Translations under genes and position numbers: made by a program
Part shown: positions 1 through 56,879 of the stretch, in pieces
Layout: the number at the start of each line of letters is the position of its first letter
Position numbering within the stretch: the stretch's first letter is position 1
NCBI GenBank assembly: GCA_964639785.1
Contig: CAZXEE010000004.1
Location: 1 to 56,879, forward strand
Source: an uncultured Gammaproteobacteria bacterium
GTDB lineage: Bacteria; Patescibacteriota; Patescibacteriia; Patescibacteriales; UBA12465
Length of the DNA stretch: 56,879 nt
Direction of reading: 5' to 3'
The notes under the pieces: generated by a model
What the model saw: only the letters and a program-made list of their open reading frames with translations
The model's database searches: none
Told to the model about the DNA's origin: nothing

Positions 1-342
1 ATGACGTCAAATCAGCATGGTTCTTACGCCTTGGGCAACACACGTGCTACAATGGAAGGTACAGAGGGACGCCAAACCGCGAGGTGGAGCAAATCCCAAA
101 AAACCTTTCTCAGTTCGGATCGAAGTCTGCAACTCGACTTCGTGAAGCTGGAATCGCTAGTAATCGTAGGTCAGCTATACTACGGTGAATACGTTCTCGG
201 GTCTTGTACTCACCGCCCGTCAAGTCAAGGGAGTCGGCAATACCCGAAGTCCCCATTAGGGGCCGAAGGTAGGGTCGGCGACAAGGACTAAGTCGTAACA
301 AGGCATCCGTAGCGGAAGCTGTGGATGGATCACCTCCTTTCT
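1..342 (+). rRNA. rrs: 16S rRNA, 3'-terminal ~340 nt (partial, continues upstream of the window)
   Basis: Contains universal 16S strings gtgctacaatgg, gaatcgctagtaatcg, ggtgaatacgttc, caccgcccgtca and aagtcgtaacaagg. The anti-Shine-Dalgarno tail ggatcacctcctttct ends at ~342. Track ORFs 1..291(+) and 110..301(-) lie inside this RNA gene. Confidence 0.95.
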
Positions 343-496
343 AGGGAGATAATTATGTTAAGTCATAGACTCCAACATAAAGTCGGTTCGATGGAAATTT
401 TTCTCACAAGAGAAAACTTTTCGCAAGAGAATTACATCGGACTCGAATTGATGCCTGTTAGCCTCATAAATACCAAATTTCAATTTATATAACAAA

Positions 497-524
497 AAGC
501 CGCTGTAAAAGCGGTTTTTTGTTT
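497..524 (+). terminator. Intrinsic-terminator-like hairpin downstream of the 16S rRNA
   Basis: The sequence aagccgc-tgtaaaa-gcggttt forms a stem-loop followed by a T-run (aaaaagccgctgtaaaagcggttttttgttt). Confidence 0.55.
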
Positions 525-564
525 GACTAATAAATTCTTTCTGTTAAACTGGAAGGATAAAACT

Positions 565-635
565 CGGGCTGTGGTATAGTGGTATTACGCACGATTCGGG
601 TTCGTGTAATCCCGGTTCGATTCCGGGCAGCCCGA
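565..635 (+). tRNA. tRNA-Pro (anticodon CGG), no encoded CCA
   Basis: Folded by hand into a cloverleaf. Acceptor stem is cgggctg/cagcccg. Anticodon stem is cacga/tcgtg with loop ttCGGgt, where G37 is typical of tRNA-Pro. T arm is cccgg-ttcgatt-ccggg. Discriminator is A. Confidence 0.9.
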
Positions 636-644
636 CATAGCAAA

Positions 645-678
645 GATACTCTGATTGATCAGGGTATTTTTTGTTTTT
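645..678 (+). terminator. Terminator-like hairpin after tRNA-Pro
   Basis: The sequence gatactctga-ttga-tcagggtat forms a stem (one G-U pair) followed by ttttttgttttt. Confidence 0.5.
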
Positions 679-686
679 ATCGGTTA

Positions 687-715
687 TTGACAAAAAATTA
701 TTATTATTTTAAGAT
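687..715 (+). promoter_or_regulatory. Sigma70-like promoter for CDS 767..1417
   Basis: TTGACA, 17 nt spacer, TAAGAT. Confidence 0.45.
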
Positions 716-766
716 ACTCTGTCATCGTTCTTTAATTAACCTAATATTCACCAAACTTTCTGATAA

Positions 767-1417
767 ATGAAAAATCTCGAAAAAAATCCCGAAAAAAGGA
801 AAAAATGGAACCGGATTAGCATCCTGTTCTTAACTGCTATTTTTATCGTTTCTCTGATACTCTTGGGCTCCAGGGTTATCAAAGTCCAAAAGAAATGTGA
901 TAACTTATCTGACTCTTTGAAAGAGGTTACAACTTTGGTTAAAGACACGATTTTCCCTGTGCTGGCATCGCAGCAGAGCTACGTTCAGCAGTTTAAAGAC
1001 AGCTTTGTCTCTAACACCTATCTGGATGAAAGATTGTCTGGCCAGAAAGTCGAATTAACCTCCTATGTCAATTCGCGCTGCAAGAAGGTTGATAAGCGGA
1101 TAGAAACCTTCCAAAGCAGCCAATCGAACTATGTCAGTTCCTTTACTGACATGTTCAATCTTGAATTGAAGAATGTCAAAAGCAAGCAGGATAGTTTCGC
1201 TAAAGTGACGGCTAAGAATGATCCGCTTTTGATTACGACCAAGGAAAATCCGGTTAACAATACCATTTCTTTGCCGGTTGATACCAATAAGGTTGTTCCG
1301 GTTATCACCAATGACAAGCCGAACCCGCAGAATAATGGAGGAAAGGGAGGACAGAAGAAGTTCCGTTTCGAACGGATCTTTAAGTCCAGCGGTTCCGTTT
1401 CAAAGCCCGGTTGGTGA
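767..1417 (+). CDS. Hypothetical single-pass membrane protein with a coiled-coil-like ectodomain (orphan)
   Basis: ORF of 216 aa. A basic N-terminus is followed by a TM helix (ISILFLTAIFIVSLILLG), a Ser/Gln-rich repeat-like helical region and a basic tail. I recognise no family. The stop codon is TGA. Confidence 0.6.
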   Translation: MKNLEKNPEKRKKWNRISILFLTAIFIVSLILLGSRVIKVQKKCDNLSDSLKEVTTLVKDTIFPVLASQQSYVQQFKDSFVSNTYLDERLSGQKVELTSYVNSRCKKVDKRIETFQSSQSNYVSSFTDMFNLELKNVKSKQDSFAKVTAKNDPLLITTKENPVNNTISLPVDTNKVVPVITNDKPNPQNNGGKGGQKKFRFERIFKSSGSVSKPGW

Positions 1418-1440
1418 TATTATGAATCTGAGATTGCAAA

Positions 1441-1467
1441 AGGGCTGTTAAAAACAGCTCTTTTTTA
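1441..1467 (+). terminator. Intrinsic terminator
   Basis: Hairpin agggctg-ttaaaaa-cagctct followed by tttttt. Confidence 0.6.
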
Positions 1468-1496
1468 TTGGATTTTTGAGGAGAATCAGTCGACCA

Positions 1497-1525
1497 TTGA
1501 CAAATTTTTTATACTATGCTATATT
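1497..1525 (+). promoter_or_regulatory. Sigma70-like promoter for CDS 1657..2319
   Basis: TTGACA, 17 nt spacer, TATATT. Confidence 0.55.
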
Positions 1526-1565
1526 GTTAAGTCAATTTAGGTCGTTGAAAAATAATTGTTTTGTT

Positions 1566-1624
1566 TTATTGGTCCAAGATTCTGTCTGTCATTAGTTTGG
1601 ATTGGCGGAGCCTTGGACCAATAA
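1566..1624 (+). promoter_or_regulatory. Perfect 13-bp inverted repeat (leader hairpin) in the 5' UTR
   Basis: ttattggtccaag (1566-1578) pairs perfectly with cttggaccaataa (1612-1624), leaving a 33-nt loop. It lies between the promoter at 1497 and the ATG at 1657. Confidence 0.6.
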
Positions 1625-1656
1625 ACAGAGTAAAAACAATTAAAAATTCAGATAAC

Positions 1657-2319
1657 ATGGAAACTCCTGAAAAAAACAAAGAAAACGTTGAAACCGTTGA
1701 AAACATTGAAACGGTAGATACTGCTAAAAACCAGAAGAAAGAAAAGAAGTTTGACAAGCCGGCAACCAGCCGCACTTTCTTAAAATTTATGATCTTCTTT
1801 TCCTTCATTATGGTTGTGTTCGTTATCTTCTTTGTAAGAAGCAACAACTCAAGCTTTGCAAAGAAAGATGCGGACTTACAGAAAGGAATTACGCGCGATT
1901 CTGCCCTGATTATCTCCCAGGGTAATGACCTGATTCGTCACGACAGTTTGATTAATGTCCACGGTGATTCGATTGAGGCATTCAGTTTGCTGCTTTCAGA
2001 TTTTGATAGCCGCTTAAAAAAATTGGAAAACAGAAGATCGGGATCCGGCAATTATGTTTCCAAGACTGACCTTAACAAGTCGAATTCCCGTATTTCTCAG
2101 TTGGAAAGCGATGTCAGCGTGCTGTTAGTCAACAACAACTCCACTACAGTAGTTGATAATACTACTACCACCGTGGTTAAGAAGACTGGCAAAAAGAAAA
2201 ATCCTTGCGCTGGCTTATCAGAAGAAGAATGCGAAGAATTAATGGCGCAGATTGAAGCCGACGCTGAAGACGCTGCCGCCCAGAAAGAAGCCGATGCTGA
2301 ATCCAAAGGAGAGGAATAA
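1657..2319 (+). CDS. Hypothetical single-pass membrane protein with a coiled coil and acidic C-terminus (orphan)
   Basis: The track ORF 1561..2319 begins at TTG inside the leader hairpin, so I prefer the ATG at 1657 (METPEKNKE...). The TM helix is FLKFMIFFSFIMVVFVIFFV. The tail is acidic and Ala/Glu-rich. Confidence 0.6.
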   Translation: METPEKNKENVETVENIETVDTAKNQKKEKKFDKPATSRTFLKFMIFFSFIMVVFVIFFVRSNNSSFAKKDADLQKGITRDSALIISQGNDLIRHDSLINVHGDSIEAFSLLLSDFDSRLKKLENRRSGSGNYVSKTDLNKSNSRISQLESDVSVLLVNNNSTTVVDNTTTTVVKKTGKKKNPCAGLSEEECEELMAQIEADAEDAAAQKEADAESKGEE

Positions 2320-2339
2320 TCGAAACTCTCAAAAAAACT

Positions 2340-2369
2340 AAAAGGCATGTAAAAAACATGCCTTTTTTA
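2340..2369 (+). terminator. Intrinsic terminator
   Basis: Hairpin aaaaggcatg-taaaaaa-catgcc followed by tttttt. Confidence 0.7.
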
Positions 2370-2375
2370 TTACTC

Positions 2376-2404
2376 TTGACAAAATATTCTTATTATGATA
2401 TAAT
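2376..2404 (+). promoter_or_regulatory. Perfect consensus sigma70 promoter
   Basis: TTGACA (2376-2381), 17 nt spacer, TATAAT (2399-2404). Confidence 0.6.
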
Positions 2405-2460
2405 TAAACCATTGAAAATGCTAATATCAGGATTAATCTAAACAATATTAAACTTAGGTA

Positions 2461-2489
2461 TTGACATTTTTGAAACAGTATGCTAAATT
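2461..2489 (+). promoter_or_regulatory. Second tandem sigma70-like promoter upstream of CDS 2649..3683
   Basis: TTGACA, 17 nt spacer, TAAATT. Like the promoter at 1497, it is followed by the string aagtcaatt. Confidence 0.5.
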
Positions 2490-2557
2490 AGGAAGTCAAT
2501 TGTCAGAACTTTGAAAATCAAATATCCGTTTCATGGTTTGTATGTTTTCGGTTTTCG

Positions 2558-2606
2558 GAGCAATGTTCTTCATTATCTTTCTAGAAGATGATGAGAAATG
2601 TTGCTC
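2558..2606 (+). promoter_or_regulatory. Long imperfect RNA hairpin in the 5' leader of CDS 2649..3683
   Basis: gagcaatgttcttcattatc (2558-2577) pairs with gatgatgagaaatgttgctc (2587-2606). That gives 20 positions with 15 Watson-Crick pairs, 4 G-U pairs and 1 mismatch. The G-U pairs form only in the plus-strand RNA. Confidence 0.5.
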
Positions 2607-2648
2607 TGAAAATTAACGGAATTAATAATAACGAAAAAACATAACGAC

Positions 2649-3683
2649 ATGAAAACGAGAAATCTTGTAATATTCATGATGGTGCTGCTTTGCAGTGTCA
2701 TGGGCGCGAATGCCCAAACCAAATCCCACACTCCGAAGACGACCAAGTTCGTTTTTGTAAACCACAAAAACGTGTCGATCTTTATCGGAGCCCATTCGGA
2801 TTCGAAAGAAAAATCCGGGTTAACTACCTGGACTGAAATCAAGCCCAACGGGCAGGTCTCCCTGGAAATGTTCGCCGACTCGGTGTATTCACCGGTAGTC
2901 GACATGACATTCAGCAAGTTGGCCTTCCGGCTGACTCTTGATCCTACGAACCCGGCATTGGGTGAAAACTACCTGGAATCTTTCAGCAAGCTGAAATACA
3001 TCATCCATATAGCTGATACGAAAGAAGCAGCTGAAGGATTCATTATTTCAGGAAACAAAGAAAGAGGTATCGGATTCAAAACCAACGAACTGCTCGATAA
3101 CACAACTACTTGTGTTATTAAGAACAATTCCAGTGTGGCGATTACCTTTACTGAACCCGGACACCCATTCTACGGAAAAACACTGGCTTCTAAAGACAGT
3201 ATGAACATTTCTGCCAGCACCAAAAAACAGTTGACATCTACCGGATTCAAAGACAGCAAGATTTCCATCATCATGGCTGAAGGAGACAATGCTATCCCGA
3301 CTGCCAAAACGCTGCCGATCTTCGAAAACTCTTCAGTCGTTATTCTGACTGATGAATTCTTCGATCTCAGTATCCGCGATGCCGGTATGAAGGTTTATCC
3401 TTTGAAACTGCGTTCAAACTCCCCTATCGATGTCACCATCGAAGGAGCTTATGACGCCAAAGGCAATCCTACCGTTTATGTCCTTCCTGGTGGAAGTACT
3501 GGTGAAAAAGGAAAGATCGTTTATGTGAAGTATGGAGAGAATTACTTGAATTTGAAGTATTTCTTCAAAGCTGAAGTTTCCCAGCCGATGCTTGTCAGAG
3601 CAACCGAGCGTGGCACCAAATGGTTGAAATTTTTAGCTTCCGGTCCCAAAAAGGGCACCTTCATTCTCGATGTAGCAAATTAA
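2649..3683 (+). CDS. Hypothetical secreted protein (orphan)
   Basis: ORF of 344 aa with a classical signal peptide, MKTRNLVIFMMVLLCSVMGANA|Q. The protein looks beta-rich and I recognise no family. Codon choice is visibly richer in C/G-ending codons than in neighbouring core genes (judged by eye). Confidence 0.65.
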   Translation: MKTRNLVIFMMVLLCSVMGANAQTKSHTPKTTKFVFVNHKNVSIFIGAHSDSKEKSGLTTWTEIKPNGQVSLEMFADSVYSPVVDMTFSKLAFRLTLDPTNPALGENYLESFSKLKYIIHIADTKEAAEGFIISGNKERGIGFKTNELLDNTTTCVIKNNSSVAITFTEPGHPFYGKTLASKDSMNISASTKKQLTSTGFKDSKISIIMAEGDNAIPTAKTLPIFENSSVVILTDEFFDLSIRDAGMKVYPLKLRSNSPIDVTIEGAYDAKGNPTVYVLPGGSTGEKGKIVYVKYGENYLNLKYFFKAEVSQPMLVRATERGTKWLKFLASGPKKGTFILDVAN

Positions 3684-3703
3684 ACTGTAGAAAAAAGCTT
3701 ATC

Positions 3704-3734
3704 AAAAGCGCTGGTCTAAACCGGCGCTTTTTTA
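3704..3734 (+). terminator. Intrinsic terminator
   Basis: Hairpin aaagcgctgg-tctaaa-ccggcgcttt followed by a T-run. Confidence 0.7.
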
Positions 3735-3746
3735 TTTGTCTTTAAA

Positions 3747-3775
3747 TTGACCTGGCCCAATATTCTTGCTATAAT
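3747..3775 (+). promoter_or_regulatory. Sigma70-like promoter for the MBL-hydrolase/ndk/gyrA gene string
   Basis: TTGACC, 17 nt spacer, TATAAT. Confidence 0.5.
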
Positions 3776-3826
3776 CTAGGTAGGTTTCTAGACCTTCATT
3801 TTTGTTTATGGACTAATATAAATACT

Positions 3827-4471
3827 ATGATTATTACTTGGCAAGGGCATTCCTGCTTTAAAATTCAAGATAAATTAGGTACTGAAGGCTTAACTTTAGT
3901 GACTGATCCGTTTGATAAATCCCTGGGGTTGAAACTCCCTAATTTTGAAGCTGACATCATAACTGTCAGCCATGATCACAGCGATCATAATAATGTCGGA
4001 GCTTTGAGAGGCAATCCTCATGTAGTTAAAAGCGCCGGCGAATATGATATCAAAGGAGTGATGGTTGAGGGAATCATTTCCTATCATGATGAAGCTAAAG
4101 GAGCAGAAAGAGGTTCCAATATTATCTATCGGATTGAAATGGACGATATCACTATCTGCCATTTGGGCGATCTGGGTCATGTTTTGGATAACAAGCAATT
4201 AGAACGTTTGGAGGGAATCGATATCTTGCTGGTTCCGGTAGGGGGTAAATATACCCTTGATGCTAAGAAGGCGGTTGAAGTCATTTCCCAGATAGAACCT
4301 CGGATCGTCATCCCGATGCATTATAAGACTAAGGATGTTAAGGCGGATATCGATGGCGTTGATAAGTTTATCAAGGAGTTGGGTATTGAGGCTAGTTATG
4401 AAGAAAAATTAAAAATAAATAAAAAAGATTTGCCGGCTGAAGATATGGAGCTGGTGATATTAAGCTTATAA
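3827..4471 (+). CDS. Metallo-beta-lactamase-fold metal-dependent hydrolase (UPF0173-like)
   Basis: N-terminus MIITWQGHSCF, HxHxDH motif (VSHDHSDH), later His/Asp ligands (CHLGDLGH, PMHY). Confidence 0.8.
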   Translation: MIITWQGHSCFKIQDKLGTEGLTLVTDPFDKSLGLKLPNFEADIITVSHDHSDHNNVGALRGNPHVVKSAGEYDIKGVMVEGIISYHDEAKGAERGSNIIYRIEMDDITICHLGDLGHVLDNKQLERLEGIDILLVPVGGKYTLDAKKAVEVISQIEPRIVIPMHYKTKDVKADIDGVDKFIKELGIEASYEEKLKINKKDLPAEDMELVILSL

Positions 4472-4475
4472 TTAT

Positions 4476-5081
4476 ATGTTAGAACATCCAAAGAAAGAAA
4501 GGACTTTTGTCATTTTGAAACCGGACGCTATCCAGCGCTCATTGATTGGAGATATTATTTCTCGGATTGAAAAGACTGGCTTAAAATTAGTTGCCGGCAA
4601 GTTTATCATGGCTACCGAAGAACAATGCTGGACTCATTATAATAAGGATGAAGAATGGTTCTTGAAAAAAGGTACTAAGATTGTAGAAAACCGCCAAGCC
4701 ATGGGTTTGCCGGTTGAGAAGGAAGCTATTGAATACGGCCGCGATATCATTGGCGCTTTGGTCAAATTCATGACTTCCGGCCCTATTATGCCAATGATTT
4801 GGGAGGGCAATCAGGCCGTCGGTATCGTTAAAAAATTAGTCGGCGGCACTGAACCGTTGACTTCTGATGTTGGTACTTTGAGAGGTGATTATACTATCGA
4901 TTCTTATGAATTGGCCGGTTTTGATGATCGGGCTGTCCGGAACTTGATCCATTGTTCTGATATACCAGAGGAAGCTCAACGTGAAATCAAGATTTGGTTC
5001 AATGAAAATGAAGCTATTAATTATCGCCTAGTTGCCGAACAGATATTATATGATATCAATCTAGACGGCATCATGGAATAA
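4476..5081 (+). CDS. ndk: Nucleoside diphosphate kinase, long variant (201 aa)
   Basis: Motifs ERTFVILKPDAIQRSLIGDIISRIEKTGLKLVAGKF, TSGPIMPMIWEG and GTLRGDY, with active-site His in NLIHCSD. Extra segments are present relative to classical ~140-150 aa enzymes. Confidence 0.85.
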   Translation: MLEHPKKERTFVILKPDAIQRSLIGDIISRIEKTGLKLVAGKFIMATEEQCWTHYNKDEEWFLKKGTKIVENRQAMGLPVEKEAIEYGRDIIGALVKFMTSGPIMPMIWEGNQAVGIVKKLVGGTEPLTSDVGTLRGDYTIDSYELAGFDDRAVRNLIHCSDIPEEAQREIKIWFNENEAINYRLVAEQILYDINLDGIME

Positions 5082-5091
5082 TATAAAATAT

Positions 5092-5544
5092 ATGGAGCTC
5101 AAAGAAAAAGATAAGTCCCAGACCGGGACCAGTGAAGATCATAAGAAAATCATGATCATCGGCATCACTGTCATTATGATAGCGATTGCTTGTCTTTGGG
5201 CTTTTAATGTTAAGAGCTTCATTAGTCCTTATTCCGAAAAATTGATCAGTTCTGAACAAGAAAAGCTTGATTGGAAAGATGTTAAAGGACGTTTTGATAA
5301 GACGATGGCATCTGTAGTCGATAAGATGGATGAGTTTGACTCTAAGAAGGAAGCGGCAGCTAAAGCGGCTAATGCTTCCAGTAGCTTAAATAACTTAGAG
5401 GATAGTCTGAAGGCTAAGATTGGACAATCTGACTCAACTTCTACTTCTTCCACTTCGAGCTTGATGAGCACTGGCTCCACCACTCGATCGGTAGAATTAA
5501 AAGATAGGTTAGAGGATATCGAGAAAAATTTGCAAAACAATTAA
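5092..5544 (+). CDS. Hypothetical single-pass membrane protein (Ser/Thr-rich)
   Basis: TM helix IMIIGITVIMIAIACLWAF, then a helical segment and an S/T-rich segment. No family recognised. Confidence 0.55.
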   Translation: MELKEKDKSQTGTSEDHKKIMIIGITVIMIAIACLWAFNVKSFISPYSEKLISSEQEKLDWKDVKGRFDKTMASVVDKMDEFDSKKEAAAKAANASSSLNNLEDSLKAKIGQSDSTSTSSTSSLMSTGSTTRSVELKDRLEDIEKNLQNN

Positions 5545-5550
5545 TTTTAT

Positions 5551-8112
5551 ATGGATAAGAAGAAAAAACCAGCTATTTCTAATAACGAAGAGATTAAGAA
5601 TAATCCTGAAACTCCAGAGGAGGTATCTTTGGAGTCTGCTCCAAGTGGAAATACTCGCCGGCAGACTGCTTATGGTGTAGTCGAGACCCAGCCGATTTCT
5701 GAGGAAATGAAGCGGGCTTATTTGGATTATGCCATGAGTGTTATCGTTTCTCGAGCCTTGCCTGATGTTCGTGATGGCTTGAAACCGGTCCATCGCCGTA
5801 TCTTGTATGCGATGTGGGATATCGGCTTGAAAGCTAATTCTAAGTTCCGTAAATCAGCGACTGTCGTCGGTGAAGTTCTAGGTAAATATCATCCGCATGG
5901 CGATTCAGCCGTTTATGATTCGATGGTCCGCCTAGCTCAGGATTTTGCTATGCGTTATCCGTTAGTCCGTGGCCAAGGTAACTTCGGTTCAATCGATGGT
6001 GACAGCGCTGCCGCTATGCGTTATACCGAAGCTAAATTATCTTCCATTTCTGAGGAGATGCTTTTTGATATTGAAAAGGATACGGTTGATTTCGTTCCTA
6101 ACTATGATGGTTCCCATCAGGAACCTCGGGTCTTGCCGGCTAAACTGCCAAACTTGCTTTTAAACGGCACTATGGGTATTGCTGTCGGTATGGCCACTTC
6201 AATCCCGCCTCATAACCTGGGAGAATTGATTGATGCTATCAATCATTTGATTGAAAATCCGGAAGCGACCATTGAAGATCTGACTAAGTTTGTTAAAGGT
6301 CCAGATTTCCCGACTGGAGGCATTATTTATGACCACAAGGATATTTTGACCGCTTATGCCACCGGCAAGGGCGGCATCGTGATGCGTGGTCGGGCCGATA
6401 TCAAAGAGAACAAGCATAATGATTTCCAGATTATCATTTCCGAATTGCCATACCAGGTTAACAAAGCTTCGTTGGTAGAAAAAATCGCTGAGTTGGTAAA
6501 GGATAAGAAGATTGATGGTATCAAGAATCTACGTGACGAATCAGACCGCGATGGCATTCGGATCGTATTAGATTTGAAGAAAGATTCATACCCAAAGAAG
6601 ATTTTAAATAGTTTGTATAAGAATACAGCTTTGCAATCCACTTTCCATGTTAATATGTTAGCCTTAGTGGATGCTATCCAGCCTAAGATATTAACTTTGA
6701 AGATGATCCTGGAAGAATATATTAAGCACCGGGAAGTGGTTATCAAGAATCGGACTCAGTTCGAGTTGAACAAGGCCTTGGATCGGGCCCACATCTTAGA
6801 AGGCTTGATGATCGCTCTCAAGAATATTGATGAGGTCATCAAGACTATCAAGGCTTCCAAGGATAAGGAGATTGCCAAGGCTAATTTGATAAAGAAGTTT
6901 AAGCTGTCTGAACGCCAGGCAGTTGCTATCTTGGAGATGAGACTGCAGAATCTGGCTAACTTAGAGCGCTTGAAGATTGAACAGGAATTAGAAGAAAAAT
7001 TGAAATTAATCAAAGAATTACAATCCATCTTGAAATCAGTTTCCAAGATCCGGTCCATTATTCAGAAAGAATTGAATGAAGTAAGAGAAAAGTTTGCTGA
7101 TGAACGCCGAACCCAGGTTATCGCTCATGGCGTTAAAGATTTTAATATTGAAGACTTGGTGCCTAATGAAGAAACCATGATCATGATGACTCGTGATGGC
7201 TATATAAAGCGGATTGATCCTGGCACCTTCAAGGTCCAGGCCAGAGGCGGCAAAGGCGTTATCGGTCTGACTACCAAGGAGGAAGATTCAGTCGAATTCA
7301 TGTTTACTACTTTTACTCATAGCGACTTGTTGTTCTTTACTACTCGCGGCCGGGTTTTCCAATTGAAGGCTCATGAGGTTCCTCAAGCTTCTCGGACTGC
7401 CAAGGGTACTCCGATTGTTAACTTCTTACAACTTTTAGGCGGAGAAAAAGTTACTTCCACTTTACCTTTGGATAAATTGACCAATAGCAAATATCTATTC
7501 TTCGTTACCGAAAAAGGCTTAGTCAAGAAAGTGGAACTGAAGGCCTTTGCTAATGTCCGCCGTAGCGGTTTAATTGCCATGAAGGTTAAGGATGATGACC
7601 GGCTGATTTGGGCTAAGCCGACTAGCGGTTCCGATGATATCGCCTTGATTACAGCCAAAGGTCAAGCTATCCGTTTCAAGGAGAAAGATGTTCGGGATAT
7701 GGGCCGTGGCGCTTCTGGCGTCAAAGGCATGCGTTTAAAAGGCAAGGACATAGTTGTCGGCATGGGGGTCATCAAGACCGACAAAGAGAAAAAAAGAAGC
7801 TATCAGATCATGACCATCATGGCTAATGGTTTTGGCAAGAGAACTCCTTTGTCTCTTTATAAGGTCCAAGGCCGAGGCGGTAGCGGTATCCGGACAGCCA
7901 AAGTGACTGATAAGACCGGTGATATTACTAATGCTTTCGTGGTTAATTATGACAATATGGAAGCTAAAGATCTAATCGTTATTTCAGAAAAAGGCCAGGT
8001 TATCAGATTGCCTTTCAAGTCTATCAGCGAATTAGGCCGTGATACTCAGGGGGTCAGAATCATGAGATTCAAGGAAGATAAGGACCAAGTTGCGGGCGTT
8101 ACCTGGTCATAA
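5551..8112 (+). CDS. gyrA: DNA gyrase subunit A
   Basis: Motifs [32 protein letters not shown] and [10 protein letters not shown] (catalytic Tyr region). The C-terminal domain has repeated beta-pinwheel blades. Confidence 0.95.
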
Positions 8113-8135
8113 GAAAATACTTGATTTTTGAAATA

Positions 8136-8167
8136 GAAAAACTCAGTCAGACGGCTGGGTTTTTTGT
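8136..8167 (+). terminator. Intrinsic terminator after gyrA
   Basis: Hairpin actcagtc-agac-ggctgggt (two G-U pairs) followed by tttttg. Confidence 0.55.
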
Positions 8168-8235
8168 TTCCGGGCCGATTTGTTTTTATTCGTAAAATAT
8201 GGTAAAAATAGATTAATACATCATAATAATAACAT

Positions 8236-9339
8236 ATGAATACTACTTTTTTAGTGATATTTTTTATCTTAGTTTTAGGCGGTTTGATAGCAGTCATTTC
8301 TTTGCTTTTGAAGAATGGCGGCGGCGATGTCAAATCAGTTGCCCTGATGGAAAGATTGGCTCAGCAATCTGAGAAGCTGGCTCAGCTTTCAGACCAGAAT
8401 CGGGAAATCCGTTATGAGTTAGACAAGAAACTGTCTGAAACTCATCAAGCCAACAAGGAGAATTTTGGCCAGACTGCCAAGATCATGCAGAATATTTCCG
8501 GACAGTCTACCAAGATAATCACTGATTTGACTGATCGTTTAGCTAAGTTAGAGGAGACTAACCGCCAGGTGTTGGATTTTTCCACCCAATTGCAAAGCTT
8601 ACAAGATATCTTGAAGAATCCGAAACAGCGTGGTGTTTTGGGTGAATATTTCTTGGAGGAAACTCTGAAGAATGTCTTGCCGCCTAATTCTTATCAAATG
8701 CAATATCCTTTCAAGGATGGCTCGATAGTCGATGCTGTAGTCTTTGTGAAGGACAAGGTTATTCCGGTAGACTCTAAATTTTCTTTAGAAAACTATGAAA
8801 GAGTCCTGAATGCCAAGGATGCCGAGACTAAGGAAAAGTTTGAAAAGCAATTCAAGCAGGATCTGAAGACCAGGATCGATGAGACTTCCAAGTATGTAAA
8901 GCCAGCGGAGAAGACTATGGATTTTGCTTTCATGTTTATTCCTTCGGAGGCGATTTATTACGACCTATTGATTAACAAGGTTGGAGCGGTGCAGGTTAAT
9001 ACGCGTGATCTGGTTGAATATGCTTTCCGAGATAAAAAGGTTATCATCGTCTCCCCGACTTCGTTCTTGGCTTATCTCCAGACTGTCTTACAGGGTTTGA
9101 GGGCGATGCAGATCGAAGAGAGCGCCAAAGAGATCAAGAACAATGTGGAAAAATTAGGCAAACATATTTTGAGCTATGACGAATTGCTTAAAAAATTAGG
9201 CAAGAATATCAGCACCTCGGTCAATTGTTACAATGATGCCTATAAGGAATTTGAGAAGATCGATAAGGACGTTGTTAAGATTTCAGGCGGAGAACGCCAA
9301 GTGGAAGCCCTCTTGATCGATCGGCCTAAGCTAGATTAA
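8236..9339 (+). CDS. rmuC: DNA recombination protein RmuC
   Basis: N-terminal TM helix, long coiled coil, then RmuC-type region (KQRGVLGEYFLEETLKNVLP, FAFMFIPSEAIYYDL, VIIVSPTSFLAYLQ). Confidence 0.85.
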   Translation: MNTTFLVIFFILVLGGLIAVISLLLKNGGGDVKSVALMERLAQQSEKLAQLSDQNREIRYELDKKLSETHQANKENFGQTAKIMQNISGQSTKIITDLTDRLAKLEETNRQVLDFSTQLQSLQDILKNPKQRGVLGEYFLEETLKNVLPPNSYQMQYPFKDGSIVDAVVFVKDKVIPVDSKFSLENYERVLNAKDAETKEKFEKQFKQDLKTRIDETSKYVKPAEKTMDFAFMFIPSEAIYYDLLINKVGAVQVNTRDLVEYAFRDKKVIIVSPTSFLAYLQTVLQGLRAMQIEESAKEIKNNVEKLGKHILSYDELLKKLGKNISTSVNCYNDAYKEFEKIDKDVVKISGGERQVEALLIDRPKLD

Positions 9340-9346
9340 TTTCATT

Positions 9347-10267
9347 ATGGAAAATAATGATCGAATCCGGATCTTGTCAGAGTCGATTGCTAAAGTCATC
9401 GTCTTTTTCGACTTGTTTGATTACCCCCTGTCTTCCTATGAGATTTGGCAATATTTGGATATTTCAGCTGACTTATCGGAAATCAAGGATATCTTGGATG
9501 CTGGAATTTCGGGAATAGAGAGTGAAAACGGCTTTTATTTCTTGGTTTCTCGCCGAGAGATTATTCTGGAAAGACAAAGGCGGTATCATTTTAGTGCGAA
9601 CAAGTTCAGATTGGCTAATCGAGCCGTCAAGCTATTCCGTTTGATCCCTTATGTTGAAATGGTGGCCGTTTCCAATATTATCGGTTCTCATAATTTACGG
9701 GACGGTAGCGATATCGACTTATTTATTGTTACCAGTCCCCGCAGATTATGGCTGACCAGATTGTTCTGCGCCGGAGTGGCAAAGATTCTGGGTTGGCGTC
9801 CAACGAGAGAAACTAAAAGGAATCGGATTTGTCTCAGCTTTTACGCCAGTTCTAATGCTTTGGATCTGAGTGCTTTGAGGCTCGGAGAGGAAGATATCTA
9901 TTTTAATTATTGGCTGGCTGGATTAGTTCCTATTTATGATCAGAATCAGATCTATCATCATCTGATCGAGGAGAACGGATGGTTGCAGAGATCTTTACCT
10001 AATTGGCAGGAGAATAAGGTCTTGCTGGGAGTTAGTAATCATTGGCATCTTAGCCATTTCAGGTTATTTTCTGGATTATTTGACCGGTTAGAGAAGAAAA
10101 CTATGGCTTGGCAGCTGAAAATAATGCCACCAGCGCTTAAGTCTCTGGTTAATGTCGATACTCGCGTCAGGGCGGATGAAAGAATAATTAAATTATATTT
10201 AGTCGACAGGCGGCGGGAATTTTTGGATAAATTTTCTCTGCGCTTGGATCAGACTTTAAATAAATAA
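9347..10267 (+). CDS. Hypothetical protein with a putative Pol-beta-type nucleotidyltransferase motif
   Basis: IGSHNLRDGSDIDLFIVT fits the G[SG]-x(n)-DxD minimal nucleotidyltransferase signature. The rest is unrecognised. The stop lies 1 nt before the next gene's start. Confidence 0.45.
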   Translation: MENNDRIRILSESIAKVIVFFDLFDYPLSSYEIWQYLDISADLSEIKDILDAGISGIESENGFYFLVSRREIILERQRRYHFSANKFRLANRAVKLFRLIPYVEMVAVSNIIGSHNLRDGSDIDLFIVTSPRRLWLTRLFCAGVAKILGWRPTRETKRNRICLSFYASSNALDLSALRLGEEDIYFNYWLAGLVPIYDQNQIYHHLIEENGWLQRSLPNWQENKVLLGVSNHWHLSHFRLFSGLFDRLEKKTMAWQLKIMPPALKSLVNVDTRVRADERIIKLYLVDRRREFLDKFSLRLDQTLNK

Positions 10268-10268
10268 T

Positions 10269-11654
10269 ATGAATTATTTTAAAAAAGCGGGAGAGTTCTT
10301 GCTTTATCTCTTGGCTTTCCTCTTGCCGATCCAGACCCGATTGATTATCCGTCCGGGAATAATCAATTTCGGTTATTTGGAGTATGGGACTATCAGCTTG
10401 TATCTGACTGATATTGTCCTGGTTGTCCTGTTGTCGTTTTTGGCCATAAACTTATTACGGCCTAAGAAGAAAAAATTATTCAGTCTTAATCTGTTTCAAG
10501 ATAAGATCAAGAATGACTATGCCTTAATAGTCTTGATATTTTTTGAATTGGTTGTTTTTGTTTCGATCTTTTTTGCTCCCTACGTCCTTTTAGCGGTTTA
10601 TAAATATCTCTTGTTCCTGTTGGGTATAATAGTTTTCTTGATAGTCCGACAAGGCCAATTTTTCAATCGCTTGAAATTGATCTATAGCTTTTTGACTGGC
10701 ATATTCTTGCAATCCATTTTAGCCTTATATCAATTTTTGACTCAATCGACTTTTGCTAGCAAGATATTGGGTTTGTCTTTGCATAATCCGGAAGTTCCGG
10801 GAGTTTCGGTGGTTGAAGTTTACAATCGCCAGGGCTTATTGGTCCGTTGGCTGAGGTCTTATGGCGGTTTGGATCATCCTAATATACTGGGTGGAGTTTT
10901 AGCGATTGGTATAATAATCTTGGTTGGCTTGTTGGTAGAGAGAAGAAAATGGCAGATAGCGGCTAAACATTTGAAAGCATTTGTTATTACTAATTATGTC
11001 TTGCTTTTCTTTTTTGGCCTGGCCCTGATTTTTACCTTTTCCCATGCTGCTTACCTGGCTGCTTTTATTGGTGTCGCTACCGTTTTGATATTGTCTGATT
11101 CTTGCCACTTGAAGAACAAAGTTGATCCGAAATCTTTGGACTGCGGTTTTATCTTAGGTTTTGGCGTTTTATTCATCGTTATCTGGTCAATGTTATTTAG
11201 TGTTATCGATGTCCGTTTGTTTGGCAACTCTCGTTTGGAACAGATTTCTAACCAAGAGAGAATTAGCGGTTATGTCGACTCTTTGCAAAGCATTGCGGCT
11301 CGCCCGGTTACCGGTTGGGGTGTTGGTAATTATTATCTTAGTTTGTATATCAGGCAACCTTTTTTCCAGAGTTATTTCTACCAGCCGGTCCATAACGTTT
11401 TCTTATTAGTGGCGGCGGAAACTGGAATCTTGGGAGCTTTGCTGTTCGTTTTTTTCTTGGTTATTTTGCTTTGGACAAAGCTATCGGATTTCAAGAATAA
11501 TGGACTTTCAATAGCTTTGCTCTTCGCCTTTTTGGTAATTATGCTAGTTGATCATTGGCTATGGAGCTTGCATTTCGGTATATTGTTCTTCTGGTTGGTA
11601 TTGGGGTTGTCGACGTGGGAGTTTAATGATAAGAAATTCGGTTTAAATAAATAG
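10269..11654 (+). CDS. O-antigen ligase-like (Wzy_C domain) polytopic membrane protein
   Basis: At least 10 predicted TM helices. A Wzy_C-like loop is followed by HNVFLLVAAETGILGALLFVFFLV. Confidence 0.75.
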   Translation: MNYFKKAGEFLLYLLAFLLPIQTRLIIRPGIINFGYLEYGTISLYLTDIVLVVLLSFLAINLLRPKKKKLFSLNLFQDKIKNDYALIVLIFFELVVFVSIFFAPYVLLAVYKYLLFLLGIIVFLIVRQGQFFNRLKLIYSFLTGIFLQSILALYQFLTQSTFASKILGLSLHNPEVPGVSVVEVYNRQGLLVRWLRSYGGLDHPNILGGVLAIGIIILVGLLVERRKWQIAAKHLKAFVITNYVLLFFFGLALIFTFSHAAYLAAFIGVATVLILSDSCHLKNKVDPKSLDCGFILGFGVLFIVIWSMLFSVIDVRLFGNSRLEQISNQERISGYVDSLQSIAARPVTGWGVGNYYLSLYIRQPFFQSYFYQPVHNVFLLVAAETGILGALLFVFFLVILLWTKLSDFKNNGLSIALLFAFLVIMLVDHWLWSLHFGILFFWLVLGLSTWEFNDKKFGLNK

Positions 11655-11662
11655 AATAGTTA

Positions 11663-11689
11663 AAAAGCGCGGTTATATCCGCGCTTTTT
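11663..11689 (+). terminator. Intrinsic terminator
   Basis: Hairpin aaagcgcgg-ttatat-ccgcgcttt followed by a T-run. Confidence 0.7.
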
Positions 11690-11769
11690 GCTTATTATCA
11701 GCTTAATTGACAATTCTATTAAATAACCTTAATGTTAGATAAATAGTTGTTTCACAAAAATCATCAATC

Positions 11770-12126
11770 ATGGCAGAAAAAATACGTTTAGACGTCGGGG
11801 ATATAATCAAGCCCCTTAATCCTTCTGGCGTTGTCGCTTCTTGGCGATCACGACGCAATACTTTCATGACCTACCTGGTGTTTTCTATCGATGGTTGGCG
11901 GGCGGTTACCGATCAGAAATTTGATCCAGATAAATCTGATATGAGGTATGTGATTTGCTTCATCATGCCTAAGTCTGGCATTGATTCTGTTTTTCCCGAT
12001 GATGTTAATTGTCGGATAGAAATTAGATCAGTCGGCCCCGCTTATGTCAATGGTTTATTTTTCTATGATAATGAGGATGACGATGATGAAAAAGAATATA
12101 TTATCCGAACCTGGATAATGAGATAA
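11770..12126 (+). CDS. Hypothetical protein (118 aa, acidic DDDDE tract near the C-terminus)
   Basis: The ORF is preceded by TTGACA-N17-TAATGT (11707-11735) and followed by a bidirectional terminator. No family recognised. Confidence 0.5.
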   Translation: MAEKIRLDVGDIIKPLNPSGVVASWRSRRNTFMTYLVFSIDGWRAVTDQKFDPDKSDMRYVICFIMPKSGIDSVFPDDVNCRIEIRSVGPAYVNGLFFYDNEDDDDEKEYIIRTWIMR

Positions 12127-12162
12127 AAAAAGGCGCTTTAAATAAGCGCCTTTTATTTTTTT
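12125..12162. terminator. Bidirectional intrinsic terminator between convergent genes
   Basis: An 8-bp stem, aggcgctt-taaat-aagcgcct, is flanked by an A-run and a T-run. Confidence 0.7.
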
Positions 12163-12371
12163 TCTATCTTGTAATTTTCTTGCAGGAACATCAGGTCTGA
12201 TTTCAGATTCTGGAAGGCTTGTTCAGTGGCTGCGTCATTTTTCATTCTCTGCCTTATTAAATCCAGGAGGGTGGCTATTGTTCCGAAGTAATCATCATTC
12301 TCAACATGAAATTTAACGCTTTCCCGGTCTCTGACTAGCCAGACTACCGGCTTGATATCATATCTTGCCAT
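12153..12371 (-). CDS. Hypothetical small protein (72 aa) immediately downstream of radC
   Basis: The track ORF 12153..12404 overlaps radC by 32 nt. An internal ATG at 12371 (MARYDIKP...) follows the radC stop (12373-12375) after a single intervening nucleotide (12372). Confidence 0.45.
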   Translation of the reverse strand: MARYDIKPVVWLVRDRESVKFHVENDDYFGTIATLLDLIRQRMKNDAATEQAFQNLKSDLMFLQENYKIEKK

Positions 12372-12372
12372 A

Positions 12373-13095
12373 CTATAAGATGCTGACAAATCTGTTTCCG
12401 GCAATGATGATGTGGTCTAAGACATTGATTCCTAATATCTTTCCGGCTTCGGTTAATTTTTCAGTTACTTCTCGATCTTCAGCACTAGCTTTTAATTCCC
12501 CGGAAGGATGATTGTGGGCGATAATAACAGCGGTGGCGCCATATTGGATGGCTGGTTTGAAAACTTCTCGCGGGTGGACGATGCTGGCATTGATGCTGCC
12601 GACTGAAATAGTTTCGTCATGGATCAGTTGATAGCGGCTGTTTAGGTATAGTCCTCGGAATTGTTCTTTGTTCAAATTTCTCATGTCAGTCAGATAGTCG
12701 AAGGCTTGGCGGGCGGAGCGGATATTATTCAGTCCTTCGCTTTTCTTTTGGAAGAAGCGGCGTCCTAACTCGAAACAAGCTACTATTTGGCAAGATTTGA
12801 CCAGTGGTACGTTCAATTCACAACTGATAACGGCTGGGCTGAGTTGGTTGATGATATTCTTTTCCCCATATTCTCTTAGTAATCGGGAGGACATCGTCAT
12901 CACCTCTTCTTTTTTAGTGCCATTTCCCAGAACTACCGCTAACAATTCGGTAGTTGACAAATTGCGTGGGCCATTGGCAATCAGTTTTTCTCGGGGTTTT
13001 TCTTCCTCCGGCAAATCGGCTATTTTCATGATGTATTGTCGGTCGGCAATGCTCATGGTCATTATTTCATTGGTTTTAATTTGATATTTGGGCAT
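12373..13095 (-). CDS. radC: RadC-like JAB/MPN-domain protein
   Basis: N-terminal HhH-like region (LSTTELLAVVLGNG). JAMM motif AHNHPSGELKASAEDREVT. Confidence 0.9.
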   Translation of the reverse strand: MPKYQIKTNEIMTMSIADRQYIMKIADLPEEEKPREKLIANGPRNLSTTELLAVVLGNGTKKEEVMTMSSRLLREYGEKNIINQLSPAVISCELNVPLVKSCQIVACFELGRRFFQKKSEGLNNIRSARQAFDYLTDMRNLNKEQFRGLYLNSRYQLIHDETISVGSINASIVHPREVFKPAIQYGATAVIIAHNHPSGELKASAEDREVTEKLTEAGKILGINVLDHIIIAGNRFVSIL

Positions 13096-13178
13096 AAGTT
13101 TATATTAATATTTTTCGCTTTTAATTATAGCAGATTTGTGCTAAATTTAAAATGAAATGAAAAATAATCCGATAAAAT

Positions 13179-14453
13179 ATGAATAAAATCAAGGTATCTA
13201 AGCTTAAAAATAGGTTGCCATTATTGTTTATTCCGATGCAAGGCACCAAAACCGTGACAGTTTTAGCGGTTGTCAAGACCGGTTCTAAGAATGAGACTAA
13301 GGCGGAAAGCGGTTTGTCCCATTTTATTGAGCATATGTTTTTTAAGGGTACGTCTCGGCGCCCCAATACTTTGGCTCTAGCTTCAGAATTAGATGCTTTG
13401 GGAGGGGAATACAATGCTTTTACTTCTAAGGAATACACAGGATATTATGTAAAAGCTGAGGCCCATAAATTACCCCAGGCCTTGGATATTATCAGCGATA
13501 TGCTGCTTAATTCCACTTTTTCGGCTGAAGAGATTGAACGGGAAAGAGGTGTGATCATTGAGGAGGTCAATATGTATGAAGATAATCCGATGGCTCAAAT
13601 CGAAGATATCTTTGAAGAGTTGCTTTATGGCGATACTCCGGCCGGCCGGTTCACTATCGGTACCAAGAAAAATATAAAATCATTCCAGAGAGAAGATTTT
13701 ATGAGCTATCTGAAGACCCAATATGGAGTTAATAGCACTTTTGTGGTTATAGCTGGAAACACTTCTTTGAAAGAAGCCAGCCAAGAAGCTAACAAGGCTT
13801 TTGCCAAGTATCCGGTTAACAAGTTCCGACGCAAGGAAAAATTGGTTGAAAAGCAAAAAGCTCCAGCTCTGAAAATCAAGATCAAGCCGACTGACCAGTC
13901 TCATCTTTGTCTGGGTGTCAGAACTTTCCCGGTGGGCCATAAGGATGAATTTGCAGCTAAACTTTTAGCCGTTATCTTAGGAGGATCGATGAGCTCCCGG
14001 CTCTTTATTGAATTGCGGGAACGTCGCGGCTTGGCTTATTACGTTAAGACTCACAATGAATATTATACTGATTCCGGCTATTTAGTGACTCAAGCCGGCG
14101 TGCCCAAGGATAAGCTGGAGGAGTCGGTTCAGTTGATAATCGAGGCTTATCGAGAAATAGCTAGTAAAGAAGTCAGTCGAGCTGAATTGAAAAGAGCTAA
14201 GGACCTGTATTCCGGCCGTTTGGCTATCCAATTAGAAGCTTCTGATGATGTGGCTAATTGGTATGCCAGCCAAGCAGTCATGGAACGGGATCTTATCAAT
14301 TCTGACCAATTCTTGAAAAAGATCAAAGCCGTTACGGTTCAAGATATCCGCCGCGTGGCCCGGAATATCTTTGTCGACAAAGGTTTGAATCTGGCTGTCA
14401 TCGGTTCTCGCGCCGACGAAAAGAAATTGCGCTCTATCCTTAAATTCAAATAG
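13179..14453 (+). CDS. M16 family (pitrilysin/insulinase-like) zinc peptidase
   Basis: Inverted zinc motif HxxEH in GLSHFIEHMFFKGT, with a downstream Glu in REGVIIEE-type region. Length matches the two-domain M16B architecture. Confidence 0.85.
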   Translation: MNKIKVSKLKNRLPLLFIPMQGTKTVTVLAVVKTGSKNETKAESGLSHFIEHMFFKGTSRRPNTLALASELDALGGEYNAFTSKEYTGYYVKAEAHKLPQALDIISDMLLNSTFSAEEIERERGVIIEEVNMYEDNPMAQIEDIFEELLYGDTPAGRFTIGTKKNIKSFQREDFMSYLKTQYGVNSTFVVIAGNTSLKEASQEANKAFAKYPVNKFRRKEKLVEKQKAPALKIKIKPTDQSHLCLGVRTFPVGHKDEFAAKLLAVILGGSMSSRLFIELRERRGLAYYVKTHNEYYTDSGYLVTQAGVPKDKLEESVQLIIEAYREIASKEVSRAELKRAKDLYSGRLAIQLEASDDVANWYASQAVMERDLINSDQFLKKIKAVTVQDIRRVARNIFVDKGLNLAVIGSRADEKKLRSILKFK

Positions 14454-14456
14454 ATT

Positions 14457-17414
14457 ATGCCCAATGAATTATTAGCCAATCTAAACCCCGCTCAGCTTAA
14501 GGCCGTCACCCATGGTTCCGGCCCCTTGTTAATCGTGGCTGGAGCTGGTACCGGCAAGACTACGGTTCTGATTAATCGTTTGGCTTATTTAATACTGGAA
14601 AAGAAAATTAATCCCGATGACCTTTTGCTTTTGACTTTTACGGAAAAAGCAACCAAGGAAATGGAAGAGCGGGCTGACAAGGTCTTGCCTTATGGCTATT
14701 TTGACCTTTGGATTAATACCTTCCATGGTTTTAGTGAAAGATTATTGCGCCAGCATGGCCTGGACATCGGTTTGAATCCAGATTTTAAATTATTGAATAC
14801 CACGGAACAATGGGTGCTTATCAAGCGCCACTTGGATGACCTAGAGCTGGATTATTACCGGCCCTTGGGCAATCCCAACAAGTTCATCCATGAAATCATC
14901 AAGCATTTTTCTAGGTTGAAAGATGAAAATATTTCTCCTCAGGATTACCTGGATTATGCTGATAGCTTGGAAGAAAAAGGTGCTATTATTCCTAAGAAAT
15001 TGAAGAAAAAAAATGAATCTGAAGACGGAGATGATGAGATGGAGGCTTCTCGGATTAAAGAATTGGCTCGGGCTTATGAGATTTATAATCAATTATTATT
15101 GGATAATAATTATTTGGATTTCGGAGATTTGATTTTTTATACTCTCAGGCTTTTCAGGGAACGTCCTAATATCTTGAAAATATATTCCGACAAATTTAAG
15201 TACATCATGGTGGATGAGTTCCAAGACACTAATATGGCGCAGTATGAGCTTTTAAAAATGCTAGCCGGAAAAAAATTGAACCTGACTGTCGTGGGAGATG
15301 ATGATCAGGCGATCTATAAGTTCCGTGGTGCTTCTATCTCTAATATTTTGCAATTTAAAGATGATTATCCTCAAGCCAAAGAAATAATCCTGACTGAGAA
15401 TTACCGATCAAACCAGGAGATTCTAGATAAAGCTTATCATTTTATCCAGAATAATAATCCGAATCGCTTGGAGGATAAATTGAAGATCAATAAGAGATTG
15501 GTGGCTAAGCGGCCCAAGGATTCCAGCTTGTCCCCCCGAGTCAAATTTATCAATTTCAATAATGATTATGAAGCGGCGGCATTCGTGGTGGAGAAGATCA
15601 AGTCGGAGTTCCAATCTCGGGAAGATGTTTCTTGGATGGATTTTGCTATTCTGGTTCGAGCCAATGATACGGCGGATAAATATATCAAGGAATTGAAACG
15701 CCAAGGATTGCCTTATCAATTCGTATCCTTAAAAGGTTTGTATTTTAAGCCGATAATTTTGGATATCATCTCTTATTTCAGGCTATTGGATAATTATCAT
15801 GAGTCATCCGCTTTGTTCCGGGTTTTGAATATGGATGTTTTCAAGGTGCCCTATGAAGACCTGGTTAATATCCATAAGACGGCCAGGACAAAAGTCTGGT
15901 CTTTGTATGAGGCTTTGAAAAATATATCTGAAATCAAAAATATTGCAGCTGAGTCGGTAAATAATATTAATAATCTTTTGAGATTTATCGAGGCTCATTC
16001 GGGATTGGTTAAGACTGAGAAACTGAGTCGCTTGTTCGTGAAGTTCGTTTATGATATCGGCTTATTCAAATCATTGGACCATGACAAGGATCAGGAGATT
16101 TTTTCTTATCTCAACCAATTCTATCAGAAGATTAAGGAATTTGAAGCGGCTGATCCTGATTTGCGCCTGAAGGATTTTGTCGAGATGATCGATTTGGAGT
16201 TGGAGGCCGGCGAAACTGGCGCTTTAAGATTGGATTATGACGATGCCGATGTCGTTAAAGTGATGACTATCCATGCCGCTAAAGGCTTGGAATTCAAATA
16301 TGTCTTCGTGGTTGATCTGGTTGATAAGCGTTTCCCGACCATCAATCGTGGTGAGAGAATCTCTATTCCGGAACCTCTTATCAAAGAAAAAATTGGAGAG
16401 GGTTCTGATTTTCATTTAGAAGAAGAGCGTCGCTTATTCTATGTCGCCATGACCAGAGCTAAAGATGAATTATACCTGACTGCTGCTAAGGACTATGGCG
16501 GAGCTCGGGACAAGAAGCCGTCTCGTTTCATTGAGGAGTCTGGTATCGATCCGGAAACTGGCAATTATGACTTGCCGGCCGAGAATGATTTGTGGCGTGA
16601 TGTCAGCCGTCTGGATGATAAGATGGAGGAGAAGGAGCGGCAAGTATTGACTTGGCATCTGCCGGAGAGATTTTCTTTTTCCCAGCTAGCCGCTTATTCT
16701 TCCTGTCCACTACAATACAAGCTAGCCTTCATCTTGCGTATTCCGGCTCCGACCGACAAGCCGAGCTTGATATTCGGCCACGTCATGCATGAGGTGTTGA
16801 GGGAATTCATGCTGCCGCTTTTAGTAGATGAGGAAAAAAATTTGTTTTCCGCCCCGGATGATTTGTCAGTAGAAAGGATTTTGGGATTATATGAAAAACA
16901 TTGGGTGGCAGACGGGTATGGCAGTCGGGAGAATCGGGAAAAATATTGGCAAAAAGGCCAAGCCATTCTCAGTGATTTTGTGAAAAAGATAAGTAGCGCT
17001 CCGGCTCCTCGGGTCCTGCTTTTAGAAAAGGATTTCGTTTTCAAGATTAACGGCGAGTCTATCAAGGGAGCTATCGACCGGGTTGACAAGCTGCCGGATG
17101 GGACTTTAGAAATATTAGATTACAAGACCGGTAATCCTAAAGAAGGTTTGCTCTGGAAGGATAAGCGGCAATTGATCTTGTATCAATTATTTTTGGAGGA
17201 TTTCTTGAAGACAAAAGTCAGCGCTCTCAGTTATTATTATCTAGAGAATGGAGAAAAGATCTCTTTTATTCCTAAACCGAAAGATATTGAAAAGCTGCAG
17301 CAGGAGATAATCGATGAGATCAAAGCTATCAAGAGCTTGGATTTTGCTCCGACACCGGATAACATCAAATGCCAATTCTGCGATTTTAAAGGGATTTGTG
17401 AGTTTAAGAAGTAA
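14457..17414 (+). CDS. UvrD/PcrA-type SF1 helicase fused to a C-terminal PD-(D/E)xK (Cas4/AddB-like, 4-Cys) nuclease
   Basis: Helicase motifs: Walker A AGAGTGKT, motif II MVDEFQDTN, TENYRS, TIHAAKGLEF. C-terminal nuclease motifs: CPLQYKL, DRVDK, ILDYKTG, QLILYQL, and CQFCDFKGIC. Confidence 0.85.
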   Translation: MPNELLANLNPAQLKAVTHGSGPLLIVAGAGTGKTTVLINRLAYLILEKKINPDDLLLLTFTEKATKEMEERADKVLPYGYFDLWINTFHGFSERLLRQHGLDIGLNPDFKLLNTTEQWVLIKRHLDDLELDYYRPLGNPNKFIHEIIKHFSRLKDENISPQDYLDYADSLEEKGAIIPKKLKKKNESEDGDDEMEASRIKELARAYEIYNQLLLDNNYLDFGDLIFYTLRLFRERPNILKIYSDKFKYIMVDEFQDTNMAQYELLKMLAGKKLNLTVVGDDDQAIYKFRGASISNILQFKDDYPQAKEIILTENYRSNQEILDKAYHFIQNNNPNRLEDKLKINKRLVAKRPKDSSLSPRVKFINFNNDYEAAAFVVEKIKSEFQSREDVSWMDFAILVRANDTADKYIKELKRQGLPYQFVSLKGLYFKPIILDIISYFRLLDNYHESSALFRVLNMDVFKVPYEDLVNIHKTARTKVWSLYEALKNISEIKNIAAESVNNINNLLRFIEAHSGLVKTEKLSRLFVKFVYDIGLFKSLDHDKDQEIFSYLNQFYQKIKEFEAADPDLRLKDFVEMIDLELEAGETGALRLDYDDADVVKVMTIHAAKGLEFKYVFVVDLVDKRFPTINRGERISIPEPLIKEKIGEGSDFHLEEERRLFYVAMTRAKDELYLTAAKDYGGARDKKPSRFIEESGIDPETGNYDLPAENDLWRDVSRLDDKMEEKERQVLTWHLPERFSFSQLAAYSSCPLQYKLAFILRIPAPTDKPSLIFGHVMHEVLREFMLPLLVDEEKNLFSAPDDLSVERILGLYEKHWVADGYGSRENREKYWQKGQAILSDFVKKISSAPAPRVLLLEKDFVFKINGESIKGAIDRVDKLPDGTLEILDYKTGNPKEGLLWKDKRQLILYQLFLEDFLKTKVSALSYYYLENGEKISFIPKPKDIEKLQQEIIDEIKAIKSLDFAPTPDNIKCQFCDFKGICEFKK

Positions 17415-17452
17415 ATTTGAAAAAATCGCTGGACGTGCTAATCTAATGATAT

Positions 17453-18472
17453 ATGGAAAATAACGACGATCGCTTGATCAGCCCGGAAGAGAAAAAGGAT
17501 GAAGCCTCTTTTGATTCCAGTTTGCGCCCCCGAACCCTGGAAGATTATGTGGGACAGGAGAAGGTCAAGCAAAATTTACAGATAACTATTTCAGCCGCCA
17601 AGAAAAGGGGGGAGTCTTTAGAGCATGTTTTGCTTTATGGCGCTCCTGGCTTAGGTAAGACTACTTTGGCCCATGTTATTGCTAATGAATTGGGGGCTAA
17701 TATCCGGGTCACTTCCGGACCGGCGATTGAAAAAGCGGGTGACCTGGCTGCCATCCTGACTAACTTGAATGAAGGCGATATCCTGTTTATCGATGAAATC
17801 CACCGCTTAAATAAGAATATTGAAGAGATCCTTTATCCGGCCATGGAAGATTATGCCTTAGATATCATTATGGGCAAGGGACCGAGTGCTCGGACTTTAC
17901 GTTTAGATCTGCCCCGATTTACGATTATCGGTGCTACTACCCAGGCCAGCACTTTATCAGCTCCGCTCCGGGATCGTTTTGGTATTACCCATCACCTTAA
18001 TTTCTATGAACCGGAAGATATCCAAAAAATAGTCAATCGCAGCGCTGGTTTGTTGGGTATAAATATCGATGAAGCTGCTAGCCGGGCTATTTCTGAAAGA
18101 GCTAGACGGACGCCTCGAATCGCTAACCGCTTGTTGAAGAGGGTGCGTGATTATTGTGAAGTTAAAAGCGATGGGCAGATTAATGAGGGTTCATGTTTCG
18201 AATCTTTCTCGATGTTGGAAGTCGATGAATTGGGTTTGGATTGGGTAGACCGGAAGATATTGGAGACTATTATCCATAAGTTTAAGGGCGGACCGGTGGG
18301 ACTCAATACTTTGTCGGCTGCTACCGGAGAAGAGATGGATACGATTGAGAATATGTACGAACCATATCTGATGCAGCTGGGATTCTTAGATCGGACTTCT
18401 CGCGGCCGAGTGGCCACTGACCTGGCTTATGGCCATTTGAATTTAAACCAAAAAAGAGACACTTTAATTTAG
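17453..18472 (+). CDS. ruvB: Holliday junction branch migration helicase RuvB
   Basis: Motifs [16 protein letters not shown], Walker [10 protein letters not shown] and Walker B FIDEIHRL, plus a C-terminal winged-helix region. Confidence 0.95.
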
Positions 18473-18477
18473 AAATA

Positions 18478-19527
18478 ATGTTGCAGCTTTCCGATTTTGA
18501 TTACAATCTGCCTGAGGAGCTGATCGCTCAGACTCCGACTGAGCCGCGAGACCACTCGCGTCTTTTAGTTTTGTCTAAGGATGATGGAGAGATAGAGCAT
18601 CGGCATTTCTATGACCTCGTTTCCTATCTGCATCCGGGCGATATTTTGGTGGTCAATAATTCTAAGGTCTTTCCGGCTCGATTGATGGGAAAGAAAGAAG
18701 GAAGCGGTGGGAAGGTGGAAGTCTTTCTATTAAAAAATATTGCCGACCGAGTTTGGGAATGTCTTTTGGGTGGCCGTGTCCATGAAGGTCTGGGGATTGA
18801 ATTCGATGAAGGCTTAACCGCTAAAGCGATTAAGAACAATCAGGATGGTACTTGGGAGGTGGAATTTAATCAAGAATCAAAAGAGCTTTTAGCTATTACC
18901 GAAAAGATCGGTTCAGTACCGCTTCCGCCATATATCAAACGCGATGAGGCTTTGGAGAATGATAAGACCCGGTATCAGACGGTCTATGCCGATAAGGAAC
19001 AGACTGGTTCAGTGGCAGCACCGACGGCTGGGCTACATTTCACTAAGGAATTAATGGAGCAGATCAAAGCCTTGGGAGTGGAAGTCCTGGAGCTGACCCT
19101 TCATGTCGGAATGGGAACTTTTGCTCCGGTTAAAGTCGATGATGTCACTAAGCATAAAATGCATGCAGAGTGGTTGGAAATAAAATCAGATATTATCAAA
19201 AAGATCGTTAAGGCTAAACAGGATAAACGACGGGTTATCGCTGTCGGCACTACCAGTTGCCGCAGCTTGGAGACTTTGGGAAAATATTTGGACGACTCTT
19301 TCGATAGTGACAAAGATTTTAAATGTTGGACGGACATCTTCATCTATCCGCCTTATAAATTTAAGGTAGTCGATGCCTTGGTAACTAATTTCCATCTGCC
19401 GCAATCAACTTTATTAATGTTGATTTCAGCCCTAGCCGGCAAGGAAAATATTGACAAGGCTTATGAAATAGCCATAAAACAAGGTTATCGCTTCTTTAGC
19501 TATGGCGATGCTATGTTTATTTACTAA
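18478..19527 (+). CDS. queA: S-adenosylmethionine:tRNA ribosyltransferase-isomerase
   Basis: Motifs LSDFDYNLPEELIAQTP, SRLLV, VAAPTAGLHFT, AVGTTSCRSLE and FFSYGDAM. Confidence 0.95.
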   Translation: MLQLSDFDYNLPEELIAQTPTEPRDHSRLLVLSKDDGEIEHRHFYDLVSYLHPGDILVVNNSKVFPARLMGKKEGSGGKVEVFLLKNIADRVWECLLGGRVHEGLGIEFDEGLTAKAIKNNQDGTWEVEFNQESKELLAITEKIGSVPLPPYIKRDEALENDKTRYQTVYADKEQTGSVAAPTAGLHFTKELMEQIKALGVEVLELTLHVGMGTFAPVKVDDVTKHKMHAEWLEIKSDIIKKIVKAKQDKRRVIAVGTTSCRSLETLGKYLDDSFDSDKDFKCWTDIFIYPPYKFKVVDALVTNFHLPQSTLLMLISALAGKENIDKAYEIAIKQGYRFFSYGDAMFIY

Positions 19528-19641
19528 TATTAGCCGTTTACTTTAGTTTGCTCTTTCGGCTTGATTATGTTAAATTAAGTGTATAATAATTATATTAATG
19601 CTTTAAAATAGCCAAAAAACCTATTTTTATAGCCCTCTTTT

Positions 19642-20196
19642 ATGCTTAAAAAGATTTTAGAATTCTTTAAAATCGTTATTATCTCTTTAGTTATTATTTT
19701 GCCAATTAGATATTTTATCATTCAGCCTTTTTATGTTAAGGGCGCTTCGATGGAACCGACCTTCCATGACCATCAGTATTTGATCATTGATGAGATCGGT
19801 TATCGTTTCAATGAACCGAAGCGAGGAGATATCGTAGTTTTCCGTTATCCTCAAAATCCGCAGGAATATTTTATCAAGCGGGTAATCGGTTTGCCGGGAG
19901 AACGGGTTGAGGTTCGGGATGGCAGCGTCTATGTTTATAATGATAAGTATCCGGAAGGATTCGTATTGGATGAGAGCGCTTATCTAGCTGATAATATCAA
20001 GACTTATGACCTAAGCGAAGAGATTGTTACTTTACGCGATAATGAATATTTCGTCTTAGGTGATAATCGTAATGCTTCTAAGGACTCTCGCAGTTTCGGT
20101 CCTGTTAATAAAAGTTTCTTAACCGGAAGAGTCATGTTCCGCGGCTGGCCGTTCAATCAAATAACGGTTTTCCATACCCCGGAATATAAATACTAA
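19642..20196 (+). CDS. lepB: Signal peptidase I
   Basis: N-terminal TM helix. Catalytic Ser box GASMEPT, Lys box KRVIGLPGE, and GDNRNASKDSR. Confidence 0.9.
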   Translation: MLKKILEFFKIVIISLVIILPIRYFIIQPFYVKGASMEPTFHDHQYLIIDEIGYRFNEPKRGDIVVFRYPQNPQEYFIKRVIGLPGERVEVRDGSVYVYNDKYPEGFVLDESAYLADNIKTYDLSEEIVTLRDNEYFVLGDNRNASKDSRSFGPVNKSFLTGRVMFRGWPFNQITVFHTPEYKY

Positions 20197-20207
20197 TTTA
20201 CAAAATT

Positions 20208-21545
20208 ATGTCACGACCTAAAAAAATTGTTAAAAAAGCGGCCTCAGTTAAGGGAGCTGAAACCCGAAGTCGCAAGGACGTTATTTCTCGTATTTTGGGT
20301 GCCAAAGATATCAACTTCTCTGATTATAAATATTGGAATTCGGTAATTAATAAAGTGATAGAAGCGGCTAATCTATATGGTTTTAGCCGGGCTGAAACTC
20401 CGATTGTCGAAAATCTTAGCCTGTTTAAGAAATCTCCTCGTTTAAAAGATACTTATTATTATCAAATCGGGAAGACTGATAAGATAGCGCTTCGTCCTGA
20501 CTTAACTCATGGTTTAGGTCGGTTTTATTTGGAGCAGGATTTAGGCGCTGGGCCTCAACCGGTAAAGATCTTTTCTATCGGTTCAGTTTTCCGTCATGAA
20601 GCTCGGGTCCAGACCGGATGTTATCGCCAGTTTAACCAGTTCGTCTTGGAATTATTCGGCGAGTCTAAACCGATCGGAGAGGCTTTATTAATCGAGATTA
20701 TCTATAATATTTTCAAGGAATTGCAGATCGATGTACAGGTGCAGATCAATAGCGTCGGATCTTTTGAATGCCAGAAAGAGTTCTTGAATAAATTCGTTAA
20801 GTTCTACAAGGATCGATCCAAGAAGATTAAGCTTTGCCCAGAATGCAAGAAGAATCTGTTGAAGAATCCTATCCTGCTTTTGGAGTGTGAAGAGCCGGGT
20901 TGTGTTGAAATTAGGAAAGAGGCTCCGCCAATCACTAATTTCTTATCAGAAGAAAGCAATAATTATTTCACTCGCGTCTTGGAATACTTAGATGAGTTGA
21001 ACATTAATTATAATTTTAACCCTTATTTGATCAAGGGCTTGAATTACTACACCGAAACCATCTTTGAAATTTGGCCAGTGAATGAACAGGGCGAATTGGA
21101 CGGAAAATTGTCTTTGGGCCGAGGTGGCCGCTATAACCATTTTATGGAGCAATTAGGCGGAAAAGCTACTCCTTTGTTAGGTTTTGCCGGTGGTTTGGAA
21201 CGGACCGTAGCTAAGATCAAAGAAAAGAACTTGATTTTTAAGAAGGAAGAGAATATAATATTTTTGGCTCAAGTTAGCGACCAGGCCAGAATTAGAGGTA
21301 TGGCTCTCTTTGGAGAGTTGCATAAACTAGGATATAGCATACGCCAAGCCTTTTCTGTTGATAATCTAAGAGACCAACTAGAAGAAGCTAAGAGGCTGAA
21401 TGCTAAGATCATATTGATTCTGGGTAAGAAAGAAGTCAGTTCAGAAACCATCCTGTATCGGGATGTAGAGCTGGGCGTCCAGGAAGTCATTACCCAGAAA
21501 GATCTGAAAGATCGCTTACAGAAGAGATTTAATCAAAAATCATAA
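20208..21545 (+). CDS. hisS: Histidine--tRNA ligase
   Basis: Class II motifs ALRPDLTHGL, FRHEARVQTGCYRQFNQF, RGGRYNHF and GFAGGLER, plus a C-terminal anticodon-binding domain. Confidence 0.85.
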   Translation: MSRPKKIVKKAASVKGAETRSRKDVISRILGAKDINFSDYKYWNSVINKVIEAANLYGFSRAETPIVENLSLFKKSPRLKDTYYYQIGKTDKIALRPDLTHGLGRFYLEQDLGAGPQPVKIFSIGSVFRHEARVQTGCYRQFNQFVLELFGESKPIGEALLIEIIYNIFKELQIDVQVQINSVGSFECQKEFLNKFVKFYKDRSKKIKLCPECKKNLLKNPILLLECEEPGCVEIRKEAPPITNFLSEESNNYFTRVLEYLDELNINYNFNPYLIKGLNYYTETIFEIWPVNEQGELDGKLSLGRGGRYNHFMEQLGGKATPLLGFAGGLERTVAKIKEKNLIFKKEENIIFLAQVSDQARIRGMALFGELHKLGYSIRQAFSVDNLRDQLEEAKRLNAKIILILGKKEVSSETILYRDVELGVQEVITQKDLKDRLQKRFNQKS

Positions 21546-21584
21546 TTATGAATAATAATAATCAAAATAGAAAGGGGGTCGTAT

Positions 21585-21821
21585 ATGGCTGATTTTAAGA
21601 GAAAGCCGGGTGAGAGCTTTGAAAGCTTTTTGCGCCGCTTTAAGACTGGTTTGAAAAATAACCGTATCTTGGAAGTTTCTCGCCGTAAGCAGCACATCGA
21701 ACCAAAGCGCACTAAAAGAATCTTGAAGAAGAGAGCGCTTATCGGTTTGGATATGCACAAGGAAAGAGAATATTTACGCAAGACTGGAAAGTTAAAGGAA
21801 GATTCTAGAGGCAGAAGATAG
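21585..21821 (+). CDS. rpsU: 30S ribosomal protein bS21
   Basis: ESFESFLRRFKTGLKNNRILEVSRRKQHIEPKRTKR. A strong Shine-Dalgarno sequence (gaaaggggg) precedes the ATG. Confidence 0.85.
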   Translation: MADFKRKPGESFESFLRRFKTGLKNNRILEVSRRKQHIEPKRTKRILKKRALIGLDMHKEREYLRKTGKLKEDSRGRR

Positions 21822-21832
21822 TTTGAATATAT

Positions 21833-21865
21833 AAAAAAGAAGGACTTTGGTCCTTCTTTTTTTTG
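21833..21865. terminator. Bidirectional intrinsic terminator
   Basis: Hairpin agaaggac-tttg-gtccttct, flanked by an A-run and a T-run. Confidence 0.7.
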
Positions 21866-21869
21866 TAGT

Positions 21870-22352
21870 CTAATTAATTTTTTTCTTTTTGGTTTCGTTA
21901 CGAATTTCTGTTATCAAGATCGGGATTGCTGGTATCAAGCTAATAATAGCGCTGCTTATCACGGCCCAGGCTATCAGCTCAGCTTCGTTGGGTATGACGA
22001 AATGGAAATCGCCCCTAGTAGTCATCGAGAGAAAGAAGTAGACGGTGATAATGTTCAGGGAATACCAGATGACTTCTGGTATCTTTGGGATTTTTTCTGT
22101 TTCCAAATCCTTGTTGATTGAGATTACTTTTTGGGATACCAGTTTTTTCAAATAGAACAAGAAGCACAAGGCTAATAAGGCGAAGATTGCCATCATTGAT
22201 TTTGCGATAACCGGTAATAAGTTAAACAGGTCATAGTTGTGGCGGGCTATCAATCTTAATGTTCCGATAGTAATCAGTCCAGTCAGGACAAGAAACATGA
22301 CGGTGGTAATAATGATAATAGTTCTGGGTGCAGTAATGGTTTCTTTTTTCAT
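21870..22352 (-). CDS. Hypothetical polytopic membrane protein
   Basis: ORF of 160 aa with about 4 hydrophobic helices, located downstream of rel on the same strand. No family recognised. Confidence 0.55.
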   Translation of the reverse strand: MKKETITAPRTIIIITTVMFLVLTGLITIGTLRLIARHNYDLFNLLPVIAKSMMAIFALLALCFLFYLKKLVSQKVISINKDLETEKIPKIPEVIWYSLNIITVYFFLSMTTRGDFHFVIPNEAELIAWAVISSAIISLIPAIPILITEIRNETKKKKIN

Positions 22353-22421
22353 CTTTGATATTATTTTTTTGGTTCGTATTTTGAAAGAGCAGATTATTTA
22401 TATCAATTCATCGGTCCTTTG

Positions 22422-23903
22422 TCAATCGGTTTCGGTTTTGGAAAAATAACCCTTAATCCGGTCAAATATCGGGTTTTTAGTGTTCTTCTTGATCATTTCC
22501 CGGGCATGTTTGGTCTTGGCTATCTTCAGCCAGGAACTGCTTGGTCCGGGACGTTTCTTGTCGATTACCACTTCTACCAAATCGCCATTTTTCAGCTCTT
22601 GTTCCAGGCTTCCGATCTTGTCATTAATGATCGCTCCGGTTAATTTATTTCCGATATCGGTATGGACGGCATAGGCGAAATCGATCGGGGTGGAGTGTTC
22701 GGGCAACTCAAAAACATCGCCTTTGGGAGAAAATACAAAGATGCGGTTTTGAAAGATATTGGATGATTGGATCTCCTGGACAAAATGCCGGGCGTCTTTG
22801 TTATCCCTTTTTATTTCCAAGATCTCTTTGACCCATTTAGGCTGGTCGTCCGGCTCGTGGCTATTCTTTTGGCCATGCTTGTAGTGCCAATGGGCAGCAA
22901 TACCATAGAGAGATTCTTCATTCATTTCGGGAGTTCTAATCTGGAATTCGACTGCTTTGCCATCAAGCCCAAAAACAGTGGTGTGCAGAGAACGATAGCC
23001 GTTCGGCTTAGGGACGGCGATATAGTCTTTGAAGCGGTTGATCTTTGGTTTCCAGATGGTGTGGATGATGCCTAAGACCTTGTAGCAATCCGGAATGCTT
23101 TTGACGATGATTCTTAGGGCAAATACATCGTAGATTTCATCGAATTTACGGTCTTTTTGCTGCATTTTCTGCCAGATGCTATAGAGATGTTTGAAGCGGT
23201 ATTCTATCTGATAATTGGAAATCCGGTTCTTGGAAAATTCTTGAGCGATGATGCTTTTGACTCGCTGAAAGAATTGGTTCCGTTCCGCTTTCTTTTCCAC
23301 TTCGTACTTGAATTCTAATTTCTTGAAATCATCCGGATAGAGATTCTTAAAACAGATATCTTCCATTTGCCATTTGAGGCGCCAGACGCCTAAAAGACCG
23401 GCGATTGGAGCATAGATTTCTAGGGTTTCCTTGGCTATCCTTTCCCGCTTGTTTTCCGGCAAGGACTCTAGGGTCCTTAAATTATGCAGTCTATCGGCAA
23501 ATTTAATGTAGATAATGCGTAAATCATCGGCCATGGCGATAAACATTTTACGGAGGTTTTCGCGATATCTTTCCACGCCGCGGTATTTGATCTTGCCCAG
23601 CTTAGTGATGCCGGCAACCAGATTGCAGACTTCTTCGCCAAAATTCTTCTTGATATCATCTAAGGTTATATCAGTATCTTCTGGGACATCGTGCAAAATA
23701 CCGGCGACGACGGTAGGGAGGTCGGATTTGATTTCGGCTAGGACAAAGGCGGTATGTAGAGGGTGTTGGATATATGGTTCGCCACTCTTTCTCAGCTGCC
23801 CCTGATGGGCTTTTTCGGCGAATTCATAAGCCAGGCGGATCAGGTCGGTATCGGCTTTAGGGTTATTGTCTTCGAATTTTTTTATTACCCGATCAATGGT
23901 CAT
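22422..23903 (-). CDS. rel: Short bifunctional-type (p)ppGpp synthetase/hydrolase (RelA/SpoT homolog: HD + synthetase + TGS only)
   Basis: HD hydrolase motifs (HPLHTAFVL, ILHDVPEDT), synthetase core (ALRIIV, YRSLHTTV, EFQIRT) and TGS (VFSPKGDVFELPEHSTPIDFAYAVH). The ORF ends ~60 aa after TGS. Confidence 0.9.
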   Translation of the reverse strand: MTIDRVIKKFEDNNPKADTDLIRLAYEFAEKAHQGQLRKSGEPYIQHPLHTAFVLAEIKSDLPTVVAGILHDVPEDTDITLDDIKKNFGEEVCNLVAGITKLGKIKYRGVERYRENLRKMFIAMADDLRIIYIKFADRLHNLRTLESLPENKRERIAKETLEIYAPIAGLLGVWRLKWQMEDICFKNLYPDDFKKLEFKYEVEKKAERNQFFQRVKSIIAQEFSKNRISNYQIEYRFKHLYSIWQKMQQKDRKFDEIYDVFALRIIVKSIPDCYKVLGIIHTIWKPKINRFKDYIAVPKPNGYRSLHTTVFGLDGKAVEFQIRTPEMNEESLYGIAAHWHYKHGQKNSHEPDDQPKWVKEILEIKRDNKDARHFVQEIQSSNIFQNRIFVFSPKGDVFELPEHSTPIDFAYAVHTDIGNKLTGAIINDKIGSLEQELKNGDLVEVVIDKKRPGPSSSWLKIAKTKHAREMIKKNTKNPIFDRIKGYFSKTETD

Positions 23904-23910
23904 AAAATGA

Positions 23911-23939
23911 TTGTCATTTTTTTATTATTATGATATAAT
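23911..23939 (+). promoter_or_regulatory. Sigma70 promoter with extended -10 for the giant surface-protein locus
   Basis: TTGTCA, 17 nt spacer ending in tga, then TATAAT (TGaTATAAT). Confidence 0.5.
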
Positions 23940-24023
23940 TCTATTACAAAATAGCCAGCAAGTAAAGCGATTAAAGGACCATTTTAGAGTCTGTCGGTCG
24001 GCTGGTAATTTAATATTTCTCTC

Positions 24024-27000
24024 ATGTTTCCCAAGATGAAAATTAATCGGTCTTTACTCCTCCTAGCTTTGTTGATAGGTGGATTTTTATTAGCTAAAAA
24101 CGTTTTTGCTTTGGATGTCGGCACCAATGAGGTCACTAATGCTATCCAATTGGGAGCTACTGATCCTAGAAAGATAGTTGCCCGGATTATCAATGTTGCC
24201 ATGATGTTTTTGGGTATTATTGCTGTTGGCATTATCATTTTTGCCGGTTTTAAATGGATGAGTTCCCAAGGCAACGAAGAGCAAATTGAATCAGCTAAGA
24301 AAATCTTGAAAGCTGGCGTTATTGGTTTAGTTATCATTTTAGCTTCTTGGGGAATTGCGGCTTTTATCTTGAATCGTTTGATAAATGCTACTGGAAATAA
24401 TGGTACTGGTACTGACGGTGGCAATGGCGGCGGTGGCAATTTACCTCCGTGTAGCGGCAATGGCTGCGTTGGAATGGCTTGCGATGACCAACCATTAGTT
24501 ACCGGTTGCCAATTCAGTACTTCCAGTTGTCAGGCTGGGTTAGCCTGTAGTCCGATTTCCTGTACTTGCCAACCTTGTCCGGCCTCTGATCCTAATTGCG
24601 CAACTAATTCCGGCGGCGGTTTCGGAGCTGCTTGCGATAGCGATTTAACTAACGCTACTTGCGATGCCAGCAACGAGATGTGTGATGCCAACCAAGGATT
24701 GACTTGCGATCCTAATTCCTGCACTTGCTTAGGCTCCCCGGTCATTACTGAAATCAGTCCTGTGGGTGGTTTCTGCGAAGGTGATGTTAATAAGGCTTGT
24801 GATACTGACAGTGATTGTGCTGGCGGTGTCGGTCCTTGTAATATAAATGCTCCGAATGGCGCTACCAATAATATCATTTCTATCCATGGTTATAATTTTG
24901 GGACCACTAGCACTTCAACCGTTGGTTTGAGTCAGGTGGTCTTTTTAGGTGATGAAGCTAATCAGGGTGATGACAAGGTAGCTTTGGATCCGACCGCTAT
25001 TAATCCGGTTTGTAATGATTCTTGGTCTAATAATGAAATTATAGTGGCTGTTCCGAGTGGGGCAGTTTCTGGTCCAATTAAGGTAGTCAATGGCAGCTTA
25101 AATAGCAATCTCATTGATTTTGATGTTACCAATAATGAAGTAGGAGCTCAGATTCCTAATTTCGTTTCCAATACTATTGCTCGTCCTGGTATTTGTCGCA
25201 TTACTCCGGACAATGAAGTCATGGGCGGTTCAGTCAGTTATTTCGGTAATAATTTGAGCGGTGCTGGATATTTTGGTAATGATGCTAATAAGTTTAAGGG
25301 TATTAGTTCGACTTTTAATTCTTCCAATACTTCCGGCTCTGTGCTAGTGCCGAATGTCGGCGCTGGTTATATGAGCACCTTTGTAATGAACCCGGCTAAT
25401 CAGAAAAGTAATTTTGTCGCTTTCCGCAAGAATCAGGAACCGCCGACGCCGCCTTCTATTTCTAATTTTGATCCACAAACAGGTAGTGCCGGACAGTATG
25501 TTACCATTCGCGGTAACGGTTTTGGTAATTCTCGAGGTAATAGCCAGGTATTTTTTGAAAGCACTGAAGCTAGTTATAGTTTCCCGGCCGTCTGCTTGCA
25601 ATCGGTTTGGAAAGATAACCAGGTTATCGTTAAAGTGCCAACCGGTTTAGCTAATGGAAGCTATAATATAAAAATGAAGATCGGTTCTTGGGAACAGATT
25701 AGTGCGGCTAGTAATTTTTCAGTTAACAGCGCTTTGTCCCTTTTGCCAAGCTTATGTAAGGTTGAACCGAGCCGCGGTCCGGTCAATGCTCAGGTCAGTT
25801 TCTATGGTGAATATTTCAGTTCTTCAACTTCCGGTGTCGCTAGATTTTATAATACTAAAGATTCTTCCGGCCCGATTTCTGATGATAGCGGTGCTAATAA
25901 GCTGAAAGCTAATGTCCCGATTGATGCCGTCACCGGTCCAGTCAGGATCGTTGATAATTCTCGAATTGGAAATAGCCTTAATTTTTCAGTCGGTTCTTGC
26001 ACTAATAATAGCGAGTGTGATAGTGGAACTCCTTTCTGTTGTCCTTTGGGCAGCCAGAAGCAGGGGCAATGCGCTATTTCTTTGATGAATTCTACTAATG
26101 GCTGCTATAGCAGTATTCCGACTTCTGTTTTTGAATGGAAATTCGGCACATCATTAGCCGTACCTTGCGATAGCGATACTTCTAATGCTACTTGCAATGC
26201 TAGCGATGCGATGTGTAATAGCGCTACGCTTCATTGCAATACTGAATCTTGTACTTGTGAACCTTGCCCGGAAAGCAATCCTCAATGCGGTACAGAGTCT
26301 TTCTATAGCTGTGCTCAGAAGGGCGGTGGCAGTTATTGTCCGACCGGCTTCTGTCCTAATTCTCCGGGCCAATGCTCCGCTTATGACGGCACAGTTAAGA
26401 TGGATACCGGCGTCAGTTGTGCTAATGCGGCTTGTAACGCTTTTCCTTTCTGCTCTGGCAATACTTGCCATTATTTGGCTAGCTTGAACAGATGTATTAA
26501 AAATGTTCCTACTCATTGCAGTTCCGATGTTAGTGTTTCTCTTGATTTTGGCAATCCGGTAATTTCTAGCAAGACTTTCGTTAAAAAATGCGTCAATTAT
26601 TCTGGCAATAATAATCGTTGGGAAATCAATTTCCCTGGATCTTGCCCGAACGGTTGGTCTAGTATCGGACATGGAAAATGCGCCGATACTCTTTCTGGTT
26701 CGACTTGTAATGTTTGTGCTGCTGGCGGCAAATGTATAAATGGAACTTGTGCTACTGATAAGATCTGTCCGGTTGGTTCAACTTGCAATTCTAATAATAA
26801 ATGTGAAACTAGCAACCAGGCTAGTTGTGATTGTTGTTGTGAAATCGGCCAAGATGCTCGTGATTGTTGCGCCCCTTTGACCTGTGGCGGTACTTGCGGT
26901 AATGATACTAATCCTAATGATAATACTGGATTCGGCGTCTGTTCCGGTTGTGCTGCAGTGGGTACCACGCAGGCTGAACATGATGCGGCTTGTAATTGTG

Positions 27001-34740: not shown

Positions 34741-35325
34741 TTAAAGTTGTTTTTTGATGATTTTGTCGATAATGCCGTATTTTTTAGCTTCTTCGGCGGT
34801 CATGTAATTATCTCTGTCAGTATCCTTTTCGATGGTCGCCATCTTCTGTCCGGTGTGCTCGGCAAAGATTTTGTTCATTTTTTCTTTGGTTTTGAGGATA
34901 TGTTCTGTTCGGATCTTGATGTCTGAGGCTTGGCCCTCAGTTCCGCCCATGACCTGATGGATCATTATTTCGCTGTTTGGCAGGGCTAGGCGTTTGCCTG
35001 GAGCTCCGGCAGCTAGCAAGAAGGAAGCCATTGAAGCAGCCATACCGACACAGATAGTTGAAACGTCAGATTTGATATATTGCATGGTATCATAGATGGC
35101 CATGCCGGCAGTGACGCTGCCGCCGGGGGAATTGATATAGAACTTAATATCCTTGCTTTGGTCTTCGGCATCCAGGAAGAGCAATTGGGCGATGATGATG
35201 TTGGCGGTATGGTCGTCTATCGGTTCGCCCAAGAAGATAATCCTATCTTTGAGTAAACGGGAATAGATGTCATAAGCTCTTTCAACATGGCCTTCCTTTT
35301 CGATAACTGTAGGTATTAATGGCAT
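34741..35325 (-). CDS. clpP: ATP-dependent Clp protease proteolytic subunit
   Basis: Motifs [39 protein letters not shown] (catalytic Ser) and IMIHQ (His). Confidence 0.95.
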
Positions 35326-35525
35326 ATTTTTATCTTTTAAATTTATAATCGGTATCTAGATTATAAAAGAAAAATGGTACCTTGTCAATTTAGGGCTTTA
35401 TTCACCCTTTATACACTTTTTACCCTTGATTTTTATTTCTTTTTATTCTAAGATAATTCCATAAAATCTTGGTCAAATACTGTATTATTTGATATTAGTA
35501 TTAGGCCTTTTATTATAAATATCAT

Positions 35526-37346
35526 ATGAAAAAGAACTTATTTCAGAGAGTGTTTAATTCCAGTCCACGTCGTCGGGCTTGGTGGATCTTTGCGGTTATT
35601 ATGGTGGTTACCATAGCATCGCTTTTGATTAGCGGCGGTAATTATTATAATAAGATGAGTGATTCTGTCGCTCAGGGTACTAAGAATTTTGTCGTTTTGC
35701 CTAAGGTTAAGGATATTCCTTTCCGTCTCGGCCTTGATTTACAAGGAGGCAGCCAATTGGTTTATGAAGCTGACGTCGCTTCTTTGTCTGATAGCGAAAA
35801 AGATGCCGCTTTGGAAGGCGTCCGTGAAGTTATTGAGCGTCGTATCAACATCTTTGGTGTGTCTGAGCCGGTAGTTCAGGTTAATAAGACTATGGCTGGT
35901 AATTATCGGATTATTGCTGAATTAGCTGGTATCAAAGATGTAAAAGAAGCTATCAAGATGATCGGTGAAACTCCTTTATTGGAATTCAGAGAGAGAGGCG
36001 AGGCTACTAACACTGCTGCCGTAGCTGCTGTGGATACTAAAAAATTAGATGAATTGAATAAAGCAGTAAATGACCAGGCTAAGAAGGTTTTAGATCAGGC
36101 TGTTAAAGGTGGAGATTTCTCAGCTTTAGCTAAGGCTAATAATCCGGCTAAGAGCGTTGGAGCTGGAGAAGATGCTTTGACTATCGGAGCTGAGAATGAC
36201 GGAGATTTGGGTTGGGTGACTGAAGATGTTAATCCGGATTTAGTTAAGCCGGTTAAGAATTTGGCTAAAGGCCAGGTTTTCAAGAATCTGATTACCACCA
36301 AGACCTCATATCACGTTGTTAAGTTAGAAGATAAGAGATTGCGTTCTGATAAGAAAACTATGGAGTATCATTTGATTGATATTTCTTTCCCGATCAAGAC
36401 CGCTTCCGATTTAGTTACAACTAATACCAATAGCGCTGATGGTAATTGGAAGAATACCCAATTGACTGGTAAGCATTTGAAACGGGCTGTAGTTAATTTC
36501 AATCCTAATGACGGTTCTCCGGAAGTATCATTAGAATTTAATGATGAGGGCGCTAAATTATTCGAAGAGATTACTGCTCGTAATATCGGAAAAGAGTTAG
36601 CGATTTTCCTCGATGGTTATCCAATCAGCGTTCCGACTGTCAATGAGAAGATTACCGGAGGCAAGGCTTCCGTTAGCGGTACTTTTACCGCTCAAGAGGC
36701 CAAATTATTGGCTCAGAGATTGAATACCGGTGCTTTGCCAGTTCCGATTTCTTTGGTTAGCCAGCAGAATGTTGGAGCTTCTTTAGGGCAGCAATCAGTT
36801 AATGACAGTATTTTTGCCGGTTTGATCGCTTTAGCCATGGTGGCCTTGTTCATGATTTTCTTCTATCGTTTGCCGGGCTTGTTGTCAGTTTTTGCTTTGA
36901 TTATTTATGGCTTTATTTCATTAGCCATCTTCAAACTCTGGCCAGTTACTATGACTTTGTCAGGTATTGCCGGTTTTATCCTCTCTATCGGTATGGCAGT
37001 TGATGCTAATATCTTGATCTTTGAGCGCTTGAAAGAAGAATTGAGAAATGGAAAGGATTTAGGCAAGGCTATTGAAGACGGTTTCGGCCGGGCTTGGCCT
37101 TCAATTCGGGATAGTAACCTGACTACCATGATCGTCTGTTTCGTTTTGATTGAATTCTCAACTAGCGTTATCAAGGGTTTTGCCGTTACTTTGTTATTGG
37201 GCGTAATCATTTCCATGTTCACCGCTATTTTCGTAACCAGGAATTTCTTGAAACTGATGTCTAATAAATGGTTGACCAAGTATCACTGGTTGATCACTAG
37301 TGTAAAAAGCAAAAAAGAAGTTTTGCCGGCTACCGAGTCCAAATAA
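35526..37346 (+). CDS. secD: Protein translocase subunit SecD with an embedded parvulin (PpiC)-type PPIase-like domain
   Basis: SecD motifs: LGLDLQGGSQLVYEAD, RRINIFGVSEPVVQ, GETPLLEFRE, ELAIFLDGYPISVPTV, GALPVPISL, and six C-terminal TM helices. Between them lies AKKVLDQAVKGGDFSALAK...DGDLGWVTED...LAKGQVF..TSYHVVKLEDKR. Confidence 0.85.
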   Translation: MKKNLFQRVFNSSPRRRAWWIFAVIMVVTIASLLISGGNYYNKMSDSVAQGTKNFVVLPKVKDIPFRLGLDLQGGSQLVYEADVASLSDSEKDAALEGVREVIERRINIFGVSEPVVQVNKTMAGNYRIIAELAGIKDVKEAIKMIGETPLLEFRERGEATNTAAVAAVDTKKLDELNKAVNDQAKKVLDQAVKGGDFSALAKANNPAKSVGAGEDALTIGAENDGDLGWVTEDVNPDLVKPVKNLAKGQVFKNLITTKTSYHVVKLEDKRLRSDKKTMEYHLIDISFPIKTASDLVTTNTNSADGNWKNTQLTGKHLKRAVVNFNPNDGSPEVSLEFNDEGAKLFEEITARNIGKELAIFLDGYPISVPTVNEKITGGKASVSGTFTAQEAKLLAQRLNTGALPVPISLVSQQNVGASLGQQSVNDSIFAGLIALAMVALFMIFFYRLPGLLSVFALIIYGFISLAIFKLWPVTMTLSGIAGFILSIGMAVDANILIFERLKEELRNGKDLGKAIEDGFGRAWPSIRDSNLTTMIVCFVLIEFSTSVIKGFAVTLLLGVIISMFTAIFVTRNFLKLMSNKWLTKYHWLITSVKSKKEVLPATESK

Positions 37347-37376
37347 TGGGCTGCCGTCTTAATCTATCTCAATACT

Positions 37377-38288
37377 ATGTATAACATCATACAAAAAAGA
37401 AAAATTTGGATCAGTATCTCGATTATCCTGTTTGTCACAGCTATCGTTTTCATCTCCATGTGGGGTTTGAAATTGGGTATCGATTTTACTGGTGGCAGCT
37501 TATTAGAAGTTAAGTTTGGGGCTAATAAGCCTAATGTGGTCGAGGTTTCTGAGGCTGTTAAAGATTTAAATCTGAATAGTTTGTCTGTCCAGCCTTCTGA
37601 AAGCTCGATGATCTTGCGTTTCCAGGAGAGCAGTGAAGATGTCCATCAGAAAGTCTTGTCCTCTTTGGATAAATTGAACAGCAGTAAGAATCCAGGCAGT
37701 GCCGATAGTTTTGAAGAATTGAATTTTACCGGTATCGGTCCTTCTGTCGGACAAGAATTGCAGAGAAAGGCTGTTTATGCCATTATCTTAGTTTTAATCG
37801 CTATCAGTTTGTATATTTCTTATGCTTTCCGTAAGGTGTCCAAGCCGATCGCTTCTTGGAAATATGGCGTGGCTACTTTGATCGCTTTATTCCATGATAC
37901 AGTTATCGTCATCGGCTTCTTCGCTTTATTGGGAAAATTCTGGGGAGTGGAAGTCAATACTTCTTTTGTAGCAGCCGTTTTAACTGTCTTAGGTTTCAGT
38001 GTTCATGATACCATCGTTGTTTTTGATCGTATCAGAGAAAACCTGCCTAAATCAGCTGATAACTTTGAGGTTACTGTTAATAGAAGCGTTAATCAGACCT
38101 TAACCCGTTCTATCAATACTTCAATGACAGTTATGTTCGTTTTGCTGTCCATTGTCTTATTTGGTGGCGAGTCAATTAAATATTTCGCTTTGGCTTTGCT
38201 GGTCGGTATCTTCTTCGGTACTTACAGTTCTATTTTCTTGGCTTCTCCGATCTTGGTTATCTGGAATAATACTAAAAAGAAAGCTTAA
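37377..38288 (+). CDS. secF: Protein translocase subunit SecF
   Basis: Motifs GIDFTGGSLLEV, IALFHDTVIVIGFFALLG, GFSVHDTIVVFDRIREN and RSINTS. Confidence 0.9.
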   Translation: MYNIIQKRKIWISISIILFVTAIVFISMWGLKLGIDFTGGSLLEVKFGANKPNVVEVSEAVKDLNLNSLSVQPSESSMILRFQESSEDVHQKVLSSLDKLNSSKNPGSADSFEELNFTGIGPSVGQELQRKAVYAIILVLIAISLYISYAFRKVSKPIASWKYGVATLIALFHDTVIVIGFFALLGKFWGVEVNTSFVAAVLTVLGFSVHDTIVVFDRIRENLPKSADNFEVTVNRSVNQTLTRSINTSMTVMFVLLSIVLFGGESIKYFALALLVGIFFGTYSSIFLASPILVIWNNTKKKA

Positions 38289-38310
38289 AAGAATAGTCGT
38301 GAATGATTAT

Positions 38311-38338
38311 AAAAACCACCCTTTTGGGTGGTTTTTTG
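38311..38338 (+). terminator. Intrinsic terminator after secF
   Basis: Hairpin aaaaaccaccc-tttt-gggtggtttttt. Confidence 0.75.
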
Positions 38339-38382
38339 TTGGGCCTTTGTGGTATAATAGTCTGGTAATAATCTATTCAATT

Positions 38383-40662
38383 ATGAAATCGATAAAATTG
38401 GGAGAATTCCATTTTAAAAAAGTCTTAGAAATGTTGATTGAAATCACTTATTTGGCGGCTTTCTTTGTTGTTCCTCTAGTCATGGCTTGGTTTTTGACGA
38501 CTGATAATGTCTTTGAACTTAATAAGATTATTATTTTCCGAGTTTTGACCCTGGTTTTATTCGTTTTAACCTTAGCTAAGGCTTTATTCTTTCCGGTTCG
38601 ACAAAAGCTTTCTGCTCGTTATCTGTGGCCGGTTTTAGGATTGATTTTATTCGGAGCTTTATCGTTATTCTTCTCAGTCGATCCAGCTAACAGTTATTTC
38701 GGTTCGAATGATCGCCAGCAGGGATATCGCAGCTTATTGTTCTATGCTTGGTGGTTTGTTCTTTTATTTTATAATTTGGTTACGGCTGAAAACCTAGGGC
38801 AGAGAATTAATCGGATATTCTGGACAGTGATCGGGTCTTCTTTTTTGGTTAGTCTCTATGGTATCCTTCAGATTCTAGGGATAGATTTCGTTTCTTGGAC
38901 TGAACCGCCTTTTGTAACGCACCGGATCACTTCCACTTTAGGCCAGCCTAATTTCCTCGGCTCTTATCTGCTCTTAGTTATCCCTTTGGCAGTTTATGGT
39001 CTAATTAAATATCGGAATATTTGGCTTCGTTTGTTCTTATCTTTTTCCTTATTGGCTCAACTTATCGTTCTGGTGTTGACCGGAAGCCGAGCTGCCTGGC
39101 TGGGGTTAGTTGGCGCCTTATTCTTATTTGTCATTTGGAATCTACGTAGTTTCTGGGTTAAGCTTTCAGCTCCTAGGAGACGAGGGGTTGTATTGGTTTC
39201 AATCTTTGCTTTATTGATTTTAGTTTTGTCTTCAGTCCAGAGCGAATATATTTCCGGTCGGGTTAAGGGGATGTTCGATTTTCAAGGTGGAAGCGTTTCG
39301 GCTCGTTTTAATTTTTGGTCTGGAGCTTTGAAATCAATTTCCCAAAAACCATTTATGGGCTATGGCTTAGAAAATCAGGGAACTGAGTTCGTCAAATATT
39401 ATCAAGCTGATTGGGCTAAAGCTGGGTTTGTAAATGCCAGTACTAATCGGGCTCACAATCTGATACTGGATTGGCTGTTGGTAGGCGGAATTATCGGTTT
39501 GATATTTTATCTTTGGGTTTATGTCAGCTTCTTCAAATGGGCCAACCAGAATCGCTTGCATAGCCGATATGGGCGGTTCTCAGAAGCTTTGATGTTGGCC
39601 GTAGCCGCTTGCTTGATATCCTTGCTATTTGGCTTTCCGGTGGTGGTTACTGAAGTTTATTTTTGGTCGTTTTTGGCTATTATTACTGCTATTAATGCTA
39701 TACCTGAGGAACATGAAGCTGGCCGGGATCTTAAGGTTAACTTAGTGGTTAAAATAATCATCATGCTTTTAGCCTTAGTCTTTACGGTCCGTCAGATCGC
39801 TGGGGAATTTAAAGCTTTGACGGCTGATAATTATTTCTGGGAGATGCGTCAGACGATAGCGCAGAATAATTATCCCCGAGCCTTGTTTTATTACCAGAAG
39901 ATTAAAGAACAGAACATTCACAATTCTTCCTATGGCTATTATCTGGTCGATTCTTTGCCTTATGATTTGGATGCCGCTTTCGATCCGGCAATCGCCAATC
40001 TATTCCGTCGGGAATTGAAAGACATCCTGCCGGGGATCGGTCGGGGTAATTATGATAATTATTATGAGCAGGCCAAGATCTATACTTTATTGAGGGATAG
40101 AGACCAAGCTGACGCTGCTTATCAGAAGATAGTGGCTCTCAGTCCGAAGCTGCCTAAGAATTATTTTGCTCGGGCTGAATTTTATATCGCTTTCGGACAG
40201 GATGATTTGGCTTTAGCTGATCTGGAAAAAACCTTGACGCTTTTGCCGCCGATAGCCAGCCCTTTGGCCACCTTATCCTCGCTCGAAAAATCAGTTAATT
40301 ACTATGAGAGTATGGTCTATAGGGAATTGGGTAATATTTATTTCCGCCAACAGAAATATGATTCAGCAATTGAGAGTTACAATGAAGCGTATCGTCATAA
40401 TCTGAATGATGCGGCGGTTTATAAAAAGATTGCTGATTCTTACTTTATGCAAGGCGACTTGAAAACGGCCACCTGGTATAATCTGCGCGGCGCTGAGAGG
40501 CATCCTAATGATTATTCCTGGCCCTTATCTGTTGCTATCTTATATCAGCAGCAAGGGCAGATGGAATCAGCTTTGAAATATCTGAATCAAGCTTTGGCCT
40601 TGGATTTTAACAAGCAGATACCTGCAGCGGTTGTTGAGGGAATCAGGCAAGGCAATAAATAA
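38383..40662 (+). CDS. Wzy_C/O-antigen-ligase-like polytopic membrane protein with a C-terminal TPR domain
   Basis: The track ORF 38152.. overlaps secF and crosses its terminator, so I prefer the ATG at 38383 (MKSIKLGEF), which follows TGgTATAAT at 38350-38358. Features are multiple TM helices, TGSRAAWLGL, RAHNLILDWLLVGGIIGL and C-terminal TPR-like repeats (YYEQAKIY.., FARAEFYIAFGQ.., YRELGNIYFRQQKYDSAIESYNEAY). Confidence 0.75.
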   Translation: MKSIKLGEFHFKKVLEMLIEITYLAAFFVVPLVMAWFLTTDNVFELNKIIIFRVLTLVLFVLTLAKALFFPVRQKLSARYLWPVLGLILFGALSLFFSVDPANSYFGSNDRQQGYRSLLFYAWWFVLLFYNLVTAENLGQRINRIFWTVIGSSFLVSLYGILQILGIDFVSWTEPPFVTHRITSTLGQPNFLGSYLLLVIPLAVYGLIKYRNIWLRLFLSFSLLAQLIVLVLTGSRAAWLGLVGALFLFVIWNLRSFWVKLSAPRRRGVVLVSIFALLILVLSSVQSEYISGRVKGMFDFQGGSVSARFNFWSGALKSISQKPFMGYGLENQGTEFVKYYQADWAKAGFVNASTNRAHNLILDWLLVGGIIGLIFYLWVYVSFFKWANQNRLHSRYGRFSEALMLAVAACLISLLFGFPVVVTEVYFWSFLAIITAINAIPEEHEAGRDLKVNLVVKIIIMLLALVFTVRQIAGEFKALTADNYFWEMRQTIAQNNYPRALFYYQKIKEQNIHNSSYGYYLVDSLPYDLDAAFDPAIANLFRRELKDILPGIGRGNYDNYYEQAKIYTLLRDRDQADAAYQKIVALSPKLPKNYFARAEFYIAFGQDDLALADLEKTLTLLPPIASPLATLSSLEKSVNYYESMVYRELGNIYFRQQKYDSAIESYNEAYRHNLNDAAVYKKIADSYFMQGDLKTATWYNLRGAERHPNDYSWPLSVAILYQQQGQMESALKYLNQALALDFNKQIPAAVVEGIRQGNK

Positions 40663-40666
40663 TTTT

Positions 40667-41608
40667 ATGGCTGATCTTATTCTGGGAACAGTAAGAAATT
40701 ATAGTTATAGTCAGATCAAACCTTTCCTGGATTCTTTATTCCGAACTGATTTTTCTGGTCAAGTAGTCTTCTTTGTCTCTGGCTTATCTCAAACTGCGAT
40801 GAGGCATTTAAGAGAAAGAGGAGTCGAATTGATTCCATTTTCCAAGAATTATCCATTTTTGTTAGATTATAATGATGTTTTGCCAGACCTAGGTTTGCCT
40901 ATTAAATATAGCCTTCCTCTGAGTTTGTGTACGGAACGTTTTGTAATGTATTATTTATATTTAAACCGTTATGGTCAAAAATATAATCGGGTAATGTTAA
41001 CTGATGTTCGTGATGTTATTTTTCAAAGAAATCCATTTGCCTTTAATGATAACGATTGTCTTAGTGTTTTTTTGGAAGATGGAGGACATAAGATTGCGGA
41101 TTGTTTGCATAATTCCGGCTGGATCAAACAATCTTTTGGCACTGTTGTTTATGAAAAAATTAAAGATCGGAATATTTCTTGTAATGGCGTTGTTGTCGGG
41201 CCAGTCAAATTATCGTTGGATTATTTGCGCCTTAAGGTTGATTTGATTTTTAGGGTTGGTCCTCCTGGGATTGTTGGTCAAGGGTTTCATAACTATTTGA
41301 TTCATACTGGGAAATTGCCTAAGTTAAATATTTTTACTAACGAATCAGGGCCAGTTTTAACTATGGGTTTAATGTCTGGTTATAATCATGATAAGAATAG
41401 CAATTTGATAAATCAGTCTGGCTCAGTTGTAAATATCGTTCATCAGTATGACCGCCATCCAGAATTAGCTCGGCGTTATTATTGCCGATCAGCTATTTGG
41501 AGGGGTAAATTACATAATTTTAAACATTGGATACTTTCTCCTCTAAAAAAATTTCCTCGGTTTTATTATAGCCTTAAGATTATTTATTATCGTTTATGGC
41601 AAAAATAA
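40667..41608 (+). CDS. Hypothetical protein (313 aa), possibly sugar-modifying; function unknown
   Basis: ATG at 40667 (MADLILGTV), just after the previous stop. It overlaps the downstream GT2 start by 13 nt. No family recognised. Confidence 0.5.
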   Translation: MADLILGTVRNYSYSQIKPFLDSLFRTDFSGQVVFFVSGLSQTAMRHLRERGVELIPFSKNYPFLLDYNDVLPDLGLPIKYSLPLSLCTERFVMYYLYLNRYGQKYNRVMLTDVRDVIFQRNPFAFNDNDCLSVFLEDGGHKIADCLHNSGWIKQSFGTVVYEKIKDRNISCNGVVVGPVKLSLDYLRLKVDLIFRVGPPGIVGQGFHNYLIHTGKLPKLNIFTNESGPVLTMGLMSGYNHDKNSNLINQSGSVVNIVHQYDRHPELARRYYCRSAIWRGKLHNFKHWILSPLKKFPRFYYSLKIIYYRLWQK

Positions 41609-42411
41609 TAATCAGCGCTTGTCTGATCGTCCACAATGAAGAACATCTTTTAACCAGGTGTTTGGAGAGCCTAGATGGTGTTGTAGACGAGATAATCTTG
41701 ATCCATGATGGTCCTTGTTCTGATCGGACATTAGAGATTGCGGAGAGATTCGGCGCTCGTATCTTTGTGCGAGAGTTTGTCGGAAATGCCGAGCCGCATC
41801 GCCCCTTTTCTTTTAAGCAAGCGGTTGGTGATTGGATCTTGCAGATCGATGCCGATGAATATCTGTCTGAGGAATTAAGGCAAAATATTAGGAAATTATC
41901 GGAAAATGAGGCTGTTTCGGCTTATGAATTCGTCTGGCCTTTGTGGAATGGAAAGAAATATCGAGGAATTGTCTGGCCGTTGAAGCGATGTTTTTTTCGG
42001 CGGGATAGGCTTTCATTCCTAGGTGTGCCCCATTTCGTAGCCGAGGTAGATGGGAGGGTTGAGAAGAGTCGATTGGTCTTATATCATGAACCGGAATATG
42101 ATAATTATCGTTGGCGTTCGTTCAGGAATAAGTGGTTGCCTTGGGCTAAGATCCAGGCTGCCTATTATCTGAAAAATTTTTCAGAGATTGAGAAGTTTAA
42201 TTATCATCAGGCTGATTGGTCAATGAAGATAATTATCCGGAAAAAATTTCCTTTGTTACTATTGCCCTTGGATTTTGTCTTGGTCTTCTCCAAAACTTTA
42301 TTCTCTGGAGCTTATCACTTAGGTTTATTCGGTTTGAAAGCTGCTTTAATGCCGGCTTTCTATCGAGCGATGATTGACTACTATTTATTTAGGTTTAAAA
42401 TTAAGAAATAA
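41596..42411 (+). CDS. Glycosyltransferase family 2
   Basis: The N-terminal GT-A signature is ISACLIVHNEEHLLTRCLESLDGVVDEIILIHDGPCSDRTLEIA, followed by IDADE (DxD-like). Confidence 0.8.
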   Translation: MAKIIISACLIVHNEEHLLTRCLESLDGVVDEIILIHDGPCSDRTLEIAERFGARIFVREFVGNAEPHRPFSFKQAVGDWILQIDADEYLSEELRQNIRKLSENEAVSAYEFVWPLWNGKKYRGIVWPLKRCFFRRDRLSFLGVPHFVAEVDGRVEKSRLVLYHEPEYDNYRWRSFRNKWLPWAKIQAAYYLKNFSEIEKFNYHQADWSMKIIIRKKFPLLLLPLDFVLVFSKTLFSGAYHLGLFGLKAALMPAFYRAMIDYYLFRFKIKK

Positions 42412-42419
42412 TTATTTAT

Positions 42420-43235
42420 ATGCCTTATCTTTTTCTATTTTTTTCTCTAGCTTTTGGCTTGATAATCGGCAGTTTCATAAATTGCTTGGTTTGGCGGCTT
42501 TATAAGGAAGAAAGCCTGATGGGCCGTTCTTATTGTCCGAAGTGTCGTCATCAAATCCATTGGTACGACAATATCCCGGTGCTTAGCTGGTTGCTTTTGG
42601 GCGGCCGTTGCCGTCATTGCCGGAAGCCGATAGCTGTCCAGTATCCACTGGTTGAGCTTATCGTTGGCCTTCTATTCTCTCTGGTTTTTATCAAGTTTTA
42701 TGGTTCCGGTTTTGCCTATCCGGACTTTGATTTTTATTTTTGGATTTTTTCCGGTGCCAAGATTTGGTATTTGTTGGCTGGCTGGTTTGCCGTCGCAGCT
42801 ATGGCCATAGTCTTTATTTTTGATGCTCGCTGGCTCGAGATCTCTTTGCCGGCACTCCTATGGTGCGCCGCTTTCATTTTAGGCCTAGATCTGATCTCGG
42901 GTTATAACTATTTAAATATCTTGTTGAGCGTCGCGATTGGTGCCGGCTTTTTCGGCTTGCAATTCTGGTTGACTCGCGGCCGGGGAATAGGAGAGGGCGA
43001 TATCTGGTTAGGCGGCCTGATGGGCCTGATATTTCCAGATTGGCGTTTACTCCTGGCAGCCATCTTCGTTTCTTACATGATAGGAGGAGCAACTGGAATA
43101 ATCTTGCTTGCCGGCTGGGGGAAGAAGCTGAAAACCAAGCTGCCTTTGGGCGTTTTCTTAGCCCTAGGCTCTATTATCGCCTTATTTTTCGGTCAGTATC
43201 TGCTTACTTGGTATTTAGGGCTCTTAGGCCGTTAG
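42420..43235 (+). CDS. pilD: Prepilin peptidase (A24 family, PilD-like)
   Basis: N-terminal Cys-box domain (CPKCRHQIHWYDNIPVLSWLLLGGRCRHCRKPI), polytopic membrane region and GEGDIWLGG. Confidence 0.85.
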   Translation: MPYLFLFFSLAFGLIIGSFINCLVWRLYKEESLMGRSYCPKCRHQIHWYDNIPVLSWLLLGGRCRHCRKPIAVQYPLVELIVGLLFSLVFIKFYGSGFAYPDFDFYFWIFSGAKIWYLLAGWFAVAAMAIVFIFDARWLEISLPALLWCAAFILGLDLISGYNYLNILLSVAIGAGFFGLQFWLTRGRGIGEGDIWLGGLMGLIFPDWRLLLAAIFVSYMIGGATGIILLAGWGKKLKTKLPLGVFLALGSIIALFFGQYLLTWYLGLLGR

Positions 43236-43303
43236 AATGGTTGGCAATTCTGAAGTTTTCTTGTATAATTAAAATATACAATTAATATAAACCAATTCGA
43301 TTT

Positions 43304-44560
43304 ATGAAGGAGGAAATAATCGCTGGTCTTGATATTGGCTCAACCAATATCCGTTTAGTTATTGGCCAAAAAGTCCAAGGTTTTGAAACTGAAGAAATCC
43401 AGATCATCGGAGCTGTGTCGTCTTTGACTATGGGTGTCTCCAAAGGAAATGTTAATAGCATCGAAGATGCCACATCTTCTATTTCAGCTTGTCTAGAAAA
43501 AGCTGAACGCTTGGTCGGAGTACCGCTGGAAAGCGTTTGGGTTAGTATCAATAGCCCTAAGATCAGATGTGAAAAGAGCAAGGGTGTGGTTGTGGTATCC
43601 AAGAGCGATGGTGAGATCGATGAACATGATGTTGAGAGAGCGATAGAGGCGGCTCGTTCGATGGTGGTGCCGAACAACTATGAGATCCTGCATGTGATTC
43701 CGATTAAATTTACTATTGATAACCAAGAAGATATCAAGGATCCGATCGGAATGAGCGGCGTTCGCTTGGAGGTTGAAACTTTGATTATCTTGGGTCTGAG
43801 CAATCAGATTAAGAATCTGACTAAAGCTATTTATCGGACTGGTTTGAATATTGAAGGTTTGGTGCTTTCTTCTCTGGCTGTAGCAGAAACCGTTTTTGAT
43901 AATCGCCAGAAAGACTTGGGTGCTGCCTTGGTAAATATTGGGGCTACTACTACCAGTTTGTCAGTTTATGAAGAGGGTAATCTGCTCCATACCGCTATCT
44001 TGCCTATCGGTTCCGATCATATCACTAATGATATCGCTATCGGTTTGCGTTGCCCGATCAATCTAGCTGAAAGGATCAAGATCGAATATGGCCATTCTGA
44101 ATCAGAGGCCTTCACTAAAAAGGATGAAGTCGATATCAGCCAATTAGTTAAAGAAGAGAAGGTTAGTGATAATATCGGCTTGATTTCTTTGAAATATGTC
44201 GCTGAAATCATTGAGGCTCGCGTGGAAGAAATATTTGAAAAAGTAGATGAAGAATTAAAGAAGATCGACCGTTCCGGTATGCTTCCAGCCGGTGCTGTCT
44301 TGGTTGGCGGCGGCTCGATGCTCCAGGGAATCGTGGAAACGGCTAAGAGAAAATTACGTTTACCGGTTTCATTGGGAGAAGCTAAGAATGTTAAGATTGC
44401 TATCGATAAAGCTCGTAATCCAGAATTCTTGACAGCCTTAGGCTTAGTAGCTTGGGGCGGCCATTCCTTGCCTAGTTCAGCTCCAAATCCTTTAAAGAAG
44501 AACCTTAGCGATGCTTTTGGCAAGGTTAAGGGATTTATTAGTAAAATGATGCCCCAATAA
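43304..44560 (+). CDS. ftsA: Cell division protein FtsA
   Basis: Actin-fold motifs GLDIGSTNIRLVIG, VNIGATTTSLSVYEEG and VLVGGGSMLQGI. It lies immediately upstream of ftsZ. Confidence 0.9.
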   Translation: MKEEIIAGLDIGSTNIRLVIGQKVQGFETEEIQIIGAVSSLTMGVSKGNVNSIEDATSSISACLEKAERLVGVPLESVWVSINSPKIRCEKSKGVVVVSKSDGEIDEHDVERAIEAARSMVVPNNYEILHVIPIKFTIDNQEDIKDPIGMSGVRLEVETLIILGLSNQIKNLTKAIYRTGLNIEGLVLSSLAVAETVFDNRQKDLGAALVNIGATTTSLSVYEEGNLLHTAILPIGSDHITNDIAIGLRCPINLAERIKIEYGHSESEAFTKKDEVDISQLVKEEKVSDNIGLISLKYVAEIIEARVEEIFEKVDEELKKIDRSGMLPAGAVLVGGGSMLQGIVETAKRKLRLPVSLGEAKNVKIAIDKARNPEFLTALGLVAWGGHSLPSSAPNPLKKNLSDAFGKVKGFISKMMPQ

Positions 44561-44627
44561 TCAGGGTTGAATTTTTTGCTTTGCTAGGATAAGATGCAAA
44601 CAGTATTAATTATTTAATAAGATATAT

Positions 44628-45878
44628 ATGCCAGAAGTTAAACCAATAGCCGAAACTTTTGCCAAAATTAAAGTTGTCGGTGTCGGCGGTGCCGGCGGCA
44701 ATGCCGTTAATCGCATGGTAGAAGAAGGTATCCAGGGAGTGGAATTTATCGCTATCAATACCGATGTCCAGGCTTTGCATAATAATAAGGCGGATATCAA
44801 GTTACATATCGGTAAGACTGTTACCCGAGGTTTGGGTGCTGGTATGAATCCAGACTTAGGCCGTCAGGCAGCGGAAGAATCCCAATCAGAAATCAGGGAT
44901 CTTCTGAAAGGTTCTGATATGGTTTTCATTACTTGCGGTCTGGGTGGCGGAACCGGTACTGGTGCTGCTCCTTTAGTGGCTGAAATTGCTAAAGATTTGG
45001 GAGCTTTGACTATTGCTGTTGTTACTAAGCCGTTTACATTTGAAGGTGGCCAGAGAAAACGGATTGCTGATCGAGGTTATGATGATTTATCAGCTCAGGT
45101 TGATACTATCATTACCGTGGCCAATGAGAAATTATTAGCGATTATTGATAAGAGGACTTCATTGTTGGATTCTTTTAAGATTGCAGATAATATCTTGCGC
45201 CAAGGCGTCCAAGGTATTGCTGAAATCATCACCGTCCCTGGTATTGTTAATGCCGATTTTAATGATGTGAAGGCTATTATGGCTAATACTGGCTCAGCCT
45301 TGATGGGTATCGGCCAGGCTGCTGGCGAAAACAAGGCTGAAGAGGCTGTCAGAGCGGCGGTCAATTCTAATTTACTGGAAACTTCTATTAATGGCGCTAA
45401 GGGTATCGTATTTACTATCACTGGCGGATCTGATTTAAGCATGATGGAGGTTTCTGAGGCTGCTAGGATTATTAATTCTTTGGCTGATGAAGATGCCAAA
45501 ATTATCTTTGGCGCTGTAGTTGATGAACGCCTGAAGGATGAATTGAAGATTACTATCGTGGCTACCGGTTTTAGCGATCGGGAACAGCCAACAAGCGATT
45601 TCTCGGTCAATGAAGCCCCGGCTCGATCTTATACTCCTAATAGCTTCGTAAAGAGAGAAGAAGAAAGGGAAAAGGTGCCTGAGAAAAAAGAAGAACCCCG
45701 TGAGCCCAAGGGTACCGGTTTGAATTTTTCTTGGTTTGAGAAAAAGGAGAAAGAACCAGAAGCCAAAACCGAACCAATCCGACCGGCCGCAGCCAGACCT
45801 CAGGTCAAAAAAACATCCGATGAAGATGACGACGAAGAGCTCAGTGTCCCAGCCTTTATTCGGAAGAAGATGATGTAA
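44628..45878 (+). CDS. ftsZ: Cell division protein FtsZ
   Basis: GVGGAGGNAVNRM, tubulin signature GLGGGTGTGAAP, NTDVQAL, and a C-terminal conserved peptide (LSVPAFIRKK). Confidence 0.97.
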   Translation: MPEVKPIAETFAKIKVVGVGGAGGNAVNRMVEEGIQGVEFIAINTDVQALHNNKADIKLHIGKTVTRGLGAGMNPDLGRQAAEESQSEIRDLLKGSDMVFITCGLGGGTGTGAAPLVAEIAKDLGALTIAVVTKPFTFEGGQRKRIADRGYDDLSAQVDTIITVANEKLLAIIDKRTSLLDSFKIADNILRQGVQGIAEIITVPGIVNADFNDVKAIMANTGSALMGIGQAAGENKAEEAVRAAVNSNLLETSINGAKGIVFTITGGSDLSMMEVSEAARIINSLADEDAKIIFGAVVDERLKDELKITIVATGFSDREQPTSDFSVNEAPARSYTPNSFVKREEEREKVPEKKEEPREPKGTGLNFSWFEKKEKEPEAKTEPIRPAAARPQVKKTSDEDDDEELSVPAFIRKKMM

Positions 45879-45897
45879 TCAATCATTTGATATATAA

Positions 45898-45927
45898 AAG
45901 ACAGCTTGAAATAGGCTGTTTTTTTGT
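45898..45927 (+). terminator. Weak intrinsic terminator after ftsZ
   Basis: Hairpin acagc-ttgaaatag-gctgt followed by ttttttt. Confidence 0.45.
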
Positions 45928-46058
45928 TGGGTATTTTGGAGGCAAATATTGTCTTAAAGTTAGCTAAAGAAATCATAAAATGAAGTACAAAAATAAGATC
46001 TTGTGGATAACTTTAGAAGCCTTTAAAAGGAGTCTAAAATTAGAGAAAATATCGAGCG

Positions 46059-46087
46059 TTGTCGCCTTATTCTTTTTTTGCTATAAT
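46059..46087 (+). promoter_or_regulatory. Sigma70 promoter of the nrdR-nrdD-nrdG operon
   Basis: TTGTCG, 17 nt spacer, TATAAT. Confidence 0.5.
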
Positions 46088-46094
46088 AACTTTT

Positions 46095-46110
46095 GTACAA
46101 CATCTTGTGG
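46095..46110 (+). promoter_or_regulatory. Candidate NrdR box 1
   Basis: gtACAACATCTTGTgg. The core palindrome ACAACA|TCTTGT has 5 of 6 paired positions and resembles the published NrdR-box pattern aCwAtATaTwGt. It sits at the predicted transcription start. Confidence 0.5.
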
Positions 46111-46127
46111 TGGTAGGCTAAATTAAG

Positions 46128-46143
46128 CCACTAGATGTAGTAT
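46128..46143 (+). promoter_or_regulatory. Candidate NrdR box 2
   Basis: ccACTAGATGTAGTat. The core palindrome is ACTAGA|TGTAGT. Its centre is 33 bp from the centre of box 1. Confidence 0.5.
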
Positions 46144-46220
46144 TTCATCACATTCGGTGTATTTTGTAAAATCAATTAAAAAGGCTTTTGAATACAGCTT
46201 TTTGCCAATAAAAAATCTTT

Positions 46221-46685
46221 ATGAAATGCCCTATTTGCTACCATCCAGATACTAAGGTTTTGGATTCGCGTGTAGCTACCGACGGCCTGTCGATCCGCCG
46301 CCGCCGCGAATGCTTAAAATGCGCCTTCCGTTTTTCTACTTATGAAGAATTGGAAATTTTGGACCTCTCCTTGATTAAGAGGGATGGCCGGCGTGAGGCT
46401 TATAGCCGTGACAAATTGGTTTCAGGACTGAAGAAGGCAAGCGAGAAGAGAATTAGCGATGACAAGTTCAAGAAGCTGATTCATATGATTGAACGCGATA
46501 TCCAAGCTTTAAAGACTAATGAAGTCAGTTCACAAGATGTCGGAAGGATAGTGATGAAGAATTTAAAAAAAGTAGATCAGATCGCTTATATCCGTTATGC
46601 TTCGGTTTATGAATCTTTCAAGAATGTCCAAGAGTTCAAGCGGGAGTTGAATAAGCTCCTGGGAGGGAAAAACAGTAAAAAATAA
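46221..46685 (+). CDS. nrdR: Transcriptional repressor NrdR
   Basis: Zinc ribbon MKCPICYHPDTKVLDSR...RRRRECLKCAFRFSTYE followed by an ATP-cone. Confidence 0.95.
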   Translation: MKCPICYHPDTKVLDSRVATDGLSIRRRRECLKCAFRFSTYEELEILDLSLIKRDGRREAYSRDKLVSGLKKASEKRISDDKFKKLIHMIERDIQALKTNEVSSQDVGRIVMKNLKKVDQIAYIRYASVYESFKNVQEFKRELNKLLGGKNSKK

Positions 46686-46700
46686 ATTAATCATATTACT

Positions 46701-48770
46701 ATGAGCCCTAAGAAAGAGATGATCACCAAAATCATTAAAAGATCAGGAGAAATCACTGATTTTGATCAAACCAAGATTACCGATGCTATTTCTAAGGCAG
46801 CTGAGGCTGTTGGTTTAGAACACCCGGAGAAGTTAGCTAGCAAGCTGACTGAAGAAGCTTTACAGCGGATCAGTAAGAAATTCCATCATCACAGCATTCC
46901 AGCCGTTGAAGAAATCCAGGATATAGTTGAAGAGACATTGATTATCAATCGCCAGATCAAGATGGCCAAGTCTTATATCTTGTATCGAGATCAGCATCGT
47001 CAATTGCGCGATATCAGCGGCAGTACTTTAGAAGAAAAATTGATGGAAGATTATTTGGGTCGGGCTGATTGGCGTTTGAAAGAGAATAGTAATATGAGTT
47101 TCTCAGTTCAGGGCTTGAATAATTACCTGGCTTCAGCTATCTCAGCTAAATATTGGCTCAACAAGATGTATCCGGAAAATATCCGTCAGGCTCATGTTAA
47201 TGGCGATTTTCATGTCCATGATCTTGGCCTTTTGGCCCCATATTGTTGCGGTTGGGATTTGAAGGACTTATTAATTCGAGGTTTCGGTGGTGTGCCGGAA
47301 AAGACTCAAAGTAAGCCAGCAAAACATTTCAGAACCGCTTTGGGACAGATCGTCAATTTCTTCTATACTATGCAGGGCGAAGCTGCTGGAGCTCAGGCTT
47401 TTGCTAACTTCGATACTTATCTAGCTCCTTTTATCCGTTACGATAAATTGAATTTCAAGGAAGCTAAACAATGTTTGCAGGAATTCGTCTTTAACGTTAA
47501 TGTCCCTACCAGAGTAGGCTTCCAGACCCCGTTTACTAATATTACCCTGGATGTCGTTCCATCAAAAATGATCGGTGAAGAAAATGTTATTATTGGTGGT
47601 GAGGTTAAGCCGGAGAAATACAAGGAATTCCAAGAAGAGATGGATATGTTTAATAAGGCTTTAGCCGAAGTGATGTTGGCTGGTGATTCTACCGGAAGAG
47701 TATTCTCGTTCCCGATACCGACTTATAATGTTGATAAGAATTTTGATTGGGATAGAGAATGTTTGAAGCCGATGTGGGAAATGACTGCCAAATATGGCGT
47801 ACCTTATTTCTCTAACTTCGTGAATTCTGATATGGATCGTGATGATGCCCGTTCTATGTGTTGCCGTCTCCGTTTGGATAATCGTGAGCTGCGAAAGCGT
47901 GGCGGCGGTTTGTTCGGTGCTAATCCTTTAACCGGTAGTTTGGGTGTCGTAACCATCAATCTGGCCCGCCTGGGTTACTTAGCTGAAGATAAGGAAGATT
48001 TTAAAAAACGTTTATTAGCCTTAATGGATTTGGCTAAGGAGAGCTTAGAGATTAAGCGTAAGGTGATTGAAAAATTTACTGATGATGGCTTATATCCTTA
48101 TTCTAAACATTATTTAGATAATATTTACGCCCGCTTCGGTTCTTATTGGAAAAACCATTTCAATACCATTGGTATCAATGGTATGAATGAAGCAGCTTTA
48201 AACCTTTTGGGTACTGATATTACTACTCCGGAAGGCCATGCTTTCGCTTCAGAAATCTTGGATTTCATGCGGGAAAAATTGATGGATTATCAGAACGAGA
48301 CTAACAATCTTTATAACCTAGAAGCGACTCCGGGTGAAGGCTGCACTTATCGTTTTGCCAAGAAAGATTTGGAAATGTATCCGGATATCATCTTTGCAAA
48401 TAATAAGGCAGTGAAGCAGGAAGGAGCCGATCCTTATTATACTAATTCCTCGAATTTGCCAGTCGGCTTTACCGATGATTTATTCTCCGCTTTAGACCTG
48501 CAAGATGATCTTCAGACTAAGTATACTGGGGGTACTGTGCTTCATGGTTATATTGGAGAAAGGATTAGTGATCCAGAGGCTACTAAGAATTTGGTTAAGA
48601 AGATTGTTTATGGATATCGTCTGCCTTATTTCACTATCACCCCGACTTTCTCTATCTGTCCGGTCCATGGTTATTTAGCTGGTGAGCATAAATATTGTCC
48701 GAAATGTGATGAAGTTATGGGCTATAAACCGGCTGATTCCAAGGAGGGCGAGACCTGCTGCCAGGGCTAG
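46701..48770 (+). CDS. nrdD: Anaerobic (class III) ribonucleoside-triphosphate reductase, large body lacking the glycyl-radical loop
   Basis: N-terminal ATP-cone (IIKRSGEITDFDQTKI), catalytic region (RSMCCRLRLD, NLEATPGE, YYTNSS) and C-terminal zinc site (ICPVHGYLAGEHKYCPKC). The ORF then ends at TAG with further in-frame stops, and no RVxG[YW] motif occurs before that. Confidence 0.85.
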   Translation: MSPKKEMITKIIKRSGEITDFDQTKITDAISKAAEAVGLEHPEKLASKLTEEALQRISKKFHHHSIPAVEEIQDIVEETLIINRQIKMAKSYILYRDQHRQLRDISGSTLEEKLMEDYLGRADWRLKENSNMSFSVQGLNNYLASAISAKYWLNKMYPENIRQAHVNGDFHVHDLGLLAPYCCGWDLKDLLIRGFGGVPEKTQSKPAKHFRTALGQIVNFFYTMQGEAAGAQAFANFDTYLAPFIRYDKLNFKEAKQCLQEFVFNVNVPTRVGFQTPFTNITLDVVPSKMIGEENVIIGGEVKPEKYKEFQEEMDMFNKALAEVMLAGDSTGRVFSFPIPTYNVDKNFDWDRECLKPMWEMTAKYGVPYFSNFVNSDMDRDDARSMCCRLRLDNRELRKRGGGLFGANPLTGSLGVVTINLARLGYLAEDKEDFKKRLLALMDLAKESLEIKRKVIEKFTDDGLYPYSKHYLDNIYARFGSYWKNHFNTIGINGMNEAALNLLGTDITTPEGHAFASEILDFMREKLMDYQNETNNLYNLEATPGEGCTYRFAKKDLEMYPDIIFANNKAVKQEGADPYYTNSSNLPVGFTDDLFSALDLQDDLQTKYTGGTVLHGYIGERISDPEATKNLVKKIVYGYRLPYFTITPTFSICPVHGYLAGEHKYCPKCDEVMGYKPADSKEGETCCQG

Positions 48771-48816
48771 TAAAAAAAATAAATATAATATATAATTGAA
48801 TTAAGCTAAAGATCTT

Positions 48817-48993
48817 ATGTCAAAAAGATCAGCAATAAAAAATATGGCTCCAACCAAAATTCAAAGACAGGAATGCATCGTTTACAGTCGCGTAGTCGGC
48901 TGGCTGACTCCAGTCAAAAACTATAATCGTGGTAAGGCGGCTGAATACAAAGATCGCAAGACTTTTAAAGTTGACGAAAAACAATTTTGCTAA
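48817..48993 (+). CDS. 58-aa ORF encoding the NrdD glycyl-radical loop (not in the supplied ORF track because it is under 60 aa)
   Basis: Hand translation gives MSKRSAIKNMAPTKIQRQECIVYSRVVGWLTPVKNYNRGKAAEYKDRKTFKVDEKQFC. The segment VYSRVVGWLTPVKNYNRGKAAEYKDRKTF matches the class III RNR C-terminal glycyl-radical consensus (RVxGY-x-x-P-x(3-4)-N-x-GK-x-x-E-x-x-x-R). It is in a different frame (+1) from nrdD and ends 6 nt before nrdG. Confidence 0.65.
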   Translation: MSKRSAIKNMAPTKIQRQECIVYSRVVGWLTPVKNYNRGKAAEYKDRKTFKVDEKQFC

Positions 48994-48999
48994 TAGCTT

Positions 49000-49755
49000 A
49001 TGATAATTGGTGGCCTGGAAAAATTGACCTTGATTGATTATCCGGGAAAAGTAGCAGCTATCGTATTTACGTCTGGATGCAACTTTCGCTGCCAATTTTG
49101 TTACAACCCAATGCTTGTCTGGCCCAGTAAAGAACACGAGTCAGATGAAAGTAAAAATACCGCGGGTCATCCTCGGAATAGAGAGCAGGACAATAGTCCT
49201 ATTCCGTATTCTGAGGATGACCTTTTTCTTTTCCTAAAGAATCGAGCTGGAAAATTGGATGGCGTGGTCATTACCGGTGGCGAACCGACTCTCCATCGTG
49301 ATTTGCCGGAGTTCATCGCAAAGATCAAAGCTTTGGGCTATAGCGTCAAATTGGATACTAATGGTACTAATCCGGAGATGATTAAAAGACTGATAGAAGA
49401 CGGATTAGTTGACTATCTGGCAATGGACATCAAGGCCCCTGAGGCTAAGTATGAACTTGTGACTGGGATACCGATTAACTTTCAAAAAATCAAGGAATCT
49501 GTTAAGATAATAATGCAAAGCGGCTTACCTTATGAATTCAGAACCACTATTTTACCGGCTCTTTTGTCGAAAAAAGATGTCGCTTCTATGGGTAGGTTAT
49601 TACAGGGAGCGGATAAGTGGTATCTGCAGAAATTCAAGGCGGATACTGATTTAGTCAACCAGGATCTTAAGCAAGCCGAAGCCTATAGCGACCAGGATAT
49701 GGAAGGATTGGTAGCGGTTGGGAAAGAATATGTTAAGCTGTGCGCTTGGCGATAA
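49000..49755 (+). CDS. nrdG: Anaerobic ribonucleotide reductase activating protein (radical SAM)
   Basis: CNFRCQFCYNP (CxxxCxxC) and ITGGEPTL. There is an acidic/polar insertion after the cluster motif. Confidence 0.85.
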   Translation: MIIGGLEKLTLIDYPGKVAAIVFTSGCNFRCQFCYNPMLVWPSKEHESDESKNTAGHPRNREQDNSPIPYSEDDLFLFLKNRAGKLDGVVITGGEPTLHRDLPEFIAKIKALGYSVKLDTNGTNPEMIKRLIEDGLVDYLAMDIKAPEAKYELVTGIPINFQKIKESVKIIMQSGLPYEFRTTILPALLSKKDVASMGRLLQGADKWYLQKFKADTDLVNQDLKQAEAYSDQDMEGLVAVGKEYVKLCAWR

Positions 49756-49766
49756 TATAAAATCAT

Positions 49767-50072
49767 ATGAAAAAAGAAGATCTTCAAATTAATCCAGAGC
49801 AGATTGATAGTAATGCCGATATCAGGTCTTTGTTGGAAAAAAACCTGGAAGTTGCTCAGAAGAATTTGGAAGTGAGCGAAGGCATCTTGGTTTGTGCCAA
49901 GACAGTCAAGAGGTATCTCTTTTGGAAAAAAGTTACCAGTATATTTATCTGGACCATTATTATCCTTTCAACTCTGGCCAGTATTTTTTATCTGCCTACT
50001 TTTGTCGGCCAATTACAAAGCCAAGTCCAGTCGATGGGTGGCGGAGTAACCCCCGGCTTATTAGGTTTTTAA
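49767..50072 (+). CDS. Hypothetical small membrane protein
   Basis: ORF of 101 aa with one TM helix (SIFIWTIIILSTLASIFYL). No family recognised. Confidence 0.5.
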   Translation: MKKEDLQINPEQIDSNADIRSLLEKNLEVAQKNLEVSEGILVCAKTVKRYLFWKKVTSIFIWTIIILSTLASIFYLPTFVGQLQSQVQSMGGGVTPGLLGF

Positions 50073-50099
50073 TTTATTTATTAACAATACTATTGAAAT

Positions 50100-52100
50100 A
50101 TGAGTGATATTACTTTTTTTGCCCAAACGACATTCCGCAATCAAATGCGTCGTTTTGGTATCAAAAAAGATGACCGGCGTCGTCACATGTACTTGATCGG
50201 AAAGACCGGTATGGGTAAGTCTACCATCTTGGAGAATATGATTATTGATGATATCCGGGCAGGCCATGGTGTGGCCGTGGTTGATCCTCATGGCGATTTG
50301 GCTGAGAAGATTATCGAATTTATTCCGGAAGAGAGGATCAAGGATGTTATTTATTTTAATCCTTCGGATATTGAATATCCGATTGCTTTTAACGTTGTTG
50401 AACAGGTTGAGCCTCATTTGCGCCACTTAGTCGCTTCCGGCTTGATTGGAGTCTTCCAGAAACTCTGGGCTGATTCTTGGGGTCCTCGTTTGGAATATAT
50501 TTTACGTAATGCCATCCTGGCTATTTTGGATTATCCTGGTTCGACCCTTTTGGGCGTGGTCCGGATATTATCGGATAAGCCATTCAGAAAGAAAGTGGTG
50601 GCTAATATCAAGGACCCGGTAGTGAAGTCTTTTTGGGAAAAAGAGTTCGCTTCTTATGCTGATAAATTTGCTTCTGAGGCAGTATCCCCCATCCAAAACA
50701 AGGTCGGTCAATTCTTGTCGACCGCCTTTATGAGAAATATCGTCGGCCAGGTCAAGTCATCTATCGACATGCGAGAGATCATGGATGGCAGCAAGATCCT
50801 AATCATGAACTTGAGTAAGGGTCGGATCGGTGAAGATAATTCCGCTTTGTTGGGTGCGATGATGGTTACCAAGATCCAGTTAGCCGCTATGAGCCGGGTT
50901 GATATGCCGGAGCAAGATCGAAAAGATTTCTATCTCTATATCGATGAATTCCAGAATTTCTCTACTGACAGTTTTGCTAGCATCTTGTCTGAAGCTCGAA
51001 AATACCGTCTATGCCTGATCATGGCCCATCAATATGTTGAACAGTTGTCGGAGAAGGTTAAGCCGGCGGTTTTTGGTAACGTGGGCACGATGATTGTCTT
51101 CAGGGTGGGAGCAGCTGATGCCGAAGAATTAGTCCGGGAGTTTACCCCGACTTTTACCGAAGAAGACCTGGTTAATCTGCCTAAATATGAAATGTATTTG
51201 AAACTGATGATTGATGGTGTTTCTTCTGATCCTTTCTCAGCCCGCGGTTTGCCGCCTTTGGCTAAGGAAGAAAAGACAGGTAATACTGAAGCGGTGATTG
51301 ATAATTCTCGCGAGGTTTATGCCAGCCGGAAAGAAGATGTTGAAGAGAAGATCTTGCGTTGGCATGATTCTGATGATGAAGATGCGGGTACTACCGGTGC
51401 CAAGAAGGCCGATGAATCTAGAGCGGATGATGCTCATAAATTCAATGCTATTTGTTCCAGCTGCGGCAAAGAGACAAAGACAGTGTTTGAACCGGATGGA
51501 GTCCGGCCGGTATATTGCAAGGATTGCTTGGAAAAGGCTAGAGAACAGAAAAAAGCTGGAATACCCCAGCCACAGCCACAACCCAAACCGGTAGTCGTTC
51601 CGACTCCAGTTGCTCCAAAACCGGTCGTATCAAAATCAGTTATGCCTCCGGTTGCCAAAGTTCCTAATCCGGCTCCGGTTCCAGTTGTGAAGGTTGAAGC
51701 TAAGAAGAACGATGATGATGCTCGTAAGTTCAAAGCCGTTTGTTCTAGTTGCGGCCAAGAGACGAAGACAGTATTTGAACCGGATGGCATCCGCCCGGTA
51801 TATTGCAAGGATTGTTTGGAAAAAGCTAGGGAAGCCAAAAAGAATGAGATAGAAAATCGTCGCCAGGCTAAGCAGGCGGAATTGGCGGAAATGAAACAGA
51901 GATGGAGCCCGGCTAGCGGTCAGACTATCGTTAAGGAAGAATCAGTGGCCAAGCCTTTGTCTTTGAGTGATCTGTCAGCTATCAAGCCGGTAGATTTCAG
52001 AGGAAGGGAAATCAATGAACCGAAGCCGAAGAAGATTGATGACGATGTTGACAATGAGGAGGAAAAAGAGTTAAAAGAAGGAGATACGGTTCAATTTTAA
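50100..52100 (+). CDS. Soluble TraD/TrwB/VirD4-like (T4SS coupling protein-like, FtsK/HerA superfamily) P-loop ATPase with a Pro-rich linker and two C-terminal CxxC-x17-CxxC zinc ribbons
   Basis: Walker A LIGKTGMGKST at aa ~33 with no preceding TM helix. Also VVDPHGDL, Walker B FYLYIDEFQNF and AHQY. The C-terminus carries two copies of CSSCGxETKTVFEPDGxRPVYCKDCLEKARE. Confidence 0.6.
   Translation: MSDITFFAQTTFRNQMRRFGIKKDDRRRHMYLIGKTGMGKSTILENMIIDDIRAGHGVAVVDPHGDLAEKIIEFIPEERIKDVIYFNPSDIEYPIAFNVVEQVEPHLRHLVASGLIGVFQKLWADSWGPRLEYILRNAILAILDYPGSTLLGVVRILSDKPFRKKVVANIKDPVVKSFWEKEFASYADKFASEAVSPIQNKVGQFLSTAFMRNIVGQVKSSIDMREIMDGSKILIMNLSKGRIGEDNSALLGAMMVTKIQLAAMSRVDMPEQDRKDFYLYIDEFQNFSTDSFASILSEARKYRLCLIMAHQYVEQLSEKVKPAVFGNVGTMIVFRVGAADAEELVREFTPTFTEEDLVNLPKYEMYLKLMIDGVSSDPFSARGLPPLAKEEKTGNTEAVIDNSREVYASRKEDVEEKILRWHDSDDEDAGTTGAKKADESRADDAHKFNAICSSCGKETKTVFEPDGVRPVYCKDCLEKAREQKKAGIPQPQPQPKPVVVPTPVAPKPVVSKSVMPPVAKVPNPAPVPVVKVEAKKNDDDARKFKAVCSSCGQETKTVFEPDGIRPVYCKDCLEKAREAKKNEIENRRQAKQAELAEMKQRWSPASGQTIVKEESVAKPLSLSDLSAIKPVDFRGREINEPKPKKIDDDVDNEEEKELKEGDTVQF
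51438..51545 (+). repeat. Intragenic 108-nt repeat, copy 1 (zinc-ribbon module)
   Basis: aaattcaatgctatttgttccagctgcggcaaagagacaaagacagtgtttgaaccggatgga... aligns with copy 2 at high identity by eye. Confidence 0.8.
51726..51833 (+). repeat. Intragenic 108-nt repeat, copy 2 (zinc-ribbon module)
   Basis: aagttcaaagccgtttgttctagttgcggccaagagacgaagacagtatttgaaccggatggc.... It lies 288 nt downstream of copy 1 in the same frame. Confidence 0.8.
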
Positions 52101-52116
52101 TATCTTTATATCTTAA

Positions 52117-52146
52117 GAAGGTCTATAAATTTCTATAGACCTTTTA
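52117..52146 (+). terminator. Intrinsic terminator
   Basis: Hairpin aaggtctata-aatttc-tatagacctt followed by tt. Confidence 0.55.
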
Positions 52147-52155
52147 GCTAGAATT

Positions 52156-53757
52156 ATGAATTATCTGAAAATTGGTAAAGCCACAGAGCTCTCTGGAAAG
52201 GATCGGAAGATTTATCGTCTTTTGGAAATCCTTCCCGGAGCTTTATCTTTCGGTACACTTCTATTGTTATTAGTCTTTTCTTATTTCAAGCCAGTTTGGG
52301 TGGCTTATTTTATCATAGCCTTCGACGTCTATTGGCTTCTTCTGGTTATCTTTTTGGCTATTTACTTGATTGCCGGGTACAAGAAAATGAAAGAGAACAA
52401 GATGGTAGACTGGGGACAGAAATGCCGTGAATTGCCTGTCGGATTTTTGGATGCCGAGAGCGAGACTCTGGCGGCTGATCAGAATAATAAGCCATTATGC
52501 GAACAGGGTATGTCTTGGGAGGATGTCATCCACATGGTTGTACTGCCTAACTATAATGAGGATTTGGATATCTTGCGGACGGCAGTTGATTCTTTGGTGA
52601 AGGATGGCTATCCCACTAAAAATATGATTGTTGTCCTGGCCATGGAAGAGAGGGCGGGGGTCGAGGCGGCTCGATTCAAAGCGGAAACTCTCAGTTCAGA
52701 ATTTGCCCATTACTTCCGTAATTTCTTCGTCACTTATCACCCGGGAGAAATCGAAGGTGAGTTGAAAGGCAAGGGCGCTAATCAGGCTTGGGCTGCCAAG
52801 AAAGTCAAAGAAGAAATCGTGGATAAAGAAGGTTTGGATTACAATAAGATATTAGTTAGTGTCTTTGATATTGATACTGTGGTCTTTCCAGGTTATTTCT
52901 TTAAGCTCACCCATTCTTTCTTAACCGTTAACGACCCGTATCATGCCAGCTACCAGCCGATTCCGATCTATCATAATAATGTCTGGCAAGCGCCATTCTT
53001 TGCTCGGGTGTCTTCTTCTTCCAATACTTTTTGGCAGATGATGCAACAGATCCGTCCGGAAAAATTAGCTACCTATTCTTCCCATTCCATGACTTGGAGA
53101 GCCTTGGTAGATATCGGTTTCTGGTCGGTTAATATGGTATCGGAGGATTCACGGATTTTCTGGAATTGCTTGTTATATTATAATGGTAATTATCGAGTTG
53201 AACCTCTGTATTTTCCGGTTTTTATGGATACGACGATGGATGCCAGTTTTATGGATACTGCCAAGAGTTTGTATAAGCAGCAGAGACGCTGGGCTTGGGG
53301 AAGCGAGAATGTGCCTTATTTGATTTTCAATACTGCCAAGAAATGGAAAGAGGTTGATCATAAGGTGCTGATTGGACATATTTTTACCCAGATCTACGGT
53401 TTCCACTCTTGGGGCACCAACGCTTTGATCATCGCTGTAGTCGGTTGGATGCCGATGTTGTTAGGAGGCGATCGCTTCAACTCTACTGTTCTGTCTGGCA
53501 ACTTGCCTCAAGTTACCACCTGGTTAATGAATATCGCTATGGTGGGCATGGTTTTGTCAGCTACTATCTCTACCATTCTTTTACCGAAACGGCCAAAAGG
53601 ATTTAGCTTCTTCAAGAATGTCTTGGTGGTGCTCGAATGGTTGACCGTTCCATTTTCTATCATCCTGTTCGGCGCCCTTCCTTGTCTTGATGCTCAATGG
53701 AGACTTATGACAGGCAAGTATATGGGTTTCTGGGTGACGCCTAAAAGCCGGAAATAG
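52156..53757 (+). CDS. Membrane-integrated processive-type family 2 glycosyltransferase (cellulose/chitin/hyaluronan-synthase-like, QxxRW)
   Basis: Two N-terminal TM helices, a GT-A core (VVLPNYNED, FDIDTV), QQRRWAWGSE (QxxRW) and several C-terminal TM helices. Confidence 0.75.
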   Translation: MNYLKIGKATELSGKDRKIYRLLEILPGALSFGTLLLLLVFSYFKPVWVAYFIIAFDVYWLLLVIFLAIYLIAGYKKMKENKMVDWGQKCRELPVGFLDAESETLAADQNNKPLCEQGMSWEDVIHMVVLPNYNEDLDILRTAVDSLVKDGYPTKNMIVVLAMEERAGVEAARFKAETLSSEFAHYFRNFFVTYHPGEIEGELKGKGANQAWAAKKVKEEIVDKEGLDYNKILVSVFDIDTVVFPGYFFKLTHSFLTVNDPYHASYQPIPIYHNNVWQAPFFARVSSSSNTFWQMMQQIRPEKLATYSSHSMTWRALVDIGFWSVNMVSEDSRIFWNCLLYYNGNYRVEPLYFPVFMDTTMDASFMDTAKSLYKQQRRWAWGSENVPYLIFNTAKKWKEVDHKVLIGHIFTQIYGFHSWGTNALIIAVVGWMPMLLGGDRFNSTVLSGNLPQVTTWLMNIAMVGMVLSATISTILLPKRPKGFSFFKNVLVVLEWLTVPFSIILFGALPCLDAQWRLMTGKYMGFWVTPKSRK

Positions 53758-53761
53758 ACTT

Positions 53762-53833
53762 GCGGGTATCGTATAGTGGTTATTATGTTAGCTTCCCAAG
53801 CTGAAGATGGCGGTCCGATTCCGCTTACCCGCT
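53762..53833 (+). tRNA. tRNA-Gly (anticodon CCC), no encoded CCA
   Basis: Folded by hand. Acceptor stem is gcgggta/tacccgc. Anticodon stem is ttagc/gctga with loop ttCCCaa. T arm is ggcgg-tccgatt-ccgct. Discriminator is T. Confidence 0.88.
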
Positions 53834-53836
53834 CAC

Positions 53837-53863
53837 AAAAACTAGTTTAATACTAGTTTTTTT
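53837..53863 (+). terminator. A/T-rich terminator-like hairpin after tRNA-Gly
   Basis: aaaaactag-tttaata-ctagttttt forms a 9-bp perfect stem followed by a T-run. Confidence 0.45.
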
Positions 53864-53890
53864 GTCGTTTTGTTAGTAATTTGGTATAAT
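53862..53890 (+). promoter_or_regulatory. Sigma70 promoter with extended -10 for the pilin gene; predicted leaderless transcript
   Basis: TTGTCG, 17 nt spacer, TGgTATAAT ending at 53890. The ATG at 53897 lies 7 nt after the -10 element. Confidence 0.5.
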
Positions 53891-53896
53891 TTGATC

Positions 53897-54967
53897 ATGA
53901 TAAATAGAAGAAGAGGTTTTACTTTAATCGAACTCCTTGTGGTTATTGCCATCATCGGTATTTTAGCAACTATTTCTGTTTTGGCTCTTAATAATGCTCG
54001 GGCTAAGAGTCGTGATGCTAAGCGGATGGCAGATGTCAAACAAATTCAAACTGCTCTCGAACTTTATTTTAATGATAATGGCCGTTACCCAACGACAGAA
54101 GAGTTTGAAAGGGGATCGCTTTATTCTACTTCAACAATGGGAACTACAAGTTATATGGCAGTTATCCCAGAAGCTCCAATGCCTCCTGATGGTGCTTGTG
54201 ATGTTGAGTCTAATCAGTTTTCCTACGTTTCTGTTAATGGGGGTGAGGATTATAAGATACAATTTTGTTTAGGCGGACTTGTCGGTGGCTTGTCGCCTAG
54301 TACTAAATGCGCTATGTCCGGCGGGATATTAAATCAGGAATGTTTTGTTTGTGGTGATTTGATAAAATATGGCGGAGGACCATTTGATTCTTCGGGCATT
54401 AAGCACAACAATGGCGGGTATTATAGAACTGTAAATATTTGTGATACAAACCAAGAAAATTGCCAGTGTTGGTTTCGGGATAATTTAAATATTGGCATTG
54501 AGGGCGCACAATCAGATGATGATATAATTGAAAAGCATTGTGATGACTGTACTCTTTATGGCGGACAATATAATAGAGATGAAGCCAATGCTTATCCTGG
54601 CTGGAATGTTAATGGCGATCAAGGTATTTGTCCTAATGGCTGGCATATTCCTAGTAGTGCTGAATTCTTAACCTTGGTTAATAATTTAGGTGGGGTGACT
54701 GTGGCCGGAGGTAAACTAAAACAGATCGGTACAGTTGAAGGTGGTACTGGCTTATGGGGATCACCTAATACTGGTGCTACTGATGAATCTGGTTTTTCGG
54801 CTGTTCCTGGTTTTTGGGCTGCTAATACTAGGGGAATTTATTGGGCGTCTGATTGGGGATCACCTTACTATCCGGTTATGTGGTTGCAGTATGATACGGC
54901 AGCAGTTCAATATTTAGGCGGCTTGGATCCTTCTTATAATATGTCTGTTCGTTGTCTTAAGGATTAA
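53897..54967 (+). CDS. Type IV pilin (class III signal peptide) fused to a C-terminal FISUMP domain
   Basis: I prefer the ATG at 53897 over the track's TTG at 53870. The prepilin motif is MINRRRG|FTLIELLVVIAIIGILATISV, with Glu at +5. The pilin body reads ARAKSRDAKRMADVKQIQTALELYFNDNGRYP. FISUMP motifs are GGYYRTVNI, CWFRDNLNIG, YGGQY, GICPNGWHIPSSAEFLTLVNNLGG, GGKLK, SGFSAVPG and SVRCLKD. Confidence 0.85.
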   Translation: MINRRRGFTLIELLVVIAIIGILATISVLALNNARAKSRDAKRMADVKQIQTALELYFNDNGRYPTTEEFERGSLYSTSTMGTTSYMAVIPEAPMPPDGACDVESNQFSYVSVNGGEDYKIQFCLGGLVGGLSPSTKCAMSGGILNQECFVCGDLIKYGGGPFDSSGIKHNNGGYYRTVNICDTNQENCQCWFRDNLNIGIEGAQSDDDIIEKHCDDCTLYGGQYNRDEANAYPGWNVNGDQGICPNGWHIPSSAEFLTLVNNLGGVTVAGGKLKQIGTVEGGTGLWGSPNTGATDESGFSAVPGFWAANTRGIYWASDWGSPYYPVMWLQYDTAAVQYLGGLDPSYNMSVRCLKD

Positions 54968-54976
54968 TAAAAAGAA

Positions 54977-55008
54977 TAAAAGCCCTGTTTTTTACAGGGC
55001 TTTTTTTA
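54977..55008. terminator. Bidirectional intrinsic terminator
   Basis: Hairpin aaaagccctgt-ttttt-acagggcttttttt. Confidence 0.75.
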
Positions 55009-55049
55009 GTTTTCGTTTTGCTTTTCAGCGATCATGTGTTTGGCGGGCG

Positions 55050-55322
55050 TTAAGGGGGTCGATAGGGACCAGGCCTTAAAATTCCGAAAGACAACATGGT
55101 CGCCGGGCGCTTCAGATATTCGGCGTACAAGACATCGGTTGATATCATTTCTTCAGTTTCAGCTAGTATAGAAGAAAGGGCTGTCCTTTTATCTAATTTT
55201 TTAGCCACTGAAAGATAATGATTCGATGCTTTGTCTTTGGCGGGTAGCAGTTTCTTTATTGGGCTGCCCTCTGAAGCGTTTACAAACGAAATCAGCAGAA
55301 TCAAAATCAGGAGCTGTTTCAT
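55050..55322 (-). CDS. Hypothetical small secreted protein
   Basis: ORF of 90 aa with signal peptide MKQLLILILLISFVNASEG. No family recognised. Confidence 0.45.
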   Translation of the reverse strand: MKQLLILILLISFVNASEGSPIKKLLPAKDKASNHYLSVAKKLDKRTALSSILAETEEMISTDVLYAEYLKRPATMLSFGILRPGPYRPP

Positions 55323-55510
55323 GTTGAAAATTTTCGTTTGATGATATGATATTATTCTATGGAGCAGAAAATGTCAATATCTGTCTGGCTGGTCAGAATA
55401 TTCATTATCCGACAGATCTTTTGTTGATAAAGTGGATGATTAAAAAATACTTTTTCCAGCCCTGGGTTTATTGGGCTATTTTCCCTTTATTTTCTGGTCT
55501 ATCCAGACTC

Positions 55511-55538
55511 TTGACAAAGATTTTATTTAATATATAAT
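55511..55538 (+). promoter_or_regulatory. Consensus sigma70 promoter upstream of the 23S rRNA
   Basis: TTGACA, 16 nt spacer, TATAAT. Confidence 0.5.
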
Positions 55539-55644
55539 TAGTATCAGTTTTACTGAATACTTTCTTATCTAAATATGTATAAAAATTTTTTAGATTCTAA
55601 AAAAATAAGCGGCTAAGAACACCTCTATATTTAAAGTGTGTTTC

Positions 55645-55667
55645 AACCGCTCTAAAGCGGTTTTTTT
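55645..55667 (+). terminator. Terminator-like hairpin between that promoter and the 23S 5' end
   Basis: aaccgc-tctaaa-gcggtt followed by a T-run. The sequence is nearly the same as the hairpin after the 16S gene at 497-524. Confidence 0.4.
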
Positions 55668-55884
55668 GACCCTTCTAAAAAATTTCTTTCCCAACTAGAT
55701 ATCAGGATTCCAATCATCAATAACTTGGTGCTTGGAAAGATTGATATGTAGAGAACATTAACAATCAAATACTATAGAATCATCATTGACAACCAAATGA
55801 TTCTATATGAAACCAAAAATATTATTTTTTGTCTTATTGTTCAGCTGTAATTGGAACAGTAAGACTGAGGAACACATTTTTAAA

Positions 55885-56879
55885 GTCAAAAATGTGGGAA
55901 AATCTCAATAAGGGTGTATGGTGAATGCCTTGACATAAGAGGACGATGAAGGACGTAGCAGCCTGCGATAAGCTTCGGGGAGGTGGCAAGCAACCTTTGA
56001 ACCGAAGATTTCCGAATGGGGAAACCTATCCCATTGAAGATGGGATGAGCTGGCGTAAGCCAGCTGGAAGACCCGGTGAACTGAAACATCTTAGTAGCCG
56101 GAGGAAAAGAGAACAATAGTTATTCCCTTAGTAGTGGCGAGCGAAAAGGGAGAAGTCTAAACTTTATAAACTGCATATAATTTATTTTGCTTTTGTGAAA
56201 TGGTTATATAGAAGGATCTGGGTCCATATGTTTGTAGGGGGTTGTAAGGTCGTAGTGCTTGTTTCCTAGATAGACAGGGCCGAGTCATAAAAATTGATTT
56301 TTAATCGAATCGAACTGGAAAGTTCAGCCAGAGCGGGTGATAGCCCCGTAGATGAAAAAAATCTTTTCTCGGTAATTACGATTCTTAAGTAGGGCGGGCC
56401 TCGTGAAATCCCGTCTGAAGCCAGGTCGACCATGACCTAAGACTAAATACTTCTTATGATCGATAGTGAACTAGTACCATGAGGGAAAGGTGAAAAGCAT
56501 CCCGGTGAGGGAGGTGAAATAGTACCTGAAACCATATACCTACAAGGAGTCGGAGCCTACGCAAGTGGGTGACGGCGTGCCTATTGAAGAAGGAGCCAAC
56601 GAGTTTGTTCAACGTGGCTTACATAATCTCCGTTCGGAGAGCATGTGGAGTGAAAGCGAGGGTTAATAGCCCGTGTCAATTATTATATAGGTGCGAATCC
56701 TTTTTTGCATCTATATAATAATTGATCTGTCGCGTTGACAAGACCCGAAGCCGGGTGATCTAACCATGACCAGGATGAGCTCTAGCGAAAGCTAGAGGGA
56801 GGTCCGAACCCATGAGCCGTGCAACACTCTGGGATGAGTTGTGGTTAGCGGTGAAATTCCAATCGAACTCGGCGATAGC
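55885..56879 (+). rRNA. rrl: 23S rRNA, 5' ~1 kb (partial, continues past the window end; start +/-20 nt)
   Basis: Conserved domain I strings ggtgaatgcc, gatgaaggacgt, gcgataagc, tttccgaatgggg, gaactgaaacatct, agtagtggcgagcgaa, gatagccccgta, gtagggcggg, cgatagtgaac.agtaccatgagggaaaggtgaaaag, agtacctgaaacc, gacccgaagccgggtgatcta and ggtgaaattccaatcgaac. Confidence 0.93.

What the first reader, a model, noticed from the sequence alone, without database searches (positions are those of the whole stretch)
24024..29261. VirB2/TrbC-like T4SS-pilin membrane domain fused to a ~1600-aa cysteine-rich IPT/TIG ectodomain
After a signal peptide, residues ~52-118 form two hydrophobic helices joined by a short polar loop and followed by a charged helix cap (FAGFKWMSSQGNEEQIESAKKILKAGVIGLVIILASW). 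This is the hallmark layout of conjugative T4SS pilins of the VirB2/TrbC type, which are normally ~100 aa and stand alone. Here the module is fused through a Gly/Asn linker to a long ectodomain. The ectodomain holds repeated 6-Cys modules, four IPT/TIG-like domains, a long Cys-rich tract and a Big_5-like Ig domain. If the N-terminal module polymerises or docks like a pilin, the protein would be a giant adhesin displayed on, or anchored through, a T4SS-type pilin scaffold. I am not aware of this architecture having been characterised.
Basis: partly seen in the sequence, partly recalled or inferred. Interest (0 to 1): 0.75.

Follow-up and report, generated by a model that had tools for sequence, protein, structure and literature searches.

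The report
Giant surface protein on a pilin anchor
An ultra-small (Patescibacteria/CPR) bacterium encodes a 1,745-residue cysteine-rich surface protein whose membrane end is a real conjugation-type (VirB2-like) pilin, and because this fusion is conserved in hundreds of species but apparently undescribed, it is a testable candidate for how these bacteria attach adhesins to their enigmatic type IV secretion pilins.

Summary
ORF 24024-29261 (+) encodes 1,745 aa: a signal peptide, then a two-helix hairpin that passes Pfam T4SS_pilin (PF18895), then a Gly/Asn linker. After that comes a ~1,600-aa ectodomain with 120 Cys, four TIG-like units, Big_5 and further Ig-like sandwiches.

- **Real gene:** full-length relatives occur in at least 574 GTDB species (Falkowbacteria/ABY1-type Patescibacteria). 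They always sit in the same housekeeping neighbourhood, usually next to a second, ~900-aa pilin fusion.
- **More than an anchor:** the pilin module is the best-conserved part of the protein. It is 60% identical to stand-alone 125-aa pilins that head tandem pilin arrays, and the fusion starts exactly where those pilins end.
- **Unproven:** no VirB4 or VirB6 lies near the gene in the window or in 78 related loci, and the structure search was uninformative. Display on a pilus is therefore inferred, not shown.
- **Not unique:** N-terminal pilin fusions to other ectodomains are common in this phylum, yet I found no paper describing them.

Verdict: a new variant of a known kind (CPR VirB2-like pilins), and moderately to highly interesting.

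The parts
23911..23939 (+). Promoter-like site (TTGTCA-17-TATAAT with an upstream TG), 85 nt upstream of the ATG, in the 120-bp divergent spacer shared with relA/spoT
   Evidence: 11 of 12 matches. This is a pattern match only; the total number of sites in the region is not above the shuffled controls. Spacer sequence.
24024..29261 (+). Whole gene: 1,745-aa pilin-ectodomain fusion protein
   Evidence: ORF; full-length homologues 1,586-2,524 aa at 35-66% identity, almost all carrying PF18895; at least 574 GTDB species.
24024..24110 (+). Signal peptide (aa 1-29; predicted signal peptidase I site NVFA|LD)
   Evidence: hydrophobic segment 5-33; the stand-alone pilins align with the same A-x-A|L/I-D junction; least conserved region (0.34). 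Cleavage is inferred.
24111..24395 (+). Mature VirB2-like pilin module (aa 30-124): short helix 34-39, long helices 48-80 and 85-124 joined by a 4-residue loop
   Evidence: PF18895 and NF045849 above cut-off. (AlphaFold helices). (60-66% identity to stand-alone pilins). (most conserved region, 0.59).
24396..24446 (+). Gly/Asn-rich linker (aa 125-141); the fusion begins exactly where stand-alone pilins end (...LINATGN)
   Evidence: alignment A1. (poorly conserved, 0.34; no conserved cleavage motif seen). (pLDDT below 50).
24447..24731 (+). Two copies of a ~45-aa Cys module (aa 142-236)
   Evidence: internal profile hits at 152-198 and 203-275, with a third copy at 713-788. (Cys invariant in 25 orthologues).
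24732..25994 (+). Four TIG/IPT-like Ig domains (aa 237-361, 383-470, 474-564, 571-657)
   Evidence: PF01833: one strong hit, one at threshold. (mutual cross-detection with family-internal profiles; unit 2 is the weakest).
25995..27893 (+). Long Cys-rich tract (aa 658-1290; over 80 Cys, nearly all invariant), with no Pfam match
   Evidence: Cys map. (invariant Cys columns). (no family found).
27894..28943 (+). Big_5 Ig-like domain, a helical insert and a second beta-sandwich (aa 1291-1640)
   Evidence: PF13205. (AlphaFold: sandwich at aa ~1490-1640 with pLDDT 84-97). (best PDB matches are the Ig-like strings of S-layer proteins SbsB/SbsC, E 1e-6 but TM ~0.2, so generic).
28944..29258 (+). Conserved C-terminal region (aa 1641-1745) with invariant NPWPP, YYCRD, DDLP and LKESYFF motifs; fold unknown
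   Evidence: invariant columns. (identity 0.52, second only to the pilin module). (not modelled, pLDDT below 50).
29286..32801 (+). Co-oriented neighbour 24 nt downstream: 1,171-aa secreted Cys-rich protein (He_PIG Ig domain plus Fib_succ_major); a conserved partner gene
   Evidence: Pfam. (signal peptide, 45 Cys, 24-nt gap). (a homologue present in 62 of 78 related loci).
32919..33635 (+). Bitopic membrane protein with a Thr-rich stalk and bacterial TSP3 (Ca-binding) repeats
   Evidence: (TM 64-97). (56 of 78 loci).
33647..34681 (+). Second bitopic TSP3-repeat protein with a PsbP-like C-terminal domain
   Evidence: (TM 71-98). (54 of 78 loci).

Best explanation
**Shown**
- The gene encodes a vertically inherited, widely conserved Patescibacteria (Falkowbacteria/ABY1-type) cell-surface protein.
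- Its N-terminal 95-residue mature module is a true CPR VirB2-like pilin (PF18895). It belongs to the same subclass as the 'lead' pilin of the tandem pilin arrays.
- At the exact C-terminus of that pilin, a short Gly/Asn linker joins it to a ~1,600-aa disulfide-rich string of Cys modules, four TIG domains, Big_5 and other Ig-like sandwiches.

**Inferred topology**
- The protein is inserted by Sec and the signal peptide is cut after Ala29.
- Helix 48-80 runs from outside to inside. The SSQG turn and the Lys-rich start of helix 85-124 face the cytoplasm.
- The second helix returns to the outside, so the whole Cys-rich ectodomain is extracellular.

**Inferred mechanism**
- The hairpin is not a passive anchor. 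It is a pilin-type assembly module that packs against the stand-alone VirB2-like pilins, or is handled by the same machinery.
- The protein would then act as a minor, adhesin-bearing subunit at or on the pilin polymer.
- This would fill the place of the VirB5/PrgB-type adhesin that has not been found in these T4SSs.
- Its likely partners are the adjacent ~900-aa pilin fusion (present in most relatives) and the downstream Cys-rich and TSP3 proteins.
- The ectodomain most likely mediates attachment to a host cell or surface.
For: **Identity of the module**
- PF18895 and NF045849 score above their cut-offs.
- The 86 closest hits to residues 1-140 all carry PF18895. Nearly all are stand-alone proteins of 111-186 aa at up to 66% identity, aligned from the signal peptide to the last residue.
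- AlphaFold gives a short helix plus two long helices with a 4-residue turn. This is the three-helix layout described for TraA F-pilin (PMC5018250).

**Specific constraint on the module**
- Across 25 orthologues the module is the most conserved region: 0.59 overall, 0.59 for the polar loop and 0.68 for TM2.
- The comparison values are 0.46 for the ectodomain and 0.34 for the signal peptide.
- The unrelated ~900-aa neighbour shares only this module with the target, at 57% identity.

**Link to the arrays**
- The module is 60-61% identical to the first pilin of the arrays in L001 and L003, 53% to that in L084, and 30-47% to the other array positions.
- In a neighbour-joining tree, fused modules and lead pilins form one clade apart from the other positions.
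- The arrays are positionally orthologous and the lead pilin is their most conserved member.

**Topology fits display**
- In the F pilus the N- and C-termini are outside and the alpha2-alpha3 loop lines the lumen (PMC5018250).
- The 120 Cys and the Ig-like domains fit an extracellular location.

**Conservation**
- At least 574 species carry a relative, in a fixed syntenic locus with conserved secreted or membrane partners.

**Background**
- Patescibacteria T4SSs have essential VirB2-like pilins and no recognised adhesin (PMC12102498; PMC10633639; PMC12857230).
- Three genomes with a family member are VirB4-positive in Table S1 of PMC12102498.
Against: - No pilus made of PF18895 proteins has been seen in any organism.
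- The gene is never next to T4SS genes. There is no VirB4 or VirB6 in the 57-kb window, and no unexplained Walker-A ORF within 10 kb in 78 loci.
- The related pilin arrays examined are also not near virB4.
- Structure search gave no match to solved conjugative pilins, and TrbC/VirB2 is below threshold.
- The VirB4 co-occurrence (3 of 3) is weak given an 80% base rate.
- High conservation of the hairpin could reflect some other membrane partner.
- The neighbour-joining tree rests on 92 columns without support values.
Confidence: 0.5

Rival explanations
1. **Static anchor.** The pilin-derived hairpin has been exapted as a simple N-terminal two-helix membrane anchor. The protein stays in the cytoplasmic membrane as a fibrillar adhesin or S-layer-like surface coat, independent of any T4SS or pilus.
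For: - The gene lies in a housekeeping locus (relA, hisS, lepB, clpP, secDF) and not in a T4SS cluster, in the window and in 78 loci.
- Many different ectodomains use the same N-terminal module, as expected of a general-purpose anchor.
- The C-terminal region resembles the Ig-like strings of S-layer proteins.
- The downstream partners are themselves membrane-anchored.
Against: - A passive anchor should drift like the signal peptide (0.34). Instead the hairpin, including its polar loop and its extracellular N-segment, is the best conserved region (0.59).
- It remains 60% identical to stand-alone lead pilins of other species.
Confidence: 0.35
2. **Carrier and release.** The pilin module only targets and translocates the protein. 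The ectodomain is then cut off at the Gly/Asn linker and released, or handed to the cell wall, leaving an ordinary pilin behind.
For: - The fusion point coincides exactly with the natural C-terminus of stand-alone pilins.
- The linker is flexible, poorly conserved and modelled at low confidence.
Against: - No conserved cleavage motif is seen at the junction in 25 orthologues.
- No dedicated protease lies in the conserved locus.
- A normal signal peptide would suffice for secretion, so the cost of keeping a conserved hairpin is unexplained.
Confidence: 0.08
3. **Artefact.** The long ORF results from a mis-assembly, or from a lost stop codon joining a pilin gene to a separate surface-protein gene in this one contig.
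For: Stand-alone pilins end exactly at the junction. The closest named hit is a 115-aa partial protein at a contig end.
Against: The same continuous fusion is found in more than 227 protein clusters and at least 574 species, down to 35% identity over the full length, from independent assemblies.
Confidence: 0.01

Closest known systems
VirB2-like pilins of Patescibacteria/CPR (Pfam PF18895 T4SS_pilin): tandem arrays, essential in Southlakia epibionticum (Wang 2023, PMC10633639; Quinonero-Coronel 2025, PMC12102498)
   Same: - Same family by profile score above the cut-off.
- 50-66% identity to stand-alone members.
- Same signal peptide, N-segment (D-x-G-x-N ... DPR) and hairpin.
- Same phylum.
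   Different: - Described members are ~120-160 aa and stand alone or sit in arrays. This one carries ~1,600 extra residues at its C-terminus.
- It lies in a housekeeping locus, not in an array or a T4SS cluster.
- The papers I could search do not mention fused forms, and PMC12102498 states that no adhesins were detected.
Classical conjugative pilins VirB2/TrbC (PF04956) and TraA F-pilin (structure: PMC5018250)
   Same: - Long leader followed by a short helix and two long hydrophobic helices with a short turn.
- The termini are predicted on the outside, so a C-terminal fusion is topologically compatible with display on a filament.
   Different: - PF04956 scores 13-20 bits, below its cut-off of 27.9. 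There is no sequence or Foldseek match to solved pilins.
- A C-terminal fusion excludes the head-to-tail cyclisation of VirB2/TrbC (my knowledge of that family).
- The organism is a monoderm with no outer-membrane T4SS parts.
Mycoplasma ICE pilin-like protein (NCBIfam NF045849, Mbov_0395 family)
   Same: The isolated module scores 41.2 bits (cut-off 40) over 68 of 80 profile positions. This is a monoderm conjugation context.
   Different: The whole protein scores 36.1 bits, below the cut-off. The family is ~80 aa, encoded on ICEs, and has no ectodomain.
Type IV pilus or T2SS minor pilins with large C-terminal domains (for example the N_methyl + Fib_succ_major fusion at 53870-54967 in this window)
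   Same: Same design logic: a pilin-type assembly helix at the N-terminus carries a large adhesin-like domain as a presumed low-abundance or tip subunit.
   Different: This is an unrelated pilin class (single N-terminal helix, prepilin peptidase PilD, T4P machinery). The analogy is functional, not homology.
T4SS-associated adhesins: VirB5 tip protein (Gram-negative) and PrgB-type surface adhesins (Gram-positive)
   Same: The proposed role: the contact-making element of a T4SS.
   Different: - No sequence relationship.
- Those adhesins are separate proteins, not pilin fusions.
- PrgB-type adhesins were not detected in Patescibacteria (PMC12102498).
Giant Ig-repeat surface proteins and S-layer proteins (for example SbsB/SbsC)
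   Same: Strings of Ig-like beta-sandwiches, as modelled for residues 1290-1640 (Foldseek E 1e-6). TIG and Big_5 domains are present.
   Different: - TM-scores are ~0.2, so the match is a generic fold.
- The anchoring differs (SLH or cell wall against a pilin hairpin).
- There are 120 Cys and a 630-aa Cys tract with no known family.

Membership tests
T4SS_pilin (Pfam PF18895; CPR/monoderm VirB2-like pilins) | Profile HMM score at or above the curated gathering threshold | tested here: met
   33.0 bits (whole protein) and 34.5-34.7 bits (module) against a cut-off of 26.6. All 35 aligned relatives also match.
T4SS_pilin (Pfam PF18895; CPR/monoderm VirB2-like pilins) | Cleavable leader followed by two long hydrophobic helices joined by a short polar turn | tested here: met
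   Hydropathy segments 5-33, 50-81 and 93-121. AlphaFold helices 48-80 and 85-124, pLDDT 82-90. Cleavage itself is inferred.
T4SS_pilin (Pfam PF18895; CPR/monoderm VirB2-like pilins) | Small stand-alone protein (~110-190 aa) | tested here: not met
   The protein is 1,745 aa. Stand-alone relatives end at ...LINATGN, where the fusion begins. The module is a member; the protein is a fusion variant.
T4SS pilin in the functional sense (VirB2/TraA type) | Encoded with T4SS machinery (virB4, virB6, virB3) nearby | tested here: not met
   - None among the window ORFs.
- The only related gene is a soluble VirD4-like ATPase 21 kb away.
- No candidate lies within 10 kb in 78 related loci.
T4SS pilin in the functional sense (VirB2/TraA type) | T4SS (VirB4) present in the same genome | tested here: inconclusive
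   - Only this 57-kb contig is available for this organism.
- Three related genomes with a family member (L061, L080, L081) are VirB4 'Yes' in Table S1 of PMC12102498.
- The base rate is 2,417 of 3,035 assemblies.
T4SS pilin in the functional sense (VirB2/TraA type) | Polymerises into an extracellular filament after extraction from the membrane | not testable with these tools
   This needs microscopy, fractionation or multimer modelling. No multimer predictor was available.
TrbC/VirB2 (Pfam PF04956) | Profile HMM score at or above the gathering threshold | tested here: not met
   13.3-19.8 bits against a cut-off of 27.9. Only 7 of 35 relatives give E < 0.01, the best being 9e-6.
TrbC/VirB2 (Pfam PF04956) | Structural match to solved conjugative pilins | tested here: inconclusive
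   Foldseek against PDB: best E 1.5, only generic helical hairpins. The profile against PDB sequences gave no hit. Two-helix hairpins are too simple for this test to discriminate.
Mbov_0395 pilin-like conjugal transfer protein (NCBIfam NF045849) | Score at or above the curated cut-off (40 bits) | tested here: inconclusive
   41.2 bits for residues 1-140 alone and 36.1 bits for the whole protein.
IPT/TIG domain proteins (PF01833) | At least one TIG domain above the threshold | tested here: met
   42.7 bits for the whole protein and 50.9 bits for residues 473-568. Internal profiles indicate four units.
Big_5 bacterial Ig-like domain (PF13205) | Profile score above the threshold | tested here: met
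   39.8-45.7 bits against a cut-off of 23.6, residues 1293-1346.

The most novel reading that the evidence does not exclude
The CPR VirB2-like pilins form a real extracellular filament, and this protein is built into it through its lead-pilin-type module. It would sit with the neighbouring ~900-aa fusion, most likely as the first-assembled distal subunits. That would make it a covalent pilin-adhesin, a one-polypeptide replacement for the VirB5 or PrgB adhesins of other T4SSs, and the host-recognition end of the essential Patescibacteria T4SS.
Probability: 0.25. Interest if true: 0.85.

Novelty: new variant of a known kind. Interest (0 to 1): 0.62.

Why it matters
**The open question.** Patescibacteria make up a large share of bacterial diversity and live attached to other cells. 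Their T4SS and its VirB2-like pilins are essential in the one species tested. Nobody knows what the pilins build, and no T4SS adhesin has been found.

**What this adds.**
- It is a conserved family in which a lead-type pilin is covalently joined to a giant adhesin-like ectodomain.
- Such a protein gives a concrete handle: a large, antigenic, easily tagged marker.
- If it co-assembles with the pilins, it would reveal where and whether a pilus forms and what it touches.
- N-terminal fusions of the same module to lectin-like and Ig-like ectodomains appear to be common, so this may be a general surface-display strategy of the phylum.

**If it is only an anchor.** It would still be a previously undescribed way for monoderm bacteria to tether surface proteins.

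Tried and rejected
- **Foldseek of the AlphaFold model of residues 1-135 against PDB.** Only generic helical hairpins came up (best E 1.5), so it says nothing for or against a pilin.
- **Profile of the module against PDB sequences and the full protein against PDB.** The first gave no hits. The second gave one weak TIG hit (8co1, E 0.005).
- **Pfam on the Cys modules, the 530-aa Cys tract, TIG-like units 2 and 4 and the last 243 aa.** No families were found.
- **AlphaFold of residues 1290-1745.** The conserved last ~100 aa could not be modelled.
- **Looking for T4SS genes beside the gene.**
  - All window ORFs of at least 100 aa outside the target were scanned.
  - All ORFs of at least 450 aa in 78 related loci were compared with window genes, and the 21 unmatched ones were checked for a Walker A motif. 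None had one.
  - Stand-alone pilin arrays were also inspected, and none has virB4 within 10 kb.
- **Direct genome-level test for VirB4 in this organism.** This was impossible because only the contig is available. I used the published Table S1 instead, matching three related genomes by name.
- **Literature searches for the fusion.** Only papers on the stand-alone pilins turned up.
- **Mobile-element origin.** Rejected because synteny with housekeeping genes is conserved down to 35-40% identity.
- **Mis-assembly or read-through.** Rejected.
Full report
**1. What is there**

Window 24024-29261 (+) is a single ATG-initiated ORF of 1,745 codons. It follows a 120-bp spacer shared with the divergent relA/spoT gene. 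That spacer holds a near-consensus promoter-like site, which is a pattern match only.

The window has about 41% G+C and carries housekeeping genes of a small-genome bacterium. These are gyrA, rmuC, radC, an AddA-like helicase-nuclease, ruvB, queA, lepB, hisS, relA, clpP, secDF, ftsAZ, nrdRDG and pilD. The closest named relatives are Candidatus Falkowbacteria and the Patescibacteria group.

**2. The N-terminal module**

*Layout.* Hydropathy shows a signal peptide (5-33, NVFA|LD) and two hydrophobic segments, 50-81 and 93-121.

*Family scores.*
- Pfam T4SS_pilin (PF18895) scores 33-34.7 bits against a cut-off of 26.6.
- TrbC/VirB2 (PF04956) reaches only 13-20 bits against 27.9.
- NCBIfam NF045849, a mycoplasma ICE pilin-like protein, scores 41.2 bits on the isolated module (cut-off 40) and 36.1 bits on the whole protein.

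*Closest relatives.* A database search with residues 1-140 returned 86 proteins, all PF18895. Nearly all are stand-alone proteins of 111-186 aa from Patescibacteria at up to 66% identity. They align from the signal peptide to their last residues (...LINATGN), and the fusion starts exactly there.

*Structure.* AlphaFold with this alignment gives a short helix (34-39) and two long helices (48-80, 85-124) joined by a four-residue turn, with pLDDT 82-90 in the hairpin. This is the three-helix layout described for TraA F-pilin (PMC5018250). Foldseek against PDB returned only generic hairpins, and a profile search of PDB sequences found nothing. Fold comparison therefore neither supports nor refutes; the evidence for family membership comes from sequence profiles.

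**3. The ectodomain**

- A Gly/Asn linker (about residues 122-141) is followed by 120 cysteines spread over ~1,600 residues.
- Pfam finds TIG (strong at 473-568, at threshold at 230-370) and Big_5 (1293-1346).
- Profiles built from the orthologue alignment cross-detect four TIG-like units and three copies of a ~45-aa Cys module.
- The 630-aa Cys tract has no known family, but almost every Cys is invariant in 25 orthologues.
- AlphaFold of residues 1290-1745 gives Ig-like sandwiches. Their best PDB matches are the domain strings of S-layer proteins SbsB/SbsC (E 1e-6, TM ~0.2, so generic). It leaves the strongly conserved last 100 residues (NPWPP, YYCRD, LKESYFF) unmodelled.
- No enzymatic domain was found.

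**4. It is a conserved family, not an accident**

*Spread.* The full-length search found more than 227 clusters of 1,586-2,524 aa at 35-66% identity and ~100% coverage. Almost all carry PF18895 plus TIG and/or Big_5, and some also carry fn3 or Fib_succ_major. Sources name them only 'IPT/TIG domain-containing protein'.

*Synteny.* In 78 fetched loci the neighbourhood is fixed. RelA occurs in 62, LepB and HisS in 54 each, the 1,171-aa downstream Cys-rich protein in 62, the two TSP3 proteins in 56 and 54, ClpP in 49 and SecD in 44; many loci are cut by contig ends. The same order is seen at 40% identity on a 911-kb contig.

*A second fusion.* In 57 of 75 loci a second pilin fusion (~885-930 aa, PF18895 + Big_5) lies immediately upstream. 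The window's own clade lacks it. That protein shares nothing with the target except the pilin module, at 57% identity.

**5. The hairpin is more than an anchor**

- Across 25 orthologues the mature pilin module is the most conserved region, with mean pairwise identity 0.59. That includes the polar loop (0.59) and the extracellular N-segment (0.48).
- The ectodomain averages 0.46, the signal peptide 0.34 and the linker 0.34.
- The module is 60-61% identical to the first gene of the five- to six-gene pilin arrays in L001 and L003, and 53% to the first gene of the seven-gene array in L084. Identity to the other array members is 30-47%.
- The arrays are positionally orthologous between species, and the lead pilin is their most conserved member.
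- In a simple neighbour-joining tree, the modules of the giant and ~900-aa fusions cluster with the lead pilins, apart from all other array positions. In several genomes the two fused modules from the same genome pair together (92 columns, no support values, so only suggestive).

**6. The architecture class is broad**

A profile of the module hits 68,413 representative clusters at E <= 1e-3 and 20,734 at E <= 1e-10. Among the best 150:
- about 19 have one N-terminal module on a protein of 571-3,384 aa;
- many have 2-17 tandem modules;
- the rest are stand-alone.

The fusions examined carry TIG/Big_5/Big_7/DUF4215, Laminin_G_3 or Big_5 alone.

**7. Link to a T4SS**

*Published background.*
- VirB4 is present in 2,417 of 3,035 Patescibacteria assemblies.
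- VirB2-like pilins (PF18895/PF04956) are present in 1,948 assemblies, often as arrays.
- No PrgB-type adhesin has been detected (PMC12102498).
- The pilin array is essential in Southlakia (PMC10633639).
- A recent review calls a pilus an 'intriguing possibility' (PMC12857230).

*What I found.*
- The window has no VirB4 or VirB6. It has a soluble VirD4-like ATPase at 50100-52100, a type reported to be near-universal and mostly unlinked to virB4.
- None of the 78 related loci has an unexplained Walker-A ORF within 10 kb.
- The Falkowbacteria-type arrays inspected are also not beside virB4.
- Three genomes that carry a family member are 'VirB4: Yes' and class ABY1 in the published Table S1: GW2011_GWF2_43_32, ADurb.Bin115 and HGW-Falkowbacteria-2. 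Both CG23 Falkowbacteria assemblies are also 'Yes'. With an 80% base rate this only shows that a T4SS is not absent from the lineage.

**8. Mechanism**

*Shown:* a conserved surface protein with a true VirB2-like pilin module at its N-terminus.

*Inferred from established pilin biology and the F-pilus structure* (termini outside, alpha2-alpha3 loop in the lumen or cytoplasm): Sec insertion, cleavage after Ala29, a hairpin with a cytoplasmic turn, and the ectodomain outside.

*My preferred reading (about 0.5):* the module is kept because it packs against the stand-alone pilins or their machinery. The protein would then be an adhesin-bearing minor subunit at or on the pilin assembly. The pilus-tip version of this reading has probability about 0.25.

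*Main rival (about 0.35):* the hairpin has been exapted as a static membrane anchor for a fibrillar surface protein. Release by cleavage at the linker (about 0.08) and artefact (about 0.01) are less likely.

**9. Novelty**

The pilin family and its arrays are known. The covalent pilin-ectodomain fusion, its wide conservation, its lead-pilin affinity and its paired operon are not described in any paper I could find. The domain combination is visible in database annotations. I rate it a new variant of a known kind.

Noticed in passing
window 1-340 and 55898-56879: The contig starts inside the 3' end of a 16S rRNA gene and ends inside the 5' part of a 23S rRNA gene, both on the + strand. The two rRNA genes are therefore separated by ~55.5 kb of protein-coding genes, an unlinked rRNA arrangement. 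tRNA-Pro (565-636) follows the 16S.
   Followed up: partly
window 50100-52100 (+): A 666-aa VirD4/TraG-like P-loop ATPase (TrwB_AAD_bind, TraG-D_C, T4SS-DNA_transf). It has no hydrophobic segment and has two C-terminal treble-clef zinc fingers separated by a Pro-rich spacer. It is the only T4SS-related gene in the window.
   Followed up: partly
window 53870-54967 (+); also L001 1678-2700: A type IV pilin (N_methyl, T2SSG) is fused to a Fib_succ_major domain, the same domain found in the 1,171-aa neighbour of the target. This is a parallel case of a pilin carrying an adhesin-like domain, but in the unrelated type IV pilus system. The prepilin peptidase gene is at 42420-43235.
   Followed up: no
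L007-L083 (e.g. L005 7305-9986, L010 7293-9989): A second pilin fusion of ~885-930 aa (PF18895 + Big_5) sits directly upstream of the giant gene in 57 of 75 related loci. It is missing in the window and its closest relatives (L006, L017, L036, L040, L076). In several genomes the two modules from the same genome cluster together in a neighbour-joining tree.
   Followed up: partly
L001 10001-12648, L003 10001-12622, L084 9541-12353: Tandem arrays of 5-7 stand-alone PF18895 pilins lie in a conserved housekeeping context (SMC, SBP_bac_1, a lone pilin, HTH, methyltransferase ... array). They are positionally orthologous between species, and the first gene is the most conserved (58-60% against 35-51%). 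This looks more like a fixed set of distinct subunits than antigenic variation.
   Followed up: partly
proteins P0207-P0262: Many representatives carry 2-17 pilin modules in one polypeptide (e.g. P0262: 1,775 aa, 17 matched stretches; P0238: 1,147 aa, 11). These could be true polypilin proteins or arrays merged by gene calling.
   Followed up: no
window 35526-37346 (+): SecD carries a PPIC-type peptidyl-prolyl isomerase (Rotamase) domain at residues ~171-271, between SecD_1st and the P1 head. The homologue in L005 (519 aa) shows no such hit.
   Followed up: no
loci L007, L011, L013, L014 and many others: Dozens of GTDB representative contigs that encode this Patescibacteria-specific locus are titled 'uncultured Gammaproteobacteria bacterium' (MAG TPA_asm records). 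One is titled Bacillota and one Balneolaceae. These are evidently placeholder or wrong organism names.
   Followed up: no
window 38152-40662 (+) versus 37377-38288 (+): The listed TTG start of the Wzy_C/TPR protein overlaps secF by 137 nt. The true start is probably further downstream. A second Wzy_C protein is at 10269-11654.
   Followed up: no

What the first reader, a model, noticed from the sequence alone, without database searches (positions are those of the whole stretch)
48650..48999. Split class III ribonucleotide reductase: the glycyl-radical loop is on a separate 58-aa ORF in another frame
The 689-aa NrdD ORF contains the ATP-cone, the catalytic Cys region (CCRLRLD) and the C-terminal zinc site (CPVHGY...CPKC). 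It then runs into a non-conserved tail (DEVMGYKPADSKEGETCCQG) and a TAG followed by more in-frame stops. Forty-six nt later, in the +1 frame, an ATG opens a 58-aa ORF (48817-48993). Its core, ECIVYSRVVGWLTPVKNYNRGKAAEYKDRKTF, is the canonical NrdD glycyl-radical motif, with Trp replacing the usual Tyr after the Gly. In normal NrdD this motif follows the zinc site within a few residues, so ~157 nt appear to have been inserted. Two readings are possible. Either the enzyme works as a two-piece glycyl-radical enzyme, with the small peptide acting in trans like the GrcA/YfiD spare part for pyruvate formate-lyase, or nrdD is a pseudogene. The intact nrdR, nrdG and small-ORF frames argue for function. 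More than a single indel is needed to restore a fused gene.
Basis: partly seen in the sequence, partly recalled or inferred. Interest (0 to 1): 0.7.

Follow-up and report, generated by a model that had tools for sequence, protein, structure and literature searches.

The report
Two-gene anaerobic ribonucleotide reductase
The enzyme that makes DNA building blocks without oxygen is here encoded in two pieces, with its radical-carrying glycine loop on a separate ~49-residue peptide; this layout is conserved in hundreds of bacteria (including cultured ones) and some phages, yet I found no paper describing it.

Summary
nrdD (46701-48770, 689 aa) ends just after its zinc site. The glycyl-radical loop (YSRVVGW) lies on a separate small ORF in another frame, followed by nrdG.

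It is not a pseudogene or an assembly error.
- All 92 related loci holding both parts are split, and none is fused.
- The spacer is 11-193 nt and all three frame offsets occur.
- The peptide core has dN/dS of about 0.03 with synonymous sites saturated.

The same split occurs outside Patescibacteria, in Synergistota and Halanaerobiales, including the finished genome of Halothermothrix orenii. There nrdG sits between the two pieces, which rules out read-through, frameshifting or splicing. Fused relatives (53-56% identity) have only 3-4 residues at the junction. About 35 viral contigs carry the peptide alone.

The likely true start is the second ATG (48844, 49 aa).

Best explanation: an obligate two-polypeptide class III RNR. 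NrdG would activate the peptide, which docks into the catalytic barrel in trans. This is inferred, not shown. AlphaFold gave no docking information.

A June 2026 review says stand-alone glycyl-radical proteins are known only for pyruvate formate-lyase. I rate this a new variant of a known kind, and it is testable in cultured strains.

The parts
46059..46087 (+). Promoter-like site (TTGTCG-17-TATAAT, with TG) upstream of nrdR. It is the likely start of an nrdR-nrdD-peptide-nrdG transcript. Imperfect palindromes at about 46095-46162 may be NrdR boxes.
   Evidence: consensus scan, 10 of 12 matches; the number of sites in the region is no higher than in shuffles. The sequence was read. Function is not tested.
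46221..46685 (+). nrdR, the transcriptional repressor of nrd genes (zinc ribbon plus ATP-cone).
   Evidence: TIGR00244 E 2e-52, above its cutoff; PF22811 and PF03477. It lies in the same position in related loci.
46701..48770 (+). nrdD large subunit (689 aa): ATP-cone, catalytic alpha/beta barrel, thiyl-radical Cys loop and zinc site, but no glycyl-radical loop.
   Evidence: PF13597 E 6e-181 covering profile positions 1-528 of 562; NF006126 1029 bits covering 2-649 of 684. The closest solved structure is T. maritima NrdD 4COI/4U3E.
46728..47000 (+). ATP-cone (allosteric activity site), residues 10-100 of the large subunit.
   Evidence: PF03477 E 2e-20.
47859..47879 (+). CCRLRLD loop (residues 387-393), holding the cysteine expected to receive the radical from the glycine.
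   Evidence: It aligns with the CCRL loop of T. maritima NrdD. C387, C388, R389, L390, R391 and D393 are invariant in 70 relatives; L392 is nearly invariant.
48657..48707 (+). Zinc site C653-P-V-H656 ... C666-P-K-C669, retained on the large subunit.
   Evidence: Read directly from the sequence. C653, H656, C666 and C669 are invariant in 70 relatives. It aligns to the Zn ribbon of 4COI.
48708..48767 (+). Variable C-terminal tail of the large subunit (DEVMGYKPADSKEGETCCQG). Only the first residues, D-E-x-x-G-[YF], recur in relatives.
   Evidence: In relatives the stretch from CPKC to the stop is 13-57 aa long, i.e. 9-53 aa beyond the motif, and is not conserved.
48771..48843 (+). A+T-rich spacer between the two nrdD pieces. 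It contains the non-conserved upstream ATG at 48817.
   Evidence: No Rfam match and no terminator-like site. In relatives the spacer is 11-193 nt, unconserved, and occurs with all three frame offsets.
48844..48993 (+). Small subunit, the glycyl-radical peptide: 49 aa from the conserved start (58 aa if 48817 is used). Sequence MAPTKIQRQECIVYSRVVGWLTPVKNYNRGKAAEYKDRKTFKVDEKQFC.
   Evidence: PF13597 positions 531-562 of 562. 107 stand-alone homologues of 41-85 aa. Invariant residues: R, YSRVVGW, TP, E. dN/dS about 0.03.
48898..48900 (+). GGC codon of the predicted radical glycine (Gly19 of the 49-aa peptide, Gly28 of the 58-aa ORF), followed by an invariant Trp.
   Evidence: The alignment to Y-M-R-I-V-G-Y of T. 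maritima NrdD places it at the radical glycine. It is invariant in 107 homologues.
49000..49755 (+). nrdG, the radical-SAM activase (CNFRCQFC cluster motif) that should install the glycyl radical.
   Evidence: TIGR02495 NrdG2 E 6e-61, above its cutoff; PF04055. It is adjacent in all related loci.

Best explanation
This is a natural two-polypeptide class III (anaerobic) ribonucleotide reductase, and the split is the ancestral, selected state of a large clade.

Shown by sequence and comparison:
- The large subunit (ATP-cone, barrel, Cys loop, zinc ribbon) stops right after the zinc site.
- The radical-bearing loop (R-V-V-G-W) and the C-terminal strap are made as a separate peptide of about 49 aa from its own start codon.
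- nrdR, nrdD-large, the peptide gene and nrdG lie in a row with no terminator-like site between them.

Inferred:
- The four genes are transcribed together.
- NrdG abstracts the hydrogen from the peptide's glycine, either on the free peptide or on the docked one.
- The peptide loop inserts into the barrel of the large subunit as the covalent loop does in T4, T. maritima and P. copri NrdD. This places the Gly radical next to the CC loop (C387/C388).
- Catalysis then runs as in the T. maritima-like NrdD type. The conserved C182, C387/C388 and E541 fit the thioredoxin-dependent type. That assignment rests on my own knowledge of Wei et al. 2014, not on a test here.

Speculative pay-off: oxygen cleaves the chain at a glycyl radical. 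In this design only a 49-aa peptide would be lost, and the 689-aa subunit could be reloaded.
For: 1. Clean partition of the NrdD profiles between the two ORFs.
2. The split is universal among relatives.
   - 92 of 92 loci with both parts are split. These include the best 80 of the 344 species-representative genomes matched (GTDB), mostly Candidatus Falkowbacteria and other Patescibacteria.
   - All 29 inspected of the 120 best homologues of the large subunit end after CPKC.
3. Spacer length (11-193 nt) and frame offset (0, 1, 2) vary freely.
4. Strong purifying selection on the peptide: median dN/dS 0.03 with dS saturated. R, YSRVVGW, TP and E are invariant across 107 clusters.
5. The catalytic residues of the large subunit are invariant.
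6. The split also occurs in other phyla with a different gene order, nrdD-nrdG-peptide.
   - Halothermothrix orenii H168, finished genome CP001098.1. The peptide is 51 aa and has a canonical AAGGAGG ribosome-binding site.
   - Jonquetella anthropi.
   - Contigs of 2.6-3.2 Mb.
   - 120 of 120 homologues there are truncated.
7. An exhaustive profile search returned short proteins (47-115 aa) for all 150 best 50%-identity clusters. 605 hits were below E 1e-10.
8. Fused relatives at 53-56% identity show the undisturbed junction CPxC-x3-4-(C)EVYSRVVGY.
9. About 35 viral contigs carry the peptide alone. Two that I checked have tail-fibre and endolysin neighbours. This fits action in trans, though host NrdD or NrdG partners were not identified.
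10. The glycyl-radical domain is known to be mobile in single-chain NrdD (PMC11226230). A stand-alone radical protein works for PFL (PMC13450708).
Against: - There is no biochemical, proteomic or transcript evidence that the peptide is made, radicalised or bound.
- AlphaFold2 gave no docking information. The large subunit was modelled (mean pLDDT 75.5), but the tail and peptide (residues 678-738) scored pLDDT 21-31.
- The window is only 57 kb, so a second, fused nrdD elsewhere in this genome cannot be excluded.
- No Shine-Dalgarno motif precedes the peptide gene here. The same holds for the five other gene starts checked in the window (nrdR, nrdD, nrdG, the 101-aa ORF and ftsZ), so this is weak evidence.
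- The literature library covers open-access papers only, so a prior description could have been missed.
Confidence: 0.85

Rival explanations
1. nrdD is a pseudogene, or the split is a sequencing or assembly artefact, and the small ORF is a decaying remnant.
For: A stop codon, a frame change and about 160 extra nucleotides interrupt what is one gene in textbook NrdD.
Against: - The same split appears in 92 of 92 independent loci and in finished genomes of cultured bacteria.
- dN/dS is 0.03.
- Catalytic residues are invariant.
- nrdR and nrdG are intact.
Confidence: 0.01
2. One fused protein is made after all, by programmed frameshifting, ribosomal bypass (as in T4 gene 60), stop read-through or RNA splicing across the spacer.
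For: The spacer is short, and T4 nrdD is known to carry an intron (own knowledge). The two ORFs are adjacent and in the right order here.
Against: - Spacers are unconserved, 11-193 nt long, with offsets of 0, +1 and +2.
- Several in-frame stops lie in the spacer.
- No Rfam family matches the spacer and no intron-sized insert is present.
- There is no matching take-off and landing codon pair in frame (read directly).
- In Synergistota and Halanaerobiales the whole nrdG gene lies between the pieces.
- Some peptide genes are far from any nrdD or sit on phage contigs.
Confidence: 0.02
3. The two chains are joined after translation, by split-intein-like trans-splicing or another ligation.
For: RNR genes are intein hot spots. 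Relatives of this very nrdD carry inteins elsewhere in the barrel (P0118 at 1007 aa; PF14890 and PF14528 hits).
Against: - The large-subunit tail is 9-53 aa beyond CPKC (13-57 aa counted from the motif) and the peptide leader is about 6-10 aa. Both are variable and far too short for intein halves.
- No intein domain was found in either ORF.
Confidence: 0.02
4. The peptide is only a GrcA-like spare part. A normal full-length NrdD elsewhere in the genome does the routine work, and the truncated copy is rescued only when needed.
For: The window covers only 57 kb. Orphan and phage-borne peptide genes exist.
Against: - Every large subunit of the clade lacks the loop constitutively. It is not an oxygen-cleaved product.
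- The truncated gene sits in the nrdR-nrdG operon and is highly conserved.
- No fused paralogue appeared in any locus examined.
Confidence: 0.06

Closest known systems
Canonical single-chain class III RNR NrdD with NrdG (phage T4 1H7A, T. maritima 4COI/4U3E, P. copri 8P23)
   Same: Same family by profile (PF13597, TIGR02487, NF006126). It shares the ATP-cone, barrel, CC thiyl loop, zinc ribbon, R-V-x-G-aromatic radical loop and adjacent radical-SAM activase.
   Different: The radical loop and C-terminal strap are on a separate gene product. About 18 aa of variable tail, a stop, a spacer and a new start with about 8 leader residues replace the 3-5 residue junction. Trp replaces Tyr after the glycine in this lineage.
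GrcA/YfiD (and T4 Y06I), the autonomous glycyl-radical cofactor of pyruvate formate-lyase
   Same: A small stand-alone protein carries the radical glycine motif. It is presumably activated by the cognate activase and works in trans inside a large barrel subunit. Both have a short N-terminal leader before the loop (PMC13450708).
   Different: GrcA belongs to the PFL family, while this peptide hits only the NrdD profile. GrcA rescues an enzyme that normally has its own loop, whereas here the partner never has one. This peptide is about 45-60 aa; GrcA is about 127 aa (own knowledge). The review states that spare parts are known only for formate lyases.
Split class II RNR NrdJa/NrdJb of Pseudomonas aeruginosa
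   Same: An RNR catalytic subunit is expressed as two separate polypeptides from consecutive genes (PMC4520616, abstract seen).
   Different: It is a different RNR class with a cobalamin radical source. I did not read where it is split; from my own knowledge the C-terminal piece carries a Cys-containing tail. Neither piece carries the radical cofactor.
Genes-in-pieces phage RNRs (Aeromonas phage Aeh1 nrdA split by mobE; phiAS4 and Lactococcus phage 949 nrdD)
   Same: RNR genes are interrupted so that separate coding pieces result. The Aeh1 nrdA is reported to be functional (PMC3653736).
   Different: Those are sporadic, recent interruptions in single phages, caused by homing endonucleases, introns or unknown events. 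This one is an ancient, clade-wide split at a fixed position with no mobile element in the spacer.

Membership tests
Class III ribonucleotide reductase NrdD (PF13597 / TIGR02487 / NF006126) | Catalytic alpha/beta-barrel core matching the family profile above its curated cutoff | tested here: met
   PF13597 603 bits (cutoff 26); TIGR02487 507 bits (cutoff 326); NF006126 1029 bits (cutoff 548) for the large ORF.
Class III ribonucleotide reductase NrdD (PF13597 / TIGR02487 / NF006126) | Thiyl-radical cysteine loop in the barrel | tested here: met
   CCRLRLD at residues 387-393 aligns to the CCRL loop of T. maritima NrdD. The two cysteines are invariant in 70 relatives.
Class III ribonucleotide reductase NrdD (PF13597 / TIGR02487 / NF006126) | C-terminal zinc site preceding the radical loop | tested here: met
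   C653-x2-H656 ... C666-x2-C669 is present and invariant. Metal binding itself was not tested.
Class III ribonucleotide reductase NrdD (PF13597 / TIGR02487 / NF006126) | Glycyl-radical loop R-V-x-G-[YFW] on the same polypeptide as the barrel | tested here: not met
   The large ORF ends at profile position 528 of 562. The loop (positions 531-562) is on the separate ORF 48844-48993. The system as a whole has the loop, but the single chain does not.
Class III ribonucleotide reductase NrdD (PF13597 / TIGR02487 / NF006126) | Dedicated radical-SAM activase NrdG | tested here: met
   TIGR02495 205 bits (cutoff 131) for ORF 49000-49755, immediately downstream.
Class III ribonucleotide reductase NrdD (PF13597 / TIGR02487 / NF006126) | Oxygen-sensitive glycyl radical and NTP reduction activity | not testable with these tools
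   This needs anaerobic reconstitution, EPR and activity assays.
GrcA/YfiD autonomous glycyl-radical cofactor | Small stand-alone protein carrying the radical glycine motif | tested here: met
   A 49-aa ORF with YSRVVGW. 107 stand-alone homologues, plus 150 of the 150 best representative clusters being short.
GrcA/YfiD autonomous glycyl-radical cofactor | Homology to the PFL-type glycine-radical domain (PF01228) | tested here: not met
   The only Pfam hit is PF13597 (NrdD). No PF01228 hit at E <= 0.01.
GrcA/YfiD autonomous glycyl-radical cofactor | The partner enzyme has its own glycine loop, and the small protein replaces it after oxygen cleavage | tested here: not met
   The partner large subunits are genetically truncated in every relative examined.
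Pseudogene / decaying gene | Relaxed selection, with lesions that are sporadic and differ between relatives | tested here: not met
   dN/dS is 0.03. The break point is the same in 92 of 92 loci and across phyla.
Split intein / protein trans-splicing | Intein N- and C-fragments flanking the break | tested here: not met
   No intein domain was found in either ORF. The flanks are short and variable (9-53 aa beyond CPKC and about 8 aa), with no conservation.

The most novel reading that the evidence does not exclude
The peptide is a diffusible, replaceable protein cofactor.
- NrdG would radicalise it off the enzyme.
- It would then load into any free large subunit and be swapped out after oxygen damage.
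- That would make it the first obligate in-trans glycyl-radical carrier and the first spare part outside the PFL family.
- Phages of Patescibacteria would exploit this by carrying only the 45-aa peptide gene, to recharge the host's reductase and boost dNTP supply during infection.
Probability: 0.4. Interest if true: 0.85.

Novelty: new variant of a known kind. Interest (0 to 1): 0.75.

Why it matters
All glycyl-radical enzymes are described as carrying the radical glycine on the catalytic chain. The only stand-alone carrier known is GrcA/YfiD for pyruvate formate-lyase. A June 2026 review lists as open whether other such enzymes have one (PMC13450708).

Here a whole clade of class III RNRs appears to depend on a separate 44-60 aa radical peptide. 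The clade spans Patescibacteria, Synergistota and Halanaerobiales, and includes cultured strains.

If confirmed, this would:
- give a minimal, chemically synthesisable substrate for studying how activases install glycyl radicals;
- show that the radical loop can be delivered non-covalently;
- suggest a cheap repair route after oxygen exposure;
- reveal a new phage auxiliary gene.

It also matters for annotation. The large genes are called complete reductases, and the small ones carry the same name or none. Pathway inference in small-genome bacteria can therefore miss an essential part.

Tried and rejected
- AlphaFold2 on the concatenated large subunit plus peptide without an alignment: useless (pLDDT 38).
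- AlphaFold2 with a 70-row alignment of large subunits: the large part was modelled, but the tail and peptide scored pLDDT 21-31, so there is no docking evidence.
- MAFFT misplaced either the peptide-only rows or the large rows (A2; A5).
- The Rfam scan and the terminator scan of the operon found nothing in the spacer.
- A T4 gene-60-type bypass was considered. No in-frame take-off/landing codon pair exists, and spacers are unconserved.
- Conserved Cys-rich ends on the large-subunit tail and the peptide were tested as a possible redox or metal tether. They are not universal: both ends in 16 of 82, peptide only in 34 of 82, neither in 32 of 82.
- Nine literature searches for a described split NrdD, or a spare part for NrdD, found none.
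- tblastn of a phage-type peptide against GenBank phages found no match.
- A single-protein pattern scan of viral contigs with the large subunit was too narrow. It was repeated with an alignment.
Full report
**1.

The ORF list and sequence show nrdR (46221-46685), a 689-aa nrdD (46701-48770), a small ORF (48817-48993, +1 frame) and nrdG (49000-49755). nrdD ends ...CPVHGYLAGEHKYCPKCDEVMGYKPADSKEGETCCQG. A TAG stop follows, then TAA and further in-frame stops.

Profile searches split the NrdD family model cleanly between the two ORFs.
- Pfam NRDD positions 1-528 of 562 fall in the large ORF and 531-562 in the small one.
- NF006126 positions 2-649 fall in the large ORF and 649-683 in the small one.
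- nrdR and nrdG score above their curated cutoffs.

In T. maritima NrdD (4COI) the zinc motif CPVCGK610 is followed by Y616-MRIVGY after five residues. Roughly 160 nt are therefore extra here.

**2. It is not a lesion of this genome.**

A search with the small ORF returned 107 protein clusters, all 41-85 aa and 63-98% identical, from many metagenomes. Seven fetched neighbourhoods showed the same row nrdR, nrdD (684-690 aa), peptide (44-49 aa), nrdG.

A scan of species-representative genomes found 344 genomes with a relative. The best 80 are mostly Candidatus Falkowbacteria or other Patescibacteria. In all 92 loci that hold both parts the gene is split, and none is fused.
- The spacer is 11-193 nt and unconserved.
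- The frame offset is 0, 1 or 2.
- The tail after CPKCDEExG[YF] is variable.

The 120 closest homologues of the large subunit (77-99% identity) are all of similar length. Every one of the 29 I inspected ends after CPKC without a glycine loop.

The peptide core (35 codons, 89 distinct sequences) has a median dN/dS of 0.03 with synonymous sites saturated. R, YSRVVGW, TP and E are invariant. In the large subunit C182, C183, C387, C388, E541 and the zinc ligands are invariant.

**3. The start codon.**

Nearly all relatives begin M[SA]P; two begin at MQTQ. That start is preceded by aataaaaa(a)tATG. In the window this is the second ATG (48844), giving a 49-aa product.

The upstream ATG at 48817 is in frame here apparently because of one extra A in an A-run. 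In L005 my hand reading of the sequence puts a stop two codons upstream.

None of the six other start contexts checked in the window has a Shine-Dalgarno motif. Its absence here therefore says little.

**4. The split reaches beyond Patescibacteria and is undeniably two genes.**

An exhaustive profile search of 1.84 billion representative proteins gave 4241 hits, 605 of them below E 1e-10. The best 150 are all 47-115 aa. Nearly all start with Met and carry RV(V/I)G followed by Y, F or W.

One of them lies on 2.6-3.2 Mb contigs in the order nrdD (687 aa, truncated), nrdG, peptide. A search with that large subunit gave 120 hits, all truncated after CPxC. They include cultured organisms: Halothermothrix orenii, Aminobacterium, Orenia, Halanaerobium, Iocasia, Jonquetella and Aminirod.

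In the finished H. orenii genome (CP001098.1) the order is nrdD (676 aa), nrdG, then a 51-aa peptide. The peptide reads MEKKRQKCEVYSRVVGFLTPV... and follows an AAGGAGG ribosome-binding site. Jonquetella anthropi is the same.

With a whole gene between the pieces, read-through, frameshifting, bypass or splicing cannot make one chain. Another peptide gene lies next to mraZ-rsmH with no nrdD within 4 kb.

RefSeq names the small proteins "anaerobic ribonucleoside-triphosphate reductase" (WP_041605913.1, WP_008521707.1), and UniProt calls one "uncharacterized". No dedicated Pfam or NCBIfam model matched the window's peptide, and no PHROG matched the phage copy tested (L107).

**5. Fused relatives exist and show the ancestral junction.**

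Viral-collection contigs hold fused NrdDs that are 53-56% identical. Their junctions include CPVCGAQCEVYSRVVGY, CPKCGTITEIYSRVVGY and CPYCDEKPLVYSRVVGY.

I built a rough neighbour-joining tree on the shared core (549 columns, no support values). It puts the Patescibacteria and the Synergistota/Halanaerobiales split forms in one cluster next to fused forms. Two further split sequences sit among fused ones. This suggests one main origin and perhaps a second.

**6. Phages.**

One peptide homologue (P0097) sits beside a capsid gene, with no nrdD or nrdG nearby. In IMG/VR, about 35 contigs carry a 44-60 aa peptide with no NrdD-like or NrdG-like ORF within 4 kb.

Two of these contigs (40 and 46 kb) have tail-fibre and amidase neighbours. 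Apart from L113/L181, which carries the whole operon, none of the peptide-bearing contigs appears among viral contigs holding a large subunit of this family. A jumbo-phage contig (L154) has a truncated nrdD next to the peptide region.

A phage carrying only the peptide fits action in trans. However, host NrdD or NrdG partners were not identified.

**7. Mechanism.**

Shown:
- the partition of motifs between the two products;
- the conservation of both products;
- their genetic separability.

Inferred:
- co-transcription from a promoter-like site at 46059-46087, with no terminator-like site inside the operon;
- radical installation on the peptide by NrdG;
- insertion of the loop into the barrel next to C387/C388, as in solved single-chain NrdDs.

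Plausibility rests on three things. The glycyl-radical domain is mobile in P. copri NrdD (PMC11226230). GrcA replaces the loop of PFL (PMC13450708). From my own knowledge, PFL activase accepts short peptides.

AlphaFold2 could not test docking. The idea that the split makes oxygen damage cheap to repair is speculation.

**8. Comparison with what is known, and novelty.**

The system is a class III RNR by every sequence criterion except that the radical loop is not on the catalytic chain. It works like GrcA in being a stand-alone radical carrier. It fails two defining GrcA features: it is not of the PFL family, and its partner has no loop of its own.

Split class II NrdJa/b (PMC4520616) and phage genes-in-pieces RNRs (PMC3653736) are looser parallels.

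Nine literature searches found no description of this architecture. The 2026 review states that spare-part proteins are known only for formate lyases. I rate it a new variant of a known kind. The caveat is that only open-access literature was searched.

**9. Verdict.**

- The pseudogene reading is rejected.
- Confidence in an obligate two-polypeptide enzyme is 0.85.
- Interest is 0.75, because the result bears on an explicitly open question and can be tested with cultured strains and a synthesisable peptide.

Noticed in passing
L013 556-693; L102 4001-4138; L107 3986-4120; also L101-L112, L114-L116, L120, L121, L127, L136: Phage-like contigs carry a 44-60 aa NrdD glycyl-radical peptide (mostly YSRVVGW type) with no NrdD-like or NrdG-like ORF within 4 kb. 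Neighbours include a capsid gene, tail-fibre genes and an amidase/endolysin. This may be a new phage auxiliary gene. GenBank phages gave no match.
   Followed up: partly
Relatives P0118 (1007 aa), P0455, P0469, P0476, P0478, P0488; L154 924-3977; L195, L197, L206: Many large subunits of this split clade are 850-1030 aa. P0118 carries an intein-like insert in the barrel (after ...VGFQ), and others have PF14890 or PF14528 hits. The gene is therefore both split and an intein target.
   Followed up: no
window 49767-50072: A 101-aa ORF with one hydrophobic stretch and no Pfam hit follows nrdG. An ORF of 92-118 aa sits in the same place in Patescibacteria relatives (L001, L005, L009, L010, L011, L014), but not in H. 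orenii or Jonquetella. Its function is unknown, and it may belong to the operon.
   Followed up: partly
window 50100-52100: A 666-aa TraG/VirD4-like ATPase follows. Relatives' copies hit TrwB_AAD_bind, TraG-D_C and zf_Tbcl_2. Its C-terminus has two near-identical CSSCGxETKTVFEPDGxRPVYCKDCLEKAREx repeats. It is syntenic with the nrd operon in several Falkowbacteria loci.
   Followed up: no
window 46095-46162: Three imperfect palindromes (ACAAnnnnTTGT, ACTAnnnnTAGT, CACAnnnnGTGT) lie just downstream of the promoter-like site and upstream of nrdR. They are candidate NrdR boxes, which would mean autoregulation of the operon.
   Followed up: no
window 48750-48767 and 48976-48990; relatives: The large-subunit tail often ends in paired cysteines (CCQG, CCEA, CSTC, ACC), and the peptide often ends with Cys (KQFC, KVCAE, NSCC, CGC). 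The pattern is frequent but not universal: both ends in 16 of 82, peptide only in 34 of 82, neither in 32 of 82. The meaning is unknown.
   Followed up: partly
P0275 (115 aa); L122, L123, L126, L129-L133: Some stand-alone proteins are 79-161 aa (ORF lengths, stop to stop). P0275 carries its own CxxC...CxxC zinc ribbon ahead of the glycine loop. This may be a second split position, before rather than after the zinc site, mostly on viral contigs.
   Followed up: no
L095 4001-4147: An orphan 48-aa peptide gene (RVVGY type) lies directly after mraZ-rsmH, with no nrdD or nrdG within 4 kb. This shows that the peptide gene can be unlinked from the large subunit.
   Followed up: no
window 49120-49225 (NrdG residues about 41-75): NrdG here is 251 aa, against 229-231 aa in H. 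orenii, Jonquetella and L098. It has a charged, low-complexity insert (PSKEHESDESKNTAGHPRNREQDNSPIPYSEDD) just after the CX3CX2C cluster motif.
   Followed up: no
window 48817-48843: The 9-codon N-terminal extension of the small ORF appears to be in frame only because of one extra A in an A-run relative to close relatives. By my hand reading of L005/L015, those have a TAA stop two codons upstream of the conserved ATG.
   Followed up: yes
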